NCBI GenBank assembly: GCA_035531115.1
Contig: DATKTP010000204.1
Span: 4,155-68,154, forward strand
Reading direction: 5' to 3'
From: Candidatus Deferrimicrobium sp.
GTDB lineage: Archaea > Asgardarchaeota > Lokiarchaeia > Helarchaeales > HEL-GB-A
Length of the DNA stretch: 64,000 nucleotides
A program made the translations under genes and the position numbers. Positions 1 through 64,000 of the stretch are shown here, one piece after another. Position 1 is the stretch's first letter. Each line of letters opens with the position of its first letter. Below the pieces are notes generated by a model. It saw only the letters and a list, made by a program, of their open reading frames with translations. It had not been told where the DNA came from and ran no database searches.

Positions 1-78
1 GATTTCGTTGATGAAGGGACCCTCTTGCCGATCCTCCTCCATCGAATCCCAATCCTCCGTATCCCAATCTTTTCCCAT
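1..78 (-). CDS. 5' end of an unidentified CDS running off the left edge (MGKDWDTEDWDSMEEDRQEGPFINEI...)
   Basis: ATG at 78-76 on the minus strand, 14 nt after the stop of the UFC1-like gene and preceded by GGAG. The frame stays open to position 1. Too short for the ORF track. Confidence 0.3.
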   Translation of the reverse strand, partial: MGKDWDTEDWDSMEEDRQEGPFINEI

Positions 79-92
79 CTCCAAACCGCCCC

Positions 93-656
93 TTAGATAC
101 CAATACTCGTATGTTCGATCGCATAATAATATCCAAGAATTACAAGAAAATGTGGTATTCCAAATTTGCCATCTTTCCTCCAGCGACGCGATAATTCACC
201 AAAACACTTATCTCCAATGCTTACGTGCGCCTCGCGAGCTTCTCGCTTCGCCCTTGGAAATTCCTGCGGATACATCATCCCTAACCGAATCTCAATGACA
301 CGCCCACGCTCACGACTATTCTTGCCCATGCGAAAGACCGCTTGCCAGATGCGACTATTGCGTGCTACTTGGGTCAATTCATCGTACACCGGAAATCCCA
401 CTTGCGCTATATACTTCTCCTTTAAAAATTCAAAGATTCGCAGTTCTTCTTCGACTCGTTGGCTCCATTGTGGCGATCGCACCCCTAAGGTATTCTCAAA
501 CAAAGGAAGCTTCTCTAGAATGATTGCCCCTTCAATTTTTAATTGATAAGGGGTGAGAAAATGCACATTAATATAATCTTTATGTACATCTATGGAAATT
601 GAGTCAATAAATTTCCCCAGATCGATGCTGTCCTTATCCTCATCTCTGTTGCTCAA
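93..656 (-). CDS. UFC1-like E2 (UFM1-conjugating-enzyme-like) protein with an N-terminal extension
   Basis: 187 aa. By-eye alignment to human UFC1 as I remember it: 'GVRSPQWSQRVEEELRIF' vs 'GPRDRELWVQRLKEEYQSL'. Also 'IGDKCFGELSRRWRKDGKFGIPHFLVILGYYYAIE' vs '[38 protein letters not shown]', with Cys at the catalytic position. 'YPQEFP' is an E2-flap-like motif. Confidence 0.6.
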   Translation of the reverse strand: MSNRDEDKDSIDLGKFIDSISIDVHKDYINVHFLTPYQLKIEGAIILEKLPLFENTLGVRSPQWSQRVEEELRIFEFLKEKYIAQVGFPVYDELTQVARNSRIWQAVFRMGKNSRERGRVIEIRLGMMYPQEFPRAKREAREAHVSIGDKCFGELSRRWRKDGKFGIPHFLVILGYYYAIEHTSIGI

Positions 657-771
657 TTTCCCATCAAAGACCTTTTTATTTTAATAAATTACTTACTTTA
701 ATCCCTTTGATATTTCCCTCTGAGAAAAAAAGGCATAAAATTAGGATTGTAGAAAAATAACGTTCGTTTAT

Positions 772-1041
772 TTATCCAAGCTGATCTGGCGTGCCAATGA
801 CGTAATGGTTTGTTCTATAACTGTCAATTACTTCTCTAACCGTTTTATCAGACCAATTTTGGACTATCGCGCCATCCTTTGTGGCGATTCCAACACGTTG
901 AGGCACGGGCTGAAAAAGTTGTTTAGCGGCTCGCCCACAAAAGTCTCTCATCAATTCTCCGCTTACCGCAACCACTTGCCATTTCTTATTTTCATTCGCT
1001 GCATTCTCAAAGGTTAAAGTTACAATTTCCTCTTCAGACAT
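772..1041 (-). CDS. UFM1-like ubiquitin-fold modifier ending in a single exposed Gly
   Basis: 89 aa with a beta-grasp-like pattern. 'AAKQLFQPVPQRVGIATKDGAIV' vs human UFM1 'AAEEFKVPAATSAIITNDGIGI' (from memory). C-terminus 'VIGTPDQLG*' vs UFM1 'IIPRDRVG|SC'. Sits directly upstream of the UFC1-like gene on the same strand. Confidence 0.6.
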   Translation of the reverse strand: MSEEEIVTLTFENAANENKKWQVVAVSGELMRDFCGRAAKQLFQPVPQRVGIATKDGAIVQNWSDKTVREVIDSYRTNHYVIGTPDQLG

Positions 1042-1222
1042 TTCACCAACTCACCTAATATTTTAATTGTTCAAAAATAATAATTTTACACGAATCTATA
1101 TTAATCAAGGAAACGGTTTCTTTTAAAGATAAGTATTATCGTTATAGTTCCACTGTATGCTTTCAAAAAGTCGAAAATACCCCCCAATTTCGAGCTAAAA
1201 AAAAGAAAAGAAGAAATGAGAA

Positions 1223-1528
1223 CTAATTCAGATAATCGCGAAGATCGCTCTGTGTTTGTTCATCAACCCCTTTGTCAAGATCCCAGATGTCTTTAATTAG
1301 CTTTAAAATTTTTTCTTTATTCAAAGAATTTATTTTCGATCGTAATTTCTTAATAAGTTCAGATTTTGGATAAAATACGATTTGAGATCCATATTTGTTA
1401 TGAACCAATTGATTAATATCTCCTTTTAACAGATAAATTTCAACCTTCTTCGCCAATAACGGATAAATTACTGTATCTTTTTCTTTAAGACCACCAAAAC
1501 TCCGTTTTACATCAATAATTGTATCCAA
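1223..1528 (-). CDS. hypothetical protein
   Basis: 101-aa ORF from a TTG. The frame stays open about 33 codons further upstream (to ~1624) without any ATG/GTG/TTG, so the true N-terminus is uncertain. Confidence 0.4.
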   Translation of the reverse strand: MDTIIDVKRSFGGLKEKDTVIYPLLAKKVEIYLLKGDINQLVHNKYGSQIVFYPKSELIKKLRSKINSLNKEKILKLIKDIWDLDKGVDEQTQSDLRDYLN

Positions 1529-1670
1529 CTTTTGCCCTTTCTCTAAAAGAATATATTTCCCCTTGATTTTATAAGGATTCTTAGTAAAATCATGAACGAT
1601 ATTATTACAAAAATAGATATGAAATCATAGATATGATTCGATGTCGGTTTGATCTAATCTCTTAAAAACG

Positions 1671-2747
1671 CTAAAAAAATGGGATCACAACACCCGTTCT
1701 TCTTATACATTCAACAGCTTTCATTAAATCTCCTGTCATTTTATACGCAAAGGATAGATTCCGCCACGCTGTATTATTGAAAGGTTCAAGTTCAGTTACC
1801 TTCGTCAAACATCTAATTCCTTCGTTATAATCGCCCATTGATACATAGGCAATCCCTAATAAACTCCAAGCTAAAGCCAATTTTGAATCTATTTTAGTAG
1901 CCTTTTTCGAATATTCTATTACTTTTGACCAGTTTCCCAATTGCTGATAATAAACCCCAATATTAACCAATAATAATGCATTTTCCGGACTCAGTTTTAC
2001 AGCTTTTTCATAAGCTTTTACTGTATCATTTTCTTTTCCCAACTCTCTATAGACATTACCTAAATTATTCCAGGCTTCAAAATTTTTTGGATTGACATCG
2101 ATTGCAATTTTAAATAACAATAGGGCTTCTTTTATTTTCCTTTCGTTGATTGCGGAATTCCCTAATCCAACCCATTCATCTGAATTTTTAGGATCAATTT
2201 GTCCTCCCTCCGTAAAAGCTCTTCTCATATGTTCTTTTGCGGCTTTTTCATCACCTTTATTTAGGCATGAAATAGCTAAATTGTATAATACTATCGGAGT
2301 TTCTTTACTTGATTCTTTGGGGATGACTTCAGCTGCTTTTCTCTGATATTCGAGGGCTAAGTCATATTGCCCAATTCGTTGGTATATGCCACTTAGATTA
2401 TTCCACCAAAGGGCTTGATCAGGTTCAAGCTCTGTGGCCTTTTTACAACATTTTAAAGCATCGTTTACTTTACCTAACCTTTCAAATACTATGCCAAGAC
2501 TTGACCATCCCATCGCATCGTCTGGGTACAGCTCAGTAACCTTTTTATAGTACTCGGAAGCCCTTTTGAAATCTCTCAACATCGTGTAACATGTTCCAAG
2601 ATTAAATAATGCGGATTTATTACCTGAATCAATGTTTATTACTTGTTTAAAAGTTTCAACGGCGAGCGTAATATTATTTTGGTTCATATAACTTTGCGCT
2701 TCTTTGAGTAGCTTCTCAATTTCGGGCTTTTCATTTTTATTAGTCAT
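1671..2747 (-). CDS. tetratricopeptide (TPR) repeat protein
   Basis: 358 aa made almost entirely of 34-aa TPR units, e.g. 'AWNNLGNVYRELGKENDTVKAYEKAVKLSPENA' and 'AWSLLGIAYVSMGDYNEGIRCLTKVTELEPFN'. Confidence 0.9.
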   Translation of the reverse strand: MTNKNEKPEIEKLLKEAQSYMNQNNITLAVETFKQVINIDSGNKSALFNLGTCYTMLRDFKRASEYYKKVTELYPDDAMGWSSLGIVFERLGKVNDALKCCKKATELEPDQALWWNNLSGIYQRIGQYDLALEYQRKAAEVIPKESSKETPIVLYNLAISCLNKGDEKAAKEHMRRAFTEGGQIDPKNSDEWVGLGNSAINERKIKEALLLFKIAIDVNPKNFEAWNNLGNVYRELGKENDTVKAYEKAVKLSPENALLLVNIGVYYQQLGNWSKVIEYSKKATKIDSKLALAWSLLGIAYVSMGDYNEGIRCLTKVTELEPFNNTAWRNLSFAYKMTGDLMKAVECIRRTGVVIPFF

Positions 2748-2776
2748 AATTTCTCATCACCTTTTTTTTCTAATAA

Positions 2777-3238
2777 TTATTTTAATCGCCCTAACCTCTC
2801 TCGTATAGATTCATCATCGCCCATTGCGGCCAAAAAGCGATCAAGTCCTATTGTTATCGAATGCCACTCAATTTGAAAATCCTCAAATTTCCCATGTAAT
2901 GGCATATCTGATTCTATATAAAATTCATTATCGAATACCGAAAAGGTCGTTTCCGGTAGTATGTAGTTTAATTCAAGTCCCAACCGAAACAAAGTCAATA
3001 CTTTATCTGCGGGAAAATCACTAAAGTCCATAATCAAACATTTCGTTACTATCCAATCTTCTAAATTTCGAATTTTCAACCGAAATTTCAAATCTTCATA
3101 TTGAAAAACGGCGTCAATTATGGGAACTGTCTCATTATCACCATTTTTAATATCCTGAAATTGATGATTAATTCTCATTTTCTCTAAAAATTTAGAAATT
3201 TTACCTAGGTTCACTTTTTCTCTCTCATAATTAACCAT
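2777..3238 (-). CDS. hypothetical protein (possibly YbjN/T3SS-chaperone-like fold)
   Basis: 153-aa ORF, 29 nt upstream of the TPR gene on the same strand. The fold suggestion rests only on size and a weak pattern. Confidence 0.5.
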   Translation of the reverse strand: MVNYEREKVNLGKISKFLEKMRINHQFQDIKNGDNETVPIIDAVFQYEDLKFRLKIRNLEDWIVTKCLIMDFSDFPADKVLTLFRLGLELNYILPETTFSVFDNEFYIESDMPLHGKFEDFQIEWHSITIGLDRFLAAMGDDESIRERLGRLK

Positions 3239-3500
3239 CCAATCACCTTCTTGTTTATTCCCTCCAAATTCAGGAGTTTTTTGGTGAGATATATATTTAA
3301 TGTTTTGTTTTATAAATTTATTTAAATGATATCAGCTATCGTTGAATAGAAAAAACCTATAAAAGAGCTGGGGATGTACAAAAATGAAAAAGGACAAGAA
3401 ATGGCTCGTGGGAGTGCTCGTTCTAATCAAACCATTATCTAAATTAATTATCTTTATGTGGCGGAGTGTTTTATTAAGAATTAAATAAATATTAGCAGGG

Positions 3501-3593
3501 ATGTACTCTATGGGAAAAGGAAGGTTTGATCGGGTTTTTGGCATTATCCTTATTACTTTGGGTGCTATTGTTACAATCTTCTGTTTCACGTAA
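3501..3593 (+). CDS. possible small membrane peptide (30 aa)
   Basis: ATG-to-TAA ORF 'MYSMGKGRFDRVFGIILITLGAIVTIFCFT' with one hydrophobic helix. Below the track cutoff. Confidence 0.2.
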   Translation: MYSMGKGRFDRVFGIILITLGAIVTIFCFT

Positions 3594-3617
3594 TTCCTAT
3601 GGCCCAGCATTGACCCG

Positions 3618-3731
3618 ATGGTAGGTCCCGAAATATGGGCACAATACCGAAACATTACCCTCACATTTGCCATTATCGGGTGCGTGGTAATGTCCATCGG
3701 GTTTGTGGCTACCGTCCGATCGCTGAAATAA
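3618..3731 (+). CDS. possible small membrane peptide (37 aa)
   Basis: ATG-to-TAA ORF 'MVGPEIWAQYRNITLTFAIIGCVVMSIGFVATVRSLK' with one hydrophobic helix. More plausible than the antisense 121-aa track ORF. Confidence 0.25.
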   Translation: MVGPEIWAQYRNITLTFAIIGCVVMSIGFVATVRSLK

Positions 3732-3797
3732 ATTAGCGGTATGTTCTCGATCTATAAAGGTAATACCTTGATCCAAGCATTAATCTCAATTCCTTTT

Positions 3798-4901
3798 TTA
3801 TATATCTTTAATTAATTTTAAATAGGATATCGATATTCTTGTTTTGTTTTGAGCGGCAGCAAGGATTTTTTGATTATCTAAAGCAGAGATTTGAAATTCA
3901 TTCTGAATGAGGTTAGCGAGATTGACGATTAAAACTTGATAGGAGCAATTAATTCCGAAATTCATTGAAATAATATGCTGTAAGGTCTTTGTTTCTGCGA
4001 ATGTAAATGCTACTGCCGTTTTTTTTGTGATTGTCTTCACTTCAATGAGTTGAATCGTCTTTAAATATTCACAGTTAATTTGATAATCAATAATTATTTG
4101 ATTGAACCTGCCATCAGAATTATCACTAAGAATATATGGAATTGCTTGAGATAGCGGAAGCATTTCTCCATTAATATCTATATGTGAAACATGAGAACCG
4201 GGGGGTAGGAAATGAAAATAATCGGTAACCTTTTCTTGTTCATCAACAGTAAGGTCGCGTTCATTCTTTAGCGTTGGCTTATATTCTTCCACTAACGGGC
4301 TAATTTCATCCCATTGACTCATATTCTCATTTTCAGATTGGTTTTCACCAATTTTCATTCTTTCTAAAAAAATCTTCTGCAATTTTCGAAGCAAAACGGG
4401 ACAATTTACATCAATACAATGTTGTGGGATCGCAGGATACGATTTTAGTTGGGCTCGAATGTTTTCGGGTGGATTACAAAAGAAACTAAGAAGGTCAAAA
4501 GATATATCGGCACCTGTTCCCGGTGGTCGACTTTTTAGTAGATTCTCGGAGTAACTGTTATCTTCTTGTGGAATTTCAACTCCGTCCTTTCCCACTAGGA
4601 AATATTGCCCCCGCCGCCATACCATCCTATATTCTGGATTAAATTCAACTCTATCCTTTCTTACTGCCAAACTAAGAGATTGTAATGAATGGATTACTTG
4701 ATATGGAATTAGAAGAGCGTGTGGACGTCCGTAATACACTTTTACAAGTGTGGCACTCCAGGGAATTAGAAAGCCTACTTCATTTACCTTTTCACTGAAT
4801 TCTTGAGAGAGATAGCGATATGCTATAAATTCTCCAAGATCGCCTATTAGTCCTGATGGTATTTTGAAATTGAACTTTACTGTGATTCTATTCCGCTCCA
4901 T
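3798..4901 (-). CDS. hypothetical protein with weak PD-(D/E)xK-nuclease-like elements
   Basis: 367 aa. N-terminal 'GDLGEFIAYRYL' and C-terminal 'IQLIEVKT' resemble the helix-1 Glu and E-x-K elements of restriction-endonuclease-fold proteins. The match is weak. Confidence 0.55.
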   Translation of the reverse strand: MERNRITVKFNFKIPSGLIGDLGEFIAYRYLSQEFSEKVNEVGFLIPWSATLVKVYYGRPHALLIPYQVIHSLQSLSLAVRKDRVEFNPEYRMVWRRGQYFLVGKDGVEIPQEDNSYSENLLKSRPPGTGADISFDLLSFFCNPPENIRAQLKSYPAIPQHCIDVNCPVLLRKLQKIFLERMKIGENQSENENMSQWDEISPLVEEYKPTLKNERDLTVDEQEKVTDYFHFLPPGSHVSHIDINGEMLPLSQAIPYILSDNSDGRFNQIIIDYQINCEYLKTIQLIEVKTITKKTAVAFTFAETKTLQHIISMNFGINCSYQVLIVNLANLIQNEFQISALDNQKILAAAQNKTRISISYLKLIKDI

Positions 4902-5092
4902 AATAATTGATTGATTACCTGAATTTTTTTAATATATTTAATTATTTAGGTAAGATCGCTCTTGTAGATTTTTTCAATCCAACTTCTGAAAAAATTTCAC
5001 CCATTGAAAAAGATACAACCCAATTTATCTTTTATTAGAAAAATTAAATAAATTAGTAGAAATTTGATATTATATTACAAATTTTTCCAATA

Positions 5093-5575
5093 AAGAGGGG
5101 AATAAAAATAAACTCAAGGCACGAAAAAATAAAGATATATCAAAAAAAGCTTTCATACCCATTTTCAGAGGAAAAAGCATCAGAAATTATCGATATTTAT
5201 TGGATTTATGCGGAGAATTACGCTATTAACTACCCAGCTTCCACTCCAAGAAGTGGAAAGTGGCTTGTATTCGTAAATAAAAGTAAGATAGACGAAGTAT
5301 GGAAAAAAATAAAAATAGCGACAGAGAAAGGAGAATTGAGTGATTGTGCAAAAGTTTCCACGGCATGCCCGAACTCTAATGCGCAAGATCCGGATAAATA
5401 TGTAATTTGTATTTATACATACGATTCCGATGATATTGATGATGTGAGAAGAGTTCGTGAAAAATTGAGAGATTTAGGTATTACCCATAAAATACCTTAT
5501 AAAACAGATAACGCGACAATGGAAGGGAATTATTTGGTTCGCGGTCATAAAAGAATCAGTAAATATTTTGAATAG
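5093..5575 (+). CDS. DUF1917 (C11orf68/Bles03-like) domain protein; start codon undetermined
   Basis: The conserved pattern 'STPRSGKWLVFVNKSKIDEVWKKIKIATEKGELSDCAKVST...YVICIYTYDSDDIDDVRRVREKLRDLGI...IPYKTDNAT' lies largely upstream of the track start (TTG 5336). The frame is open from 5093, but no ATG/GTG/TTG occurs before 5336. Confidence 0.7.
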   Translation, partial: KRGIKINSRHEKIKIYQKKLSYPFSEEKASEIIDIYWIYAENYAINYPASTPRSGKWLVFVNKSKIDEVWKKIKIATEKGELSDCAKVSTACPNSNAQDPDKYVICIYTYDSDDIDDVRRVREKLRDLGITHKIPYKTDNATMEGNYLVRGHKRISKYFE

Positions 5576-5661
5576 ATATTATTTAAAAATCTTAATGAGA
5601 GAATAGGCAAATATTTAAAACAGTAGGGAGAAGTAGAATAGACAAATTAGGGAGCGATTTT

Positions 5662-6687
5662 ATGTATTATTGCAATATTTGTAAAAAGGAGATCACGAGA
5701 GGAGAATTCTTTTATTCAATGGATAAGTTTGGTAGGGCCCTTTGCAGAGCGCATCAAGAAGCGGAAAGAAGATCTCAAGGGATCTCAGGTCAAAATACAG
5801 AACCGGCAGGTGTAATGGAGGAGCTAGAACCGTCCGAATCTGCTTCTGAAGTGATAAGTGCCTCAGATGAAACCACTAACGATGCGGCGCCAAAGAGCCG
5901 TTGGAGATCGCTCGGCAATACCTTTGTAAAAATGGGCAAAGGGATCGTAAAGGGCGTACGGAAAATTGCGGATTCTTCAAAGAGACGCACTCAAACGCGT
6001 AAATGGAAAGAATCGATTCTTCGTCGGATGACAATAACTCAATTGGAACAGCTCTGTTTTGAGAAAGGAGTCAGTACCAAAAAGAAGGTATTAGAGGAAG
6101 ATAAACGCTCTGATGAGTTCTATTGGAAAGAGGTAAAATGTTCACAAGGCGATCTCGTTGCCCGATTGAAGAGCAAAGTCCCATTAGATATCATAATTTC
6201 CTTCGCTGAGCGGAATTATGTAAATATAAAAGATATCCTTGTCGATATACACCGCACGGAAGCCGCATGGGAATTAAAAGCCCTCGCTGAGAGAAGCAAT
6301 AAAAATGGGGGTAGTATATTACTAGAACTTGAAAAGATAATACGAGAATTCGTTCCTTTGCGCCGATATGATCAAGAACTGTATTACCAAGATACGCTTG
6401 CCCAGTTTTTGCGATCTAAGTTTCATGATACGGAGATAGAAGTCTCTCGCGGTTCTACGCGCCCTGATATTGTCGTGAAAGGCATCGCTATTGAGGTCAA
6501 AGGGCCGACCAGTAATAGAGATTTAGATACCATTGCTAATAAATGCCTTCGATATAGACGATACTTCCCAAGCGGGTTGATATGTGTCCTATTTTCTGTC
6601 AATGTTACTCCACAGTACTACGAAGATTGGTTAAAGGCAATGCAGGAGACGCACCCAGACGTGAGAGTCATAAAGATTCCCCTCTGA
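5662..6687 (+). CDS. zinc-ribbon + PD-(D/E)xK nuclease-like protein
   Basis: 341 aa. N-terminal 'CNICKKE...CRAH' Zn-ribbon. C-terminal 'FLRSKF...EIEVSRGSTRPDIVVKGIAIEVKG' gives the E...D...E-x-K restriction-endonuclease-fold motif. Confidence 0.7.
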   Translation: MYYCNICKKEITRGEFFYSMDKFGRALCRAHQEAERRSQGISGQNTEPAGVMEELEPSESASEVISASDETTNDAAPKSRWRSLGNTFVKMGKGIVKGVRKIADSSKRRTQTRKWKESILRRMTITQLEQLCFEKGVSTKKKVLEEDKRSDEFYWKEVKCSQGDLVARLKSKVPLDIIISFAERNYVNIKDILVDIHRTEAAWELKALAERSNKNGGSILLELEKIIREFVPLRRYDQELYYQDTLAQFLRSKFHDTEIEVSRGSTRPDIVVKGIAIEVKGPTSNRDLDTIANKCLRYRRYFPSGLICVLFSVNVTPQYYEDWLKAMQETHPDVRVIKIPL

Positions 6688-7040
6688 AAGAATTGATAAT
6701 TAGTCTGTTTTTATCTTTACACCTTTTGCATTTTTCTTTAGTTTCTTTAAAATTTCCTTACTCCTAGCGTCTAGTGGATTATCCTGAATTTTTAAAATAA
6801 CTAGATTCGAAAGCTGGGCAAAGGACTCGATAAATCTGGAACGGGATCTTGTGGTAGTACTCTTCGCCTCGGTAGGCTTGAGAAAAAAATAGCTATATTA
6901 GGCGATGATGCAAAAGATAATATTTTAACCTATTTATAACAAGAATAAAATATTTAGAAGGCAAAAAATAGAAAAAAAATATTAAAACTATTTAATGAGG
7001 GAGACCTTATCTACGATTCTTCAGTAAAAATCTAGTAAAT

Positions 7041-8135
7041 CTAACTTTCACTAGACATTTCAACTTTGGAAAGCAAATCATCTAAAATAGTTTGTGATTT
7101 AGAACTATTATTTTTATTTTTATTGGACTCAGCATCAAAAGTAGTAGATTTATCAGAAGATACCTCCGGCTTGATTGAATTAGTGGCAATATCTGTTTTT
7201 TGATTTTCAGGAATTTGGATATTATATTCCATTGAGACAACTGCTTTTTCAGCCATATGTTCTAAATGAGTTAGAAATCTATCTAGTTTGCTTTCTGACC
7301 ATAATTCATTAACTATTGCTTCTATATTATAATTCAATTTGACATTCAAGCTATTTTCTGAATCTAAGCTGGGTAATAATTTTTCAACAGGTGCTGGACT
7401 TTCCTCTGAAAACTTTATTTCAGTATTAGTATCGGGGGAGGGCACTTTAGTTTCTATTTCTTCCTCATGAATAGCGTTTTCTTCATGTTTTTCATTTTCA
7501 GAGGAATGATTAGCAGGATTTTTGAAATCTATCAATTCAAATGAGTCACCGAATGCTCGGATTAATCTAGCTTCAACACAAAGATCAATCCAAAATTTAG
7601 TAGTTACATCGAAGAAGTCATCGTCTTTTATTTCTATATCGGACTCAAGCAATTTCAATCGTAATTTCTCAGAAAGCCCCTTTAAAGTACCTTTACCATC
7701 TGGTTCATTTACAACTAATCCTTTTATAAGCTCGGGAATCGGTTGAGATTCAATCAATGCTCTAAGATCAGTACTTGCATCTGCCCCAAAAATCCATTGA
7801 TGGATCATATTACGTGTCTCCAATTTCCGGTCATAGTAAATTGTCTCACCACTTTTTTTGCGTGTAAGGAAATTTAAATTCACTAAGTAGTTCAATATTC
7901 GTGTAACAGTTTGAGGTCCTATACCTGACTTATCTGAAATTTCTTTTGGGTTCATAGCGCGTTTTTCCTTGCCTAAGGTCATTAATATGGTTTTTGCCTT
8001 GGGCCATGTTATAGATTTGGTCGAAGGTAATTTAATTTGAGATTTTATGGTGGTTTTTTTTATAGCCTTGGTAGAAGTACCACCGGAACTCCCACCAGCA
8101 GGCTGTGTAGGTAAAGTTTGTGTAATTTTTGACAA
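7041..8135 (-). CDS. winged-helix DNA-binding protein with acidic/Ser-rich C-terminal half
   Basis: 364 aa. 'MNPKEISDKSGIGPQTVTRILNYLVNLNFLTRKKSGETIYY' is a typical wHTH. Divergently oriented to the AAA+ operon. Confidence 0.65.
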   Translation of the reverse strand: MSKITQTLPTQPAGGSSGGTSTKAIKKTTIKSQIKLPSTKSITWPKAKTILMTLGKEKRAMNPKEISDKSGIGPQTVTRILNYLVNLNFLTRKKSGETIYYDRKLETRNMIHQWIFGADASTDLRALIESQPIPELIKGLVVNEPDGKGTLKGLSEKLRLKLLESDIEIKDDDFFDVTTKFWIDLCVEARLIRAFGDSFELIDFKNPANHSSENEKHEENAIHEEEIETKVPSPDTNTEIKFSEESPAPVEKLLPSLDSENSLNVKLNYNIEAIVNELWSESKLDRFLTHLEHMAEKAVVSMEYNIQIPENQKTDIATNSIKPEVSSDKSTTFDAESNKNKNNSSKSQTILDDLLSKVEMSSES

Positions 8136-8329
8136 TTTTATGTCACCTAAATATAAAAAAGATATCGCCTATATTTAAATGTTATTGCCTACTAAACCAA
8201 AGTATTGCGCGGTACTATGTTAATAATATAGGACAAAAGTTTTAAAATTGTTTTTTTTGTTAAATTTCGAAGAATTTTTATTTATAATTCTAATAATAAT
8301 TATAGCGTATTTGAGTGAGATGATAGAAT

Positions 8330-9439
8330 TTGTCTCCAGATCCTAAAGAAAATATTAAAAGAATGATTTTAGAAGCACAGAAAACAGAGAAAATACCAGA
8401 GAAATTATGGTATTTAGATTATTTTATAAGAGATCCATTTGATATTCAAGATGAAAGTAAAATAAAAAATTTCTATCACAATCAAGAGGAGATTCAAGAG
8501 GAAATAGCAAAAGATATTGGATATGCTATTAAAGGAACGATAGGTAATATTGCAATTGTCGGAAATCAGGGGATGGGAAAAACAATTTTTTTCGACTTAT
8601 TAAGTTTAGTAATTTCTGATTTAAAACAGACTAATAGAGAGTTTGAGGCAGTAAAATTTGTAACATGCCGGGAGATTGATGAGGAAAATATTAGTAATTT
8701 CATGGATAATAATGTACTAGTCTTAGATGATTGTACAGTTTTTGAAGAAGCAATCTTTTATATACAACGACTTAGAAAAACGAATCATTTGATCATTTCA
8801 TTCTGGAATCCAATATCCTTAGAACCAATAATTTATGAAGAAAAGTATAGATCAATTTTTGATAAACTACTCTTTTTGAAACCAATCGAAGATCTGGATC
8901 AGTTAATTCTTTTTTTAGAATTAAGATTAAAATTTGTAAATTCTACAAAGAATCTATCCGATTTGATAAATAATGATATGCTCTCTTTGATTCTAGAATA
9001 CTCAAAAGGAATACCCCGTGCTATCCTTGAAATTTGTCAATATATTTTTGTAGAAAAATTTAGGAGGGGGGTAAGCAGTATTAAAGAAGAATTTATCAAC
9101 CTTTGTTTAGAAAATCTGGGATACAAACTTTCTGGAGGAGAACTTCCGAATGCTATTAAAAAAACGGCCAAGGAAATTTGTAACTATTATATACAATATC
9201 AAAATTATATCAAATCAACCGACATTAAAGAGGGAATAGGAAGAGATATATCTACTATAAATAAACATTTAACTATACTTGAAAGTCAAAAATTAATCGA
9301 AAGAAGCGAATATGATGGGCGAGGGAAACATTTCCGCCCTAAATTTGCATTATTTGTTCAACTTACAGGGTATAGAGATAAGAAAGGAATTATAGATGAG
9401 ATTTTAATTAAACTTAAGACAATTAAAAGCCAATTATAA
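8330..9439 (+). CDS. Orc1/Cdc6-like AAA+ ATPase with C-terminal winged helix (divergent)
   Basis: 369 aa. Walker A 'GNQGMGKT' and Walker B 'VLVLDD'. Lid/sensor-2-like 'SKGIPRAILEIC' (compare Cdc6 'GDARxAldLL'). C-terminal wHTH 'INKHLTILESQKLIERSEYDGRGKHFRP'. Confidence 0.7.
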   Translation: MSPDPKENIKRMILEAQKTEKIPEKLWYLDYFIRDPFDIQDESKIKNFYHNQEEIQEEIAKDIGYAIKGTIGNIAIVGNQGMGKTIFFDLLSLVISDLKQTNREFEAVKFVTCREIDEENISNFMDNNVLVLDDCTVFEEAIFYIQRLRKTNHLIISFWNPISLEPIIYEEKYRSIFDKLLFLKPIEDLDQLILFLELRLKFVNSTKNLSDLINNDMLSLILEYSKGIPRAILEICQYIFVEKFRRGVSSIKEEFINLCLENLGYKLSGGELPNAIKKTAKEICNYYIQYQNYIKSTDIKEGIGRDISTINKHLTILESQKLIERSEYDGRGKHFRPKFALFVQLTGYRDKKGIIDEILIKLKTIKSQL

Positions 9440-9458
9440 TATATAGTGATGAAATTAT

Positions 9459-10430
9459 ATGACAAGGAATACCAGGTATGCCTATTTTTTTAAAATTCGT
9501 TATAAAAAATTAGATGATGAAAATTTTTTATTGAATCAATTAAATCAATTCGAAAAAGTATCGTATGAAAAAATAAAACAAAAAAGATTATTAGATAGAA
9601 ATACCGGACCGGTAAATTCACTATTCGATTTTACACATTGGCCAGAATATCACGCGATCGAAGCAAAATTTATCTTATCACGTAATACAACTAATATCGC
9701 CACGACGATAAGCTTCTATAACTCAATAATTCCTAAGCAGTTTCAGCATTTTAATTATTCCTCGGAAAAAAGTGTAATACCCGAAAAATTATATGATAAG
9801 AGTTTTGCTTCTCTTATATTCTTCACTTCTCAGAAGATGATATGTGTATTATTTATTCATGATGTTTTTGCTACGGAACAAAATGCTCAAAAAATTTTTG
9901 ATAAATTATTTATCAAAAAATTAACAGGAGGCAGTCTAAGTTCCCCACAAAAAAGGTTACAAGATAATACTCAAAATAAAGCTCAAGATGATAAATTATA
10001 TGAATTATTAAAGTTTAAAGAGGAAGACAAAAAAAAGTTGGCATATTATATAGAAGAAAATAATCTAGGATATGTATTTACCTTTCAAAACACCGAAGGT
10101 GGGGTAAAATCACATCACACGGCCAAAAAAGGAAATATAAAGAAAACAGAAAAATGGGAAAAATTACGAGAAGAATTTGAAAAAAATCAATGGGATAGCC
10201 TCGGACTTGGGATTGGAAAAGAAGAAGATCCGAACTATAACACATTATTTTATGAGAGTAAGCCTAAATCATGTGTAACATTTGATTTTCTGGATAAAAA
10301 TAAAGAAGATGAAATAATAAATTCTTTAAATATATTCATCTCTCATTTACAAAATTCTAAAGAGTTCCAAATTTCACATAGGAAGAAGCAAAAAGGAGAT
10401 TTACGAAGATGGGTTGGTTTTATCGGATAA
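9459..10430 (+). CDS. hypothetical protein (no recognisable domain)
   Basis: 323-aa ORF starting 19 nt after the AAA+ gene on the same strand. Confidence 0.6.
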   Translation: MTRNTRYAYFFKIRYKKLDDENFLLNQLNQFEKVSYEKIKQKRLLDRNTGPVNSLFDFTHWPEYHAIEAKFILSRNTTNIATTISFYNSIIPKQFQHFNYSSEKSVIPEKLYDKSFASLIFFTSQKMICVLFIHDVFATEQNAQKIFDKLFIKKLTGGSLSSPQKRLQDNTQNKAQDDKLYELLKFKEEDKKKLAYYIEENNLGYVFTFQNTEGGVKSHHTAKKGNIKKTEKWEKLREEFEKNQWDSLGLGIGKEEDPNYNTLFYESKPKSCVTFDFLDKNKEDEIINSLNIFISHLQNSKEFQISHRKKQKGDLRRWVGFIG

Positions 10431-10491
10431 TAATTATCCTTAACTGATTAATTACTTAATTAATTAGTTAATTTAAGAGGGATTCGAATTA

Positions 10492-12297
10492 ATGCCACAA
10501 AAACAAAAAATACAAGAAAAAAAGGAAGTTACAAGTAATAAGATTCAAAATAAAAAGTTTTTCTCAAAACCTAAAATTCTTTTAATAGATTTGCCTCCTT
10601 CTGTCTTTGATAGACTCCAAGAATCAGGGTTTAATGTAGTTAAGGGGACATTCGGTAGCCGTTATCAAGTGGAAAAAAGTTCTAATTATTTTCCAATTTA
10701 TATTGATATTGAATTGCCAAATTTTGAAGAACAAGAAATTATATTTATTGATTTAAAAGAACAAGAAATATGCAAATCTCCCAAGGGAGAAAGATTTTCA
10801 CCTTCAGGAGAAATTGGTATGTGGGCAAAATGCAATTTTGGTTATATTAATCCACGTCCTCTTGCTATGCGTATAGTCCGCGATAGTTTTAATCGAATTT
10901 TAAACTATGGAGGCATTTTCGTACTTTTTATATATCCACCTACTATACAAAAAATTAAAAAGGGAAGGGATGTTGAGAACTTTTATGGTTTTGAATTAAC
11001 TGATTCCGAGGATTTGGAAATAAATGATTTATGTTTCTTGAATTGTAGTGATATGCTTGATATAAAAGTAGCTAACGGTAAAGAAGTGAAAGTATTAGAT
11101 TTAAATCCATCATTTAAGTATATATTAAAAAAATTCATGAATGATTTCATTTATGGTGTGATTTTTAATATTAAACCCTATTATGAGGAAGAAGCTGAAT
11201 TTATTCCCCTCTTATTAAATAAATATAATTTTATTATAGGGGGTATTTTAAAACTAAAAAAAGCGGAAGGTTTCATTGTGATTTTGCCACAACTCACAAT
11301 TGAAAAAAAGAATGACTTAATTTATTTATTAGTAACTCAAGCATTACCTGAAATGAGTCCTTCTCTTTTTCCTTTTCATGAGGGGGATAAATGGATTAAG
11401 CGCGGAGACTATAACTTAAAAACGATTCAGACCTTAGAAGATGAATTAATTAAATTAAAAATCGATTATGATAAAAGAATAAATATTATAAAAGATAAAA
11501 TTAACAAGCAGCGAGAAAAATTCAGATTTCTTTATGGATTAATCACAGAAACAAATGCTAAATTAGTTGAATATGTTAAGACCGGTTTTCAAGTTCTTGG
11601 ATTTGGAGATGTCCGAGATATTGATAAAATAGCTGAAGGAACCAATCCATCCATAATAAGACAAGAAGATATCCAAATTCATGATTTAAGTCCAACTCTT
11701 TTAATAGAAATTAAAGGAATAACTGGTAATCCCACCGATGAAGACTGCCTTCAAGTAGTAAAATATATACCAAGGAGAATGAAAGAATGGCAACTGACTG
11801 ATGTAAAGGGGATTACTATTATTAATCATAAGAGGCATATACCCGCCCTGATTAGAGGTGAAGCTTTTACAGACCAGCAGATTCAGGATGCAATTCATCA
11901 GAATATACTACTTTTAACGACATGGGATTTATTTAAATTAATAAAAGGCTTCATAGATCATAATTGGAAGCTTAAAAATATCCAAAATCTATTCTATGAA
12001 ACCGGTAAAATATCTCTATTACCGAAAAATTATATATTAATTGGTAAAATCGAAAAAATTTGGAATCAAGTCAACGTATATGGAGTCAAAATAACTGAAA
12101 ATATTGTTATTAAAATTGGAGACCATTTAGGATATATAATTGATTCAGGATTTTTAGAAGAAGATATTGCTTCACTTCAAATAAATAAAATGGATGTTGA
12201 AGAAGCAAAATTGAATGATCAGGTTGGAATAAAGACGATTTATTCAGAAGGAAATCTTAAAATAGGAGATAGCGTTTATAAAGTAAATAAATGTTGA
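10492..12297 (+). CDS. multidomain protein: N-terminal alpha/beta region, coiled coil, PD-(D/E)xK nuclease-like core, C-terminal beta-barrel
   Basis: 601 aa with GAGGG before the ATG. Coiled coil 'TLEDELIKLKIDYDKRINIIKDKINKQREK'. Nuclease-like 'GFQVLGFGDVRDID...EDIQIHDLSPTLLIEIKGITG'. The C-terminal 'IGDHLGYII...VGIKTIYSEGNLKIGDSVYKV' resembles a translation-factor domain-II type barrel. Confidence 0.7.
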   Translation: MPQKQKIQEKKEVTSNKIQNKKFFSKPKILLIDLPPSVFDRLQESGFNVVKGTFGSRYQVEKSSNYFPIYIDIELPNFEEQEIIFIDLKEQEICKSPKGERFSPSGEIGMWAKCNFGYINPRPLAMRIVRDSFNRILNYGGIFVLFIYPPTIQKIKKGRDVENFYGFELTDSEDLEINDLCFLNCSDMLDIKVANGKEVKVLDLNPSFKYILKKFMNDFIYGVIFNIKPYYEEEAEFIPLLLNKYNFIIGGILKLKKAEGFIVILPQLTIEKKNDLIYLLVTQALPEMSPSLFPFHEGDKWIKRGDYNLKTIQTLEDELIKLKIDYDKRINIIKDKINKQREKFRFLYGLITETNAKLVEYVKTGFQVLGFGDVRDIDKIAEGTNPSIIRQEDIQIHDLSPTLLIEIKGITGNPTDEDCLQVVKYIPRRMKEWQLTDVKGITIINHKRHIPALIRGEAFTDQQIQDAIHQNILLLTTWDLFKLIKGFIDHNWKLKNIQNLFYETGKISLLPKNYILIGKIEKIWNQVNVYGVKITENIVIKIGDHLGYIIDSGFLEEDIASLQINKMDVEEAKLNDQVGIKTIYSEGNLKIGDSVYKVNKC

Positions 12298-12445
12298 ATG
12301 CAGTTAATAATTGATTTTAAAAAATTAACTTACGGTAATAATTCCGATCATATTTTTATTCTCACGAAATAGTTGAACCTTTAAAAATAAGAATTTAAAA
12401 TTAGAGAAGTAAAATTTTGTAAAAAAGAGAAAAATAGGGAGTTGA

Positions 12446-14866
12446 TTACTTCCCAGGGGAAACTTCCTCGAGGATTTTGGGAACGACGATTTTATCCTTG
12501 TATTGGCTGATGAATTCATAAATGGGATTGCGCCAGTAGCCGGGATCGGGATACATGCGGTTCTTGAAAGTGTTGGGACTCGGGATTTCGGGTGAAAGTT
12601 CTTCGCCTGCTTGTTTTTTCCGCGCCCGGATCTCCAGAATTTTCTCTTCTTGGAGGTTTTTAGGCAACATCTGAAAATTCTTAAACTGATAACCGAAGAT
12701 AGCTCGCCCTTGGGTCGAAGATCGAATCTCGTCAGCAATGCCCCCAGTTCCGCCTGTTTCAGATCGTACGGCTTCAGAAGCTGGGATTTCGCCTTCAATT
12801 TCGACATGGTCTCCTGTTTGCTCGGTGTTTACCACTTTACCACGATGTTGGGTGATGATAGTCATAATGGTTCCCATAAATTCAGCGGGCGTTTTTAGAT
12901 CAATGCGTAAAATAGGCTCGAATAATGCAGGATTTGCAGTTAAGAAGGTAATATTCAAGCCTGAAAAGGTCATAACAAATATTTGAGCAGAACGCGTATG
13001 GGAAGGATCTTCATGAATTGTTGCATCTGTAATCACAACTTTGATCCCCATAGCTGGCTCTTTTGCAAGGGCTGACGAAAAGACAAAGTCTCTAAAAGTT
13101 CCGATGATATATCCTTTAATCCGATCTAATCTCTGAACTCCAAGTGTCCCATTTACTAGGATATTCGTACCTTCAATAGCCCAAATTCGTCTTGCTTCTT
13201 TTTTATCCCAGCCTGCATCTCGTAAAAAGGCAGCCCGATCCTTCTCCTCTTGCATCTCTTTGACTTTTCCATCCCTAATTAGTTTGATGGTCTCTTCATT
13301 CAATGGTTCCATATACATTTTCAGTTTATTGTGGCCTTCTGAGCATTTCGTATTGATTTCTATGCCTTTATTTAAAGTGGTTTCATGGTAGACTGTAATT
13401 GGAGTCCCCACCTTAATCGGAATCTCATCTTGGATTCGTTCGATGAGAATTTCAAGTTGAAGGGGATCGATACCGCTCAGAATGTATTCGCCTGATTCCT
13501 CATTCTTCCGAAAAGTCGCGGTAGGGTCGGCAAGTACCCATTTTCTGACTACATCGCCGAGTTTCCCTAGATCCTTGGGATCTTCGGGTTTTATACTGCG
13601 GCTCACGACGGGATCTGAGACATAAAGAATTTTTTCAAATCCTGGAATCTCATCCTTCATCTCAAGGGCCACAAAAGTTTCTCCAGCTGGTTGTATATCC
13701 GGTAATTCCATTGCAAATAAATTCCCTGCGGGAACTTCATCTACTGGTAACAGGCTATCTATTTCCATAACACCTAATCGTCGCACACGTGCCGTTCGTT
13801 TTGCATTTAATAAGTAAATTTCATCCCCTTGCTTCAAGGTTCCACTCCAAATCCGTCCAATAATCGTCGGTCTTTTCGATTTTGGATGAATAAAAATTTT
13901 CGTAATCATCCCTAAGAGTGGTCCGTTTTTATCTACATTAATCAGGGAGTATGCCATGTATTTCTCTGGATCATCCTTAATGGTTGCGGGATCTTTAATA
14001 TCTAACCCCTGCTTGATATCGCCACTCCATAGTTTCAGCATTCGGTATTTTTGAGCCTCCAGCGGGCTTGGAAGATGCTTAATGATTACCTCAAGTAAAG
14101 CTTCGTCTAATGGTAAATTCTTTTTTAACCATTTGATCGGCTCTTTCGTATTTTCTCTAATAGCTTCCGCATATTTTTCCAAGACTAACTTTGCATTCAT
14201 ATCCTTTTGTTTTAATTGGGGAATAGTGAAAGCCCACCCATCTTTTGCGGACCCAAAAACGACATGTCCGAGATCGGGGTTGAGAATCCATTTCTCTTTA
14301 AAGGGCTCTGGAGCAGCCTGCTTTATCTGTACATTAACCTCCTGGATAATTTGCTGAAATTGCTGAATAATTTTATCAGGTGGTAATTTTAACTCCATTA
14401 TTAACCGGTCGACTTTATTTATGAATAGAATAGGTCGACACCATTCTTCTCCCACGCTGAGACCAATATTTGTAATCGTTTGTGTCATACATCCTTCTAA
14501 AGCATCAACCAGAATAACCGCTCCATCACTCCCGCGTAGAGCTCTGGATACTTCTCCAGTGAAGGAGATATGACCTGGAGTATCGTTGATCTCCAGCAAA
14601 TAAGACTTCCCTTCGAATTCATAATTCAGCAAAGCGACACTTGTGAAAATTGTAATGCCCCGTTCCTGCTCCTCATCATCATAATCAGTTAAACGGCGCT
14701 CGCCTTCATAATCATGGCTTAAAAGCCCTGCCCGTCCCATCAAATAATCACACGCAGTGCTTTTTCCATGGTCAATATGCGCCGTAATTGAGAAGATTCG
14801 CCGTAATTCTAACGGGTGCGATTTAATCATTTTTTGAATTTCTTCTACATTCTTTACTTTGACCAT
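12446..14866 (-). CDS. divergent elongation factor 2-family GTPase (aEF-2 paralog-like) with C-terminal extension
   Basis: 806 aa. G1 'AHIDHGKST', G3 'DTPGHISF', G4 'NKVD'. The domain IV loop 'IHEDPSHTRSAQI' departs from the canonical diphthamide loop 'HEDAIHRGxxQ'. About 45 extra C-terminal residues. Confidence 0.9.
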   Translation of the reverse strand: MVKVKNVEEIQKMIKSHPLELRRIFSITAHIDHGKSTACDYLMGRAGLLSHDYEGERRLTDYDDEEQERGITIFTSVALLNYEFEGKSYLLEINDTPGHISFTGEVSRALRGSDGAVILVDALEGCMTQTITNIGLSVGEEWCRPILFINKVDRLIMELKLPPDKIIQQFQQIIQEVNVQIKQAAPEPFKEKWILNPDLGHVVFGSAKDGWAFTIPQLKQKDMNAKLVLEKYAEAIRENTKEPIKWLKKNLPLDEALLEVIIKHLPSPLEAQKYRMLKLWSGDIKQGLDIKDPATIKDDPEKYMAYSLINVDKNGPLLGMITKIFIHPKSKRPTIIGRIWSGTLKQGDEIYLLNAKRTARVRRLGVMEIDSLLPVDEVPAGNLFAMELPDIQPAGETFVALEMKDEIPGFEKILYVSDPVVSRSIKPEDPKDLGKLGDVVRKWVLADPTATFRKNEESGEYILSGIDPLQLEILIERIQDEIPIKVGTPITVYHETTLNKGIEINTKCSEGHNKLKMYMEPLNEETIKLIRDGKVKEMQEEKDRAAFLRDAGWDKKEARRIWAIEGTNILVNGTLGVQRLDRIKGYIIGTFRDFVFSSALAKEPAMGIKVVITDATIHEDPSHTRSAQIFVMTFSGLNITFLTANPALFEPILRIDLKTPAEFMGTIMTIITQHRGKVVNTEQTGDHVEIEGEIPASEAVRSETGGTGGIADEIRSSTQGRAIFGYQFKNFQMLPKNLQEEKILEIRARKKQAGEELSPEIPSPNTFKNRMYPDPGYWRNPIYEFISQYKDKIVVPKILEEVSPGK

Positions 14867-15072
14867 AATAAACCGTCCTGTTCTAATCTGTTTATTTTTT
14901 AAATAAGCGTCAGAATAACTTATAAAATCTTATTCTTTTTCTTAAAAAAAAGGTCTAATCTCACCGTGGTAGCGTTTCCACCATCTTTTAAAACCTTCAA
15001 CTATTTTCAGAAGAGACAAAATTTAAAGTTTATGGATTGCTATAGATCAATTTACTAAGTTTATTTAGATTT

Positions 15073-15942
15073 ATGCTCTTAAATAATATGGAAATTATAA
15101 CAATGAAAATTAAACAAGTTACTGAAAAAAACATTACTCTCACCCTTCCATCAAAACAGCGATATTTGGGATTCATTTTTGTAATTCTCGGATTATTAAT
15201 CCCGCTTCTTATTTATATTTTCAATGGTCATCAAATAATATTGGTGATCGGCTCACCTTTAGCCACAATTCTCTTGAAAATAAGCATCGCTAGTTTTTTG
15301 GGTTATCTTTTTATACAAATTGCAAGTATTTACTATTTCTTTTCAATTAGGAACAATATGACTGCTTATGGGCAGATTATCTTATTAGGTTTAAATATTG
15401 TTGGATATATTGCCTTATATTCCACGATTTTTCTTTTTTCTTCATTTATTATCACCGGAATTTATTTGCTTACGCATTTTAAAACCCTGAATTTCGATAA
15501 AACCACTTCTCTTATTTCCTATCATGAACGTATTTTTGCCCTATTTTATACGAGTAATACCATTCCATTTTCAGAAATCAATGAAATTGTGGTGGAATAT
15601 AAACCAAGATTAGGATTCCGGCAGAAAAAAGGGAATCTGCATCGGGTAAGATTGTATTTTCTTGAAAAAGATCCAGGGATCGCGGATATCCCGACTGATG
15701 ATGAAAAAGAAATAGATACTGTTTTGTTATACCAGCCGCAAATATTGAGAAAAACGCTGATTCATAAACCATTCCTTATTGATTCTTGTTTTTTTAATTT
15801 TAAAGGTTATGAAATGACACGAATTAGTCAATTATTGGAGCAGCTGATACCATTAATTGGATTTTCTTGGTATGCTGACAATATACAGAATAATATTATT
15901 GAAAAGAAATTTAAAGCAGTGAATGTATCTGAGAAAAGCTAA
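15073..15942 (+). CDS. hypothetical membrane protein
   Basis: 289 aa with several hydrophobic helices in the first ~130 residues. Confidence 0.6.
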   Translation: MLLNNMEIITMKIKQVTEKNITLTLPSKQRYLGFIFVILGLLIPLLIYIFNGHQIILVIGSPLATILLKISIASFLGYLFIQIASIYYFFSIRNNMTAYGQIILLGLNIVGYIALYSTIFLFSSFIITGIYLLTHFKTLNFDKTTSLISYHERIFALFYTSNTIPFSEINEIVVEYKPRLGFRQKKGNLHRVRLYFLEKDPGIADIPTDDEKEIDTVLLYQPQILRKTLIHKPFLIDSCFFNFKGYEMTRISQLLEQLIPLIGFSWYADNIQNNIIEKKFKAVNVSEKS

Positions 15943-16729
15943 AGAGTTTGTGAGAAATATGAGCCATTTATGGGAAGTCATTAATAATGTTATTTCGGAT
16001 GCGAATTTAATTCTTGTGGTATTAGATGCTCGAGATCCCTTGGGCACCCGAAGTCCCCAGATTGAAAAAATGATTCTGAATCAGCCAGATAAGAAATTAT
16101 TACTCCTTTTGAATAAAATTGATCTCATACCCAAAGATATTACCCTGAAATGGCAAAAAATCCTAGATAATGAATTTCCCACGCTTATTATAAGCGCAAC
16201 TCGTGGATTTGAACGCACTCTCCGGCTACTACGGAAAAAAATTCTTCAATTCGCTCCAAGTCTCCCTGCGTATGTAGCGGTGGTGGGCTTCACTAATGTT
16301 GGAAAAAGCACGATAATAAACGGGTTAAAAGGCACAAAAATTGTTGGAACCTCCCCTCATGCTGGATTTACACGAGGGAAACAATATGTTAACTTATCAG
16401 ATGATATCCGCCTTATTGATTCGCCTGGGATCATTCCTTTCGAAGGCGATGAGCTAGAGTTAGCTTTAAAAGACCTTATTACACCTGAAAAAATTCAGAA
16501 CGTCGAAGCAGTTGTAAAGGAGATTATTTCACGCATAGGAATGTCCAAAGTATCCTATATTTACAAAATTCAATTTACAAATCTTGATGAACTACTCGAA
16601 AACCTCGCTAAACGCCGTGGTCTACTTATGGCTGGTGGAGAACCGAATACATATGAAGCTGCTAAAGTGGTTATAAGAGATTGGCAGCGAGGACATTTAC
16701 CATTTTACACCCTTCCTCCTTCTGAATGA
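15923..16729 (+). CDS. circularly permuted GTPase (YlqF/YawG, Nug/Lsg1-like ribosome-biogenesis family)
   Basis: 268 aa. Permuted motif order: G4 'NKIDL', then G1 'GFTNVGKST', then G3 'DSPG'. Confidence 0.85.
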   Translation: MYLRKAKEFVRNMSHLWEVINNVISDANLILVVLDARDPLGTRSPQIEKMILNQPDKKLLLLLNKIDLIPKDITLKWQKILDNEFPTLIISATRGFERTLRLLRKKILQFAPSLPAYVAVVGFTNVGKSTIINGLKGTKIVGTSPHAGFTRGKQYVNLSDDIRLIDSPGIIPFEGDELELALKDLITPEKIQNVEAVVKEIISRIGMSKVSYIYKIQFTNLDELLENLAKRRGLLMAGGEPNTYEAAKVVIRDWQRGHLPFYTLPPSE

Positions 16730-16961
16730 AAGATACAAAAATCTATGACGCATTCTAGAATAATCTGTTTTTTATGTACTGAAATTTCTTCTAATTATAA
16801 ATTATCACTCCGTGAATTGTATGAGAATAATGGAGTAATTTTAAAACATGCAAATATTAACTTATTTACATAAGAAAATTTTTTATTTCAGAAGAAAATG
16901 ATTAAAACAATACTTTTTTGAATTGTGATTTATTTAATTCAGAGACCTCGAAGGCGCGAAA

Positions 16962-19436
16962 ATGGCTCAGTTTATGCTTCCAAAACGGTATAATTTCAAG
17001 GAAATTGAACAGAAGTGGATCCAGTATTGGAAGGAGAAAAATATTTACAAATTTGACATCAATGCGAAGGATAAAGAAATTTATTCCATCGATACGCCCC
17101 CTCCTTTCACTTCTGGTACGCTGCATATGGGACATATTCTGAATCATACATGGATTGATTTAGTAGCGCGCTTTAAACGAATGAGCGGCTATAATGTCTA
17201 TTTTCCTCAAGGCTATGATTGCCATGGATTACCTACAGAGTTAAAAGTAGAAAAAGAATTCAAAGTATCCAAGGATGATCGCGAAGAATTCCTGAAAAGA
17301 TGTATTAAATGGACCAATGAAGCAATAAAAAAGATGACATCCCAATTTGATAAGATCGGCTATTCTACAGATTGGCAGTTTACCTATAGGACTATGGACG
17401 AGCGCTATTTGAGAATGGTTCAAAAAACGCTCTTATTTTTTTATGAAAGAGGCTGGTTGTTTCTAGGGGATCATCCCATCCACTGGTGTACGCAATGTCG
17501 GACTGCTCTTGCTAAACAGGAAGTCGGATATATAGATACGAAGGGGAAATTCTGGTATATTAAATTGCCTTTAACTGATAATTCAGGCTATGCCACAATC
17601 GCTACAACGCGCCCTGAACTGATGCCTTCTTGTATGGCAGTTTTAATCCATCCAGATGATAATAGATACTATCATCTATCCCAAAAGAAAGTGAAACTCC
17701 CGATTTTTAACCGTGAAGTTCCTATAATTCAGGATGCGGCAGTTGATATGACCGTCGGAACCGGGATTGTTTATGTTTGCACCTTTGGTGATGAGACCGA
17801 TATTGCATGGCAAAAGAATTATAAACTCCCCATTATCATTTCCATTGATGAGCAGGGAAGAATGACAGAAGCCGCTGGGAAATTTAGGGGGATGCCTATT
17901 GATGAAGCCCGGGAAACAATTGTGAATGACTTAAAAGAAATGAATTTATTAGAAAAAGAAGAAGATATCACGCATAGAGTTATTGTCCATACTGAAAGAA
18001 GTTCTTGTTTAACCCCTATTGAATATTTACCTATAAAACAGTGGTTTATTTCCATTCGCCCCTTTAAGGAAGAAATTCTGGACGCGGCTTATAAGATGAA
18101 TTGGTTTCCCCCTACCATGATTAAACGACTGGAAGATTGGGTAGAATCCCTTGAGTGGGACTGGGTTATAAGTCGGCAGCGCGTTTTTGGAACGCCGATT
18201 CCATTTTATACATGTGAAAAATGTAGTAATGTCATTCCAGCAAAGGATGCGGATATCCCAATTGATCCACGAGTGGATCCGCCCCCACTTTCCAAATGTC
18301 CAAAATGCGGAGGCAAAATTATAGGAACTGTCGATGTCTGTGATTGTTGGATCGACTCCAGTATTACTCCACTCATTATTTCAAAATGGTCCGAGGATGA
18401 GAATTTCTTCAAAAAAACCTATCCTAGTTCTATGAGACCTCAAGGCTATGAAATCATTCGCACGTGGGCGTTCTATACAATTTTTCGATGTCTGAAATTA
18501 ACAAATCTCCCTTGCTTCCGTGACCTTATGATAAATGGGATGGTTGCAGGCACAGATGGCAGGAAAATGAGTAAAAGTTACGGGAATGTTGTTGAACCCG
18601 AAAAGCCTCTTGAAAAATTTGGTGCTGATGCCCTCAGACAATGGGGTGGATTAGGTACTTTGGGTGATGATTATCCCTACAATGATAAAGAAATCGAATA
18701 CAATCTCAAATTTTTAACTAAACTCTGGAATGCCTGTAGATTTACATCCGCTCATTTAAACAATTTTGACATAAAGAAAATCACTGAAGCAAAAATAGAA
18801 TTGACGCCTATCGATGAGTGGATTTTAAGTAAATTAAATAACGTTATCAAAATTGCTACTGAGTCCTTTACCACTTACAATTTCCATACAGGCCTCTCAG
18901 CCTTTAGACAATTTTTTTGGCATGATTTCTGTGATAATTATTTAGAAGCAGTAAAATATCGGCTATATGCAGAAAAAATTGACCCTGCTCAAATAATAGC
19001 GGGGCAATATAGCATCTATAATGTGATTTTGGATTCCCTCAAAATATTTGCTCCAATCGCCCCTTTTATCGTTGAAGAAATTTATCAGTCTATTTATAAG
19101 AAAGATCTCCAGATCCCGAGCATTCATCTTAATTCTTGGCCAACCCCCCGCTATAAGGTGCGCGAACAACTCGACCAAATTGGGGCATTATCAATTAAAA
19201 TCATAGGTGAATTCCGAAAAGAAAAATCCAATAAAGGCATCCCTTTAAATACTCCCATTAAAAAAGCAATTATTCAGATTGCAGGTGATCGAAAAGTGTT
19301 TGATCAAATTGAAAAGGATATTTCAGGTACCCTTAAAATAGACGAACTCATTATTTCTCATGATCCGCCTGCTCGCTTTTTTCATAATAGTTTCGAAATG
19401 CCCGAAGAAAAGATTATAATCCATTGGGAATTATAG
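16962..19436 (+). CDS. valS: valyl-tRNA synthetase
   Basis: 824 aa class I aaRS. 'PPPFTSGTLHMGH' (HIGH), 'KMSKSYGNVVEP' (KMSKS), and a CP1/editing insert. Size and motifs fit archaeal ValRS better than IleRS or LeuRS. Confidence 0.8.
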   Translation: MAQFMLPKRYNFKEIEQKWIQYWKEKNIYKFDINAKDKEIYSIDTPPPFTSGTLHMGHILNHTWIDLVARFKRMSGYNVYFPQGYDCHGLPTELKVEKEFKVSKDDREEFLKRCIKWTNEAIKKMTSQFDKIGYSTDWQFTYRTMDERYLRMVQKTLLFFYERGWLFLGDHPIHWCTQCRTALAKQEVGYIDTKGKFWYIKLPLTDNSGYATIATTRPELMPSCMAVLIHPDDNRYYHLSQKKVKLPIFNREVPIIQDAAVDMTVGTGIVYVCTFGDETDIAWQKNYKLPIIISIDEQGRMTEAAGKFRGMPIDEARETIVNDLKEMNLLEKEEDITHRVIVHTERSSCLTPIEYLPIKQWFISIRPFKEEILDAAYKMNWFPPTMIKRLEDWVESLEWDWVISRQRVFGTPIPFYTCEKCSNVIPAKDADIPIDPRVDPPPLSKCPKCGGKIIGTVDVCDCWIDSSITPLIISKWSEDENFFKKTYPSSMRPQGYEIIRTWAFYTIFRCLKLTNLPCFRDLMINGMVAGTDGRKMSKSYGNVVEPEKPLEKFGADALRQWGGLGTLGDDYPYNDKEIEYNLKFLTKLWNACRFTSAHLNNFDIKKITEAKIELTPIDEWILSKLNNVIKIATESFTTYNFHTGLSAFRQFFWHDFCDNYLEAVKYRLYAEKIDPAQIIAGQYSIYNVILDSLKIFAPIAPFIVEEIYQSIYKKDLQIPSIHLNSWPTPRYKVREQLDQIGALSIKIIGEFRKEKSNKGIPLNTPIKKAIIQIAGDRKVFDQIEKDISGTLKIDELIISHDPPARFFHNSFEMPEEKIIIHWEL

Positions 19437-19447
19437 TACAAATCAGT

Positions 19448-19520
19448 GGGCCAGTAGATCAGCTGGAAGATCGCAAGATTCGCATTCTTGAGGCCGCGGG
19501 TTCAAATCCCGCCTGGTCCA
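19448..19520 (+). tRNA. tRNA-Ala (anticodon CGC)
   Basis: Manual cloverleaf, 73 nt. Acceptor GGGCCAG/CTGGTCC with the Ala identity pair G3:U70. D stem GATC/GATC. Anticodon arm CAAGA-TTCGCAT-TCTTG. T arm GCGGG-TTCAAAT-CCCGC. No encoded CCA. Confidence 0.95.
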
Positions 19521-19596
19521 CTATTTAAATATCTTTAGTAGAATGAAATTTTAACTCTAAAGAAAATAAATTCTCTATAATAGGTAATATCGTAAA

Positions 19597-20853
19597 ATGC
19601 AAGCAAAATACGAAACGACCGTAATTAATCTGATGCAAGCTCTACCTTTTATTAACGCAGTTGTAGTGATTGAGGGAAACGCTGATATTGTTTATTCAAC
19701 GGCTAGTTGGGATATTAAAAAAGATGTTGCGAGCGTCATTTCTAACTGGTTATCTAAGAATGCTGAATCCATAATAATTAATGATATAATCTATACAATT
19801 CGCCTCTGCACGAGCGAGCGATTAGTTGCAACCTCAATGAGCGGGGAGGGGCATATTGTCGGCGCGAAAGATCAAAAAAGAATAATAATTGCTCAACTTG
19901 CGCAAGATGGAATTATAGGCTTTGCATATATTGAGATGGCTAGAGCCTTAATATTATTAAGCGCTAATAAAGTATATCAAGAACAAAAAGCAATCAAAAT
20001 TAAAGAGACCCAACTCCCATCAAAGAAACAACAGGATTTCAATAATGAGAAAATCGCTGTTCCTTTCACTGCCCGCCTCATGGCATATTATCGTGCTCTA
20101 GAATATAAACGGGATTCCCCACTCATCGTTGATCCTTATGCAGAGCGCCTCGCGGGTGATATGACTTCATATCTCAAAGAACATATTCGTTATTCCGAAA
20201 TGGATTATCCAATTGTGCGTTCATATTACATAGAAGAGAATTTATTAACGCCTTGGTGCAATAAGCATCCGAGATCGCAAATAGTTCTTTTAGGGTCCGG
20301 TTTAGATTCGCGGGCTTATCGATTCACCCCCCTTCAAATTAATACCCATACAATCTTCGAGGTTGATTTCCCAAGTATAATCCGCTATAAAGAGGAGCTT
20401 TTGCACAGTGAAGAACCGTTATGTGGTCTTATTCGTTTATCTGCAGACCTCTCCAATCCCGATTGGATGCCTCAACTTAAAAAAAGCGGATTTTCTAGTA
20501 ATATTCCCACTTTCTGGGTATTAGAAGGCCTTGTCTATTATATGGATCGAGAAGTGGTTGCTTCTCTACTTGCTAAAGCAGCAGAGATTAGTGCAAAATC
20601 CAGTCAAATTTTCGTGGATATCTTACAATACTCAAGATGGCTCTCTGATTCTTCTTCATTAAATGGGATTATGGCGGGTCCTTTTTCCACACATTTTAAA
20701 TGGGGGCTTGATATAAAAGATGTTCCATCGTTCTTTTCTAGCGCTGGTTGGAAGGTTTCCTGTTCATTTGCCGATCTGCATGATCAAGGACGCGATGTGG
20801 GGCAGAAGGGGATGATTTTTATTTATGGAGTACGTGCGTATTTAGGTGATTGA
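19597..20853 (+). CDS. fusion protein: N-terminal profilin-like (or roadblock-like) domain + LCMT/O-methyltransferase-family SAM methyltransferase
   Basis: 418 aa. C-terminal ~260 aa: 'FTARLMAYYRALE...IVDPYAERLAG', 'VLLGSGLDSRAYRF', 'FEVDFPSII', 'PTFWVLEGLVYYM' (leucine carboxyl methyltransferase family pattern). N-terminal ~125 aa: 'ASWDIKKD...IIINDIIYTIRLCTSERLVATSMSGEGHIVGAKDQKRIIIAQ', reminiscent of profilin. Confidence 0.75.
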   Translation: MQAKYETTVINLMQALPFINAVVVIEGNADIVYSTASWDIKKDVASVISNWLSKNAESIIINDIIYTIRLCTSERLVATSMSGEGHIVGAKDQKRIIIAQLAQDGIIGFAYIEMARALILLSANKVYQEQKAIKIKETQLPSKKQQDFNNEKIAVPFTARLMAYYRALEYKRDSPLIVDPYAERLAGDMTSYLKEHIRYSEMDYPIVRSYYIEENLLTPWCNKHPRSQIVLLGSGLDSRAYRFTPLQINTHTIFEVDFPSIIRYKEELLHSEEPLCGLIRLSADLSNPDWMPQLKKSGFSSNIPTFWVLEGLVYYMDREVVASLLAKAAEISAKSSQIFVDILQYSRWLSDSSSLNGIMAGPFSTHFKWGLDIKDVPSFFSSAGWKVSCSFADLHDQGRDVGQKGMIFIYGVRAYLGD

Positions 20854-20854
20854 G

Positions 20855-21598
20855 ATGGATAATTCGCATAAAAATCCGGTCGATGAACCGACGAACATGA
20901 AGGAAAGTACAGATAAATTCTCAAAGATCTTCTTCTTTATCATTCCATTTACGGTGCCTCTTATAGTTACCTTAATGACATATTTATTTTATCCCGTGAC
21001 ACTTGCTTCTAATCTTGTCTGGCTCCCCCTCCTGATTATTTATTGGGTAACAATCTGGTGTTTTACATTTCTTTATAGATATAAACGTGGGGGTGTTTTT
21101 AACAAAGAACGCTATAAATTAACGTTAAAATTAAAAGGAGACCGTTTATGGTTACAATATTTACTTGTTTATGGACCATTTGTCTACTCCATTCCATTAT
21201 TTTTTATTAATTATGCTACAGAATTGTCAGTTAATATGTTCTTAGTAATTCTGCTTGCGTCTATCATAAATGGCCCCTCCGAGGAGACCTTCTGGAGAGC
21301 GTGTTTAGACGATGCTGGAAAAAAAGCGGGAGTTTCTGAAAAGAAGCGCCTCATATTTGCACCAATTGCTTTTGCACTTTGGCATACCGCGTTTATCATT
21401 CATCTACTTCCATGGGATCAAACCTGGATTCTATGGTGGGCTGGAACAATGTTGATGACATGGTCAAGTGGGATTATATGGATGTGGGTTATGCATCGCT
21501 CTGGTAGATTAATGCCTCAAACCATTTATCATGCGTGTGCAAACTTTTTAAGCATATTTCCATTATTTCTTGTCACCGTTCTTCATATTTATTTTTAA
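20855..21598 (+). CDS. CPBP-family (CAAX/Abi) intramembrane glutamic protease
   Basis: Motifs 'SEETFWR' (EExxxR), 'FALWH' (FxxxH) and 'YHACAN' (HxxxN) in a polytopic membrane protein. ATG at 20855, 1 nt after the upstream stop (the track start is GTG 20846). Confidence 0.85.
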   Translation: MDNSHKNPVDEPTNMKESTDKFSKIFFFIIPFTVPLIVTLMTYLFYPVTLASNLVWLPLLIIYWVTIWCFTFLYRYKRGGVFNKERYKLTLKLKGDRLWLQYLLVYGPFVYSIPLFFINYATELSVNMFLVILLASIINGPSEETFWRACLDDAGKKAGVSEKKRLIFAPIAFALWHTAFIIHLLPWDQTWILWWAGTMLMTWSSGIIWMWVMHRSGRLMPQTIYHACANFLSIFPLFLVTVLHIYF

Positions 21599-21799
21599 TA
21601 CACTAATGATTAGGTTGCAGCTTCAACTCTTGCCCTGCTCCCCCTTTCCTATCTTGCGGTAATTACAAATTTAATAGGCTTCTATTGTGTATAGAGAAAA
21701 ATTTAAAATTCAGTGCAAGAAAAAATTGCTGAGTAATATTTAAAACTTACAAAACTTAAAGTAGTGATAATTGCCAGAAAGGTAAGATAAGTAATCAAT

Positions 21800-21877
21800 G
21801 GTCCAGTGGCTTAGCTTGGTTAAAGCGCTCGGCTGATAACCGAGAGATCGTGGGTCCGAATCCCACTTGGACCACCA
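21800..21877 (+). tRNA. tRNA-Ile (anticodon GAT) with encoded CCA
   Basis: Manual cloverleaf. Acceptor GGTCCAG/TTGGACC, D arm GCTT-AGCTTGGTTA-AAGC, anticodon arm CTCGG-CTGATAA-CCGAG, T arm GTGGG-TCCGAAT-CCCAC, discriminator A, then CCA. The T loop reads TCC rather than the usual TTC. Confidence 0.9.
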
Positions 21878-21885
21878 TCCTACTT

Positions 21886-22620
21886 TTAAAAAATTGGGGA
21901 TTCTTGCGGTGGATAATATAAAATTCGTCCTTCTCCTGCTAATTGTTCCCAAAGTTGTTCTGCTTTTACATATGATTCTTTTTCCAACTTATCTTCGATT
22001 CCTGAGATAACCGCTCTGATTTTTTTTCTTTCCAATTGATCTTTTCTTCGCATAAGGAGAGCTCGTTCAAAAAAGGGCTTCTGGACCTTATCATTCTCGT
22101 CGATCCCGACAATACCCATTCGTTTATGATAGTTTATACATTCTTCATAGAGTTTTTTATTTTCGACTGATTCGCTGCGTTCTTCCATCCAATGATATAT
22201 ATATCGTGAAATAGTAATCGAATCAAGAGTAGTGTCGTCCGAAGACCCCCACAATTGATTCAAATATCCCTCCAATTGCTTCCCTATCTCATCAAGTTCC
22301 TTATTATGGTAAATAACAAAAGTAGACGCGGTATTCAGGACTGAAAAGGTCTCAAGGAGATCCCAAAACGTCAGTTTCACAATTTTCGAGGGTTCTTTCT
22401 TGTTTTCCTCTGCTTCATCTTCAAGTATAATAGAAAATTCAAAGGGCATAACAATAATTGCTTTCTCAAAATACCGATACTTAAAAAACGGTTCTGCTAT
22501 ATAGATTAAGTTACCATCCGTTTCATCTAGTGTGGGGATAAAATGAATAAATTTATTTTTCAAGTTCTCAAACACCATTATTTTAGGATTTTCCGTTCTA
22601 ATTCGAAAGCTTGATCCCAT
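21886..22620 (-). CDS. hypothetical protein, overlaps and follows the TGT-like gene
   Basis: 244-aa ORF. Its start overlaps the last 43 nt of the upstream TGT-like gene. No recognisable motifs. Confidence 0.6.
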   Translation of the reverse strand: MGSSFRIRTENPKIMVFENLKNKFIHFIPTLDETDGNLIYIAEPFFKYRYFEKAIIVMPFEFSIILEDEAEENKKEPSKIVKLTFWDLLETFSVLNTASTFVIYHNKELDEIGKQLEGYLNQLWGSSDDTTLDSITISRYIYHWMEERSESVENKKLYEECINYHKRMGIVGIDENDKVQKPFFERALLMRRKDQLERKKIRAVISGIEDKLEKESYVKAEQLWEQLAGEGRILYYPPQESPIF

Positions 22621-23576
22621 GTTTTTCGATAATATTTAGAATCCAATTGATTAATCTCATTTTCAATAGTTTGAGCTAACTCCTCCCTATTCTTGCACCC
22701 TTGTATGGCTTTTACCTTCTCTTGCCAAATTGCCAAGTTATGCTTCACCCGCGCAAGCCGATTCGCGTTAAACTCTTCAATGATATTTCCCTCGTAAGTT
22801 CTACAAAACTCACAGGTGCACTTCCACTCTTTCAAATCTCTCACTTTCAATCCCTTTCCAGTAGGTGTATAGATCGTACCCCGCGCGAGCGCGGAAGAAA
22901 CCGGCGTACTTCCATCAACCGAAGTCGCTCCTAAGTACGCAATAATTGGAAGCAAATATAAACTCGAAAGCCCCGAGAGATGGAAGGGTAGATCCTCCAA
23001 GACGCTCCTTGCTCCAATTGTCAGCTCAAAAATTGTTTGCAAGCCTTTTTTCCGGATCTTAGTATCCCGTAAAAACTCAGCGACGCCGCGACAGAAACAT
23101 TCATGCCCTATATCCCGAGCTTTACGAAACCAAACCCGGGCTTCCTCTGTTGTGGAAACTTCTAAAGAACTATAAATGGGGACCTCGACCGTTTTATGCT
23201 CTATCGCCCAGTTCGCATTATCTAGACATTGTTGGATGGCCCGCTCCCTGACTTCTTTCGCGATATTCCAGTATTCATAATTCGTCAAACTCGCAGGGGT
23301 GTTTAGGGACATAAACCCCACCGTTTTCTTAGGTGTATAAAATTTCTCCTGATTTTCTAACACAATTGCCGGCGTTCGCTTCGTGGGATCAATATTCCAC
23401 CAATTTCCTGAATGGATAAAGTGAGTTCCTTTATACTCCTTAAGTAATTTAATATTTTTCGGGTTACACTTTTCATACCCCATTACGATTGGCATCTCTG
23501 AATCTAAATTAGGAACAAATGTTACAAAAAAAGTGAAATTCATTGTTAAACACTCTTTTCTTTTCTTCAAATTCAT
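22578..23576 (-). CDS. tRNA-guanine-transglycosylase-fold protein (TGT/DpdA-like)
   Basis: 332 aa. 'PFHLSGLSSLYLLPIIAYLGATSVDGSTPVSSALARG' matches the TGT 'hLfGvG...GvDxFD...Ptr.ar.G' core including the catalytic-Asp position. Zn site 'CTCEFC...VKHNL' (CxCxxC...H). The start may be the second Met at 23543. Confidence 0.7.
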   Translation of the reverse strand: MNLKKRKECLTMNFTFFVTFVPNLDSEMPIVMGYEKCNPKNIKLLKEYKGTHFIHSGNWWNIDPTKRTPAIVLENQEKFYTPKKTVGFMSLNTPASLTNYEYWNIAKEVRERAIQQCLDNANWAIEHKTVEVPIYSSLEVSTTEEARVWFRKARDIGHECFCRGVAEFLRDTKIRKKGLQTIFELTIGARSVLEDLPFHLSGLSSLYLLPIIAYLGATSVDGSTPVSSALARGTIYTPTGKGLKVRDLKEWKCTCEFCRTYEGNIIEEFNANRLARVKHNLAIWQEKVKAIQGCKNREELAQTIENEINQLDSKYYRKTWDQAFELERKILK

Positions 23577-23699
23577 TGAAGGTTCTTACTTTTTTGGAAG
23601 GTAAATTTTAAAAATCTTCTAAGCATTTTTAACTTAACAAGAATAAAATTATGTCGATTTAATATAAGAAACGAAGATATACAAGCAAAGGCATACCTC

Positions 23700-23815
23700 A
23701 GCGGGATAGGGTAGCCAGGAGATCCCACGGGGCTCATATTTTAGAGATACCCCGAGATCGGTGGTTCAAAAGATTGTTAGATGTCCTAACAATTCTGAGC
23801 GTCCACCTCCCGCTA
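23700..23815 (+). tRNA. initiator-type tRNA-Met (anticodon CAT) interrupted by two introns
   Basis: Acceptor AGCGGGA/TCCCGCT with A1:U72. Anticodon stem CGGGG/CCCCG (three G:C at 29-31:39-41). Anticodon CAT at 23735-23737. About 10 nt extra after position 37 (~23739-23748). About 31 nt extra inside the T loop (~23771-23801) containing the hairpin ATTGTTAG/CTAACAAT. 116 nt minus 41 nt gives a 75-nt cloverleaf. Confidence 0.8.
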
Positions 23816-23878
23816 TTCCTATATCCTCATTCTGCTGTTATTACTTTTAATACCTGACTCGAAGAGAAGATACTAAAC

Positions 23879-24421
23879 ATGCGCTATAATATTTCTAATC
23901 CACGATGGAAAGCGGCTCCTGTTAAACTCTACGTTTATCATGCGAACCAATGTGATCCGAAGAAATGTACTGCCAAAAAATTGGAGAGACATGGATTCGT
24001 AAAAATGATAAAATTGAACCAAATCCCTCAGGGAGCGATCATTTTAAACCCTTTTGCAATGCGCGCCATCTCATCCGAGGATCACGATCAAGTTCTTGAG
24101 AAAGGGATTGTTGGAATTGATTGCTCTTGGCATAAGATTGAAGAGATGCAAACCGTCTTTAAATCCAAAGGAATAAGCAGATCACTTCCCTACTTAATTG
24201 CCAGTAACCCTATTAATTATGGAGTTCCCACTCAATTAAGTACGGTTGAAGCCTTTGCGGCTACGCTATTCATTACGGGATTTGCAGACTATGCCAAAAC
24301 AGTTGTATCTATTTTTAAATGGGGGGCTCATTTCCTTCAATTGAATGCAGACCCCTTGCAAGAATACGCGCAAGCTAAAAATAGTCAAGAGATTGTGGAA
24401 ATTCAAAAAGAATATATTTAA
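23879..24421 (+). CDS. tsr3: Tsr3-type SSU rRNA aminocarboxypropyltransferase (DUF367)
   Basis: 180 aa. N-terminal 'LYVYHANQCDPKKCTAKKLERHG' plus 'GIDCSW' and 'LPYLIASNPINYG', characteristic of Tsr3. Confidence 0.85.
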   Translation: MRYNISNPRWKAAPVKLYVYHANQCDPKKCTAKKLERHGFVKMIKLNQIPQGAIILNPFAMRAISSEDHDQVLEKGIVGIDCSWHKIEEMQTVFKSKGISRSLPYLIASNPINYGVPTQLSTVEAFAATLFITGFADYAKTVVSIFKWGAHFLQLNADPLQEYAQAKNSQEIVEIQKEYI

Positions 24422-24444
24422 TTCAGTTATATTTACCTTAAGAG

Positions 24445-26013
24445 TTGAGAAAAATGAGGCTCTTAGACAATTTCTATCATTTTGATTCAGCTCTGAGTTT
24501 TGGGTTTATTGCATTTCTGTTTATTGAATGGAGCATAATAGTGGCAAACTTTGGCCATATCCTCTATTTCCTGTCACTCATTCTACTAATAATTGGTTGC
24601 TTATCAATATTTTTCCTCGATTGGATATTCTACCGTAAGAAAAAGTGGTTTAGTCTTCAAATCCTTTTCAATATCTTTCAAATTTTATTTTACGGCTTTC
24701 TATTTTTTGGATTAATCATAATCATCATGGGTTATTTCTCTTTTGGGTTTATTCTCCTTCTAACCATATTGATTAGTAAAGTACTTCGATTATTCTTGGT
24801 AATTCAAAAATACTTGCAATGCAGGAGAATGGGACTCTCAACAAGCATTTCATTCAATCTTAAAAAGCGGAAGATCTTTGTGATTCTTTTTATATTTCTA
24901 TTTGTATTCCCTTCAATAGTATTTCTCTTAGGAACAACCTCATATACAGTAGCCAGGAAGGATGTCGATATAAATGATATTATAGGGGCAGACCAAGGTT
25001 CGCAAGCAATTCAATTATCATTTTATGCAACATTATCTAGTTATAATTACTTAACGAATGATACTATCTTAAGAGTGCTGAATGGTACAGATTTCGGTGG
25101 AGGAAGCCTGAACCCGGTGGAAATTCTATTATTATTAGGAGAATATGAACTAACTTCCTCTTCGGACGCCTTGAAATTAGCGCAGATGGTGAATAAATGT
25201 ACTGAAAGTGGCTTACGAGTGTGGATTTGGTTTGTTTATGATACGGTGCTATATGGACATTACCCCTCGTTTCAGAATTACCAGCATTTACCCGAATTTA
25301 AACAAGTATTCGATAACTGGGTTCAAAATTATTCATTGAATATTCATGGCATATTGTTTGACAATGAAATGGATCAAGTGATAGTAGATACTGATCTTTC
25401 GGATATCTTCAGTTATCTTAAAGTTATTTTAAACTATAGAAGAACTGTTCAAGCGGATTGGGTAAATGCCGTGAATATGTATGAATCAGTGGCAAATAAT
25501 TGGAGCGCTCAGGGATATGAAATTGGGTTAATTGGAATGGAGATGACTTTATCCGATTTAAAGGATGGGGATCCTGATATTCAACAGCTGCAAGGGATCG
25601 TAAATAATCCGCCAGATATGTGGGATCGCGTGGGTTTCATGCTCTACAGAGGTTGTGAATATCATCCTACTCCTTATGGGCGAGATTATTTGTATAATCT
25701 AGCCGATCTTCATAAAAAACTATATGGAGAACGTGCAGTGGTCGCTCTAGGGTGTATGGACTATGCTGCCTATAAAACAGTTGATAATATATTGAAAGAT
25801 ATTGCAATACTCAAGAGTTTAAACTATTCAACGGTGGAATTGTTTGAATTTAGAGCTTTTTATGATGCATTTGAGTATAATGGGCTGTTATCTATTTTGA
25901 ATTCGACCTTGAATGGATGGAAATATCCTAGATTTCAAATAAATTTCTATACCGTTGAATATCTACTGAGATCCGCATTGATGTTAGCAGATTTATTTTT
26001 AGATTTCTTTTAG
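24445..26013 (+). CDS. membrane protein with large C-terminal soluble domain (possible TIM-barrel glycosidase-like)
   Basis: 522 aa: ~5 TM helices followed by ~350 aa. 'GILFDNEMD' is only a weak hint of a D-x-E glycosidase-like site. Confidence 0.65.
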   Translation: MRKMRLLDNFYHFDSALSFGFIAFLFIEWSIIVANFGHILYFLSLILLIIGCLSIFFLDWIFYRKKKWFSLQILFNIFQILFYGFLFFGLIIIIMGYFSFGFILLLTILISKVLRLFLVIQKYLQCRRMGLSTSISFNLKKRKIFVILFIFLFVFPSIVFLLGTTSYTVARKDVDINDIIGADQGSQAIQLSFYATLSSYNYLTNDTILRVLNGTDFGGGSLNPVEILLLLGEYELTSSSDALKLAQMVNKCTESGLRVWIWFVYDTVLYGHYPSFQNYQHLPEFKQVFDNWVQNYSLNIHGILFDNEMDQVIVDTDLSDIFSYLKVILNYRRTVQADWVNAVNMYESVANNWSAQGYEIGLIGMEMTLSDLKDGDPDIQQLQGIVNNPPDMWDRVGFMLYRGCEYHPTPYGRDYLYNLADLHKKLYGERAVVALGCMDYAAYKTVDNILKDIAILKSLNYSTVELFEFRAFYDAFEYNGLLSILNSTLNGWKYPRFQINFYTVEYLLRSALMLADLFLDFF

Positions 26014-26047
26014 TTAAAAATGGGTGAATTAAGAGGTTGGATCAAAG

Positions 26048-26425
26048 TTACATTTGCCTTAAAATTTCAATTACACGCTTCTCATACTGAATAAGTTGAA
26101 GTGCAACTAATCCATGATTTCTTATATTTTTTTCAATGGCAATCGTCAGGACGTAGTATTTTTTATCGAAAACAAAACGATATAGGAAGATATTCATTTC
26201 TTGTAAATAATAACACGATCCCGTTAATTTTGGGAGTCTTTTATAGATATCTAGAACATAAATTGCCAATACCCCAAATTCATCTTCATGTAATTTGAAT
26301 TTAGAATAGATTGGAAGACCTTCTGAATCATAGAGTGCCCAGCCACTGAGTATAACATTTGCATTTCTACAAATATCTTCAACGACAAGTCCTCCTCGAC
26401 CTTCTATAATAGATTGCACTTCCAC
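26048..26425 (-). CDS. Roadblock/LC7 (MglB-like) domain protein; start re-assigned to GTG 26425
   Basis: 'GRGGLVVEDICRNANVILSGWALYDSEGLPIYS...FGVLAIYVLDIY...YYVLTIAIE' fits a ~125-aa roadblock pattern. GTG at 26425 is preceded by GGGGGAAAG. The track start (26524) would overlap the RNase P RNA 3' region. Confidence 0.55.
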   Translation of the reverse strand: MEVQSIIEGRGGLVVEDICRNANVILSGWALYDSEGLPIYSKFKLHEDEFGVLAIYVLDIYKRLPKLTGSCYYLQEMNIFLYRFVFDKKYYVLTIAIEKNIRNHGLVALQLIQYEKRVIEILRQM

Positions 26426-26451
26426 CTTTCCCCCATATAAAGGAGATCGGT

Positions 26452-26830
26452 GATCTGGTATGAGTAGAGTAGGCCCTTTTCTGTTCTGGAATTTCAATTG
26501 CTTGAGATTCCTTGACGGTATCAATCTATGCGCCCTACCCGGTCCTCGGCTAGGCTCCTCATTGGACGCTATTTGGGCTTGCTCCCACGACCTTGAGCTG
26601 TTTCAACGATTCCATGCATCTCTTCGGCGGGTTAGCTCATCCAATATCGCTAAAGGACTTCTCGAATTGCTTCTCAGCCGCCTCATCATCATCTAATGCA
26701 TGGGCGTGTCATTTCTGATCTCAGAGAAAGACTCTCGCCTTGTGGCTATAGCCACGCCGTTGCCTAGGAGGGAGAAGGGACCTTCCTCAGACGACCTTCG
26801 TCCGGCAACCGTCCTTACTCTTACCAGATC
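26452..26830 (-). ncRNA. rnpB: RNase P RNA (archaeal type A-like)
   Basis: GC-enriched block. The minus strand reads '...GTCTGAGGAAGGTCCCTTCTCC...' (CR-I GAGGAAAGUCC-like) and '...CCAGAACAGAAAAGGGCCTAC...' (CR-V ACAGAA plus the P4 3' strand, with a bulged U as in bacterial P4). The termini pair as a long P1: 5' GATCTGGTAAGAGTAAGG (26830-26813) with CTCTACTCATACCAGATC (26469-26452). Confidence 0.85.
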
Positions 26831-27102
26831 ACACAATTTATGAAGCTACGGATCTCTTAAGAAAGTTTTGAATTTTTATAAAAAACAAATTATTAATTTA
26901 ATAAATTCTTAACAAAAGAGATAGAAAATTCAGAAAATCGCCTACCTTTATAAAGCTTATCGATTTGAAAACAAACTTTTAAAAGAAACTTAGAATACTA
27001 GAGAAACTGCGTAAATGATTTCTAAATTGATCAAAAACCAGTTGATCATAAAAGCATCTAATTATTTTAAGAAAATGAATATAATCTTTAAAGGAAACAA
27101 GA

Positions 27103-28011
27103 ATGCTCCTAATTTTTTATTCAGGGACTCGTATTTCAAATATTCTTTATAGCATCACGACCTATTTACCTCAAGATAAGTTAGGCTTCGTGATAGATAC
27201 GAGTAATATTCTTAATCTTTCTGGCATCCGAATGAATTTATGTTTCCGTGCCATATTAAATTCTTTAATGCGTGTTCAATATCCCAAAACATATCGCGTC
27301 TATAATTTTCTTAAAAAATTTAAAGATACCCAAATGAATATCCAATTTACGGATCTTGATGTGGCAATCGCTATTTATTTAACGGAAATGCTTTCAAGGG
27401 GAAAAAAAGTCACAGACTTGGAGGATACTATTCGGACGAATTTTTCGATTGATGCCCGTATTATTCCGGTTTGTGATGAAATTCTACCCATTACCGTTAA
27501 AAGCAGCGTCAAAACCATGTTTTATAGCGAATATCTCCATACAAATGCTACAGATTTTAAAATTCAAGAAATTAATTTCAATGGTATTGAAACCAAAAAA
27601 CCAAATGAGAATTTAAAAAAAGTAGCCAATAAATCTGAATATATTTTACTGCTCCCTAATGATTTGGTTGCATTCCATGCAATGCTTCAGGTTCCTGGTG
27701 TAAGAAAAATATTAGAAGATGTTTCCTGTCCAATTTTCGCCATTTTTCCCATTATAGATCGAAGTTATCTATCTACTGAGGAGACAAATATCCTCAATAA
27801 ACTGGGCTATCTGGACATTAATGCAGTCGAATTCTCCAAGACTGTGGAAAATTTAGTCGATATTATTATCATTGATGAAACCCAAAAAATCTATAAGGAA
27901 CAAATCATGAATGCGGGGTTCCAAGTTTATGTCCGGGATTTAAAAATCAAAAACAAGAAAGATGCCTTCGAATTAGCGACCTTTTTATTCAATCTATTTC
28001 CTCTCAAATAA
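27103..28011 (+). CDS. CofD/YvcK (UPF0052)-like protein, degenerate motifs
   Basis: 302 aa. 'LIFYSGTRISN' vs the CofD 'vlsGGtGg' motif; 'FVIDTSNILNLSGIRMN'; 'LLLPNDLVAFHAMLQVPGVRKIL...IFAIFPI' vs 'iGPSNP..SI.PIL.vpGi'. The match is weak. Confidence 0.4.
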   Translation: MLLIFYSGTRISNILYSITTYLPQDKLGFVIDTSNILNLSGIRMNLCFRAILNSLMRVQYPKTYRVYNFLKKFKDTQMNIQFTDLDVAIAIYLTEMLSRGKKVTDLEDTIRTNFSIDARIIPVCDEILPITVKSSVKTMFYSEYLHTNATDFKIQEINFNGIETKKPNENLKKVANKSEYILLLPNDLVAFHAMLQVPGVRKILEDVSCPIFAIFPIIDRSYLSTEETNILNKLGYLDINAVEFSKTVENLVDIIIIDETQKIYKEQIMNAGFQVYVRDLKIKNKKDAFELATFLFNLFPLK

Positions 28012-28058
28012 ATTTCCCCTAACTGTCCTTCAGGTAATAGACTTTATTTTCATAATGG

Positions 28059-29423
28059 ATGATTACTATGGATATTTTTATTAAAAATTGTGAAAAGGTC
28101 TATACTCCTGAAGGGTTTAAAGCTTTGAATATTATTATTGAGGAAGGAAAGATCCGCGAGTTTACATCTGAACTAGTATCTGAAGCGTATGATCGGATTA
28201 TCGATGCATCTAACAAGCTAATTATACCTGGTATCATTGATTTACATGTTCATTTTTATGAGGGACGCGAAACTTGGTTTTCCGGAACAAGTGCTGCAGC
28301 GGGTGGTGGAGTCACAAGTGTATTTGAACAGCCATTCTCAGATCCTCCCACCCTATATCCTCAGGCTTTGAATATTAAAATAAAGCGTGCCACAAAAGAA
28401 GCTTTAATCGATTTCGGGTTCCATGGTGGTGCTACTCCAATTAATATTGACGAAATCGATGACCTTGCTAAATCTGGCGTGAAAACTTTCAAGATTTTCT
28501 TACCAGAAACTTCATATGACTTTCCTGCCCCTGAGGATGATGATTCTTTTCTAGATCTACTCCATGCCATTAAAAAAGCAGAGAGCATAGCGTTGATACA
28601 TGCCGAAAATCGCACCGCTATCAAACTCGGGCAGCAGAAGGCATTGGAAAATGGGAAAATCCAACCCAAAGATTTCCCTGCTGCCCGCCCACCAATGGCG
28701 GAAATTGAAGCAGTTTCACGCACACTAATGCTGGCAGATTTGGCTGAATGTCCAGTTTATTTCGTCCATCTGAGTACAGGCACAGCAGGTGAGATTATTT
28801 CTACAGTGAAAAATAAACAACGTGTGTATGCAGAAACTTGTCCTCAATACCTCCTATTTGACGAATCGGTGTTTGTAGAAAAAGGTCCCTATGCCCGAGT
28901 CATCCCTCCAATGCGTCCTAAGGCGGAAGTGAAGAAATTATGGGGATGTCTAAGCAGCGGCATCATCGATGTCATTGCGACGGACCATTGCGCCTATCCC
29001 AAAATTGAGAAGGAACGGGGATGGCACAACATCTTTTTAGCCAATAACGGGATCCCAGGACTTGAAACCTCCCTTCCTCTAATGCTTACCCAAGTGCATC
29101 AAAATCGTTTAGATTTGGAACGACTTATCCATCTAATGAGCGTCAATCCGGCGAAAATTATGGGTATATATCCTAAAAAAGGGTGTATTCAACCAGGAAG
29201 TGATGCAGATCTAACTCTTATCGATTTCAACCAGAAGACGAAGATAACGATTGATGAACTCCACACTAAGAGTGAATTTACGCTCTATGAGGGATTGGAA
29301 GTGCAGGGGGTCCCTGAAATGACTATTTCTCGGGGAAAAGTAGTGATGGAAAATGGGTATCCGGGCGAGATTATCAGCAAATATAAGGGGCAGGGCGAAT
29401 TTTTAAAAATTCAAGAAGTATGA
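28059..29423 (+). CDS. cyclic amidohydrolase (dihydroorotase/allantoinase/hydantoinase family)
   Basis: 454 aa. Metal ligands 'PGIIDLHVHF', 'FKIFL' (carbamyl-Lys region), 'IHAEN', 'YFVHLS', 'VIATDHCAY'. Confidence 0.85.
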   Translation: MITMDIFIKNCEKVYTPEGFKALNIIIEEGKIREFTSELVSEAYDRIIDASNKLIIPGIIDLHVHFYEGRETWFSGTSAAAGGGVTSVFEQPFSDPPTLYPQALNIKIKRATKEALIDFGFHGGATPINIDEIDDLAKSGVKTFKIFLPETSYDFPAPEDDDSFLDLLHAIKKAESIALIHAENRTAIKLGQQKALENGKIQPKDFPAARPPMAEIEAVSRTLMLADLAECPVYFVHLSTGTAGEIISTVKNKQRVYAETCPQYLLFDESVFVEKGPYARVIPPMRPKAEVKKLWGCLSSGIIDVIATDHCAYPKIEKERGWHNIFLANNGIPGLETSLPLMLTQVHQNRLDLERLIHLMSVNPAKIMGIYPKKGCIQPGSDADLTLIDFNQKTKITIDELHTKSEFTLYEGLEVQGVPEMTISRGKVVMENGYPGEIISKYKGQGEFLKIQEV

Positions 29424-29428
29424 GAACT

Positions 29429-29596
29429 TCAAGAATTATATAATTCTTTAACAATTAAGACTAACAGTAATAAAAGTATGACTTGAGCTGGAATAAATAT
29501 TAAGGAACTGAACCCCATCATAATATCTTGAAGGATAAAAATGATTCCAATTCCTAATGAAAAGATTAATCCAAATTGAAATAAAGCCTTGCGCAT
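29429..29596 (-). CDS. possible small membrane protein (55 aa)
   Basis: ATG-to-TGA ORF 'MRKALFQFGLIFSLGIGIIFILQDIMMGFSSLIFIPAQVILLLLLVLIVKELYNS' with two hydrophobic helices. Below the track cutoff. Confidence 0.35.
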   Translation of the reverse strand: MRKALFQFGLIFSLGIGIIFILQDIMMGFSSLIFIPAQVILLLLLVLIVKELYNS

Positions 29597-29720
29597 CTTC
29601 AATTCTCCCTGCGAATAATTTTTCTAATCATGGATTACAATTTGGCTGGGAAAAAGTTTTTCCTTCTTAATAGCCATATAACTTATATCTTTTATAAAAG
29701 TTAATTATCTAAAAAAATAG

Positions 29721-30077
29721 GTGAGTTATATGCAAAAAGATGATATAGAACGCCTTTGGGATTTAGAAGCCGAGAAAAATAAGCGCCTGTTTAAAAAGGA
29801 AGTATCACAAGACGAATTACATTTCACTGCTCTTGATTATAATGATGAAATCATTATCCTTCGGAGTAAAATTCAAGGGATCTCAGAAACTGGGATTATT
29901 GTGATCATTAATCCTGACCGGGCCGAAAAAGATGGAGAACTTTTCCAACTTATTGACCTTGCCTCTTTAAAATTGGCAATCTTTACGTATAATCTCTCTG
30001 AAGAAGTGATTCTCGAACTTCTAGAAATTGTGGAAGAACCTGAAGAGTCTGAAGATATTGAATATGTTGAAGATTAA
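29721..30077 (+). CDS. hypothetical acidic protein
   Basis: 118-aa ORF with an acidic tail 'EEPEESEDIEYVED'. Lies 12 nt upstream of the MutY-like gene. Confidence 0.5.
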   Translation: MSYMQKDDIERLWDLEAEKNKRLFKKEVSQDELHFTALDYNDEIIILRSKIQGISETGIIVIINPDRAEKDGELFQLIDLASLKLAIFTYNLSEEVILELLEIVEEPEESEDIEYVED

Positions 30078-30089
30078 TGGCGTTATTCA

Positions 30090-30809
30090 ATGGATATCCC
30101 AATAGAGCAAGAAAAGATCCATTTCTTCCAAAACACCCTCATCCTTTGGTTTAAAAAATATGGGCGTGATTTACCTTGGCGTAAAACACGAAACCCCTAT
30201 CATATTCTCATCTCCGAGTTGATGTTACAGCAAACGCAGGTCATACGTGTTGAAAAAGAATACTATTTTCAATTTCTAAATAAGTTTCCATCCATTCAGG
30301 ATTTAGCTAATGCCTCCGAAGAGGACGTCCTTAAAGCATGGGAGGGGCTGGGCTATTATAATCGCGCTAAAAACCTGCATAAAATTGCACAAATGATCGT
30401 CTCGAACTATGACGGAAAATTCCCTGAGGACTATAATCAAATTATAAACCTCCCAGGGATCGGTAAATATACCGCGGGTGCAATTCTCTCCTTTGCCTTC
30501 GAGCGCGATTTTCCGATCGTTGACACCAATGTCGAACGGATTGTAAAAAGAATTTTTCTCTACAAATATAAAATCCCATCTCCTGCGAAGAGAGAAAAAA
30601 CCATTTGGCAAATCTCCGAACAGATTTTACTTAAAAGGGACGCATGGACCTTTAACCAAGCGATTCTAGATTTTGGTGCGCTCATCTGTATCGCACAAAA
30701 ACCCCGCTGCGCAAAATGTCCTATGCGCCCTATCTGTCAATATTTCCAATCTAAAATTTCAAAAAAAGGAAGTATCGTTTATTGGACGAAATCCCCATCA
30801 TCAAAGTAA
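30090..30809 (+). CDS. mutY: A/G-specific adenine DNA glycosylase (MutY-like, no NUDIX-like C-terminal domain)
   Basis: 'LPWRKTRNPYHILISELMLQQTQV', HhH-GPD 'LPGIGKYTAGAILSFAF...VDTNV', and Fe-S loop 'CIAQKPRCAKCPMRPIC'. Confidence 0.85.
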   Translation: MDIPIEQEKIHFFQNTLILWFKKYGRDLPWRKTRNPYHILISELMLQQTQVIRVEKEYYFQFLNKFPSIQDLANASEEDVLKAWEGLGYYNRAKNLHKIAQMIVSNYDGKFPEDYNQIINLPGIGKYTAGAILSFAFERDFPIVDTNVERIVKRIFLYKYKIPSPAKREKTIWQISEQILLKRDAWTFNQAILDFGALICIAQKPRCAKCPMRPICQYFQSKISKKGSIVYWTKSPSSK

Positions 30810-30839
30810 AATTCAAATTTATCTACATTTTGGGCAATT

Positions 30840-31292
30840 TCAGGGAATTGCTATTGCGACTTCGCTGAAAATGGCGGGATTTTGAACAATACTTACTAAC
30901 ATTTTTCCATAAATTTCCTTTTTAGCTTTGCAAACACGTGCAAAATCATCTGGCCATAGCGCAATTATTTCATATCTACCTTCAGCTATTTTAATAAAAA
31001 GAAACCCGCTTTTCATATCTTCGTTAGCAACGCTGGCTAAAATAATTCCGACCGTATTGATTGCTGGTTTCTCCCCTGCTGAAGATTCAACATTTTTTAC
31101 CTTATGTATGGTTTTATAGTGCGACTTATTCTTAAGATTCCATTTTAAACCATCTATATACCTTCTATTCAAGTTGGCTTTTCCGATGATTTCCATTGAG
31201 TCAAAAAAGGTGAGAGTTTCTTCATTACCTTTCCCTAGTTCTTCTCTTTCCAAAGTTATATTCCATGTCTTTGCCATATCTTTTCCTTCCAA
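30840..31292 (-). CDS. hypothetical protein
   Basis: 150-aa ORF with no recognisable motif. Confidence 0.5.
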   Translation of the reverse strand: MEGKDMAKTWNITLEREELGKGNEETLTFFDSMEIIGKANLNRRYIDGLKWNLKNKSHYKTIHKVKNVESSAGEKPAINTVGIILASVANEDMKSGFLFIKIAEGRYEIIALWPDDFARVCKAKKEIYGKMLVSIVQNPAIFSEVAIAIP

Positions 31293-31406
31293 TAAGTTAA
31301 TAATTCAAATACTAATTATTTCTCGCCTTTTATAAAACCTCTATTAAGTTATATTTATACCTTTGTCAGACTACTGACTTAATTTGATTATTATTAGACC
31401 ATATTA

Positions 31407-33218
31407 TTAATCAATATTCTTAGTTAAATCTTGGATTAGATTAAATTGTCTTCTCTGTTTGCTTAAAAGCTCTATAAAGAGCGCATCTCGCTTAAAAGCA
31501 TTTTCCTCCTCGGCGGTTTGGTGATACGCCAAGGTATATATGATCTTTGTCAAAATACGAGTGCTCCGGATTCGACCGATGCTCTGCTCATATTTTGAAA
31601 GGGAAACTGTTGTACCATAATAAACTGCCACATCCGCTTCTGGTAAATCCGTTCCCTTCTCAATTAATCGCTCAGAGGCGAAGAGAATCTTGCTCGCTCC
31701 CCTTTTAAAGTTCATAATTTGGGTATGCTGTAATGCACCGTCCATTTTACCATGTACAAAGGAGGTCTCGTAACCTTGGTCTTGCATCATTTGATGAAGA
31801 TATTGAGTTACTGCTACAAAGCGGCAAAGTACCAGCACCTTTTTCCCTTCATTTATGAACCGTTTCAGCCAAAATAACAGCCGTTCCTCTTTTTTCGAGA
31901 TATAGAGTTTCTCTCCGGCTAGTTCTTCTTGCCGCTCGGTAATTTTCTCCTTGATGTATGTAAAATTGGGATGATTCTGGAGATATGAATTCTTCATACG
32001 CGGAATGAACATCGTGAATGCTCGGAGTGTGTTTTCCAAGAGGTATTGTCTAGCAACAATGCAAAGAAGATATGCGCTACCATGTGTGAGTGCTTGATTC
32101 AGAAAGTTTTCGCCTTTTGCTTCTTTTAATCGCTCTTGGATTTCCTTTTTACCAAGGATATCACTAATAAACAGCATGATCCGATCATTTGGAACTTGAC
32201 TCTTGGAAGTTATTATTTGATATGCCTGATTGATAGTTCTGAGTGTCCCAACCTTTAATTCATTAATTTTTCCATCGATAGCTGTGACCCAATCATCAAA
32301 AACTACTATTTTCTTGAATACGTATTGGGGTGTAAAGTCCTCATAATCCTCTCCTGTTGGATAAATGTGGGCAACCCTTTCGGATCCCCCAAATGTTTTT
32401 GAAAGCAAGTCTATTTTCTCGCGCTGGGTAAAGGAAGCGGTCATCCCTAGAAGAATTTTTTTACTTCCATTCAGGAGCCCTAATAAATTCAAGACCGGTT
32501 CGAATCGTTTATTCAACCGATACTGTTTCGCGGAAAATTCTTGAATTAACCGATTAATAACAAGGTCCCTATCAATGTTATACTGTTGCGATATGTTATC
32601 TACGACCTCGTCAAATTTCACATTATACACTCTTTCAATATAGTCTATCGTCTCTTCTTTCGAACGTTTCATGGCGCTTGAATAACTTTGGGCCAATACA
32701 TCGAGGATCTCATCAATCACGACTAATTTCACTTGTTCTAGCGTGCTTTTTTCGACTTTAATTTGGTTGGGCGTTCTGGCAATGATCGAATTCAAGAGGA
32801 GAATAGGCGTGGCAAAGATGAATTTAGCGATTTTAGCGTGTTCCCGCGTAATCCGCGGGGCAAGCGTGCCTTCCGGTAAAAGAAATAAGTCTCCGTACAT
32901 CCCTAATCCAAAGTTTTGAGACATATCATACAGTTGATGCTTTAATTTTCGATCATTCACCAAAAACAGAACTTTATCATCTTTCTTAATCGTTCCATTT
33001 TCAATGAGGGTCTCAATTGTGAGAGTTATAATGAGCGTTTTACCCATTCCAGTGGGTAATAGTACTAAAATAACATTCTTTCCCTCATCGATTCCCTTGA
33101 TAGCCTGATCCCGTGCATTTATTTGATAAATCCGCGGGATTATTTTCTCAGATCCTTCCATAGAGTAATTCACAGAATTATGATTTTTTATTCTTTGTAT
33201 TTCTTGGATTTTCTTCAA
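31407..33218 (-). CDS. superfamily 2 helicase with large insertion between the RecA domains (Hef/RIG-I/Dicer-like architecture)
   Basis: 603 aa. Motif I 'LLPTGMGKT', motif II 'VVIDEILD', motif III 'GMTAS', helicase-C 'FASERLIEKGTDLPEADVAVYY', motif VI 'QSIGRIRS'. About 200 aa lie between motifs III and IV. Confidence 0.85.
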   Translation of the reverse strand: MKKIQEIQRIKNHNSVNYSMEGSEKIIPRIYQINARDQAIKGIDEGKNVILVLLPTGMGKTLIITLTIETLIENGTIKKDDKVLFLVNDRKLKHQLYDMSQNFGLGMYGDLFLLPEGTLAPRITREHAKIAKFIFATPILLLNSIIARTPNQIKVEKSTLEQVKLVVIDEILDVLAQSYSSAMKRSKEETIDYIERVYNVKFDEVVDNISQQYNIDRDLVINRLIQEFSAKQYRLNKRFEPVLNLLGLLNGSKKILLGMTASFTQREKIDLLSKTFGGSERVAHIYPTGEDYEDFTPQYVFKKIVVFDDWVTAIDGKINELKVGTLRTINQAYQIITSKSQVPNDRIMLFISDILGKKEIQERLKEAKGENFLNQALTHGSAYLLCIVARQYLLENTLRAFTMFIPRMKNSYLQNHPNFTYIKEKITERQEELAGEKLYISKKEERLLFWLKRFINEGKKVLVLCRFVAVTQYLHQMMQDQGYETSFVHGKMDGALQHTQIMNFKRGASKILFASERLIEKGTDLPEADVAVYYGTTVSLSKYEQSIGRIRSTRILTKIIYTLAYHQTAEEENAFKRDALFIELLSKQRRQFNLIQDLTKNID

Positions 33219-33323
33219 TATAAAGAATTTGTGGTAAAACAGGAAAAAATCATAAACTTAAATAGTCAGGACTTTCAAAATATATATGGATATAGCGGAT
33301 TTATTCCCAAAGAAAGGAATCTC

Positions 33324-34571
33324 ATGAAAAAATATATCTGTATCCCGGGAGAATACGTATTAGAAAGGTTAGAAGAAGAAATACTCAACGAGAAGACTCG
33401 TGCTTATTATATTGCCCTTCAACAACTTTATCCCATACCCGTTCTTCTCCAACCCTTTGTCAGTGATTATAAAAGAAAACTTCAACGTCAATTCAACGTG
33501 TTATTTAACACAGCAAAGGAAATCTATGCCAATCCCCAAGATAAAGCGAAATTAGTCCGAAAAAATTTTCCAAAATATTATCAAAAGACCCCTCTTTACT
33601 CAATTCTCCTCCTTCAAATTCCTCCCCTCTTTACTCCCAACTTCATTAGACGGGTTTTAAAACAACTGAAACGCCTAAACTTACGATATTTTAAACGAAG
33701 AATCAATTTCCTCCTCATTCTATTTGCGAAACTTGAATCTATTCAAATAAATTCGATTCAATATCATAATGATTCTGAACTTCTTCGCCGTATGTTTGTA
33801 GATAAACAATTTCTCCAGGAATACATTTATTTACATGTTGAAATTGAGCAGAAGAAATATCACATCCTTAAGAAAGGAGGCGATTGGAATCAGATATCGC
33901 TCCCGGATTATTTCCATGGGTTTATCATAACTTCTGTTTCTTTCTATCAGTACGTTTCAAGTATTTGGAAAACTTTGAGTTATCATCTTACCCAATTTTT
34001 AGAATTAAAGGTTGCAGATTTATATCATGTGCAATTAGAAAATGGCGAATTGGAGATTCTGAAAAATAGAAAGCATCGTTACAAACTTATTAAAGAATTT
34101 CCCCGTCCGCCCAAGATAATGATGGAAATATTTCACGATCCTGAAATTCTTTTAAGAAACTATCCCTCAAAAGGTAAAATTAAGATTGAAAAACTTGCCC
34201 CTGATAGGTTAAGATACACAATTACTGAAAAAGTTCCGCTTATGAAGATTATCCTTCAATATGATCTGGTTTGGTGCTTTAAAGGATATGTTGAGGAATG
34301 GTGGATCGAGAATAGTAATTATATCAAGGAAATGACTGGATTCGCCGTTTACGAGGAAACCCCAGAGGGTAATTGCCGCTACGCAGATATTCTCGTTGAT
34401 TTTTCCCTCGATAATCAATTAAAACCATTCGAGGATATGATAATTCCCGCGCTGGAAAGTATGGGACGTAAAAATATCGAACAATTGATGGAGAATATCT
34501 ATCAAGAACTGCTTGCCCAAGATAGCACTCTACTTCGTATTCCCCGAGATGAATGCAAGGAATCGATTTAA
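33324..34571 (+). CDS. hypothetical protein (start trimmed to ATG 33324)
   Basis: The first 67 codons of the track ORF (33123-) overlap the helicase N-terminus on the other strand. ATG 33324 is preceded by AAAGGAA. No recognisable domain. Confidence 0.6.
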   Translation: MKKYICIPGEYVLERLEEEILNEKTRAYYIALQQLYPIPVLLQPFVSDYKRKLQRQFNVLFNTAKEIYANPQDKAKLVRKNFPKYYQKTPLYSILLLQIPPLFTPNFIRRVLKQLKRLNLRYFKRRINFLLILFAKLESIQINSIQYHNDSELLRRMFVDKQFLQEYIYLHVEIEQKKYHILKKGGDWNQISLPDYFHGFIITSVSFYQYVSSIWKTLSYHLTQFLELKVADLYHVQLENGELEILKNRKHRYKLIKEFPRPPKIMMEIFHDPEILLRNYPSKGKIKIEKLAPDRLRYTITEKVPLMKIILQYDLVWCFKGYVEEWWIENSNYIKEMTGFAVYEETPEGNCRYADILVDFSLDNQLKPFEDMIIPALESMGRKNIEQLMENIYQELLAQDSTLLRIPRDECKESI

Positions 34572-34934
34572 ACAAAAATAATATAATTATATTTTTTGCA
34601 TACATATCCAGGTTATCAATTTTATCAAGTTTGTAGCAGATTATGCTACCCACTTAACATCAATTGTTCTTACGAAGTTTGAACGAGAATCCTTATTCGT
34701 ACAGGCTGAAACCCGTAGCCCCTATCAGCTAGCGTTCCGAAGAACCATTGCTGAATACTAAAATGAAGAAGGACTTGTTCACCATTGCATCTTCCAGTGA
34801 AAAAGAAAATTCAATGGACGCCCTATAAATGAGATGCTGTTCTACAACATCTCTAACTTTTTAAAAGAAAAAGCCTATTTAAAGACCACGGAAAACATAA
34901 TCATTATCAATTTGCAGAAATATGAGTTGACAAA

Positions 34935-36803
34935 ATGAGGGACGATAAAAAATCTCGACAGAAAATGTTGGATCGCTTTCTTGGAGCCAAACAAAGTCCC
35001 TCTACAGTATTAAATTCTAAGGTAATTGAGGATTTGGCAGACATCAAGGTTACCTTTGGGCAGTATTTTACTCCTTTAGAAATTTGTAATTTTATGGTTG
35101 ATCTAATCTCAAAGAAAACAGATGCTCAAATCCTTGAACCCTCCGCAGGAGAAGGAGTATTTATATCTGCCTTATTGAAAAAAGGGTTTAATAGCATTAC
35201 AGCATACGAAATTGATCCTGCGCTTAATTCTTCTATAAAAGGTTTTAAAATTAATCGATGTGATTTCCTTCAATCGGATCCTGATTCAAAATATGATGTT
35301 ATAATTGGAAATCCTCCCTATGTTCATTGGAATAATATTCTTGAATCAACTAGATCTTTTCTTTTAAACCATCCATTTTGGCGGAACTACGTTAATGGTG
35401 AATGGGATCTCCTTTATCCGTTTATTATCTGGTCCATTGAAAAATTAAAGCCCTCCGGTGAACTCATATTCATTGTCCCCTACTTCTGGTTCAATTCCAC
35501 ACATGCTTACAGCCTACGGCAATATGTCATGGAACATGGGTATTTTGAGACAATCATTCATTTTGGCGAATTAAAGTTATTCAAGGATGCATACCCTAAC
35601 AGTATTATTTTTAAATATATAAAAAATAGTCCCTTTAGCATTGATAATAGGAAAGATTATAAAGTTATTGAATATATGCGAAGAACGGGCGAGATTTCTC
35701 AAATACTTCAAAAAATTTATGCTATTTATCAAAATTTTCCAGAAAACAGCGAAACTAGAAAGGATTTTTCTATCTTTTATATGAATCAGTTTGATAATGC
35801 CTTTATGTGGGCTCTAATTCCTCCTCAAACCAAAAAAAATCTTGATCTGGTCGAATACAATGCAACCATAAATATTCCATCAATTACTCTTACAAAATAT
35901 GGCAATCTCCCAATTACTAACCTATTTTCTACTAAAGATCTGAAAATTTTTAATATTTCAAACGTATCTACCAAAAAAATCCGCGCATTTAACTCCACTT
36001 ATCATATTCTTCAATCAAAACCTGATCAAGCCATCCACGGTAACTTTCTTCGTTTAAAACATATTTGTAAAGTAGGAGTAGGGATGGTAACTGGGCTCGA
36101 TGAAGCCTTTGAGTTGAACGAAGAAGAACTCCTAAATCTTAATTCAAATGAACAAAAAAAGCTTATTCCTTTTGTTAAAGCTAAAAATATTAGGCGCTAT
36201 TATGTTGAACGCCCCGCTCTTTTTATTTGGCTTGATGATGTAAAAGAAGAGAAAGATATACTTCAAAAATACCCTCATTTTTATCAAAAATTAATACAAT
36301 ATAAAGAAAAGCTCGAACAACGATTTGAATATAAGGAAGTAAAGTGGTTTCATCACTCGGTTTCTCGAAATTTACAATTATTTCAAGAAATGCTCTATTC
36401 TGAAAAACTCTTTGTGCCTGCTCTGGATCGTGCTAAAATTAGTCGTTTCGCCTTCACTGATCAGCCTTACTACGGAGGCAGCGACTGCATCGTAATTGTC
36501 AAACAGAATCAAATCCTCATAAAGGAAAATATACGATACCTCCTTGCATGGCTTAATTCTACCTTCATCAATCAATGGTACCGCATTAAAGGACCCCATC
36601 GCGGAGAACGTATCCAATATAGTCAGAGTGCATTAGAAGAAATCCCAATGCGGCTTATTAATTGGACTGATATCGACGAAATTAACATACACAACGATAT
36701 ATGTAATTATATCGATGCAATTATCCAGAACGCAGATATTGAATCTCAATATCGCCAGATCATTGATGAAAAAATCGAACTGCTTCTAAAAAAAGCGAAT
36801 TAA
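34935..36803 (+). CDS. N6-adenine DNA methyltransferase (gamma-class, Eco57I/TaqI-like with C-terminal specificity region)
   Basis: 622 aa. 'GQYFTPLEICNFMVDLI' (motif X), 'ILEPSAGEGVFI' (motif I), 'DVIIGNPPYV' (motif IV, NPPY). Confidence 0.85.
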   Translation: MRDDKKSRQKMLDRFLGAKQSPSTVLNSKVIEDLADIKVTFGQYFTPLEICNFMVDLISKKTDAQILEPSAGEGVFISALLKKGFNSITAYEIDPALNSSIKGFKINRCDFLQSDPDSKYDVIIGNPPYVHWNNILESTRSFLLNHPFWRNYVNGEWDLLYPFIIWSIEKLKPSGELIFIVPYFWFNSTHAYSLRQYVMEHGYFETIIHFGELKLFKDAYPNSIIFKYIKNSPFSIDNRKDYKVIEYMRRTGEISQILQKIYAIYQNFPENSETRKDFSIFYMNQFDNAFMWALIPPQTKKNLDLVEYNATINIPSITLTKYGNLPITNLFSTKDLKIFNISNVSTKKIRAFNSTYHILQSKPDQAIHGNFLRLKHICKVGVGMVTGLDEAFELNEEELLNLNSNEQKKLIPFVKAKNIRRYYVERPALFIWLDDVKEEKDILQKYPHFYQKLIQYKEKLEQRFEYKEVKWFHHSVSRNLQLFQEMLYSEKLFVPALDRAKISRFAFTDQPYYGGSDCIVIVKQNQILIKENIRYLLAWLNSTFINQWYRIKGPHRGERIQYSQSALEEIPMRLINWTDIDEINIHNDICNYIDAIIQNADIESQYRQIIDEKIELLLKKAN

Positions 36804-36907
36804 ATAAAATTCTTATAGGGAATACAAAATCGTTAGCTTACAATTTGAAACTTATTGAAATTTGATTGAATTATGAATTTAAGAAGAAAATGAAAGGAGA
36901 TTGTAAA

Positions 36908-38242
36908 ATGGCAAAATCTGAAAATGATATTGTATTTGTGGATGGAGTACGTACCCCTATGGGTAAAAGATATGGAAGCTTAAGTCAAATTCATACCGCT
37001 GCAATGCCATACCAACTTGTTCAGGGACTTTACAAAAGACTTTCTGGTTTTGAAGAACATAAGAATGAGCTCGAGGATGTTATTATTGGGTGTAATTCCC
37101 AAATTGGTGGTGGCGCTTTAGATATTGGGCGTGTCGTTGCCCTCTCATTGGGATTAACACCAGTTCCCGGTCTAGCCATCAATAGGCAATGCGCATCAGG
37201 GCAAACAAGTATGTGGATCGCCTCATCCGCTCTAATAGCAGGGTACGGCAACATGTTCCTTGCTGGTGGTGTCGAACAGCAGTCGAAATACGCGATTGGT
37301 TCTGATGTAGCAGAGTACGAGAAAAAAGAGATCCCAACATACAAGGAAAGTAAAGAAAATCCCGGACTTTTCGAAAAATCTAAAAAAACCCTAGAACTAT
37401 ACAAAATGACCCCAGGTCTTCCATTTGCTCAGGTGCTCAAGAATTATCCCGGTTTCGCGACTCAAATGATTGCCGCGGATCGAATCGCTGAAAAATACGG
37501 ACTAACACGGGAAGTATTAGACCGATATAGTTATCTCAGCCAAGTTAAAGCAACAAAAGCTATGAAAGAGGGAAAATTCAAAAATGAAATTATTCCTGTG
37601 CATATTGATAAGTGGAAAGATCCAAAAACTGGAGAAGTTAAAAAAGACTGGTATTATGATTATGACGAAATTATCCGCCCCGATAGTACTTTGGAAAAAA
37701 TGGCGAAGCTCCCCTTAGTGCCTGGCTGCAAATTCTTGACTCCAGGAAATTCCTGTCCTATTAATGATGGCGCAAGTATAACATTGATAGCAAGAAGAAA
37801 TTATGCCGAAAAGATGGGATGGAAATCCCGCGCGAAGAGTTTGGGCTTTGGCATCGTTGGTTCCGATCCCGAACTTATGCTTACGGGTCCTGCTCCCGCT
37901 ATGGCGAAAGCTTTGAAACGCGTCAATATGACTCTGAAAGATATGAATATTATTGAAATAAATGAGGCATTCTCGTCTGTAGTCGTTGCAGCTGGGAAGA
38001 TCCTAACTGACGAATACGGAATGAAAGCCGATTTCGGGCCTGATGGTGAGCAAGCTGAAGGTGGTCGTTTAAATCGTATGGGTGGTGCCATTGCACTCGG
38101 GCATCCTACCGCTTGTTCAGGATCCCGACTCGTAATAACAATGCTCAATGAGATGGATCGTCAAAAATATTCTTATGGTATTGCCTCTCTCTGTGTCGGC
38201 TTAGGAATGGGTATTGCCTGCGTAATCGAACGCGAAGGATAA
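36908..38242 (+). CDS. acetyl-CoA acetyltransferase (thiolase)
   Basis: 'VDGVRTPMGK', active-site 'NRQCASGQ', 'GGAIALGHPTACSGSR', 'CVGLGMG'. ATG 36908 is preceded by GGAGA (the track start, TTG 36866, is less likely). Confidence 0.9.
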   Translation: MAKSENDIVFVDGVRTPMGKRYGSLSQIHTAAMPYQLVQGLYKRLSGFEEHKNELEDVIIGCNSQIGGGALDIGRVVALSLGLTPVPGLAINRQCASGQTSMWIASSALIAGYGNMFLAGGVEQQSKYAIGSDVAEYEKKEIPTYKESKENPGLFEKSKKTLELYKMTPGLPFAQVLKNYPGFATQMIAADRIAEKYGLTREVLDRYSYLSQVKATKAMKEGKFKNEIIPVHIDKWKDPKTGEVKKDWYYDYDEIIRPDSTLEKMAKLPLVPGCKFLTPGNSCPINDGASITLIARRNYAEKMGWKSRAKSLGFGIVGSDPELMLTGPAPAMAKALKRVNMTLKDMNIIEINEAFSSVVVAAGKILTDEYGMKADFGPDGEQAEGGRLNRMGGAIALGHPTACSGSRLVITMLNEMDRQKYSYGIASLCVGLGMGIACVIEREG

Positions 38243-38270
38243 ATATCCTTCTTTTTTTTCTTTTTTTTTT
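38234..38270 (+). terminator. hairpin plus long T-tract after the thiolase gene
   Basis: GAAGGAT/ATCCTTC 7-bp stem spanning the stop codon, followed by a ~22-nt run that is almost all T. Confidence 0.4.
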
Positions 38271-38476
38271 GAATTCGTTACTTGTAAGCGCACTTCTTTT
38301 TTATCTAAATTCATTATAACTAATAAGAATCTGGTTGAATTTTTGGAAATGAAAAATTGATATCGATACTTGATTCCGTTTTACTCAAGTTATAAATTTA
38401 TGAAGGTTTAAAAAATATAATATCATTAAAAAAGTAATTAATGCTATTATGAATTTTATATAGGAAGCTGGGAAAG

Positions 38477-39151
38477 ATGGAAATCTCAGATTTTGCTCTA
38501 ATTTTATGGATTATTAATTTAATTGAAATGTTGATCGTCGCATATATCTTTTACAGAGAATATAAATTGCATGGGACGAGATTCTATATAGGTGTTGCAT
38601 TATTTTATGTTTTATTCGTTTTTGCAAGACTATCTGAACTAATCCGATTCTATCTTTATCCTAGTTCATTTCCGCCCTATTATACGTTAGATTTGAATTT
38701 TTGGTTAAAAACAACTTATACCATGCTATCATACATTGGATTAACGATAATTTACTTTGTCTTAGAGCGCTATATTTTCAAAGGCACGAAATATTTTTTT
38801 ACTATCCTTGTTCCTATTACGACCGTTTTATCTATTTGGATGACGGTCAGTGTTGCATATTATGACTTGATATTCAGTTTTGTCATTCCTCTTTATCTTC
38901 TGATTCTCTTTGGCATTATTTGTATGTACATATACTTAGCAATAAAAACCAGCGGTGAAGTTCGTAAAAACTCTATTATGATCATCTTTGGGATCCTTTT
39001 ATTTGAATTAGGTCTAGTATTCGCTTTACCTGAAGCCCAAAAAAGTATTTGGGCTGCAATTCCCACAGAAATCATAATATTATTAGCTCCTATATTCTCT
39101 ATTATAGGCGTACTTCTACAAATTCGTGGTTTTAAGACCTCCATCTCTTAA
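38477..39151 (+). CDS. polytopic membrane protein (about 7 TM)
   Basis: 224 aa, hydrophobic throughout. Confidence 0.6.
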   Translation: MEISDFALILWIINLIEMLIVAYIFYREYKLHGTRFYIGVALFYVLFVFARLSELIRFYLYPSSFPPYYTLDLNFWLKTTYTMLSYIGLTIIYFVLERYIFKGTKYFFTILVPITTVLSIWMTVSVAYYDLIFSFVIPLYLLILFGIICMYIYLAIKTSGEVRKNSIMIIFGILLFELGLVFALPEAQKSIWAAIPTEIIILLAPIFSIIGVLLQIRGFKTSIS

Positions 39152-39205
39152 ATTTCCTCTATTTTTTCTATATTTTAATAATTAGATACGGATTCAGTTT
39201 TTCCT

Positions 39206-39727
39206 ATGTTATTAGATTTCAACTTTACCTATTTATACTGGTTTTTGCTTTATGGAGTGATGATCGCCTTTATTCTATTTTTATACCACCGAAAACGCCC
39301 GGAAAGAGATGAATGGCAAAAAATCATTTGTATCAGCTTGTTTTTTGAAATACCTTACCAAATTTTTAATATCTTAGGGATTACCGTATTCAATCTCTGG
39401 CAAAACAATGCAAATTCTCCCTTTCCTACACTTTTTGGCTCGCCTCTTGAGACGATTCCCTTTGCATTTCTTGGGGCAGTCCTCAGTCTATTATTGTTCC
39501 GCTTCGCGAAAAATTGGAAAGAAAAGGGAATTTTATGGGTTTTTATCGGACTTCTATGCGCCCTTCAAGCTTATCTTTCAACTCTACTTGGGTTCCTTAC
39601 CTGGTTAAACTGGAATTTTCTTGCTAGTTTTTTATTTTGGTTGGGACTAATAGGAATTTTAATAGGGCTGGACTATATACCAAAAATGGGAAATAAATTA
39701 AAATTAAATGGAGCGAAAATTGAATGA
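39206..39727 (+). CDS. polytopic membrane protein
   Basis: 173 aa with ~5 hydrophobic helices. 4-nt overlap with the next gene. Confidence 0.6.
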   Translation: MLLDFNFTYLYWFLLYGVMIAFILFLYHRKRPERDEWQKIICISLFFEIPYQIFNILGITVFNLWQNNANSPFPTLFGSPLETIPFAFLGAVLSLLLFRFAKNWKEKGILWVFIGLLCALQAYLSTLLGFLTWLNWNFLASFLFWLGLIGILIGLDYIPKMGNKLKLNGAKIE

Positions 39728-40809
39728 ATTTCACTTTTATAATTCCCCTTTCTGCTGCCGTAGTTTTATTTTCCTTGGTAGTTTTAATTTTCAGGGCTTT
39801 CTTGAAAACAAGATTAAGTACTTTATTATTTCTTGCAATAATTCCTCTAAGTTTTGGAGTATGGATGGTGGATCGCACAATTTCTGCCGTATCTCCAATT
39901 TATATTGATTTATTTCGAATTTCCAATCTCTGTTACATCATAGGACCAATGTTTCTCTTGTATTTCGTTGATTTAATATCCAAAGGGTTTTTTTCATGGA
40001 AAAGTATTGTTTTGACTTTCTATGGGGGAATGTTGGCAGTAGGGGCTCTATTTGTAGACGCCTATAGTGTGTCATGGAATCCAAATTCGGGATGGGTACA
40101 AACGGTATGGGAAGAACCAATTTTCTATATATTTTTATATCTCTATATCCTTATTATCGTCTTAATATTTGAGGGGCACTTATTTACAGCCTACTCAAAA
40201 AATAAAGGTGATAATAAACAATTTTTAAAACGAATCAATATAGTTTTTCTTATTTCTATTGTGGGAATTTTCATTTTCAATGCTGCCAGATCACTCAGAT
40301 TAATTGATTACCCCTATCTTAATAGCATTGATACCCTCTTTATTGCTTTAGGGTTCGGTACACTTTCCTGGTGGTACTTGAAACGCTCATATCTCTTTCA
40401 CTTGGATCTTTTAGATGTCCAATTAATTGGATTACTTGTCTTTGATAACAATGGGCCCTTATTATATTCTTATGAATTCCAGTCAGAGGGAATAAGATCC
40501 AATAAAGACTTATTTGTAGGCGCTTTGGCAGGGATCGATTCACTTTTTAAAGAGGTTTTAGAGAGTGAACAGCCGTTAAAGGAAGTTAGACAGGAATCGA
40601 AAATAATTATTCTTGAAAGTGGAAAGGGAATAACTATTGGGCTCGTTACAAACCTCTCCACAATAATGACACGAAATTGGGTGTTCCAATTTAGAGTTGC
40701 ATTTGAAAAAGAATTTAAAGAAGATTTAGAAAATTTCTTTTTAACAGGTCTCGTTGGATTCGAAAATAAACCCGATCCCCTCGTAAAACGAATATTCCTC
40801 TACCAGTAG
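39724..40809 (+). CDS. 7TM-type membrane protein with C-terminal roadblock/longin-like domain
   Basis: 361 aa. ~230 aa of TM helices, then 'LIGLLVFDNNGPLLYSYEFQS...DLFVGALAGIDSLFKEVL...IIILESGKGITIGLVTN'. Confidence 0.65.
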   Translation: MNFTFIIPLSAAVVLFSLVVLIFRAFLKTRLSTLLFLAIIPLSFGVWMVDRTISAVSPIYIDLFRISNLCYIIGPMFLLYFVDLISKGFFSWKSIVLTFYGGMLAVGALFVDAYSVSWNPNSGWVQTVWEEPIFYIFLYLYILIIVLIFEGHLFTAYSKNKGDNKQFLKRINIVFLISIVGIFIFNAARSLRLIDYPYLNSIDTLFIALGFGTLSWWYLKRSYLFHLDLLDVQLIGLLVFDNNGPLLYSYEFQSEGIRSNKDLFVGALAGIDSLFKEVLESEQPLKEVRQESKIIILESGKGITIGLVTNLSTIMTRNWVFQFRVAFEKEFKEDLENFFLTGLVGFENKPDPLVKRIFLYQ

Positions 40810-40828
40810 ATTAAAAAAGAAAAAAAGT

Positions 40829-41785
40829 TTATCTATTTATCCCTTTATTTTCTCGCTGAATAAACTCTTCTACTTCTTGTTTCGTTAAAATAGCAAAATC
40901 TCCGGGTATTGAAAATTTCAAGGCTGACATCGCCTCCCCATATTTTATTGCTTTCTCGATGTCCCCTAAAAGATACCCATATAAGAAACCTGCATCGAAT
41001 GCATCCCCTGCCCCGATTCTATCCACCAAATTTGGCGTGTTACCTTTACCAAAATGCTCTTTCCCATTTTCCTCCAATATATAGGGTGGATTTGGGCCTC
41101 GTGTTAAAATAATGATTTTTAAAGAGAACTTTTCCAGTAATTTCGTGCATTTTTCTTTTAAATCAGCTTTCTCTTTAAATATTAAGTCTATATCTTTCTC
41201 TGAGCTAAATAAAATATCCACCTGTGGTAAAATTTCAATTAATTGTTTTAATGCTTTTTTAGGTGTTGTTAGTTTCGCTCTAAAATTAATATCAAATGAA
41301 GTTAATTTTCCTTTTTCCTTTATAAATTCTAAACACTTTTTTACCGCAACTTCACAATTTTGACTTAGTACAACTGTAATTCCGGAAGTATGAAAGAGTT
41401 TACACGAATTTAAATAAGTCCAATCAATTTCTTCTAACTTGATATTGGAAAAAGCCGAAAACTCTCGATCATAAATAATATTGGTTGGTCTTGGATCACT
41501 CCCAAATTCCGCATAATAAGTCCCTACCCTGTAATCTGGCGTCCAAATGATTCCATTAACATCAACATTCCAACGTCTTAATTCATTCTCAACTCTTCTC
41601 CCAAGCGAATTATCAGTGAGTTTAGATATCCACCCTACCTTCATTCCTAATCGTGAGAGTGCAACTGCGACATTTGACTCTGACCCACCTATCTTTAAAT
41701 CCAGTTTCGTTGTAAATTCTAATCTCTCATAATTTGGAGGTGAAAGCCTGAGCATGGTTTCCCCCATTGTAATTACATCTAGCAT
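40829..41785 (-). CDS. PfkB-family sugar kinase (KDG kinase/ribokinase-like)
   Basis: 'GGSESNVAVALSRLG' and 'GAGDAFDAGFLYG' PfkB signatures. Confidence 0.85.
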   Translation of the reverse strand: MLDVITMGETMLRLSPPNYERLEFTTKLDLKIGGSESNVAVALSRLGMKVGWISKLTDNSLGRRVENELRRWNVDVNGIIWTPDYRVGTYYAEFGSDPRPTNIIYDREFSAFSNIKLEEIDWTYLNSCKLFHTSGITVVLSQNCEVAVKKCLEFIKEKGKLTSFDINFRAKLTTPKKALKQLIEILPQVDILFSSEKDIDLIFKEKADLKEKCTKLLEKFSLKIIILTRGPNPPYILEENGKEHFGKGNTPNLVDRIGAGDAFDAGFLYGYLLGDIEKAIKYGEAMSALKFSIPGDFAILTKQEVEEFIQRENKGINR

Positions 41786-41817
41786 TTTTCCACGTCCTTC
41801 AATTTAAAAAATACTAT

Positions 41818-43185
41818 TTATGATTTTTCGAAACTTATTGCCCACTTGCAGGCATTTGCTCCCAACGCTTTACACTCAACTTCTTCCACTTTTAACAGTA
41901 TAGACTGCTCTACCATCTGTTTGCTCTTGCAAAAATTAAACACTCCGTTAATTAACCCCGTTGTAAAATAGCAAAGGGGCTCGTAAAAACGGAAATTATG
42001 ACATTCAAAGCAGTCTCTAATGATTATATTCAGCATTTTCCCTGAAAAGGTATGATCAATAAATTTATGAAAGAATTTTATCACTTCAATAATCACATCA
42101 GTCATGTTACCGAACCACATGCCCTCCGATTCATAGATAAGATCCGTTTTTTGACAGAAATCTGTTGCTGCATTCATCCCAGCATTAAAAAATGTTTTTA
42201 ATAAATCTCCCATATCCTCTCCTTTCGCCATTTTTAAAGCGTATGAATATATAGCTATTGGAGTATTTTTTAAATCAACCAGAGAAGGTGCTTTTTCAGC
42301 CCCTACTTTCTCAATATAATCACTCACAAGGAAGTAAGCCGCCATCTTCTTAGCGGTATTCAGATCGATTCCTGAAAGTTCAGCAAGATCCCTTATAGTT
42401 AGCCCGCCTTTATTTAATTTCAGGAATTCCAGACCCTTCTCACCAAAGGTACTTTCAACAATCTGTTTCTCAAGTGAATCCGCAAAAAACAAATTAATAT
42501 CTTTCGTTTTGAAAATATCTGTATCATGAACGACCGGCTGAATAAACAGTCTCAATAAATTATGCCAAACTAATAAAGAGATAAATTCAATAACCTTTTC
42601 AGAAGGAATCTGGATAATTTCTGATATTTCCTCAATCATTCGTTGTCCATTAATGTGCCTTAAAATCATTCGTTGTTGATTTGTTATCCCGTAATTTATT
42701 CCCCCCAATTCTACAGAGTTAAGTTCACCGTTGATTATGCGATAAATCAAATTAGCATCAATAATTTCAGGAATATGCTTTGGGATAATTAATTGTGATG
42801 GAAATTTACTGAGTATAAAATTCTTGAATTCTTGAAATTCTCCGACTTCTCCATTAAAATTTATTAATTTATTCTTATACCGTCTATCAAATTCTGCTAT
42901 TATTTCGATTAATTTCCGGCGAACTTCCACATCTTCCTTTTCACTGATTACGATTCCAAAAATATCTGTTTCTTTTTGATGTTCGATGAGAAGTTTAAAA
43001 TCCCCACGATCTAATGATTTAATACTTTGAGCATCCCCTATTGGCAGGACATCGCGCATAAATTGTTGAATTGCACTAAAGAACCCTCCTACCAAATCAG
43101 AATCGACTTCAATAGATCCGAATTTTTGGTGAAGTAAGCATAATCCGTCTCGATTAATTACATAAAGGTCATACAGGCGCGTCAT
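41818..43185 (-). CDS. roadblock/longin-like N-terminal domain + wHTH-like middle + C-terminal V4R domain protein
   Basis: 455 aa. 'LYVINRDGLCLLHQKFGS...DLVGGFFSAIQQFMRDVL...FKLLIEH...IFGIVIS'. C-terminus 'CFECHNF...EPLCYFTTGLINGVFNFC...VEEVECKALGANACKW' (V4R Cys pattern). Confidence 0.65.
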   Translation of the reverse strand: MTRLYDLYVINRDGLCLLHQKFGSIEVDSDLVGGFFSAIQQFMRDVLPIGDAQSIKSLDRGDFKLLIEHQKETDIFGIVISEKEDVEVRRKLIEIIAEFDRRYKNKLINFNGEVGEFQEFKNFILSKFPSQLIIPKHIPEIIDANLIYRIINGELNSVELGGINYGITNQQRMILRHINGQRMIEEISEIIQIPSEKVIEFISLLVWHNLLRLFIQPVVHDTDIFKTKDINLFFADSLEKQIVESTFGEKGLEFLKLNKGGLTIRDLAELSGIDLNTAKKMAAYFLVSDYIEKVGAEKAPSLVDLKNTPIAIYSYALKMAKGEDMGDLLKTFFNAGMNAATDFCQKTDLIYESEGMWFGNMTDVIIEVIKFFHKFIDHTFSGKMLNIIIRDCFECHNFRFYEPLCYFTTGLINGVFNFCKSKQMVEQSILLKVEEVECKALGANACKWAISFEKS

Positions 43186-43351
43186 TCGAAGATCTATTGA
43201 CTCTGATCATAATTAAATTTTATTATCTTTTAAAAAGAGTATAGAAATTTTAAAGACGCCAATTCAATCAATTGCTGCTTATTTGTATGAAACGCTCAAG
43301 AAATTAAAATAAAGGGGGACCTCTGAATAGATGCATATCGATAATTTACTC

Positions 43352-44167
43352 CTAAAATAGAAAAGTTACAATCTGTTTTGCAATATTCATTTTTGTTGCT
43401 TCTTCGGCTCCCCTAAACCCTGGAATTGTATTCCACTCAAGCAAATAGACTTTTCCCTCCTTAGAAGGAAGCATATCGACTCCAACTATATCTAATTCCG
43501 CGACTTTCCCGATTTCTTTGGCAACTTGAGAGGAAATGTCAGTAAAATGTTTAATATCAGGATCAATTTCCATCATTGCATCTATCGGTTTTGGAATCGC
43601 ACCAAAATGAAGATTTTTCAGAAATTTTTTTGGGTTATATCGGGCATATTGTACAACGATCCGGTCGCCTATCACTAAGATCCGAAGATCATAACCACGA
43701 TCAATGATTAATTCTTGGAGAAATAACGCATAATATTCTTCCAGTAATTCTTTCAAACGATTTTCAGTTTCAACCAACTCAATCCCAAGTCCTTGCGAAC
43801 TACTGATCGGTTTAAAAACCACTCTTTTATATTTTTTTAAGAATTTAATCCCGATCTCTAAATTTATAGTACAAAGAGTATCCGGCATAGAAATTTTATC
43901 TTTTAAACACCGGTTCCAGATCAAATAATTCGCAAATTTATCACTATTATATAAAGCTTTTAAAGAAGGAATAATTGTTACTCCTGCTCGCGTCAATTCT
44001 TCCAAAACACATAATCCGTAAATAAAATCATCTCGATGTTGCATAATGTCTAAAAAGAAGATCATTACATATTTTGGGTATCTCTCTAACGGGAAATTTA
44101 AATCCCCCCACCCAATTATTTGATACGATTTTCCTAAACGATTTAATTCTTCACTGATTCTCTGCAT
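43352..44167 (-). CDS. ATP-grasp ligase (RimK-like)
   Basis: 271 aa. 'VVFKPISSSQGLGIELV', 'LQELIIDRGYDLRILVIGDRIV', 'YLLEWNTIPGFRG'. Confidence 0.8.
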   Translation of the reverse strand: MQRISEELNRLGKSYQIIGWGDLNFPLERYPKYVMIFFLDIMQHRDDFIYGLCVLEELTRAGVTIIPSLKALYNSDKFANYLIWNRCLKDKISMPDTLCTINLEIGIKFLKKYKRVVFKPISSSQGLGIELVETENRLKELLEEYYALFLQELIIDRGYDLRILVIGDRIVVQYARYNPKKFLKNLHFGAIPKPIDAMMEIDPDIKHFTDISSQVAKEIGKVAELDIVGVDMLPSKEGKVYLLEWNTIPGFRGAEEATKMNIAKQIVTFLF

Positions 44168-44281
44168 TTCATAATTTTTCTTGCCAAATAACCAAATATC
44201 TGCTTCACTAATGTCATGAAACCTCCAAAAAAGAATAGTTTATTATAGGTATAATAATTCTTAATTCTTGTTGAGGAAATC

Positions 44282-45757
44282 ATGGTCTCGGAAGAAAAGA
44301 ACGAATTGAAACGGGTCCTCTGTAAAATAGTAGAGTTATTCGAATTTGAAGGGAAAAAAATTAAATTAACACAGGAAGCGCTTTCCCTTTTAGAGATAAA
44401 AAGTAAGCAGTTCTCTAGTAATTATGGTCTAATCAGTTTGCAAATTGATCCCAATTTATCACCTAGTTTCAATATAAAATTAAGCACCGAAATGGCTAAA
44501 AAGATTGGTATCTCAGTTAATGATTTCATTGATATCATTCTAATAGATAATTTACTCTACCTTATTCCAATTCCATCCTGTAATTTAATTTCTTATTTCT
44601 TGCAGGTAAGCGGATCTGAAAAACCACGGATAATTCTTTTATCATCGCATCCTAAATTTGAGCGCTATACTCGTGAAATTGCGACTCGGATCCATTCTCA
44701 GCTACAAGTTTTGTCCATCCCCTCGCTTAGAATAGAAATTCAAAAACATTTTATCGAATCTGAACAAAAAATTGATATTACTCTCTCTCGTTTTGAAGTG
44801 GATCTCACTAGAAATCATGGTGACCCACAGATTATCGCGAAGAAATTGGTGAATAAAAATCCCTCCTATAGAATTGTAGCAGAATTATATTTTCAATTGC
44901 TTGGCAAATACCTTTCATCCGAGAGGCAATGCGTCGTTGTAGATATACATGGAATTGCTAAGGGTTCTTCTAGTGGAATTCTACATCCAATGATGCTCGT
45001 CGGAGATGCTCTTATGAGAAATCCGATTGTTGAAACTTTTACCAACTTTATTATCAAATCTAGTCAGGTAGAATTCCCTAATTTATGGATTGTATATCGT
45101 CCCCCTTGGGGTTCCGTTGAATATAGCCTTCAACTAGTAAAAAATTCTGGAAATATTCCTATTATTATTGAAATCCGACAAGATTTACGCCATGATCCTA
45201 AGGCTCGAAAAAAAATTATCGATATAATTACAAATGCTTTGGTAAAAATAGCAGAAAATCTCCCTTTGAATGAAGTGATTACTACTAAACGAATTTTCTA
45301 TCGTCAATTCAATATTGAAGATCTGAATGATATCCTTTTTATCTACCGCCAAGGATATGCTTTATTGTATGGGAATGAAGTAAAAAAACACGCTGAACAG
45401 TTTATCGAATTATTTCAAGCAGCGTTGAGAGAAGGAGTTGAGGGCGAAATGTTTATAGCTGAAAAATACAATAATCTCATAGGATTTGCGATTATACATA
45501 AGGAAGCAAGTGGCAACTGGAAATTTGGACCCATTGCTGTCCTTCCCGCTAAACAAAATCGCGGAATTGGAAGTCATCTTCTGCAATTATGTATAAACTT
45601 CGCCCGCGTAAAACAAGTTAAGCAATTTTATTTGAAAGTCCATGAGCATAACCAAAATGCCATCAATTTGTATAAAAAATTTAATTTTACTATTATTGAT
45701 ACTGTTCCGAGCGATTTAGAAGGGAAAAAATATCTCAAGATGATCTACAACCTTTGA
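44282..45757 (+). CDS. multidomain protein with C-terminal GNAT acetyltransferase domain
   Basis: 491 aa. C-terminal 'IGFAIIH...IAVLPAKQNRGIGSHLLQLCINFA...LKVHEHNQNAINLYKKFNF' (GNAT motif A). The middle region 'CVVVDIHG' is only weakly N-formylglutamate-amidohydrolase-like. Confidence 0.7.
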   Translation: MVSEEKNELKRVLCKIVELFEFEGKKIKLTQEALSLLEIKSKQFSSNYGLISLQIDPNLSPSFNIKLSTEMAKKIGISVNDFIDIILIDNLLYLIPIPSCNLISYFLQVSGSEKPRIILLSSHPKFERYTREIATRIHSQLQVLSIPSLRIEIQKHFIESEQKIDITLSRFEVDLTRNHGDPQIIAKKLVNKNPSYRIVAELYFQLLGKYLSSERQCVVVDIHGIAKGSSSGILHPMMLVGDALMRNPIVETFTNFIIKSSQVEFPNLWIVYRPPWGSVEYSLQLVKNSGNIPIIIEIRQDLRHDPKARKKIIDIITNALVKIAENLPLNEVITTKRIFYRQFNIEDLNDILFIYRQGYALLYGNEVKKHAEQFIELFQAALREGVEGEMFIAEKYNNLIGFAIIHKEASGNWKFGPIAVLPAKQNRGIGSHLLQLCINFARVKQVKQFYLKVHEHNQNAINLYKKFNFTIIDTVPSDLEGKKYLKMIYNL

Positions 45758-45875
45758 TTTTCAAAGGGGTTCTATTTTTTTTACAAACCTCGCTTAATAC
45801 GATTCTATATACAAATCCCTTAAAACTCCAGCTTATCTTATAATTGATATCTGTTATGTGCTTTGAATTAACACA

Positions 45876-47075
45876 GTGATTATTGTGGATTTAAAGAAAT
45901 TATTAATTGCGTACGCTGCGGCGTTTATTGGACCGTTTGGGGGAAATGCCATCATTTCTCTCTTTAAAGTACTTGAGACAGAACTAAGCACTTCTTACCA
46001 ATTAATTACGTTATCTATAACTTTTATGATGATTCCCTTCGCAATTATCCAATTCTTTTCAGGAACCCTCTCTGATCTCTTCAATCGCCAATATGTATGC
46101 GTTACGGGTCTTCTTACTTACAGCTTAGGCGCCTTTTTAGTAAGTATCTCCCGAACATTTGAATTTTTGATTTTCGGTCGCATCATTCAGGGCATTGGTT
46201 ATGGGATCTTATTTCCTGTTATCGTGGCATTAATAGGCGATTTATCGAGTTCTAACAAAAGAGGTAAAGTAATGGGATTTCTTGGTGCATCTACCACCGC
46301 AGGTGTTGCATTTGGTCCTCTCTGTGCTGGGTTTCTAGTTGGTTCTGGATGGCAAATTATTTTCTATATTATTTCAGCTGGTTCACTCCTCATTGCTATC
46401 CTATTTGGATTTATATATAGGAATTTTTCACCACCTCCTGCCACAGAAAAACAAGGCATGCGAAATTTTTTCTCTCAAATTAAAAAAACTCTTACTTGGA
46501 ATATTCTATTATTTAGTATCGTTGGATTTGTTGTATTTATCAGCTATATTGGGATGAATGTTTCGATTGGTGATCGTTATGCGATGCTCTTCCCCGTATT
46601 ATCAGAGCAAGAAGTGAGTTTTTATACTGGAATTATTATTTCTTTCGCTGGTATCTCTGGGATCATCGCTTCTCCTCTAGCTGGAATTGCTATCGATAAA
46701 CTAGGGCGAAAAAAAACGATTTATATCGGTGCAATCATTCTTGCTATCACCCTCTCCATTTTCATCTTCGGCAACTCCTTCCTTTCCTTTCTCCTGCTTT
46801 TTTATTGTCTTGGGACTGGTGCTGCTATTTTATGGGCTTCCTATAATACAATCTCTGTCGAACTCGATCCGACAGCTCGAGGAACTGTCTCTTCGATTTC
46901 AAGTGGCTTCCGATTCTTTGGCTATTCTCTTGCTTCCCCGATTTACATTTTATTTGGAATTCCCAACCTCTATTTTGCCTGCATCATTTTTTCATTTATC
47001 ACTCTGGGCTTCCTCTTCTTCTTACAAGTACCCCGGCAATCTTCTGCATTAGTTACTAGTTCTGCATTCCCATAA
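45876..47075 (+). CDS. major facilitator superfamily transporter
   Basis: 399 aa, ~12 TM helices, MFS loop motif 'GTLSDLFNRQ' / 'GDLSSSNKRGKVMG'. Confidence 0.85.
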   Translation: MIIVDLKKLLIAYAAAFIGPFGGNAIISLFKVLETELSTSYQLITLSITFMMIPFAIIQFFSGTLSDLFNRQYVCVTGLLTYSLGAFLVSISRTFEFLIFGRIIQGIGYGILFPVIVALIGDLSSSNKRGKVMGFLGASTTAGVAFGPLCAGFLVGSGWQIIFYIISAGSLLIAILFGFIYRNFSPPPATEKQGMRNFFSQIKKTLTWNILLFSIVGFVVFISYIGMNVSIGDRYAMLFPVLSEQEVSFYTGIIISFAGISGIIASPLAGIAIDKLGRKKTIYIGAIILAITLSIFIFGNSFLSFLLLFYCLGTGAAILWASYNTISVELDPTARGTVSSISSGFRFFGYSLASPIYILFGIPNLYFACIIFSFITLGFLFFLQVPRQSSALVTSSAFP

Positions 47076-47118
47076 TTAGACCGCTTATATTAAGAAAAAA
47101 TAGTCATCGATTTTCTCC

Positions 47119-47223
47119 TAATAATTACCCAACCAGCCCAAATCATTCAATTGTGGTCCAAAATGTTCACAACTGTCGTTACCCTTTTCTCATTACCGTT
47201 AACTAGCTGAATTACATGTTGTA
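47119..47223. repeat. copy A of a ~105-nt direct repeat: orphan duplicate of the 3' end of gene 48353-48685
   Basis: The core 47157-47223 matches 48393-48459 with 3 mismatches in 67 nt (manual alignment); the flanking ~38 nt are more diverged. On the minus strand it encodes '...LQHVIQLVNGNEKRVTTVVNILDHN*' vs the intact gene's '...LQHVIQLVNGNEKRVTTVVNILDENQ...'. Confidence 0.8.
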
Positions 47224-47469
47224 ACCCTTCCATCCAAACAATACCGTTCAGGACACTCCTTCTAAGCGATCAAAAATGATGATTTGAACCTTAACTAGCC
47301 TTTCATTTTTTCTTAAATTGAGGTTAATTATCAATCTTTTTAAACACTAAATCCCATAAATCTTAAAATATATCTATTTCTCTATAAAATTTGGATTGTG
47401 CAAAATATTAGAGTGTTTTTACAAGATTCATGCAATTGTTAAATTGAATTATGACTAAGGTGTTGATTT

Positions 47470-48291
47470 ATGATTAATATCTTGGAGGAATTAATAGTGA
47501 AGGATTTTAAAAATTGGGGGAATGTTTACTCTGTAAATGATTTTATTGAAGTAGTAAAGAAAAGTCTTGGGGCAAATAATTTCAATAAAGACAATTCGAG
47601 GCTTGTTTTTAGTGTTTGTTCTGATGATGTTAACAGACTTGAAGGGATTGAAACGGTTGAGAATGCTTTGACAAAAGAATATAATAGGGAGTTTCACTTA
47701 GGAGGGCTTGGGGCTTATCCTATAGGAGGTGTTTCAGGCATAATAGCGGCAAGCCATCATCCTCCTGATAATTTAAAAAAAGGAGATAGAAACCAGGGAA
47801 ATTTGATTTTTTTTATTAGCCCTCACATGGGGCTTATTGAAAAAGAAGGGGATTTCATTTTTGGGAAGATAATTCGTCCAGGACAGGAACGGATCACAGC
47901 AGCTTGTGGTGTGATGATGGAATTCTTAGTTCAATTAGTAAAATCTGGTAATTTAAAAAATCTTAAAGTATTATCAGATGATCTAGACATAGAACCAACT
48001 AGAACGATTCTTTACCAAGAATTAATTAACAAGTATTCTAATGAATTAAACGAGATTTTGATGTACAAAGATAAGAATCAACAAATAATTGAATTATTTA
48101 AACTAAATTACACAGCGGTTAAAAATAAATTAGACCAAATGATAGAGGCCTTTTTAAAAAAAGAGACAGATCATTTTCAGGGGAATATTGCCGTTGTGGG
48201 TGGAATAACACTCAATACGAGAGAAGATTATTATTTATTCCCTGGAAAGGATTATTTCATCTTAAAAGAGATTTCATTCCCCATTTGTTAA
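47470..48291 (+). CDS. hypothetical protein (possible LCIB-like beta-carbonic-anhydrase fold; Cys/His/Cys triad)
   Basis: 273 aa. 'FSVCSDDVNR' (C50), 'FFISPHMG' (H119), 'ITAACGVM' (C146). The spacing recalls the C-H-C zinc triad of LCIB-family proteins. From memory only. Confidence 0.6.
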   Translation: MINILEELIVKDFKNWGNVYSVNDFIEVVKKSLGANNFNKDNSRLVFSVCSDDVNRLEGIETVENALTKEYNREFHLGGLGAYPIGGVSGIIAASHHPPDNLKKGDRNQGNLIFFISPHMGLIEKEGDFIFGKIIRPGQERITAACGVMMEFLVQLVKSGNLKNLKVLSDDLDIEPTRTILYQELINKYSNELNEILMYKDKNQQIIELFKLNYTAVKNKLDQMIEAFLKKETDHFQGNIAVVGGITLNTREDYYLFPGKDYFILKEISFPIC

Positions 48292-48352
48292 TTTTTATAC
48301 ACATTTTCAAATTAAAGCTTGTTGATTATTTTATTTTCTGGAAAAGGAAATG

Positions 48353-48685
48353 TTAATAATTTCCCAACCAACCGAGATCATTCTGATTCTCATCCAAAAT
48401 ATTCACCACTGTCGTTACCCTTTTCTCATTACCATTAACTAGCTGAATTACATGTTGTAGCCGAATATAAAAAATATTATTGCATTGTAAGCATTGGATC
48501 TTATAATCCACCGTTTCCTTAAAGCCCTCTTCATGTTCCACCCTTGGACGCACAATTTTTTCCAATAAATTTAACCCAGTCTGTGCATCGTTCCCGCATT
48601 GAGAACATTGCTTCGGATTTACGGGATCAAACCCCCGCCGCCCCAGCGAAACAAAAATTTTATCTGGAATCTCCTTTAAACTCAT
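48353..48685 (-). CDS. zinc-ribbon protein
   Basis: 110 aa with 'CSQCGN' and 'CLQCNN' CxxC pairs. Its last ~35 codons (48353-48459) are copy B of the direct repeat. Confidence 0.6.
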   Translation of the reverse strand: MSLKEIPDKIFVSLGRRGFDPVNPKQCSQCGNDAQTGLNLLEKIVRPRVEHEEGFKETVDYKIQCLQCNNIFYIRLQHVIQLVNGNEKRVTTVVNILDENQNDLGWLGNY

Positions 48686-48896
48686 TGCGATTCAGTCCTC
48701 ATATCAAATCCTTATCAACCTATTAAAATTACTAAACTCGTATTGCTATTTCTTATGGGGAGTATTTTTAATTTTACATTGCGTTTTTTCTGAAAAAATT
48801 TTTATTCCCTTTATTTATGTCGTTAAGTAGAAAATCCTAACGATGAATAATTTCAAACCAGATAAGATAAACGCGTGATGTTAAAGGTGTTTTAAA

Positions 48897-50498
48897 ATGG
48901 TTAAAAAAGTACCGAGTTATAATAAGGTTGATGAAAATATAGTTACGAAATTGAAAGCAATCGTCGGTGAAGAGTATGTCATGGCGGATAATCCCCCCAT
49001 GATGTACAGCTATATGTCGCGTGGAATTATGGGTTTACGTGCAGGACCACCTGATTGTGTGGTTCGCCCTATCAATGCTCAAGAAGTTTCTCAAATTCTG
49101 AAGCTCTGCACTGAAAATAAGATACCTGTTACTCCGATGGCCGGCGGTCTGAGCGGCGGGTTTGCCCTCCCCCTCCTTGAAAATGGGGGCGTGCTCCTCG
49201 AATGTTCCCGTATGAATAAAATCATTGAAGTCAATACGGATGCCCGCTTTGTTATCGTTGAGCCAGGTGTTCGCGCCGGGGAAGTCTGGGCTTACTTCAA
49301 AAAATATTATCCGGAATGGGCCCCCCCTATCGCAGATGGCGCGCCTCCTGCTGCTACCATTATGGGCGATGCCATCGAACGGGGCTTTTCCCTTGTTACG
49401 GGACGCTTCGGACCACAGGCTGATATGGTCATGGGTATGGAAGTGGTCCTTCCTACGGGCGAAATCTTGCACACAGGCTCTTGGGGATTAGGTGGTGTGA
49501 ACGAAAAATATCAAGGTGCAAAACAGGATGGGCATGCCAAACCCTTCTATAAATATGGGCTGGGTCCTGACCTTCATAGCCTGTTTTTCGGTTCCCAAGG
49601 CGCTATGGGTGTTGTCACGCGGGCTGCCTTAAAAATTGTACCACATTGTCACTATAAAACAGTCCTCGCATTTGGCTTTGAAAATTGGGCGGATCTCTGC
49701 GATGCAACTCTAATGGCATCAAAATATGAATGTGGAATCTCGGATAATATGGTTATGGTGCAATCTGGCAACTGGTGGTTAGTGCCTACAAGGTTTCAAA
49801 AGGAAAAAATTCCAAAAACATATGATTATTGGGCCAAGTTAGGGATTCCCGCATATTTCACAAATTTCGAGTGTTGGGCCCATTCCCAAGAAGAACTGGA
49901 TTTTGTTACAACAAAGCTACGGAAGATAATCCTCGAAGATTTTGCTAAAATTGCCAAAGCGAAAGTTACTGAACAGAAATTACATCCCATTCAAATTGCT
50001 TCCCGTTTAAAGAAACCTAATAAGATTGCTATCCCTTATGGGCAATGGGAACAAGGGTTCCTCTTTATTACCTGGTACGTCCCATGGGCGGAAGCTGCTG
50101 AATGTGTGGAACTCTATTGCAGTAAAATGGAAGAATATAAATTCCCACCCGTGATGTGGATCGCCTCTATTGATCACTGCCGCGAATGCATCGTTATGCC
50201 AATCTTCTGCTTCGATTCTCGCAATATAGACGATTTTGAACGGCTCGAGGCGTGCGAGACTGATTGTACCAAACTCTTCTTGGAACGCGGCTGGGTAAAT
50301 TACCGACCAGATCCCACAATTCATGCTCCCCTGACTTATGCGAAGGCGCCTACTGAATATAAAATCCTGCGTAAAATAAAAGAACTTATTGACCCCGCAA
50401 TGATTATGCATCCTGGGCGGTTAGCATGGATTAAAGGTGTTGAAGATCCCTTAGAAATTCCACAATATATTTTAGGATTCAGAAAACAGGAGGTATAA
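48897..50498 (+). CDS. FAD-linked oxidase (GlcD/D-lactate dehydrogenase-like, PCMH-type FAD domain)
   Basis: 533 aa. 'VVRPINAQEVSQILKLCTENKIPVTPMAGGLSGGFA' is the typical FAD_binding_4 N-terminus. Confidence 0.85.
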   Translation: MVKKVPSYNKVDENIVTKLKAIVGEEYVMADNPPMMYSYMSRGIMGLRAGPPDCVVRPINAQEVSQILKLCTENKIPVTPMAGGLSGGFALPLLENGGVLLECSRMNKIIEVNTDARFVIVEPGVRAGEVWAYFKKYYPEWAPPIADGAPPAATIMGDAIERGFSLVTGRFGPQADMVMGMEVVLPTGEILHTGSWGLGGVNEKYQGAKQDGHAKPFYKYGLGPDLHSLFFGSQGAMGVVTRAALKIVPHCHYKTVLAFGFENWADLCDATLMASKYECGISDNMVMVQSGNWWLVPTRFQKEKIPKTYDYWAKLGIPAYFTNFECWAHSQEELDFVTTKLRKIILEDFAKIAKAKVTEQKLHPIQIASRLKKPNKIAIPYGQWEQGFLFITWYVPWAEAAECVELYCSKMEEYKFPPVMWIASIDHCRECIVMPIFCFDSRNIDDFERLEACETDCTKLFLERGWVNYRPDPTIHAPLTYAKAPTEYKILRKIKELIDPAMIMHPGRLAWIKGVEDPLEIPQYILGFRKQEV

Positions 50499-50503
50499 AC
50501 AAA

Positions 50504-52051
50504 ATGACGGAAATTAAAGCTGAATCGAAAACAAAGAGAGAAAATGTAGGTGGATTGAAGAAACTAGAAGAACTGAAAGAAGATCTCTATCGCTGCATCC
50601 ATTGCCGCGCCTGCCGCTTCTCCTATAGTGGCGAACCTGACCGCGAAGGCATTGGCGAACATAAAGGCATCCTCTATGAAGGAATGCTCGAAGGTTGCCC
50701 TGCCGGACACTTTTACGGTTGGGAAGGCTACTGGAATGCTGGACGTATGTGGATGGCGCGAGCGGTTCTTGAAGGCGACCTTGATCTCCAAGATCCTAAA
50801 ATCCGACAACAACTTTACGATATCCTCTTCCACTGTCCTACATGTGGAAACTGCTCTATGCAATGCGAAAATAATCTTCCTACTGTCGATATTAACGAAG
50901 CACTGCGTGCATGCCTTTATGAAGCCGGTGTTGAAATGGCCCCTAAGCATGAAGGCATCCGCAAGTTAGTAGATTCATTAAATAACCCCTATAATGAACC
51001 TCATGCCCACCGCACTGATTGGGTACCTGATAAATCAGTTATAAATAATCCAAATGCCAAAATCGCCTACTATGTCGGTTGTACCGCTTCTTATCGTATG
51101 CAAGCTATGGCAAAGGCTTCCTTCGAACTATTGTCGAAAATGGTCAAGAAGGGACTCATGCCCCAATTCTCAATTGTAACAGATGAAGTCTGTTGTGGTT
51201 CCCCCATCTTTCGCACAGGTCAATGGGATGTGGCGAAGAAAGTATGTAATACAAATATAGAGACTTTCAACAAATTTGATCTAGTCATATTCAGCTGCGC
51301 GGGTTGCTACCGAACCTTTAAAATTGATTACCCTAAATATGGAAACATAGATATCAAATTCAAACCGATGCATATGATTGATTTCATCGGCGATTTTATG
51401 ACTCTTCACTGTCCTGCTTGTGGTCAATACAACCCGATAGATGCACAACATTGCGCCAATCTCTTCTGTCCTAAATATGCCGACCCTGTAAAATCCCCAT
51501 TGAAAAAAGGCGACCCGTTCCCTGCTGATTTCCACGAAAAGAAACTCAAAATTACGAAGAAATGGGATAAAGGGCTAGTCACTTGGCATGATCCATGTCA
51601 CTTAATCCGTCATATGGCACATGTAATGAAGGATGAGGCAATCGAGAAGACCACAGGTGAAGGGGATAATAATATGTGGAAAATATACGTTCCCAGCCAG
51701 TTCGAAAGACAGCGGTATATCGAACTCCCAAGAGCTATCATGCGAGCGATTCCTGGGTTACAGGTGAAAGAAATGTACCGTACCGGCGATAATTCGCTCT
51801 GTTGCGGTGCCGGTGGAGGCGTCAAAGCGCAATATCCTGACTTTGCCTATAAAGCAGCGAAAGAACGGTTAGAGGAAGCTGATGCTACGGGCGCAGACGT
51901 TATATTAACCGCCTGTCCATTCTGCGAGCTTAACCTAGGGCAAGCAGCTCGCGAAGGCGAGGATGGCAAGCCTGAAGGGGCCTCTGTCGGGGGTAAATAT
52001 AAAGGTAAAGTCCTGGACCTCATCGAAATCTTAAATGAAATGGTCGACTAA
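50504..52051 (+). CDS. Fe-S oxidoreductase with two CCG domains (GlcF/GlpC/HdrD-like)
   Basis: 515 aa. Ferredoxin motifs 'CIHCRACRF' and 'CPTCGNCSMQC'. CCG motifs 'EVCCGSP' and 'SLCCGAGGG...CPFC'. Starts 5 nt after the FAD oxidase gene. Confidence 0.85.
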   Translation: MTEIKAESKTKRENVGGLKKLEELKEDLYRCIHCRACRFSYSGEPDREGIGEHKGILYEGMLEGCPAGHFYGWEGYWNAGRMWMARAVLEGDLDLQDPKIRQQLYDILFHCPTCGNCSMQCENNLPTVDINEALRACLYEAGVEMAPKHEGIRKLVDSLNNPYNEPHAHRTDWVPDKSVINNPNAKIAYYVGCTASYRMQAMAKASFELLSKMVKKGLMPQFSIVTDEVCCGSPIFRTGQWDVAKKVCNTNIETFNKFDLVIFSCAGCYRTFKIDYPKYGNIDIKFKPMHMIDFIGDFMTLHCPACGQYNPIDAQHCANLFCPKYADPVKSPLKKGDPFPADFHEKKLKITKKWDKGLVTWHDPCHLIRHMAHVMKDEAIEKTTGEGDNNMWKIYVPSQFERQRYIELPRAIMRAIPGLQVKEMYRTGDNSLCCGAGGGVKAQYPDFAYKAAKERLEEADATGADVILTACPFCELNLGQAAREGEDGKPEGASVGGKYKGKVLDLIEILNEMVD

Positions 52052-52054
52052 CCC

Positions 52055-52074
52055 TTTTTCTTTTTTTTCTTTCT
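52055..52074 (+). terminator. T-rich tract after the Fe-S oxidoreductase gene
   Basis: 'CTTTTTCTTTTTTTTCTTTC' immediately after the stop. Oligo-T is the usual archaeal termination signal. Confidence 0.35.
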
Positions 52075-52141
52075 GCAAAATTGTTAGTATTCTAATCGAG
52101 AAACCGAAGAATCTGTTTAGTTTTATTTTTTAATTTCCAAA

Positions 52142-52948
52142 TTATTTTAGATACAATCGTTTATAGAGCAGAATCACTGTAATGAAAGCGACGCCTGTGG
52201 CGAAAAGGACATCAGAGGTGTAATGGGCGCCCACAAGGACCCGAGATAGGCCAACGAAGAACCCCCAGCCGAGTATAAGAATGCTCCCAATCAGTTTCAT
52301 GGTTAATTCCTTATCCCGAAGAGGAATTAAAAGGGGAAGGAGCATCCACCCCATCGCCGTGTGACCACTGGGGAAGGATAAATTCTCTAAATCGAATCCG
52401 GGTGGGTGATACCAGGGGGTATAGCCAATATAATCAGGAGGGATTAGATCCCTAAATCGAATCCTCCCACATAATGGTTTCGTGATATTTACAAATAATA
52501 TAGGGTTAATGATAGCCAGCAGCAGAATCACTAAAGCGATGGTTCGATAGGGCCGCCAATCTTTGTTATAAGTAATACTAGTGAATGCGATGAGCGAAAA
52601 GCCGATGGTTCCTCCGAGTTCCATTAGAGTTCCGGAGTCGATAAGAATTCCAACGATACCCAATATGATTGCGAGGATAATGAATATAAAGGCTCCAATC
52701 TTCTGCTTTTTGAGATTTGAATTGTAGCTTCCGATCAGAACCACGATCGCAATACCAATGAGCGCATAACCTGGAATCTCACCATAATCTGCCCCAAAAA
52801 CGCCGAATGGATTCGTTTGGTTTACCATTGCGATGGAAATCTGTAAATCAAAAATACTAAAAACTAACGCAAGAACAATCCATCCTATTAGCACACCGAA
52901 TATTAATTTCCATGTAATAGAATCTTTCCAGCTGCTTTTTTCTGACAT
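52142..52948 (-). CDS. PAP2-family membrane phosphatase
   Basis: 268 aa. 'SFPSGHTAMG' and 'SRVLVGAHYTSDVL' (PAP2 motifs C2/C3) in a polytopic protein. Confidence 0.85.
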   Translation of the reverse strand: MSEKSSWKDSITWKLIFGVLIGWIVLALVFSIFDLQISIAMVNQTNPFGVFGADYGEIPGYALIGIAIVVLIGSYNSNLKKQKIGAFIFIILAIILGIVGILIDSGTLMELGGTIGFSLIAFTSITYNKDWRPYRTIALVILLLAIINPILFVNITKPLCGRIRFRDLIPPDYIGYTPWYHPPGFDLENLSFPSGHTAMGWMLLPLLIPLRDKELTMKLIGSILILGWGFFVGLSRVLVGAHYTSDVLFATGVAFITVILLYKRLYLK

Positions 52949-53013
52949 ATAACTAACTTCAATTAGTCCTTTTATCTATAATATAGATTTTGGCATTTTT
53001 AAATGCATTCAAT

Positions 53014-53523
53014 TCAAATTAAGGATTTTGCAAACTCCTTGGCATTATTCAGATGGTGTTCATTAGGATGGTTTTTTAGTATTGCAATAGATTCTTCCGC
53101 CTTTTTCCGCTCTTCAGGTGATAGTTTTTGCAATCGTTGCTGTAATTCTTCCTCTGACACTTTTTGTTCCCCTAGACACTCAAATTCACCGCATATCTTG
53201 CAGCCCCCTGTTTCTAGAATTTTTCGAATATCGCGAGGAAATGGACGATAGGTTTCAGGATCCTGCGTGGCATGAGTATAAAATAAGACGACCTTAAGCG
53301 GAAGTTCAAGTGCCTCTTTTAAGAGTTTTTTAACGGTTTTATGAGACCGTGCCGCATAAATTCCTGACCCTATTAAAACGAGATCATATGACTTTAATGT
53401 AAGGGGATCAATATCTTCAATGCGTTTCAAAATAACTTATTGGTCAGTTAAGGCTTCATACATACCTTTTGCAATAAGTTCTGTATTTCCTGTCATCGAA
53501 TAATACGCAATCAAAATCTTCAT
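53014..53523 (-). pseudogene. flavodoxin-like protein interrupted by an in-frame TAA
   Basis: ATG 53523 gives 'MKILIAYYSMTGNTELIAKGMYEALTDQ', then TAA at 53439-53437. The same frame continues 'VILKRIEDIDPLTLKSYDLVLIGSGIYA...' (track ORF 53014-53430). The flavodoxin signature 'YYSMTGNTE' lies on the 5' piece. Confidence 0.7.
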
Positions 53524-53568
53524 ACATATCACTCTGTTTTACCTTTGACGGAGTCATTTCCAACTATC

Positions 53569-53790
53569 TCACTTATTCAAACCTTGTTTCGATTTGATAC
53601 GGCGAATGCCGTAACCGAGGGCGAGAATTCCAAAGATTAAGCCGAAACAAATTCCCATTGTGATACCATAAGCTAGAGAACTGTTTGAAAACTTGTCTTC
53701 TATAACGTAAATATATAGGAAAATAGTAATAATACCACTCATAACGACCGTAATCGTGAGAAATATAAATTCTAATCGTGAGAGACTCAT
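53569..53790 (-). CDS. small membrane protein
   Basis: 73 aa with two hydrophobic helices. Confidence 0.45.
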   Translation of the reverse strand: MSLSRLEFIFLTITVVMSGIITIFLYIYVIEDKFSNSSLAYGITMGICFGLIFGILALGYGIRRIKSKQGLNK

Positions 53791-53887
53791 CTATTAATCC
53801 TCATATTCCTATGGAAAATTATAATTTAAAAAGATGCTTATTCGTATTAGGCACCATTTCTTTTTTTGAAAGCATATAATTGGAGCG

Positions 53888-53960
53888 GGCACCGCCCCAA
53901 ATAAAAATGAAATCTTGGGAGGGTGGAGGGGAATAAAAAACAGCATTTTGGGGCGGTACC
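53888..53960. other. GC-rich long-stem inverted repeat (possible small structured RNA or terminator)
   Basis: GGCACCGCCCCAAA (53888-53901) pairs with TTTGGGGCGGTACC (53947-53960), 13 of 14 positions, around a 45-nt G-rich loop 'CTTGGGAGGGTGGAGGGG'. Sits in an AT-rich intergenic region. Confidence 0.3.
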
Positions 53961-54077
53961 TTTCGCTTAAACTAGTTTTCTGTCCTTTTTCTCCTATAAT
54001 TCACTCTTCTATAGTCTACAAGTGATTCATGGTTCCTTTAAAAAATATATGAAAATATTGCCGATATTGGAACTTCT

Positions 54078-54899
54078 TTAAGAGGGGTATTCAATTCGTT
54101 TCCGCCAGATATAGAAATATGATAAGACTCCCGAAAGAATTATGATGGCAAGAACTATATACATACGAAAATCACTTAATTCAAAGGGGATTAAGTTGAG
54201 GAAAGGAAGATCAATGCCATTTAAGCGAAAAAAATTATAGAATTGTTCATTCATAAAATCTTGAGTAATGAAATAAATGCCTAATATTAAAACAATATTG
54301 AATAGGATCCCCCAAAACTTCTTCAAACTCTGGTTTCTGATCCAATTGATATTATAGGAAATTAGAATAACGGATGCACAGAGAAAAAAACCCGCAAACC
54401 CGTGATGCATTCCTAGATGAACGGCAGGTAAATTATCTTCCCAGGGAATGGCTTGGTTGCTCATGAAGAAATTCAATCCTGGAATGTCCCCTACAAAGAC
54501 CCCAACTAACGCGAAGATCCATGGGAGCGAAACAAATATCAATATTATAATTGCAATCATTCTAAATTTATCCTTATAAAACGGCTTTGTCATTTTTTGA
54601 CTGAGGTTCAAGTCTCTTTGGTGCGTAAATTCTGATTCTTTAGCGGAACCGATTCTATGATCTATTAAAAGTATAATCGTCCAAAGGATGGGTATTAATC
54701 CGAAAGTACTGAAAAATTCTAAGCTCCAATGCAACCCTGCGTCTACTGAACCAATCGGTTCTCGTTCATACATCGCCCACGAATCATTTATTAACCAATA
54801 ACAGAAAAATGTTGCTAAAACTGTAAAAATCATTAGTGCCCACATTAAAATTAGGGCAGTTCTAAATCTTCGAGGTGAATACAGGTTTGACATGTTCAA
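54078..54899 (-). CDS. polytopic membrane protein, last gene of the AOR cluster
   Basis: 273 aa, ~7 TM helices. Its start overlaps the AOR stop by 4 nt. Confidence 0.6.
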   Translation of the reverse strand: MNMSNLYSPRRFRTALILMWALMIFTVLATFFCYWLINDSWAMYEREPIGSVDAGLHWSLEFFSTFGLIPILWTIILLIDHRIGSAKESEFTHQRDLNLSQKMTKPFYKDKFRMIAIIILIFVSLPWIFALVGVFVGDIPGLNFFMSNQAIPWEDNLPAVHLGMHHGFAGFFLCASVILISYNINWIRNQSLKKFWGILFNIVLILGIYFITQDFMNEQFYNFFRLNGIDLPFLNLIPFELSDFRMYIVLAIIILSGVLSYFYIWRKRIEYPS

Positions 54900-56818
54900 T
54901 CCAATCCATCTGAAAATTCTAATAATCCTAACTCTTCTAATTTCTTTTTTGAGGGTATTCCATACTTATTCCACCCGCGCTCTTCATAATAATCATCCAA
55001 TAAGCGCTCAACATCTGCTTCTGTAAGTTCCCGCTCTTGATGATAATCCATGAGTTTTTTAGGCCCATCTGGTGTTTCACGGGGCGTGAGCCAGATGCGC
55101 GAAATTTTATCCCGGGACTTGAATCCTTCACGAATATTCAAGAGTTTATATAGTGTGAAATTGCGTTCCCCATACTTCTTTAATTGTTGCGGGGTGAGTT
55201 GAATTCCAATACAAGCTGAATATAGTGCAGCAAGGCGCTCAATATGAATAATTTCAGTTCCAAAGAGGGTATATACGATGCACGTCCCCAAGCTATTATG
55301 AACTGCCATTGCATCTTCCGCATGCTTTGCATAGCGACCCGCGTTGAATTTTCCATAGGTGGGAGTAGGTGTGAAGGTCCGCTTGAATTCTTCAGAGGAA
55401 AGCCCGAGGTGGCTGGCATCATCCATCAACGTTTTCAGTGTCATTTTTGGAAGCGTATAGATGGATTGAGTTCCCCCGTGATGCGGTCTTGGATTAGTAA
55501 TATAGGTGAACCGTTGCGGGTCAATTGTGGTAGTCCGTCCATCCTGAATCGCATCTGCACCTTTAAACAGCCCAGTGCCCTCGAAAAAGGCATCTGGATC
55601 GAGTTCCAACTTTTTTGAGAGGGGATACCACCCATCTGCAAGAAATTTTCCCAGATTCTCTTTTGAAATTATTTGTTCGAATAAATTCATATATGCGGGA
55701 AATTCGCGCGGTAATATCTCGGGTGCACAACGGCTTATCCAATTTAACAAGCCTCCGATCGTAAAAAAACAGACCCCTGCTCTATTACATGCATCTAATA
55801 ACTTAATAATTTGAGGAGGATCTTGGATCCCGAGTCGGAGCGCCACACGTGCCGGGAGATAATGGTGTCCCGTGAACGTGGTTACGCCTTGATATGGACC
55901 ATCGGGGACATAATAATCAGTACGGCAAGCAATCATACACCCATTGCAAGCAAGATTATGTTTGAATTTATGTTTTTTCCAAGTTTTTGGACCAAAGTTT
56001 TTTTTCCAAGTTCGATAGGGTAAATTTCCCTCATAGACGAGGGGTGCTTGTAGATCCCACCCAGCAGTAATGCCCATATCTTGAAAATTTGCTAACATGG
56101 GGACATTTTTCACTGTAGTACGGAATTCACGCACCAATTTCAAGAATTCGGAAGGATGTGCAACTTGTATACCCTTGGTTCCGTACGTTACAATGGCTTT
56201 CAAGTTTTTAGATCCCATCACCGCTCCAAAGCCGAATTTCCCAAGATGCCCACTATAATCCACCAGTGCAAGTGCATACCGTACTAAGTTTTCCCCAGCT
56301 TTTCCAATTGCAATTACTCCATTAAGTGGATTTTCCTTGATAAAATAATCCGTAGTTTCGTAAATATCCAAATTTCGCCAGAATTTATCTGCAGAATTGA
56401 TTTGAACTTCCTCATCCGTGACTTGGAGAAAAACTGGGTGCTCAGCTTTACCCGTAATAATTAGATGATCATACCCTGCATTTTTAAGCATTGGACCAAA
56501 CCGTCGGCTTCCCGCAACCGCATTATCGATAAAATGGAGTCCCGCAGGCGAGGCAACAATGGGCGATTTGGTGGTCGCAATAACTTTTCCCGCCCCTGGA
56601 ATTAGGGTTCCAACAAGTGGACCGGTCCCCAAGATAATCGTATTTTCTGGTGCAAAAGGATCCACGTTTGGAGATTGATAATCCCAGAAAAGGCGGTTAT
56701 TTATTCCATAGCCTCCAACGAATTTTGAAATATAAGATTCGGGGAGTGGAAAGCTTCGTATTTTCTGGGAGCTTAAATCTACATGTAATATTTTTCCAGC
56801 GTAACCATAGTAATTCAA
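54896..56818 (-). CDS. aor: aldehyde:ferredoxin oxidoreductase family (tungstopterin enzyme)
   Basis: 640 aa. N-terminus 'YGYAGKILHVDLSSQKI' plus length and overall pattern are typical of AOR-family enzymes. Confidence 0.85.
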   Translation of the reverse strand: MNYYGYAGKILHVDLSSQKIRSFPLPESYISKFVGGYGINNRLFWDYQSPNVDPFAPENTIILGTGPLVGTLIPGAGKVIATTKSPIVASPAGLHFIDNAVAGSRRFGPMLKNAGYDHLIITGKAEHPVFLQVTDEEVQINSADKFWRNLDIYETTDYFIKENPLNGVIAIGKAGENLVRYALALVDYSGHLGKFGFGAVMGSKNLKAIVTYGTKGIQVAHPSEFLKLVREFRTTVKNVPMLANFQDMGITAGWDLQAPLVYEGNLPYRTWKKNFGPKTWKKHKFKHNLACNGCMIACRTDYYVPDGPYQGVTTFTGHHYLPARVALRLGIQDPPQIIKLLDACNRAGVCFFTIGGLLNWISRCAPEILPREFPAYMNLFEQIISKENLGKFLADGWYPLSKKLELDPDAFFEGTGLFKGADAIQDGRTTTIDPQRFTYITNPRPHHGGTQSIYTLPKMTLKTLMDDASHLGLSSEEFKRTFTPTPTYGKFNAGRYAKHAEDAMAVHNSLGTCIVYTLFGTEIIHIERLAALYSACIGIQLTPQQLKKYGERNFTLYKLLNIREGFKSRDKISRIWLTPRETPDGPKKLMDYHQERELTEADVERLLDDYYEERGWNKYGIPSKKKLEELGLLEFSDGLD

Positions 56819-57075
56819 ACATGATCCCCCGTATATTCCAATGCATCATAAGCGCATTCTTGAGTGCACAGCCAACAACTTGGTTTACAACTCTCCAAAA
56901 AGATAATTTCTGTAGAAATCCACGTTTTTTCGCTGAAATGTCCTGGAAAAATTTTTATATGTGCTTTTGACGGATTAAACGATTTGGAATGAATAAAAGA
57001 ACAAATCAACATACAACTCAAGCATTGAGCACAGTTTTCGGCATGAATTTTAATATTTTCCTTGATTGTTTGCAA
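56815..57075 (-). CDS. small ferredoxin-like 4Fe-4S protein
   Basis: 86 aa. 'CAQCLSCMLIC' and 'CKPSCWLCTQEC' cysteine clusters. 4-nt overlap with the AOR start. Confidence 0.65.
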   Translation of the reverse strand: MQTIKENIKIHAENCAQCLSCMLICSFIHSKSFNPSKAHIKIFPGHFSEKTWISTEIIFLESCKPSCWLCTQECAYDALEYTGDHV

Positions 57076-57098
57076 TCTATTAAGACATCCTCGTATTT

Positions 57099-57890
57099 CT
57101 ATTTTCGAAATATATTATATTTTCTGCAATAATTCTTAAAATGGGGAGTGCCTCCATCTTCAGCAATAATTTGTAAGACTTTTAAAGGATTTAATACCTG
57201 CATACCGCTCACCATCGTTACATTCCGATCAAAGAGCGAGTCAGGGATTATCCCTGCTGAAGGTCCAACCAATATGATTTCTCTCGCATTCATAATCCAA
57301 GACAATACAGTTTCAAGTGTATTATTAACTATCGTCGACCCGGTAATAAGAACAACATCTGCTTGATTCAAACAACTTTGAGAGGACTCAAGGGTATTAA
57401 AGGTTGGTGATTGAATATTTTTTAATCTATCATCAATAATAGTAATATTTTGAATTTGGCGCTGTAATTTTTGAAAAATTCCTCCAATATATCCAACCAT
57501 TACTACCTTATCTGGCGAGTTAAACTGAATATGCTCGATAGGGTCTCCATCAAAGAGAAGATTATATTGATCCATTTTATTCTTAATAATATGCTGCGAA
57601 ACCGCATTTAAGACTGAAATACCAAGAACTTTTTCGATATTAATCTCTTCATTACCTGCAAATTGAAGCACTTTTCCTATATCTAAATCCATAACACTAG
57701 AAGCTGTTTTTATGCATTCTACCGAATCAAGGGGCTCCTGATTAAAGACGGAAAAACACAGACCACACGATTCATCGTCAAGCATCGTACAAGTAAATCG
57801 AAATCCTTTACTCAGGGCCTTAATTCTTAAGGTATTCAGATCAATCTCCTCTAAAATCCGTGTTATTAAGTCCTCAATAAGTTTACCCAC
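57099..57890 (-). CDS. DUF4213/DUF364 protein (putative cofactor/metal-handling Rossmann-like protein)
   Basis: 263 aa. 'VVMVGYIGG...ADVVLITGSTIVNNTLETVL...IILVGPSAGIIPDSLFDRNVTMVSGMQV' matches the DUF364 pattern as I recall it. Confidence 0.7.
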   Translation of the reverse strand: MGKLIEDLITRILEEIDLNTLRIKALSKGFRFTCTMLDDESCGLCFSVFNQEPLDSVECIKTASSVMDLDIGKVLQFAGNEEINIEKVLGISVLNAVSQHIIKNKMDQYNLLFDGDPIEHIQFNSPDKVVMVGYIGGIFQKLQRQIQNITIIDDRLKNIQSPTFNTLESSQSCLNQADVVLITGSTIVNNTLETVLSWIMNAREIILVGPSAGIIPDSLFDRNVTMVSGMQVLNPLKVLQIIAEDGGTPHFKNYCRKYNIFRK

Positions 57891-58373
57891 GTCATTAACT
57901 CCATTTGATTAACATGAAAATCTCTTGATAATAAATAAGTAAGTTCAAAATTTTAATACTGATCTTAAAAAAAGAAGTTAGAATGTAATTGCTGTTGATG
58001 CTCTTTTCCAAGCAGCCCAAAGTCTATAAGCGAATCGTCGATAAGTTGAGTGATGATGCGTATTACTTTTCGCATCTGCTCTATTTCGATTACGGGAAAA
58101 ATCAGTGTCTGGTAGGAGAAACATTGCATCATCAAATTTTTCAGTTTGAATCAATGTCTTTTTTTGCCGTTTTACGCTTCTGACTTTGTTATGATTCCAT
58201 AAATTCCCCGAATGTCGCCTTTTTTTAATTCGCTTCTTTTTCCTTTTCGCGCACATAGTCAATATGGCATAATAAAAAGCACCAGAGTAAATAATGAACC
58301 ATTATATTTAAAATACTCCTCCTATCCCTTTGGATTCAAAAATGATTTTATAAAGCCCTAATTTCAAACGCTT

Positions 58374-59609
58374 TTATAGTAAATCGACGATCAATGTTGA
58401 CCAACCAAAATTTTTTGCTCCGTAGGGCTTCCCCGTTATTGGATTATATTGTTCGCGGAATCCTGATTTTTCAATCATTTCACACATCTTTATAATAATC
58501 TCTTTTGCTAAATCATTAAATCCTTGCTGTTGTAAGCCCTTAATACTATACCAATTTGTGCAAAACCATGTGGGACCACGCCAGAGTAACAGTGAAGACC
58601 CTTTCGGATTGAATTTTGGTGAAGATTTTGCTACAGATGGGATAGGAAAGGGAAGCCAAAATTCCTCCTCATTTAATAGATGCTCCTTCACTAAACGCTC
58701 TGCTTTTTCATTACCTATTTCTAATAATAATGGAAATAAGCCAGTAACTGATATTTCTGGTAAAATAACATCATCTAATGATCGAATCGAATAAAAGAAA
58801 CCAACTTTATCATCCCAACATTTGTTAATTAGAGCACTCTGTGCCTTTTCTGCTCGTAACAACAATATTTTTTTCTTTTCCTTCTGTCCTAGAATCGCAC
58901 AGAGATTTGCTAATACCTTTAAATTTATTATATAAATTACATTGAACGCCACGTCTTTTACGAAAAATAGATTCCTCTCCTTCATTTTTTCAATATTCCA
59001 AGCTACCTTATTGTATTCCTTAATTAAATTTCTCAGCCAGAACCCCGTTCGAATCGTAAAAAGCCTTCTAATTCCATGAATATGATCCCAGACCGGCAAT
59101 AAATCCATTCCACTCTCCCATGGGTGGATAATAGAAACCAATCCATCGCCTGTAATTTGTTCGTTTCGCTCATCATGAAGCCAATCATAATATTTTATAA
59201 GAGATGGAAGCATTGATTCAAGGAAGTTGGTGTCATTGGTGGTTTCATAGACTTTTAAAACGGCTTCTGCAAGTAACGGCGGTTGAGTGATATGAGTTCT
59301 ATCGTTTTCTGGAAATAACCTCTTAAAAAACCAATCTGTTAGTCTTGGGAATGCTCCTTTTGCTCTTTTCCAATATAATGTATGGGGTATCATACCGTTC
59401 TCGAATTGCTTTTTGATTAGTGTATGCAATTCTTTTTTAGCGTTTTCTGGATTGAAATATGACCAAATAATCGCATGAAAGCAGCTATCCCAAAGCCATT
59501 GATGTTGATATGTCCCTGTGCTTGGGCACGTATAGAAATACTCTTCATTCTGAACAATGTTTCCCTCCAATACTCGTTTCGCTTTTTCTTTAATCCTATT
59601 GATATCCAT
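58374..59609 (-). CDS. (alpha/alpha)6-barrel glycoside hydrolase, GH63-like (glucosidase I / mannosylglycerate hydrolase-like)
   Basis: 411 aa. 'YQHQWLWDSCFHAIIW', 'IIHPWESGMDLLPVWD', 'NFGWSTLIVDLL'. Confidence 0.75.
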   Translation of the reverse strand: MDINRIKEKAKRVLEGNIVQNEEYFYTCPSTGTYQHQWLWDSCFHAIIWSYFNPENAKKELHTLIKKQFENGMIPHTLYWKRAKGAFPRLTDWFFKRLFPENDRTHITQPPLLAEAVLKVYETTNDTNFLESMLPSLIKYYDWLHDERNEQITGDGLVSIIHPWESGMDLLPVWDHIHGIRRLFTIRTGFWLRNLIKEYNKVAWNIEKMKERNLFFVKDVAFNVIYIINLKVLANLCAILGQKEKKKILLLRAEKAQSALINKCWDDKVGFFYSIRSLDDVILPEISVTGLFPLLLEIGNEKAERLVKEHLLNEEEFWLPFPIPSVAKSSPKFNPKGSSLLLWRGPTWFCTNWYSIKGLQQQGFNDLAKEIIIKMCEMIEKSGFREQYNPITGKPYGAKNFGWSTLIVDLL

Positions 59610-59734
59610 GTTGTATTCAAATCCGTAATCTTTTAAGAGTATATTTAATTATAAAAAATATCAATGAAGTTATTAATAATTTTAAAACAATTTGAAAAGT
59701 GTTAAGAGTGCAATAAAGTAGTAGGGTTATAAGT

Positions 59735-60982
59735 ATGGAGAAGATTAATGAAATTCTTAATAATTTTGAAATAACTCTCAAACAAACCATTGAAATAACT
59801 CTTATAAAAAAATTAGAGAGTAATGTAACATCTTTAAAAACCTTAATTAATCAAATCTCTGAAAAAAAGCAAGCAATAGAGGCTACAATGAAAGGAAAAG
59901 AAAAAGGGTTTAATTTTGAGGAATATATTAATACTATCAGTCGAGAAATTAATGGAATAAATGATAAAATCCCCAACTTGATTGATTTAACTAAGAAGTT
60001 GGAGACCGACGCAGCTGTAAAGCAATTTTTGCTCCAGAAGTCCGATGAGATTTTTTCAAGAATATCTGATGAAGCCTCACGGGAGTTTAATTTATCCACG
60101 TTTAAAATTTACAGTGAAATTTTAGATAATTTGAAATTTGAAATGGAGAAAAATTTTCTGGAAGGGCTAGATAAAGAACTTTTTGGAATTAAAACAGAAT
60201 TAGGTGAATTCCAAAAGATCTATGAAGTTGCGAGTCCTCAATTTATGGCGATCCAGAAATCTCTAGAAGAGATGCAAAATAAATACCAGACTCAATATCA
60301 GAACCAAATAGAATTACTCAAGAGCGAAAGTGAAATTGTTGAGGGATCCTTTCCTCAAATAATGGTATTTACTAATAATTTAACTCAAGATTATGACGCA
60401 CTTCAAAAAGAAATTGGTAATAAACTGATAAATATCTATCAAACACCATTGCACCTTCTAAGCGATCTGCGAGTTGCCCTTCATTTCTATGAAAAAAATC
60501 TGACATCTCAACATACTAAATTACAGACCGACTTGGAATCCACCCATAAAAAAATAGAAAACATCTCTTTGGACTCGAAAGACTCGTTGAGAGTAGCTGA
60601 ACAACTGAAACAGGAAAACGCACAATTGAAAGCTGAAAATCTACGCATGAAATCTGATTTAGACCATGTATCAAAAGAACTGGATAAACTTTCTCAAGAT
60701 TTTGTGCACATGTCTAAAGCACAAGATAGAAAAGTTGAAATGCGAGAAGTATTAGCTTTAGTTATGACGTTGTTAGTTGAAGTATTTGGTGCTCAACCCC
60801 ATTCTAAGTTACTATACTTGTTACATGGTCAAAAAGTTGATATGAGTCGCGATGCATTAACAAAAGCATCTGGTATTGCTGGAGCGATCGTGCGGAAAGC
60901 TCTTGCAGATTTGGACGCTGCAAACCTTGTCGAATACGATGTTGTATCAGGAAATGTGAAATTATTAAAGCGAATCTATTAA
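59735..60982 (+). CDS. long coiled-coil protein with C-terminal winged helix
   Basis: 415 aa. Heptad-rich sequence through ~residue 330 (e.g. 'LKQENAQLKAENLRMKSDLDHVSKELDKLSQ'), then 'MSRDALTKASGIAGAIVRKALADLDAANLVEYD'. First gene of the Rag-like operon. Confidence 0.65.
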   Translation: MEKINEILNNFEITLKQTIEITLIKKLESNVTSLKTLINQISEKKQAIEATMKGKEKGFNFEEYINTISREINGINDKIPNLIDLTKKLETDAAVKQFLLQKSDEIFSRISDEASREFNLSTFKIYSEILDNLKFEMEKNFLEGLDKELFGIKTELGEFQKIYEVASPQFMAIQKSLEEMQNKYQTQYQNQIELLKSESEIVEGSFPQIMVFTNNLTQDYDALQKEIGNKLINIYQTPLHLLSDLRVALHFYEKNLTSQHTKLQTDLESTHKKIENISLDSKDSLRVAEQLKQENAQLKAENLRMKSDLDHVSKELDKLSQDFVHMSKAQDRKVEMREVLALVMTLLVEVFGAQPHSKLLYLLHGQKVDMSRDALTKASGIAGAIVRKALADLDAANLVEYDVVSGNVKLLKRIY

Positions 60983-61013
60983 GAATCTGTTTCTTCTGCT
61001 TTCTCAAAAAATA

Positions 61014-61964
61014 GTGGATTTCAAAAAAGGAAGAACATTCATGGTCGAATTAAAAGCAAAAGCGCCCTTCAAAATTATTTTTACGGGATTAGATGATAGC
61101 GGGAAGACATCCAGTCTTTATGTCTTGGAAGATAAATTCAGTTTATTGAATCCTCCTCCGACTATTGGAATAGAAAGAGAAACTTTTGAAGTTTTAGGAT
61201 TTCCAATTATACGCTGGGATTTAGGGGGCCAATCTAAATTCCGCCAATCATATTTGGAGCAAGAATATACTTTTGCAGATACAGATCTTCTCTTCTATAT
61301 AATTGATATACAAAATCGCTCACGTTTCGGAGAATCTATCGATTATTTTGAACATATTCTAACGATGTTCAAAAAAGTTGGTCAAAAACCCCCCATATTT
61401 TTATGTCTTCATAAATTTGATCCCGATTTAAAAACAGATGATCGTATTCTATCGAATGTAGAACTTGCTAAACAGATTTTTCGGCGGAAATCCTTCGGTT
61501 TTGAAGTTGAAATGTGTGAAACCACTATTTTTGAGAAGTGGTCGTTAACAGTCGCTTTTTCCAAAGCTTTATCGAAGCTTTCACCCAAATCTCACATCCT
61601 TGATCAACAACTTGAGGCTTTTGCAAATCAAATTCAGTCTGAAACTGTCCTCCTCCTGGATGAAAACGCGTTGCTTTTCGGACAATATTTCAAGAACTTA
61701 GAATGCTATGATATATGTAAAATAATTTCCCCGCATCTAGCGACTATGGCCGATAAAATAATCAAATATGGCACGAATTTTGAAATATTCCAAGTGAAAG
61801 TCAAAGAAAGAGGATGGGTTTTTTTCCGTGATTTACAAATAGCGAATAAGCAATATTATCTAATCATCCACAATAATCAAGTTAGCAGTATTAAACTAAT
61901 AGATGAAAATATTCCCCAATTTATCGCGAAAATCTCAAATGTAATTCAATCTTTTTTTACATAG
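61014..61964 (+). CDS. Rag/Gtr-like small GTPase with C-terminal roadblock-like domain (paralog 1)
   Basis: 316 aa. G1 'GLDDSGKTS', G3 'WDLGGQ', G4 'LHKFD' (HKxD as in RagA/Gtr1). 'TTIFEKWSLTVAFSKALSKLSPKSHILDQQLEAFANQIQSETVLLLDENALLF' parallels RagA '[51 protein letters not shown]' (from memory). Confidence 0.8.
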   Translation: MDFKKGRTFMVELKAKAPFKIIFTGLDDSGKTSSLYVLEDKFSLLNPPPTIGIERETFEVLGFPIIRWDLGGQSKFRQSYLEQEYTFADTDLLFYIIDIQNRSRFGESIDYFEHILTMFKKVGQKPPIFLCLHKFDPDLKTDDRILSNVELAKQIFRRKSFGFEVEMCETTIFEKWSLTVAFSKALSKLSPKSHILDQQLEAFANQIQSETVLLLDENALLFGQYFKNLECYDICKIISPHLATMADKIIKYGTNFEIFQVKVKERGWVFFRDLQIANKQYYLIIHNNQVSSIKLIDENIPQFIAKISNVIQSFFT

Positions 61965-61983
61965 CTACTAGGAGGTAAAATAT

Positions 61984-62898
61984 ATTTCAAATAAAACGCC
62001 AACATTCAAAATAGCATTTTGTGGGTTAGATAACAGCGGAAAAACAAGTATATTACTGGTTCTTGAACATAAATTTAGTCTATTAACAAACATTTCTCCA
62101 ACAAAAGGCGTTGATCGGCAAGAATTCGATGTCTTAGGGCATCCTATTATCAAATGGGATTTCGGTGGACAACAGCAATTTCGTGAAAACTATTTTAAAA
62201 CAAATCAGTTGGAATCTACCGATCTCATATTTTATGTAATAGATATGCAAGATTCAAAAAGATTCGCAGAATCCTTTCAATATTTTTCTGAAATCATTGA
62301 TTTTTTTAAGAAAATCAATCAAAAATTTCCCCATCTTGTCATTTGTCTTCATAAGGTAGATCCTGACCTTGTTAATAATCCTCAAATCCAAGCAAATATC
62401 CAAGAATGTGAAAAAACATTACAGGATCTTATTGATGTTAATTGTATTACTTTTCAGACCACCATTTATAACAATTGGAGCGTAAGGAAAGCCTTTTCAA
62501 AAGGTCTTTTGAAACTATCCCCTAAATCGACTCTACTTGATACTATCCTTGAAGATTTTCTTTCGATCACAAAGTCAGATACTGTTTTACTTTTGGATAC
62601 CGATGCTCTTGTTTTTAGTGAAATGACGCATGATCCTGAATCTTATCAAATATCTAACATTCTTTCACCCCATCTAGCTACTATGGCAGATAAATTATTA
62701 AAATATGGAAAAGAGATTGAAGTCTTTGAAGGGAAAATTGGAGGATGGATCTATTTTAAGCCTCTCTTTATCCGGCAAAAGACCTTCTATCTCGTTATTT
62801 TTAATAAAAAAAGCGATAGCTTTGAAGAAATAAATTTCGCGCTCCCCCAACTTACTGAGAAAATTGCGAATACACTTCAAACATTTTTTGTTGGTTAA
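61984..62898 (+). CDS. Rag/Gtr-like small GTPase with C-terminal roadblock-like domain (paralog 2); probable non-canonical ATT start
   Basis: The track ORF starts at 62209, but the same frame (open from 61972) encodes the P-loop 'FKIAFCGLDNSGKTS' and G3 'WDFGGQ' upstream. G4 is 'LHKVD'. No ATG/GTG/TTG lies between 61972 and 62208. ATT 61984 sits 7 nt after GGAGGT. Confidence 0.75.
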   Translation: MSNKTPTFKIAFCGLDNSGKTSILLVLEHKFSLLTNISPTKGVDRQEFDVLGHPIIKWDFGGQQQFRENYFKTNQLESTDLIFYVIDMQDSKRFAESFQYFSEIIDFFKKINQKFPHLVICLHKVDPDLVNNPQIQANIQECEKTLQDLIDVNCITFQTTIYNNWSVRKAFSKGLLKLSPKSTLLDTILEDFLSITKSDTVLLLDTDALVFSEMTHDPESYQISNILSPHLATMADKLLKYGKEIEVFEGKIGGWIYFKPLFIRQKTFYLVIFNKKSDSFEEINFALPQLTEKIANTLQTFFVG

Positions 62899-62938
62899 TT
62901 AACTTATACTATTTCCCTAATCCTATGAATATTCACTG

Positions 62939-63286
62939 GTGAGTAAAATGCCTAAAAATGAAGATAAAAAAGGAAAGGAACGGATATTACGCATTGCTTA
63001 TGAAGCTCTTGAGGAATGTAACACCCTGTATGAACGCACCGGTCGAAATAAAATACCCTTAGATGAAGTCGCTGGAAATTTAGCTATTAGTAAAGAAGAA
63101 ATCCAAAATAGTTTCGACCAGTTAGTGCAAGAAGGTGTTATTGGAGATGATGGCGATCGCGAACATATGAATTATGATGAAAGTGGCGCATTAATGGAAT
63201 TGATATTGCAACTTCTCACGAAACTTCTCAAAGAAAAAGAGGAATCTAAGGAAGAGAAGGAAGAAAATCTGATTCAATATACTTAA
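62939..63286 (+). CDS. small winged-helix-like protein with acidic/Lys-rich tail
   Basis: 115 aa (GTG start; ATG at 62948). 'LDEVAGNLAISKEEIQNSFDQLVQEGVI'. Last gene of the Rag-like operon. Confidence 0.5.
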   Translation: MSKMPKNEDKKGKERILRIAYEALEECNTLYERTGRNKIPLDEVAGNLAISKEEIQNSFDQLVQEGVIGDDGDREHMNYDESGALMELILQLLTKLLKEKEESKEEKEENLIQYT

Positions 63287-63491
63287 AGCCTTAGATATTC
63301 TCTCTATCATATATATAGACATAACAGGGTTGTTAGATAAATATTATTAAAGAAAAGAGGCTAATCGGGAGAAGGATAATAGCGTAATGAATTATACATA
63401 AAAATGATAATTCTGTATAAAAAACACAATCTAAATTAAAATTGCATACAAATTAAAACGCAATTTATCACTTCAAAAATAGTTTTTTTAT

Positions 63492-63563
63492 ATAAACTGA
63501 AATTTATTGGCATTTAAACCGCGTTAATAGGTTTAATGAAAATTTAAATAAACTGAAATTTAT
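63492..63563. repeat. two exact copies of ATAAACTGAAATTTAT, 56 nt apart
   Basis: 63492-63507 and 63548-63563 are identical 16-mers with palindromic ends (ATAAA...TTTAT). They lie in the ~480-nt AT-rich intergenic region upstream of the RHH gene. Confidence 0.5.
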
Positions 63564-63771
63564 GGAAAGAATTTCTAGTAATCTTTTTTTTTATTCTCCC
63601 TATATATGAATAGAAACTATGGATAATCAAGAAGTAGAAAATATGTTTTTTTACTCTATATTTTAAAAAAAGAAATCGACGAAAATATCAAGGGTATCTT
63701 TTAAAAAGGCAAAGTTATAGTGAATGTAAAATTATTCCTTATAGAAAATTAACAGGGGTGGATTTCATACA

Positions 63772-63981
63772 ATGAAAACCATATCCGTAAATGTCCCCGA
63801 AACTTTCGTCAAAGGGCTTGAAGATCTCGTACAAAAAGGTATGTATGCAAATAGAAGCGAGGCTATTCGAGTTGCCATCCGCGATCTTTTAAAACGCGAG
63901 TTATATGAAACCGAGGTTTCATATAATTCGGTTAGAGATAAAAACGAAAAATATGTTAAAGAAGAAATTGTCACAATTTAA
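63772..63981 (+). CDS. ribbon-helix-helix (CopG/Arc/MetJ-family) DNA-binding protein
   Basis: 69 aa. 'ISVNVPETFVKGLEDLVQKGMYANRSEAIRVAIRDLLKRE' is a textbook RHH. The antisense track ORF 63765-63974 is rejected. Confidence 0.8.
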   Translation: MKTISVNVPETFVKGLEDLVQKGMYANRSEAIRVAIRDLLKRELYETEVSYNSVRDKNEKYVKEEIVTI

Positions 63982-64000
63982 ATGATAGACGGTAAATTCT

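Follow-up and report, generated by a model that had tools for sequence, protein, structure and literature searches.

Which base, and which reaction, does a protein serve that has the fold of a tRNA-guanine transglycosylase (TGT) and yet does not resemble the known members of that superfamily at its active site? To our knowledge, all characterised TGT-superfamily enzymes (Tgt, QTRT1, ArcTGT and DpdA) swap guanine for a 7-deazaguanine and share a triad of aspartates. Here, we present an analysis of a gene pair, consisting of a TGT-like gene and a gene for an acidic partner protein, in a 64,000-nt stretch of DNA (the window) from a member of the Helarchaeales, an order of Asgard archaea, which are the closest prokaryotic relatives of eukaryotes. 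An earlier note on this DNA had likened the TGT-like protein to DpdA/TgtA5-type enzymes that insert 7-deazaguanines into DNA. As judged from sequence comparison, the protein belongs to a small, Asgard-restricted clade of the superfamily that is neither ArcTGT, bacterial Tgt nor DpdA. We see about an even chance that members of this family are active enzymes that carry out N-ribosyl transfer on a polynucleotide with a base other than guanine, using a rewired pocket, and that in Helarchaeales this activity is linked to the partner. A constrained clade with an Asp/His/Asn site would be the first evidence of a TGT fold retuned to another base or reaction, and the family could stand for a nucleic acid modification (RNA or DNA) not yet described, or for an activity in repair or salvage. 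Concrete experimental handles are available in the conserved acidic partner and in the alternative link of the partner family to Nep1.

A lidless TGT-fold protein and its partner gene

The longest open reading frame of the TGT-like gene (22578..23576, minus strand) starts at the first ATG at 23576 and encodes the 332 aa originally reported. Because 19 of 24 aligned homologues begin at an internal Met ("MNFTFF", window position 23543), the protein is probably 321 aa long, and we use this numbering throughout (Table 1). The protein remains below the cut-offs of Pfam TGT PF01702 (13.3 bits vs 26.3), TIGR00432 (27.5 vs 350) and TIGR00449 (12.1 vs 47.6), and exceeds none of the curated cut-offs of catalytic tRNA-guanine transglycosylases (PF01702, TIGR00430 and TIGR00432); our assignment is instead based on profile-profile comparison and on the predicted fold. 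In hhalign, the family matches DpdA/ArcTGT-like profiles with a probability of 99.9%. The AF2 model (pLDDT 94.4, pTM 0.92) matches ArcTGT (1iq8) in Foldseek with a probability of 1.00 (E 2.4e-11, TMq 0.69) and QTRT1/Tgt with E 1e-9, while the BFVD matches to phage TGT/DpdA-like proteins are weaker than the ArcTGT match. Based on this model, we are confident that the protein is a TGT-fold TIM barrel. In the predicted architecture, a (beta/alpha)8 barrel is joined by a zinc subdomain, and helices form the C-terminal tail. The first barrel strand starts at residue 4 of the model, i.e., the N-terminal lid is missing, as in DpdA; consistently, ~40 residues precede the "HSG" strand compared with ~95 in ArcTGT and Tgt. 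The chain stops ~50 residues beyond the zinc site with no PUA or other C-terminal domains, in agreement with the previous description of a stand-alone, minimal TGT-fold protein.

Table 1. Features of the locus; coordinates are window positions.
Feature	Position	Strand	Remarks
tRNA-Ile(GAT)	21800..21877	+	ARAGORN; Rfam 67.6 bits
Partner gene	21886..22578	-	230 aa from Met15; TAATG junction
TGT-like gene (Asgard-only TGT-superfamily clade, from sequence comparison)	22578..23543	-	321 aa
Zinc site, C242-x-C244-x-x-C247 ... H268-N269	22740..22820	-	321-aa numbering
Asp210 codon, motif S-V-D-G-S-T-P	22914..22916	-	nucleophile Asp retained
Asn81 codon, motif L-N-T-P	23301..23303	-	column of guanine N1/N2-binding Asp
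His44 codon, motif H-S-G-N-W-W	23412..23414	-	column of general acid/base Asp
Initiator tRNA-Met(CAT), two introns	23700..23815	+	ARAGORN on manually spliced sequence
Tsr3-type SSU rRNA aminocarboxypropyl transferase (Fer4_RLI + Ribo_biogen_C)	23879..24421	+	PF04034, E 4e-46

Read from its first ATG, the partner gene (21886..22620, minus strand) encodes 244 aa and overlaps the TGT-like gene by 43 nt, as previously noted. Most partner homologues, however, begin near Met15, and from this likelier start the genes share 1 nt at a TAATG junction (22578-22580); the genes abut with either start, and the spacing in homologous pairs is -10 to +14 nt. The partner is acidic (pI ~5), and its AF2 model (pLDDT 84.8) combines a helical bundle with a small beta domain. 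All 18 homologues are from Helarchaeota. Searches of Pfam and NCBIfam returned nothing for the partner, and none of its PDB fold matches reached E<1, consistent with its earlier description as an uncharacterised protein. We also detected no relationship between the partner and the genes downstream at the Lokiarchaeial loci; PADLOC matched neither protein of the pair. In Helarchaeales, the TGT-like gene is always found in a tight operon with the acidic, ~230-aa partner, which lies directly downstream in seven distinct loci representing at least three different neighbourhoods. Moreover, the two genes are jointly present in four genomes of the order and jointly missing in one (G251). The partner could be a targeting factor, a regulator or an inhibitor.

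The pair is flanked by two tRNA genes, as had been observed. The tRNA-Ile gene is 8 nt from the stop codon of the partner gene and on the opposite strand. Neither ARAGORN nor Rfam called a tRNA-Met in the unspliced flanking sequence, while ARAGORN did so once two inserts had been removed, one of 10 nt following position 37 and one of 31 nt in the T-loop; the spliced initiator tRNA has an A1:U72 pair and a G:C-rich anticodon stem. Beyond it, the gene for Tsr3 is transcribed divergently from the pair. Tsr3 is also encoded one to three genes from the pair at three other loci (L002, L033 and L061) and is absent at L058; we regard it as genomic context, and its membership in a module with the pair is only putative. 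In Helarchaeales without the TGT-like gene, the partner family is found in a tight operon with Nep1, which is an rRNA m1-pseudouridine methyltransferase, in the order 244-aa protein, Nep1, partner (five contigs). This 244-aa head protein has no similarity to the TGT-like family, and its family profile matched nothing in PDB or Pfam. It contains a GIG...PDRHI stretch similar to the HhH-GPD motif of an Ogg glycosylase (3fhg); with an E of 0.31 and the empty profile searches, we set this hint aside.

An Asgard family with altered but invariant pocket residues

We identified 46 homologues of the TGT-like protein, all from Asgard archaea. Among 1.84 billion protein representatives, 17 had E values below 1e-30, after which the score dropped from 190 to 69 bits; scanned viral contigs contained no relatives. 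In a maximum likelihood tree, the family is monophyletic (99*), has a stem of length 1.06 and falls outside the clade of ArcTGT and bacterial Tgt. Of the 251 Asgard species genomes sampled, 5 contain the family, as do four of the seven within the order, and this patchy distribution argues that it is accessory rather than core. A full-length ArcTGT (531-543 aa) above cut-off is encoded in each of the other six genomes of the order, and a bacterial-type Tgt is present in 7/7 genomes; the window's own assembly, which is 82% complete, has no ArcTGT match. Because close relatives carry both of these enzymes, we consider the TGT-like protein a third paralogue.

The catalytic-Asp region had been described as retained, and for one aspartate in three this is true. 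The nucleophile Asp210 (D249 in ArcTGT, D256 in DpdA and D280 in Tgt) is present in all 80 sequences compared (32 from the family and 48 others), and HMM alignments to 1iq8 and 7ui4 concur on this residue. It is, however, the only part of the triad of catalytic Tgt, QTRT1 and ArcTGT that is kept in the 32 family members. The column of the general acid/base (D95 in DpdA and ArcTGT, D102 in Z. mobilis Tgt) holds His44 or its equivalent in 32/32 family members vs Asp in 48/48 other TGT/DpdA-like sequences, with hhalign setting the family's "fIHSGNWW" against "DSGGf"; in the column that binds guanine (D130 in DpdA and ArcTGT, D156 in Tgt), the same split is seen between Asn (32/32) and Asp (48/48). 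The zinc ligands C242, C244, C247 and H268, which had been recognised correctly, are kept in 31-32 of the 32 family members and align with those of 48/48 other TGT sequences.

The changes extend beyond the two aspartates. H44, N47, N81, S190, D210, G211 and the zinc ligands are invariant in the 32 family sequences, while the six corresponding pocket columns in the 48 ArcTGT, Tgt and DpdA-like sequences hold D, G/A, D, F/M/L, D and S, respectively. Thus, Ser190 replaces the stacking Phe/Met; Asn47-Trp48-Trp49 is also invariant. These residues are fixed even though the 32 aligned members diverge down to ~32% identity. The earlier note had held that degenerate substrate-binding residues would speak against its proposal; the residues have indeed changed but are invariant, arguing for a new specificity rather than decay. 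For comparison, the three aspartates are described as invariant across both the TGT and the DpdA family, and DpdA loses its activity with either D95A or D256A (PMC10164549); similarly, "absolute conservation" of the aspartates has been reported (PMC3074131). Moreover, according to its title as listed in PMC3074131, a study by Todorov & Garcia (2006) found that the heterocyclic substrate specificity of E. coli TGT is altered by mutation of the equivalent Asp143. With two of the three conserved aspartates replaced, the family probably handles a base other than guanine.

A comparable loss is also seen in proteins without activity: the non-catalytic, QTRT2-like paralogue likewise lacks two of the three catalytic/recognition aspartates, and QTRTD1 has retained its zinc site despite the loss of aspartates (PMC3074131). 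The TGT-like protein could accordingly serve ArcTGT, Tgt or the partner as a structural or RNA-binding subunit, and carrier genomes do contain ArcTGT and, in Helarchaeales, Tgt. We consider such a non-catalytic function unlikely. Invariance of the nucleophile and about ten pocket residues would be unusual for a dead site in a family this divergent; the top ranks in Foldseek are occupied by ArcTGT, Tgt and QTRT1; most ArcTGT-bearing genomes lack the family; and the family occurs in genus g5, from which Tgt is missing, i.e., the presence of the family is not tied to Tgt.

A putative reaction on another base and competing explanations

Along with the barrel and the zinc subdomain, the protein has kept Asp210, the residue that would attack the ribose, but its base pocket is rewired at His44, Asn81, Ser190 and Asn47-Trp48-Trp49. 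We suggest that it is still an active N-ribosyl-transfer enzyme. The reaction could be base exchange or base excision, either of which would proceed through a covalent Asp210-ribose intermediate, and His44 may function as the proton shuttle. The basic character of the family (median pI 8.9, net charge up to +22) and the conserved zinc subdomain lead us to infer a polynucleotide substrate, with RNA slightly favoured over DNA. Neither guanine nor a 7-deazaguanine would be the target or incoming base; Asn81 would match bases in which an NH donor lies beside a carbonyl acceptor, e.g., 2-oxo purines (xanthine) or uracil/pseudouridine. Mutation of Asp143 in E. coli TGT reportedly shifts specificity toward xanthine. 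In Helarchaeales, the acidic ~230-aa partner, which is translationally coupled to the enzyme, may act jointly with it.

The gene context of the family differs by lineage, with the partner in Helarchaeales, a RuBisCO-like protein in Lokiarchaeia and other neighbours elsewhere. At six Lokiarchaeial loci, the TGT-like gene directly adjoins the gene for the RuBisCO-like protein in three arrangements, while the TGT-like proteins at these loci have a mutual identity of only 38%. The best match of this neighbour is to DK-MTP-1-P enolase (349 bits, below the cut-off of 409). It is conceivable that the TGT-like protein is a salvage enzyme for small nucleosides or nucleotides (e.g., a sulfur-nucleoside or a 7-deazapurine) that feeds the pathway of the RuBisCO-like protein, and QueC is absent in 6/8 carriers of the family vs 3/13 non-carriers, a contrast that is confounded by phylogeny and assembly completeness. 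We nevertheless find this scenario unlikely, too. All 21 genomes tested, with or without the family, encode the RuBisCO-like protein, and we rejected it as a family-specific link on these grounds; genera g3 and g6 have kept the neighbourhood and lack the TGT-like gene; in Helarchaeales, the RuBisCO-like protein is encoded on another contig (C227); and the basic charge and the zinc subdomain point to polynucleotides.

That the protein is a DpdA-like 7-deazaguanine transglycosylase acting on DNA (or RNA), as first suggested, we now regard as improbable. Its best PDB sequence match is DpdA 7ui4 (E 0.024 with the single sequence, 1.9e-6 with the profile), and the family lies beside true DpdA and DpdA-like proteins in the tree (SH-aLRT 87). 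This sister grouping is not robust, since a tree joining the family to ArcTGT was not rejected in the AU test (p-AU 0.18); the phylogeny that the earlier note had proposed places the family outside the ArcTGT and bacterial Tgt clade in the maximum likelihood tree and weakly beside DpdA. The resemblance to DpdA is limited to this grouping, the missing N-terminal lid and the basic pI. The DpdA models (NF041059 and PADLOC DpdA; NCBIfam) did not match the TGT-like protein, whereas they match 30-32 of the 40 nearest outgroup proteins. From the D95/D130/D256 set of DpdA, only the D256 equivalent is kept; all members have His and Asn at the other two positions, and, as mentioned, D95A inactivates DpdA. 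At 19 loci, there were no dpdB, dpdC or restriction genes beside the TGT-like gene, and there are no viral relatives. Finally, QueC, for which a check had been proposed as an indicator of preQ0 supply, is absent from the window's own genome (G000) and from four carrier genomes that are 90-100% complete; the presence of the family does not track QueC. Taken together, these results leave the DpdA reading unsupported.

Prompted by two independent contexts, namely the partner family in the Nep1 operon on five contigs and the proximity of the pair to Tsr3, both in the window and at three other loci, we also considered that the pair might act on the hypermodified uridine of SSU rRNA (the Nep1/Tsr3 m1acp3-pseudouridine site), with Asp210 ribosyl chemistry and a uracil-type base at Asn81. 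We view this as quite a long shot; if true, the enzyme would be a non-canonical one that forms pseudouridine or exchanges bases. We know of no TGT fold that handles pyrimidines. Finally, the idea of the catalytic half of a split ArcTGT, in which the partner provides the C-terminal/PUA function, can practically be dismissed: ArcTGT is the top structural match and the incomplete assembly of the window lacks an ArcTGT match, but the full-length enzyme in all six other genomes of the order, the partner without a PUA domain or any fold match, the broken triad and the position outside the ArcTGT and bacterial Tgt clade all argue against it, as the earlier note had anticipated.

Relation to known systems

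Our preferred reading, i.e., an active enzyme with altered base specificity, is best appreciated in comparison with four known systems. With ArcTGT/TgtA (1iq8), the TGT-like protein has in common the (beta/alpha)8 barrel, the zinc motif CxCxxCx20H, the nucleophile (D210 = D249) and an aromatic gate residue after the "SG" motif. It differs in lacking the N-terminal beta lid and the C1/C2/PUA domains, in the replacement of D95 by His, D130 by Asn and the stacking Phe by Ser, and in its co-existence with a genuine ArcTGT in relatives. With DpdA (Salmonella Montevideo, 7ui4, and the short DpdA-like proteins of phages and archaeal viruses), it shares the stand-alone, lidless and basic barrel and the "S-x-D-[SG]-[ST]-T-P" motif at the nucleophile; longer family members also have an insertion just upstream of the zinc motif, in the place of DpdA Ins8. 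In contrast to DpdA, the D95/D130 equivalents are replaced, there is no DpdB/DpdC/restriction context, and the family is not found on viral contigs and occurs independently of QueC. QTRT2/QTRTD1 is similar in being a TGT-fold paralogue that has the zinc domain without the Asp triad and exists alongside a catalytic TGT; however, in the TGT-like family the nucleophile and the whole alternative pocket are invariant, and its distribution is independent of bacterial/eukaryotic-type Tgt. The closest laboratory precedent, going by that published title, is the set of Asp143 mutants of E. coli TGT, in which changing an aspartate at the guanine edge alters the accepted heterocycle. There, the change was engineered; here, it is natural, with a clade-wide Asp-to-Asn replacement accompanied by further changes in the pocket.

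Active site of the TGT-like protein

Single-sequence scores of the TGT-like protein encoded in the window were weak (Pfam TGT, E 0.044; ArcS, 6e-7; ArcTGT, 1e-6; all far under the cut-offs), and PADLOC returned no match for it. A family profile matched DpdA (7ui4, 1.9e-6) and ArcTGT (1iq8, 1.4e-5) in the PDB, and hhalign of the family against its nearest outgroup gave a probability of 99.9%. The top PDB structural match of the AlphaFold model (pLDDT 94.4, pTM 0.92) was ArcTGT (E 2.4e-11, TMq 0.69), with Tgt and QTRT1 next in rank; as modeled, the protein is a TGT-fold barrel with a zinc subdomain. The first barrel strand begins at residue 4 and the third is preceded by ~40 residues, compared with ~95 in ArcTGT and Tgt; therefore, the protein lacks the N-terminal beta lid and is a minimal version of the fold. 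DpdA also lacks this lid (PMC10164549).

The earlier note had proposed that the TGT catalytic-Asp region and zinc site are kept. When 32 family members were aligned (MAFFT L-INS-i) with 40 outgroup proteins, four Asgard ArcTGT, and four Asgard Tgt, this was true of the four zinc ligands (retained in 31-32 of the 32 members and in 48/48 others) and the nucleophile D210 (Asp in 32/32 and 48/48), but not of the other two Asp. The general acid/base Asp (D95 in DpdA and ArcTGT, D102 in Tgt) and the guanine-edge Asp (D130/D156), each present in 48/48 others, are replaced in 32/32 members by His and Asn, respectively. Similarly, Ser in all 32 occupies the stacking-residue column (Phe, Met, or Leu in the 48 others), and Asn in all 32 the column of the glycine after "SG" (Gly, Ala, or Ser in the others). 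The three Asp are invariant across the TGT and DpdA families, and D95A as well as D256A abolishes DpdA activity (PMC10164549); the sole departure from this "absolute conservation" is QTRTD1, a non-catalytic eukaryotic homolog (PMC3074131). Thus, the family fails a defining feature of every characterized catalytic TGT. Because the pocket replacements are invariant among members down to ~32% identity, the alignment speaks for a new pocket under constraint and against decay.

We give roughly even weight to the reading that the protein is an active ribosyl-transfer enzyme acting on a polynucleotide with non-guanine specificity. Asp210 would still attack C1' of a nucleotide, and His44 would take over proton transfer. 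Because Asn can serve as a hydrogen-bond acceptor as well as a donor, Asn81 would recognize an edge of the base other than the N1-H/N2-H2 one that guanine and 7-deazaguanines present. Laboratory mutants of E. coli TGT at the equivalent Asp143 reportedly have changed heterocycle specificity (title of a study cited in PMC3074131). The shift is reported to be toward xanthine. A QTRT2-like, non-catalytic role, for which QTRTD1 offers the precedent, is improbable beside the retained nucleophile and invariant pocket.

Gene pair and genomic context

Both minus-strand ORFs described in the earlier note were borne out, as were the flanking tRNA genes, including the intron-containing initiator tRNA. The latter was missed unspliced by both ARAGORN and Rfam; its two introns measure 10 nt (following position 37) and 31 nt (within the T loop), and the spliced form has A1:U72 and a G:C-rich anticodon stem. 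We number the larger protein by its 321-aa form because 19 of its 24 aligned homologs start from the internal Met ("MNFTFF", 23543). The 43-nt overlap of the pair holds from the first ATG of the partner, but not from the Met15 region, where most homologs start and which gives a TAATG stop/start junction at 22578-22580. Spacing in homologous pairs is −10 to +14 nt; therefore, the operon reading stands with either start. Elsewhere in the window, the 3' part of the RNase P RNA overlaps the 5' end of an ORF, the start of which is therefore probably set wrongly.

Features in the window and at related loci
Feature	Position	Strand	Assignment
tRNA-Ile(GAT)	21800-21877	+	ARAGORN, Rfam
Partner, first ATG	21886-22620	-	244 aa
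TGT-like, first ATG	22578-23576	-	332 aa
Initiator tRNA	23700-23815	+	tRNA-Met(CAT), ARAGORN, after manual removal of two inserts
Tsr3	23879-24421		PF04034, E 4e-46
ORF overlapping RNase P RNA	26048-26524		
Archaeal RNase P RNA	26458-26824	-	RF00373, 159.7 bits
Tgt, window's genome	C151:5439-6521 (L001 1489-2610)	-	373 aa; TIGR00430, 489 bits (cut-off 307)
TGT-like gene + RLP	L037 6568-9050; L030 7001-9669; L045 2-2363		
Toxin-antitoxin-type pairs	L058 14060-14910; L003 3940-5372		HEPN/nucleotidyltransferase; PIN/DUF433
Nep1 operon, Helarchaeales without TGT-like gene	L054 496-2643; also L053, L055, L056, L057		

The Lokiarchaeia loci contain no partner gene. There, a RuBisCO-like protein (RLP) gene always adjoins the TGT-like gene, in six loci and three arrangements, divergent in one genus and co-directional in two other lineages; the RLP is form IV-like, with DK-MTP-1-P enolase as best model, below cut-off. 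A role in the salvage of small-molecule nucleosides, in connection with the RLP, is nevertheless unlikely, in that the RLP is present in 21/21 genomes tested and related genera have the same neighborhood without the TGT-like gene. The toxin-antitoxin-type pairs, which in two loci lie no more than a few kb from the TGT-like gene, are probably unrelated to it.

Relationship to DpdA, ArcTGT, and Tgt

In a full HMMER scan of 1.84 billion representatives, only 17 proteins fell below E 1e-30, followed by a score gap from 190 to 69 bits; the next matches were short ArcTGT-like and DpdA-like proteins. Among 40 such outgroup proteins, 30 match PADLOC DpdA models and all 40 the general TGT model. In an IQ-TREE phylogeny (LG+C20, 91 sequences), the family is monophyletic (support 99), has a long stem (1.06), and falls outside the clade formed by ArcTGT and Tgt (95). 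The firm clustering with ArcTGT that the earlier note named as refuting its DpdA-type proposal was thus not the outcome, but an AU test did not reject a tree joining the two (p 0.18). The neighboring group comprises DpdA-like proteins and two true DpdA (P0133 and P0137, scoring above the NF041059 cut-off), with support of only SH-aLRT 87; from these sequences, both placements appear tenable.

The named homologs are all Asgard (Helarchaeota, Lokiarchaeota/Promethearchaeota, and Sigynarchaeum), and two homolog bins carry the label Bathyarchaeota. Among 251 species genomes sampled from the phylum, five are carriers (that of the window plus four from Lokiarchaeia genus g5); in the window's order, 4/7 genomes are. 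QueC was not found in the window's 82%-complete assembly or the four g5 genomes (G040, G129, G147, and G180; 90-100% complete) but was found in two other carriers; the family is independent of endogenous preQ0 synthesis. The DpdA-like 7-deazaguanine enzyme of the earlier note, which the shared lack of a lid and the tree might favor, is a rather poor candidate, given the lost Asp and the carriers without QueC. The g5 genomes encode both ArcTGT and an ArcS-like protein, which, without QueC, implies preQ0 salvage rather than synthesis.

Bacterial-type Tgt is present in 7/7 genomes of the order, and full-length ArcTGT (531-543 aa, above cut-off) in the six other than the window's. The TGT-like gene thus counts as a third TGT paralog, of accessory character; it is neither an ArcTGT replacement nor a split ArcTGT, the latter being hardly credible. 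The Tgt of the window's genome is of the bacterial/eukaryotic queuosine type, whereas none of 14 Lokiarchaeia genomes tested has a Tgt above cut-off; these sequences suggest queuosine-type G34 modification in the archaeal order Helarchaeales.

The partner protein and its links to Nep1 and Tsr3

The 18 partner homologs are all from Helarchaeota. The partner is acidic (pI ~5), in contrast to the basic enzyme family (median pI 8.9). The AlphaFold model of the partner is confident (pLDDT 84.8) and matched no PDB fold at E<1. The two genes lie together in seven distinct loci, set in three or more different neighborhoods, and thus move as a unit. Of the seven genomes of the order, four carry both genes, one (G251) has neither, and two (G240 and G253) have only a partner homolog (34% identical) and no TGT-like gene. 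In the latter two and three further contigs, this homolog is third in a tight operon, behind a 244-aa protein and Nep1/EMG1 (PF03587, E 7e-55). The 244-aa protein has a helix-hairpin-helix-like stretch (GIG...PDRHI) and no family or fold assignment.

In the window, the Tsr3 gene is divergent from the pair; it lies one to three genes from the pair in three other loci but not near it in L058. One nucleotide of SSU rRNA (m1acp3-pseudouridine) is the target of both Nep1 and Tsr3. Because of this double link, the enzyme and its partner could conceivably act on that site, with Asp210 ribosyl chemistry and Asn81 reading a uracil-type base; however, both links were spotted after the fact and represent one evolutionary event apiece, and we regard this reading as quite improbable.

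We found no published description of this TGT-like family in the literature searched. Altogether, the fold is known and the chemistry probably so; what is new is an unprecedented active-site constellation on that known fold, together with a partner of no known fold match.

Follow-up and report, generated by a model that had tools for sequence, protein, structure and literature searches.

Tandem Rag/Gtr-family GTPases in a Helarchaeota-type Asgard archaeon: a putative heterodimer encoded with a small acidic protein

Rag GTPases act above TORC1 as a switch that senses amino acids. They work as obligate heterodimers, a trait that ranks among the strangest of eukaryotic small GTPases. Among prokaryotes, relatives of these proteins are not known outside the Asgard archaea. 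The locus described here, in which two Rag-like genes lie in tandem, raises the question of whether they encode such a pair and of which neighbours belong with it. The window, a 64,000-nucleotide stretch filed under Candidatus Deferrimicrobium sp., carries four same-strand (+) ORFs across positions 59735-63286. As described in the initial annotation, these encode a 415-aa coiled-coil protein (59735..60982), two GTPases, hereafter A and B, and a small protein, S. The name 'Deferrimicrobium' in the public record results from an error in binning. Since the window contains an archaeal RNase P RNA and the relatives of the locus are Helarchaeota MAGs, its origin is archaeal; the locus belongs to the core chromosome, and its host is an Asgard archaeon of the Helarchaeota type.

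A and B are paralogs, as initially proposed (47% identity over 306 aa, E=3e-94), and motifs G1 to G5 are intact in both. The motifs quoted in the initial annotation were all found as given. The P-loop (GxxxxGKTS) reads GLDDSGKTS in A and GLDNSGKTS in B. G3 (DxGGQ) reads DLGGQ and DFGGQ, respectively, with the catalytic glutamine of DxxGQ kept, and G4 reads LHKFD and LHKVD, aligned with VHKMD of human RagA. The segment SPHLATMADK..KYG common to A and B was likewise confirmed. Among 26 homologs, G71, G72, Q73, H133, K134 and D136 are invariant. The segment following G5, said to track RagA, is indeed colinear in A with the human protein to residue 280. For both proteins, the top Pfam match was Gtr1_RagA (PF04670; curated cutoff, 22 bits), with 85.3 bits (E=5.7e-24) for A and 81.7 bits (E=6.8e-23) for B, in agreement with the Rag/Gtr affinity first claimed for the G domains. 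Among solved structures, the best sequence matches were the Asgard RagA-like protein 8yl2, then RagA, Gtr1, Gtr2 and RagC. With phmmer, A matched 8yl2 at E=4e-45 and RagA at E=7e-15; the corresponding values for B were 6e-42 and 3e-15, with Gtr2/RagC at about 5e-11.

Public databases name both proteins 'ADP-ribosylation factor-like protein', and the Arf Pfam model comes second in rank (61.8 bits for A, 63.3 bits for B). They might accordingly be generic Arf/MglA-type GTPases carrying an unrelated C-terminal extension, without Rag affinity. We give this reading practically no weight. Gtr1_RagA scores some 20 bits above Arf and its match spans 209 of 232 model positions, reaching past the G domain. 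Unlike Arf proteins, A and B have an HKxD G4 motif, invariant among the homologs aligned, and about 125 additional C-terminal residues. Profile searches returned no MglA/MglB-type match to the proteins of the locus, and the locus contains no separate roadblock gene.

The nature of the C-terminal region was then addressed by structure prediction. The AF2 model of A (pLDDT 86, pTM 0.82) displays, at residues 193-312 in the numbering of the 316-aa ORF (61590..61949), the succession alpha-beta-beta-alpha-beta-beta-beta-alpha (H193-206, E211-216, E221-226, H229-251, E258-263, E267-276, E279-287, H292-312). With Foldseek, this model matched 8yl2, RagA, RagC, Gtr1 and Gtr2 over its full length (about 300 columns, TM 0.72-0.86). 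Full-length matches were to Rag/Gtr chains only, whereas Arf/Arl chains covered the first ~170 residues (query-normalised TM 0.40-0.47). A generic Arf/MglA identity is thus refuted by the Pfam ranking together with the full-length structural matches. The Pfam model Robl_LC7 (PF03259) matched neither A nor B at E<=1, a point in favour of that discarded identity. The roadblock domain announced for both proteins was borne out for A by predicted topology and by Foldseek, while the proposed HMM check came out negative; the fold of A is recognised only through structure prediction and comparison. The alignment of A with B is poor in gaps across this region, including SPHLATMADK, the central helix of the domain, which hardly varies in either paralog. 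This gap-poor alignment suggests that B also carries a roadblock domain (62527..62880). Overall, A and B are true Rag/Gtr-family GTPases, composed of an Arf-like G domain and a C-terminal roadblock domain, the latter putative in B.

The ends of the genes required closer attention. The longest ORF of A begins at GTG 61014 (316 aa). ATG 61041, preceded at 7 nt by AGGAAG, is more probably the start, as in public annotation P0001 and in orthologs; gene A would then occupy 61041..61964 and encode 307 aa. The case of B is more unusual. The stretch from the in-frame stop (61969-71) to the P-loop contains no ATG, GTG or TTG, so that the ORF listing reports just a 229-aa ORF from the first canonical start, 62209. 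However, a perfect Shine-Dalgarno sequence, AGGAGGT (61970..61976), lies 5 nt past the A stop, and an in-frame ATT at 61984 sits 7 nt after it. Most likely, B begins at this ATT and extends over 61984..62898 (304 aa). The 19-nt gap and the ~305-aa length initially reported for B hold with this start only, and fail under canonical ones. An in-frame ATT or ATC located 7-8 nt past GGAGG was found in the window and in three other lineages (L004, L012, L028), and some B orthologs have ATG, GTG or TTG within the same short stretch of codons immediately before the P-loop.

The absence of a canonical start before 62209, and public gene calls of 217, 270, 283 and 289 aa, could mean that gene B has been truncated or is decaying, with a 217-229-aa product that lacks the P-loop and serves only as a roadblock regulatory subunit, or that it is a pseudogene. 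This is very improbable in view of the ATT/ATC layout and of the orthologous starts just described. Moreover, the 68 codons that precede 62209 contain no stop and encode intact G1, switch I and G3, and their pN/pS against orthologs is 0.14-0.23, a constraint equal to that on the rest of the gene. On this evolutionary signature, the N-terminus of B is shown to be translated, and B was counted as full length because of it. The distance from the A stop to the GGAGG of gene B is 5 nt, or the two overlap, and the same juxtaposition of stop and Shine-Dalgarno sequence was observed in L012, L013 and L028. One point speaks against the combined picture of an A:B pair and such a start, namely that weak AUU/AUC initiation fits poorly with a 1:1 A:B stoichiometry.

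Do A and B act together? In 7/7 independent lineages examined, B directly follows A. The two genes form distinct orthogroups across these seven lineages, without loss or separation of either copy, and both orthogroups were found in this analysis only in Helarchaeota-type genomes. In addition, 13 of the 16 paralog-diagnostic residues fall in the roadblock domain (Fisher p=0.002). Two further observations are consistent with pairing, namely the near-invariance of SPHLATMADK in both paralogs and the Gtr1/Gtr2-like heterodimer predicted by AF2 for an MK-D1 pair (PMC10933270). The strict co-occurrence, the juxtaposition of the A stop with the B Shine-Dalgarno sequence and the bias of paralog-specific residues toward the C-terminal domain provide circumstantial evidence from which we infer roadblock-mediated A:B heterodimerization. 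Asgard Rag-like proteins need not heterodimerize, since the annotated states are homotetrameric for 8yl2, the closest solved homolog, and monomeric for 8zla. Homodimers were also modelled for other MK-D1 Rag-like proteins (PMC10933270), and A and B are still 47% identical. Independent homo-oligomers or monomers, whose tandem arrangement would merely result from recent duplication, are therefore to be considered; we regard them as unlikely. Against them stand the age of the duplication, old enough for two orthogroups maintained in seven lineages, the A stop abutting the B Shine-Dalgarno sequence and the concentration of substitutions in the roadblock domain.

We then considered which neighbours accompany the putative heterodimer. 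The initial annotation had taken the four genes as one operon forming a functional unit, in which a Rag-like heterodimer would be coupled to the 415-aa protein as a DNA-binding or scaffold effector. The four genes are on the same strand, the gap between the coiled-coil gene and A is 31-58 nt with no obvious TATA box in it, and L009, the closest relative, has the same arrangement. The coiled-coil gene may be co-transcribed with A, B and S. The 415-aa protein has weak coiled-coil-type matches and a conserved winged-helix-like C-terminal domain of ~80 aa, which is basic (pI 9.1) and gives a sub-threshold TFIIE_alpha match. A single four-gene module is nevertheless improbable. The coiled-coil gene adjoins A only here and in L009, and is absent from the syntenic locus in five other lineages (L004/5, L012, L028, L029, L030), so that the expected conservation of the four-gene order was not observed. 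Its family comprises 19 matches, all in Helarchaeota/Promethearchaeota. In L007 and L010, homologs lie in unrelated contexts, next to methyltransferases, GH31, HicA and hydrolases, and within single genomes their locus tags are distant from those of the module (HWN66_14940 versus 17705; ACFFD2_04550 versus 09250). The coiled-coil gene is a recent, lineage-specific neighbour outside the conserved module.

In contrast to the four-gene order, the order A-B-S is kept in the 6/6 lineages whose sequence is long enough to show S; besides the window, S directly follows B in L004/5, L013, L028, L029 and L030. A neighbourhood of about 15 kb is wholly syntenic among these genomes. The conserved order is for this reason weaker functional evidence than it would be in shuffled genomes, though the trio stays together in L029 and L030 despite a rearranged upstream flank. 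S more probably starts at ATG 62948 (62948..63286, 112 aa) than at GTG 62939, because this GTG falls within the Shine-Dalgarno sequence GGTGA located 5 nt before the ATG. With the revised starts of A and S, the intergenic gaps become 58, 19 and 49 nt, replacing the 31, 19 and 40 nt first reported. The S family is tiny, with 23 close matches and, in a search of 1.84 billion representatives, 16 matches; it is no more widely distributed among taxa than A and B.

The AF2 model of S (pLDDT 78.5) has an H-E-H-H-E-H topology compatible with a winged helix. The helices at both its N- and its C-terminus are long, and its wing loop, DDGDR..MNY, is invariant. Foldseek matches to MarR, SarA and Sso10a-2 were weak (E>=0.04, TM ~0.44), as were the sub-threshold matches to Lrs14/Sta1 HMMs. 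The winged-helix character initially assigned to both flanking proteins is therefore weakly supported, for S as for the C-terminus of the 415-aa protein. S is acidic (pI 4.6), and the pI of its winged-helix core, 4.3, argues against DNA binding. S is probably a dedicated partner of A and B, either regulator, adaptor or effector, that would bind protein and not DNA.

Taken together, these data make the following reading probable. A and B would be made from one transcript, and translation of B would be coupled to that of A, whose stop abuts a perfect Shine-Dalgarno sequence while the B start is a weak AUU. Through their roadblock domains, the two Rag/Gtr-family proteins would associate as a heterodimer of the Gtr1/Gtr2 type that acts as a nucleotide switch, and S, encoded directly downstream, would bind protein as regulator, adaptor or effector, with the coiled-coil gene remaining outside the module. 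A more specific version is possible but tentative. It holds that A, B and S constitute a three-component archaeal Rag switch, its Gtr1/Gtr2-like heterodimer born of a duplication independent of the eukaryotic one, with a dimeric acidic winged-helix regulator or adaptor in place of a roadblock or longin protein, and with AUU/AUC initiation driven by the Shine-Dalgarno sequence setting the level of the second subunit. The invariant DDGDR wing loop of S might then act, for example, as an arginine finger or as a switch-binding element. If true, this would reveal a class of Rag-type partner unknown in eukaryotes and a minimal Rag system open to reconstitution. In either case, A-B-S offers a compact three-protein system for studying the origin of Rag-type heterodimers and the reasons behind it, and could show the role of Rag-type GTPases in cells that lack both lysosomes and TOR. 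Automatic annotation names A and B 'Arf-like', drops the P-loop of B by truncating it and places the contig in a genus of bacteria; the module will therefore be missed or misclassified in Asgard GTPase surveys that rely on such annotations.

Comparison with known systems places A and B more precisely. Tran et al. (2024) described two Rag-like GTPases of MK-D1 that are encoded in one operon and predicted by AF2 to form a Gtr1/Gtr2-like heterodimer (PMC10933270), and structures of Lokiarchaeota Rag-like GTPases are available for LokiRagO (PDB 8yl2) and LokiRagM (8zla/9m28). The novelty initially attributed to the locus was thus overstated: A-B is a new example of already described archaeal Rag-like pairs, not a new kind of system. 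In all of them, as in A and B, an HKxD-bearing Arf-like G domain precedes a roadblock domain. With LokiRagO, the closest structural counterpart by phmmer, A has a TM of 0.79/0.86 over the full length for an identity of only ~32%. LokiRagO is homotetrameric and LokiRagM monomeric, whereas A-B is a putative heterodimer. The MK-D1 pair resembles A-B in consisting of two adjacent genes with predicted roadblock-mediated heterodimerization. The acidic winged-helix-like third gene and the probable non-AUG start of the second gene are features of the present locus unmentioned in PMC10933270. The single MK-D1 locus retrieved (L027) has one Rag-like gene beside TFIIB.

With eukaryotic RagA/B-RagC/D and yeast Gtr1-Gtr2, A and B have in common PF04670, HKxD, DxxGQ and a colinear link between G domain and roadblock domain; for A, full-length TM values are 0.72-0.83 at ~20% identity. 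Both A and B are closer to RagA than to RagC/Gtr2 in the searches above, which argues that their duplication was separate from the RagA/RagC split. By sequence, then, they do not appear to be one RagA/B-Gtr1 ortholog and one RagC/D-Gtr2 ortholog, and the N- and C-terminal extensions of RagC/D are missing from both. In this archaeal host without lysosome, none of the eukaryotic partners Ragulator/EGO, GATOR1, FLCN-FNIP and TOR is linked to the genes, the linked partner being S; unlinked ones may be encoded elsewhere in the genome. Indeed, no roadblock, longin, DENN or TOR-related gene was found at the locus or in the 8-kb flanks of the gene-called loci fetched, in line with the initial remark that the partner set resembles neither Ragulator nor MglB. 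Bacterial MglA-MglB likewise combines a small GTPase with roadblock domains, but MglB is a separate homodimeric roadblock GAP, whereas here a roadblock domain is fused to each GTPase.

Finally, other Asgard Rag-like modules (P0035-P0057) have homologous G and roadblock regions (31-36% identity). They differ in their accessory element, a longin domain, fused or adjacent, where A-B-S has two GTPase paralogs and S without longin. These modules are either longin-GTPase-roadblock fusions of ~487-500 aa or a Rag-like gene with a separate longin-like gene, as in L026, where a 318-aa Rag-like gene is followed by a gene for a 161-aa longin-like protein.

The initial annotation had described a four-gene operon made of a tandem pair of Rag-type GTPases, here called A and B, a 415-residue coiled-coil/winged-helix-like protein and a small winged-helix-like protein, here called S. 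The four reading frames all lie on the forward strand. The 415-residue frame covers 59735-60982. Gene A (61014-61964) encodes 316 amino acids when read from a GTG and 307 when read from the ATG at 61041; the public gene call is the 307-residue version (P0001), and an exact-sequence look-up with the 316-residue version returned no match. The frame of B is open from a stop codon at 61969-61971 to 62898. S starts at 62939 or 62948 and ends at 63286 (115 or 112 amino acids).

A and B share 47% identity over their full length (E=3e-94). For both proteins, the top Pfam family is Gtr1_RagA (85.3 bits for A and 81.7 bits for B, cutoff 22, with about 209 of the 232 model positions covered), ahead of the Arf model, which comes second at 62-63 bits. 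The claimed Rag/Gtr affinity of the two GTPases was therefore upheld. Among PDB sequences, the best matches were 8yl2 (E=4e-45 with A, 6e-42 with B) and 8zla, both titled 'GTP-binding proteins', followed by human RagA (7e-15 with A, 3e-15 with B), then by Gtr1, Gtr2 and RagC. The resemblance to RagA that had been noticed in the G-domain motifs and after G5 was borne out by a residue-level alignment running from the P-loop to residue 280. This alignment pairs GLDDSGKTS of A with GKSGSGKTS, WDLGGQ with WDCGGQ and LHKFD with VHKMD, and it places the post-G5 stretch of A, TTIFEKWSLTVAFSKALSKLSPK..., opposite its RagA counterpart. H133, K134, D136 and G71-G72-Q73 do not vary among 26 homologs. Overall, A and B are members of the Rag/Gtr family.

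Roadblock domains had also been proposed at the C-termini. An AlphaFold2 model of A was built on a 26-sequence alignment (pLDDT 86, pTM 0.82). Beyond the G domain, at residues 193-312, it shows a helix, two successive strands, a long helix, three strands and a helix, so that the C-terminal domain of A is predicted with roadblock topology. Comparison of the model with the PDB using Foldseek aligned about 300 columns. 'Homo Tetrameric RagA-like small GTPase from Asgard Lokiarchaeota (LokiRagO)', 8yl2, gave query-normalised/target-normalised TM-scores of 0.79/0.86, RagA in 6s6a 0.75-0.79, Gtr1 0.72-0.82, and RagC and Gtr2 0.6-0.8; Arf/Arl chains aligned to the approximately 170-residue G domain of A only. 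The roadblock claim was thus sustained for A by structural comparison but not by the profile search proposed for it, as the C-terminal domains of A and B gave no Robl_LC7/MglB-type Pfam match. In B, alignment to A suggests a domain of the same kind. Taken together, the Rag/roadblock interpretation is supported.

The NCBI protein label of the contig, 'Candidatus Deferrimicrobium sp.', designates a bacterial genus. However, an archaeal RNase P RNA is found at 26458-26824, and all close homologs come from Helarchaeota/Promethearchaeota MAGs. The contig is therefore of Asgard origin (Helarchaeota-type), and its label reflects a binning or taxonomy error. The window is also contained, with 0 mismatches over 10,960 nt, in a 109.5-kb metagenomic contig (ENA ERZ27256847 k141_2578251).

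To examine gene order, loci were fetched via homologs and compared by tblastn. B directly follows A in all seven independent lineages (the window, L004/5/6, L012, L013, L028, L029 and L030), and S comes next after B in the six whose contigs are long enough. Even with a rearranged upstream flank, as in L029 and L030, A-B-S holds together; these three genes are the conserved module. This adjacency is weaker evidence than usual because the whole neighbourhood of about 15 kb is syntenic among the compared genomes (AFOR, DUF364, GH63 ... RHH, TFIIE-alpha, Ras-like GTPase, CDP-alcohol phosphatidyltransferase, HD, CGI-121, THUMP, GcvH).

The 415-residue protein does not belong to this module, since its gene is not kept at the A-B-S locus and its homologs occur in other contexts. 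Its position between the GH63 gene and A is limited to the window and to the closest relative, L009, where A is 83% and the 415-residue protein 68% identical to those of the window. Without it, A directly follows the GH63 gene in L004/5, L028 and L030, and a different upstream gene set in L029. Elsewhere in Helarchaeota, its homologs adjoin N6/N4 methyltransferases, GH31, HicA or a hydrolase, and two MAGs give them locus tags distant from those of A and S. The initial observation was real, with corrections, but the four-gene order is not conserved in relatives, which had been named as grounds for refuting it, and the four-gene unit is not supported. The protein has a conserved basic C-terminal domain of about 80 amino acids with sub-threshold TFIIE_alpha/GntR matches; apart from this, it gave coiled-coil-type noise only. 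At two loci (L007, 5026-11055; L010, 2567-7206), homologs have as neighbours N6/N4 DNA methyltransferases, the gene of a HicA toxin, a PLD-like gene and an alpha/beta hydrolase, which suggests an association of the family with variable regions or mobile elements.

S belongs to a tiny family: it has 23 close homologs, several of them on contigs equal in length to those of A orthologs, and a set of 1.84 billion representative proteins yields only 16 matches at E<=1e-3. In its AlphaFold2 model (pLDDT 78.5), a strand-helix-helix-strand core is flanked by a long helix at each terminus. This topology fits the initial description as 'winged-helix-like', which is plausible, but the best Foldseek matches (SarA, Sso10a-2 and MarR proteins) reach only E 0.04-0.1 with TM around 0.44, and the Lrs14/Sta1 HMM matches are sub-threshold, leaving the fold unestablished. 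Because the protein is acidic (pI 4.6, and 4.3 for the winged-helix core) and carries an invariant loop, GDDGDR(D/E)HMNY, we infer that S would bind protein rather than DNA. Searched against PDB sequences, the family profiles of S and of the 415-residue protein returned nothing beyond unspecific coiled-coil matches (JIP3, apolipoproteins) and an Lrs14-like match that was not significant, and the putative winged-helix domains of the two families showed no relationship to each other (hhalign probability 0.2%). Defence-system and phage readings of the two proteins were dropped, their PADLOC and PHROGs matches being noise (an LmuB coiled-coil stretch, E=1.5e-4; PDC-M21A, 1.7e-3). A wider, rare family (P0113-P0120; L031, L032; 88-196 amino acids) shares with S the motif CN.IH..TG...I.L..VA...G...TK..IQ..F.L.....IGDDGD.D.MNY and has no Pfam match; no GTPase gene adjoins its members on the short contigs covered, those of P0113 and P0116 included.

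Gene B has an unusual start. No ATG, GTG or TTG occurs in frame between the TAG at 61969-61971 and the first residue of beta-1 (F, 62005). The earliest canonical start is a TTG at 62209, 3′ to G1, switch I and G3. Because a canonical start is absent before the P-loop, the public gene calls for B are truncated (217 amino acids here; 270, 283 and 289 in relatives) and all lack the P-loop. In six ortholog comparisons, with synonymous sites saturated, pN/pS was 0.14-0.23 for the 68 codons upstream of 62209 as compared to 0.23-0.28 for the rest of the gene, showing that these codons are under purifying selection as strong as elsewhere in B. A Shine-Dalgarno sequence, AGGAGGT, is found at 61970-61976, 5 nt past the stop of A, and an in-frame ATT (61984) lies a further 7 nt on. 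Canonical starts before the P-loop are missing in four of the seven lineages, each with GGAGG and ATT or ATC: besides the window, GGAGG precedes ATT by 7-8 nt in L012 (Hel_GB_A, 6929-6965), and ATC by the same distance in L004 (8890-8950) and L028 (6926-6956). In other lineages, these same few codons include an ATG, GTG or TTG. These sequences suggest initiation of B driven by the Shine-Dalgarno site at AUU or AUC, probably coupled to termination of A.

An A:B heterodimer is plausible. Its favourable evidence is the strict co-occurrence of the two genes and the juxtaposition of their translation signals, the stop of A and the Shine-Dalgarno site of B; on the other side, the nearest solved relative (8yl2) forms a homotetramer and another stays monomeric. 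Three further points favour a heterodimer. A and B form two well-separated orthogroups. Comparison of 12 A sequences with 7 B sequences gives 16 positions fixed differently in the two paralogs; the roadblock domain accounts for 13 of them and the G domain for 3 (Fisher p=0.002), although conserved positions are commoner in the G domain. The central roadblock helix, SPHLATMADK, is near-invariant in both paralogs. Since both proteins are closer to RagA than to RagC/Gtr2, and far closer to each other than to eukaryotic Rags, their duplication would most simply be independent of the RagA/RagC split. That A, B and S constitute a three-component switch with a non-roadblock regulator seems rather unlikely to us.

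GTPases of the Rag family are reported to be plentiful in Asgard archaea, many being fused to roadblock or longin domains (10.1101/2020.10.19.343400; PMC12290439). In MK-D1, one Rag-like GTPase gene pair lies in an operon, and AlphaFold2 predicts for it a roadblock-joined heterodimer resembling Gtr1/Gtr2 (Tran et al. 2024, PMC10933270). The central idea of an operonic Asgard Rag-like pair with a predicted heterodimer is thus already published, and in 2025-2026 crystal structures of two Rag-like GTPases from Lokiarchaeota became public. As far as we found in the literature, neither this Helarchaeota A/B orthogroup pair, nor the acidic winged-helix-like protein that constantly accompanies it, nor the non-AUG start of B has been published. 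Rag-like modules with differing partners recur: Hel_GB_A, which carries A-B, has a second, different Rag-like tandem pair (L024, 5007-6960, SUPS01000089.1; 317 and 313 amino acids, 58-nt gap), and in another genome a 318-residue Rag-like gene is followed by a 161-residue longin-like protein (L026, 5989-7489).

Several features of the flanks were also recorded. Upstream, a conserved minus-strand block (54896-59609) encodes an aldehyde:ferredoxin oxidoreductase (640 amino acids), a DUF364/DUF4213 protein (263) and a GH63/MGH1-like glycoside hydrolase (411), the last being transcribed divergently from A-B-S; most relatives show the block in synteny. Aligning the intergenic sequence upstream of A-B-S did not locate a promoter of A, conservation being confined to the side adjoining the GH63 gene. 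A T7 run in the final codons of A (61952-61958, SFF), immediately before the stop, may be an archaeal oligo-T signal for termination or attenuation ahead of B; it is shorter or broken in relatives. An Rfam scan of 59000-64000 gave a single sub-threshold snoRNA-like match, inside gene A, which we put down to chance. Just past the 3′ end of the window, at the equivalent of about 64035-65281 (L001, 10995-12241), a TFIIE-alpha gene and a 175-residue Ras/Rab-like GTPase (Pfam Ras, E=1e-49) lie on the opposite strand, an arrangement kept in L004, L028 and L030. A different Ras-like paralog directly precedes A in L029; as it is only 38% identical to that of L001, a conserved third GTPase is not claimed. 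S is separated from the RHH gene (63772-63981) by a 485-nt AT-rich spacer (63287-63771) with no Rfam match. Within it, a direct repeat of 21 nt occupies 63487-63507 and 63543-63563 (spacing 56); its reading as a C/D-box sRNA was rejected, the CTGA boxes not being kept in relatives. Blocks of the spacer, such as GTGTTTTTTTACTCTAT and CTTTTAAAAAG..TATAGTGAAAGTAA, are kept across lineages with proteins only about 65% identical, and promoter or operator elements serving the RHH gene, or else a small RNA, may lie in the spacer.
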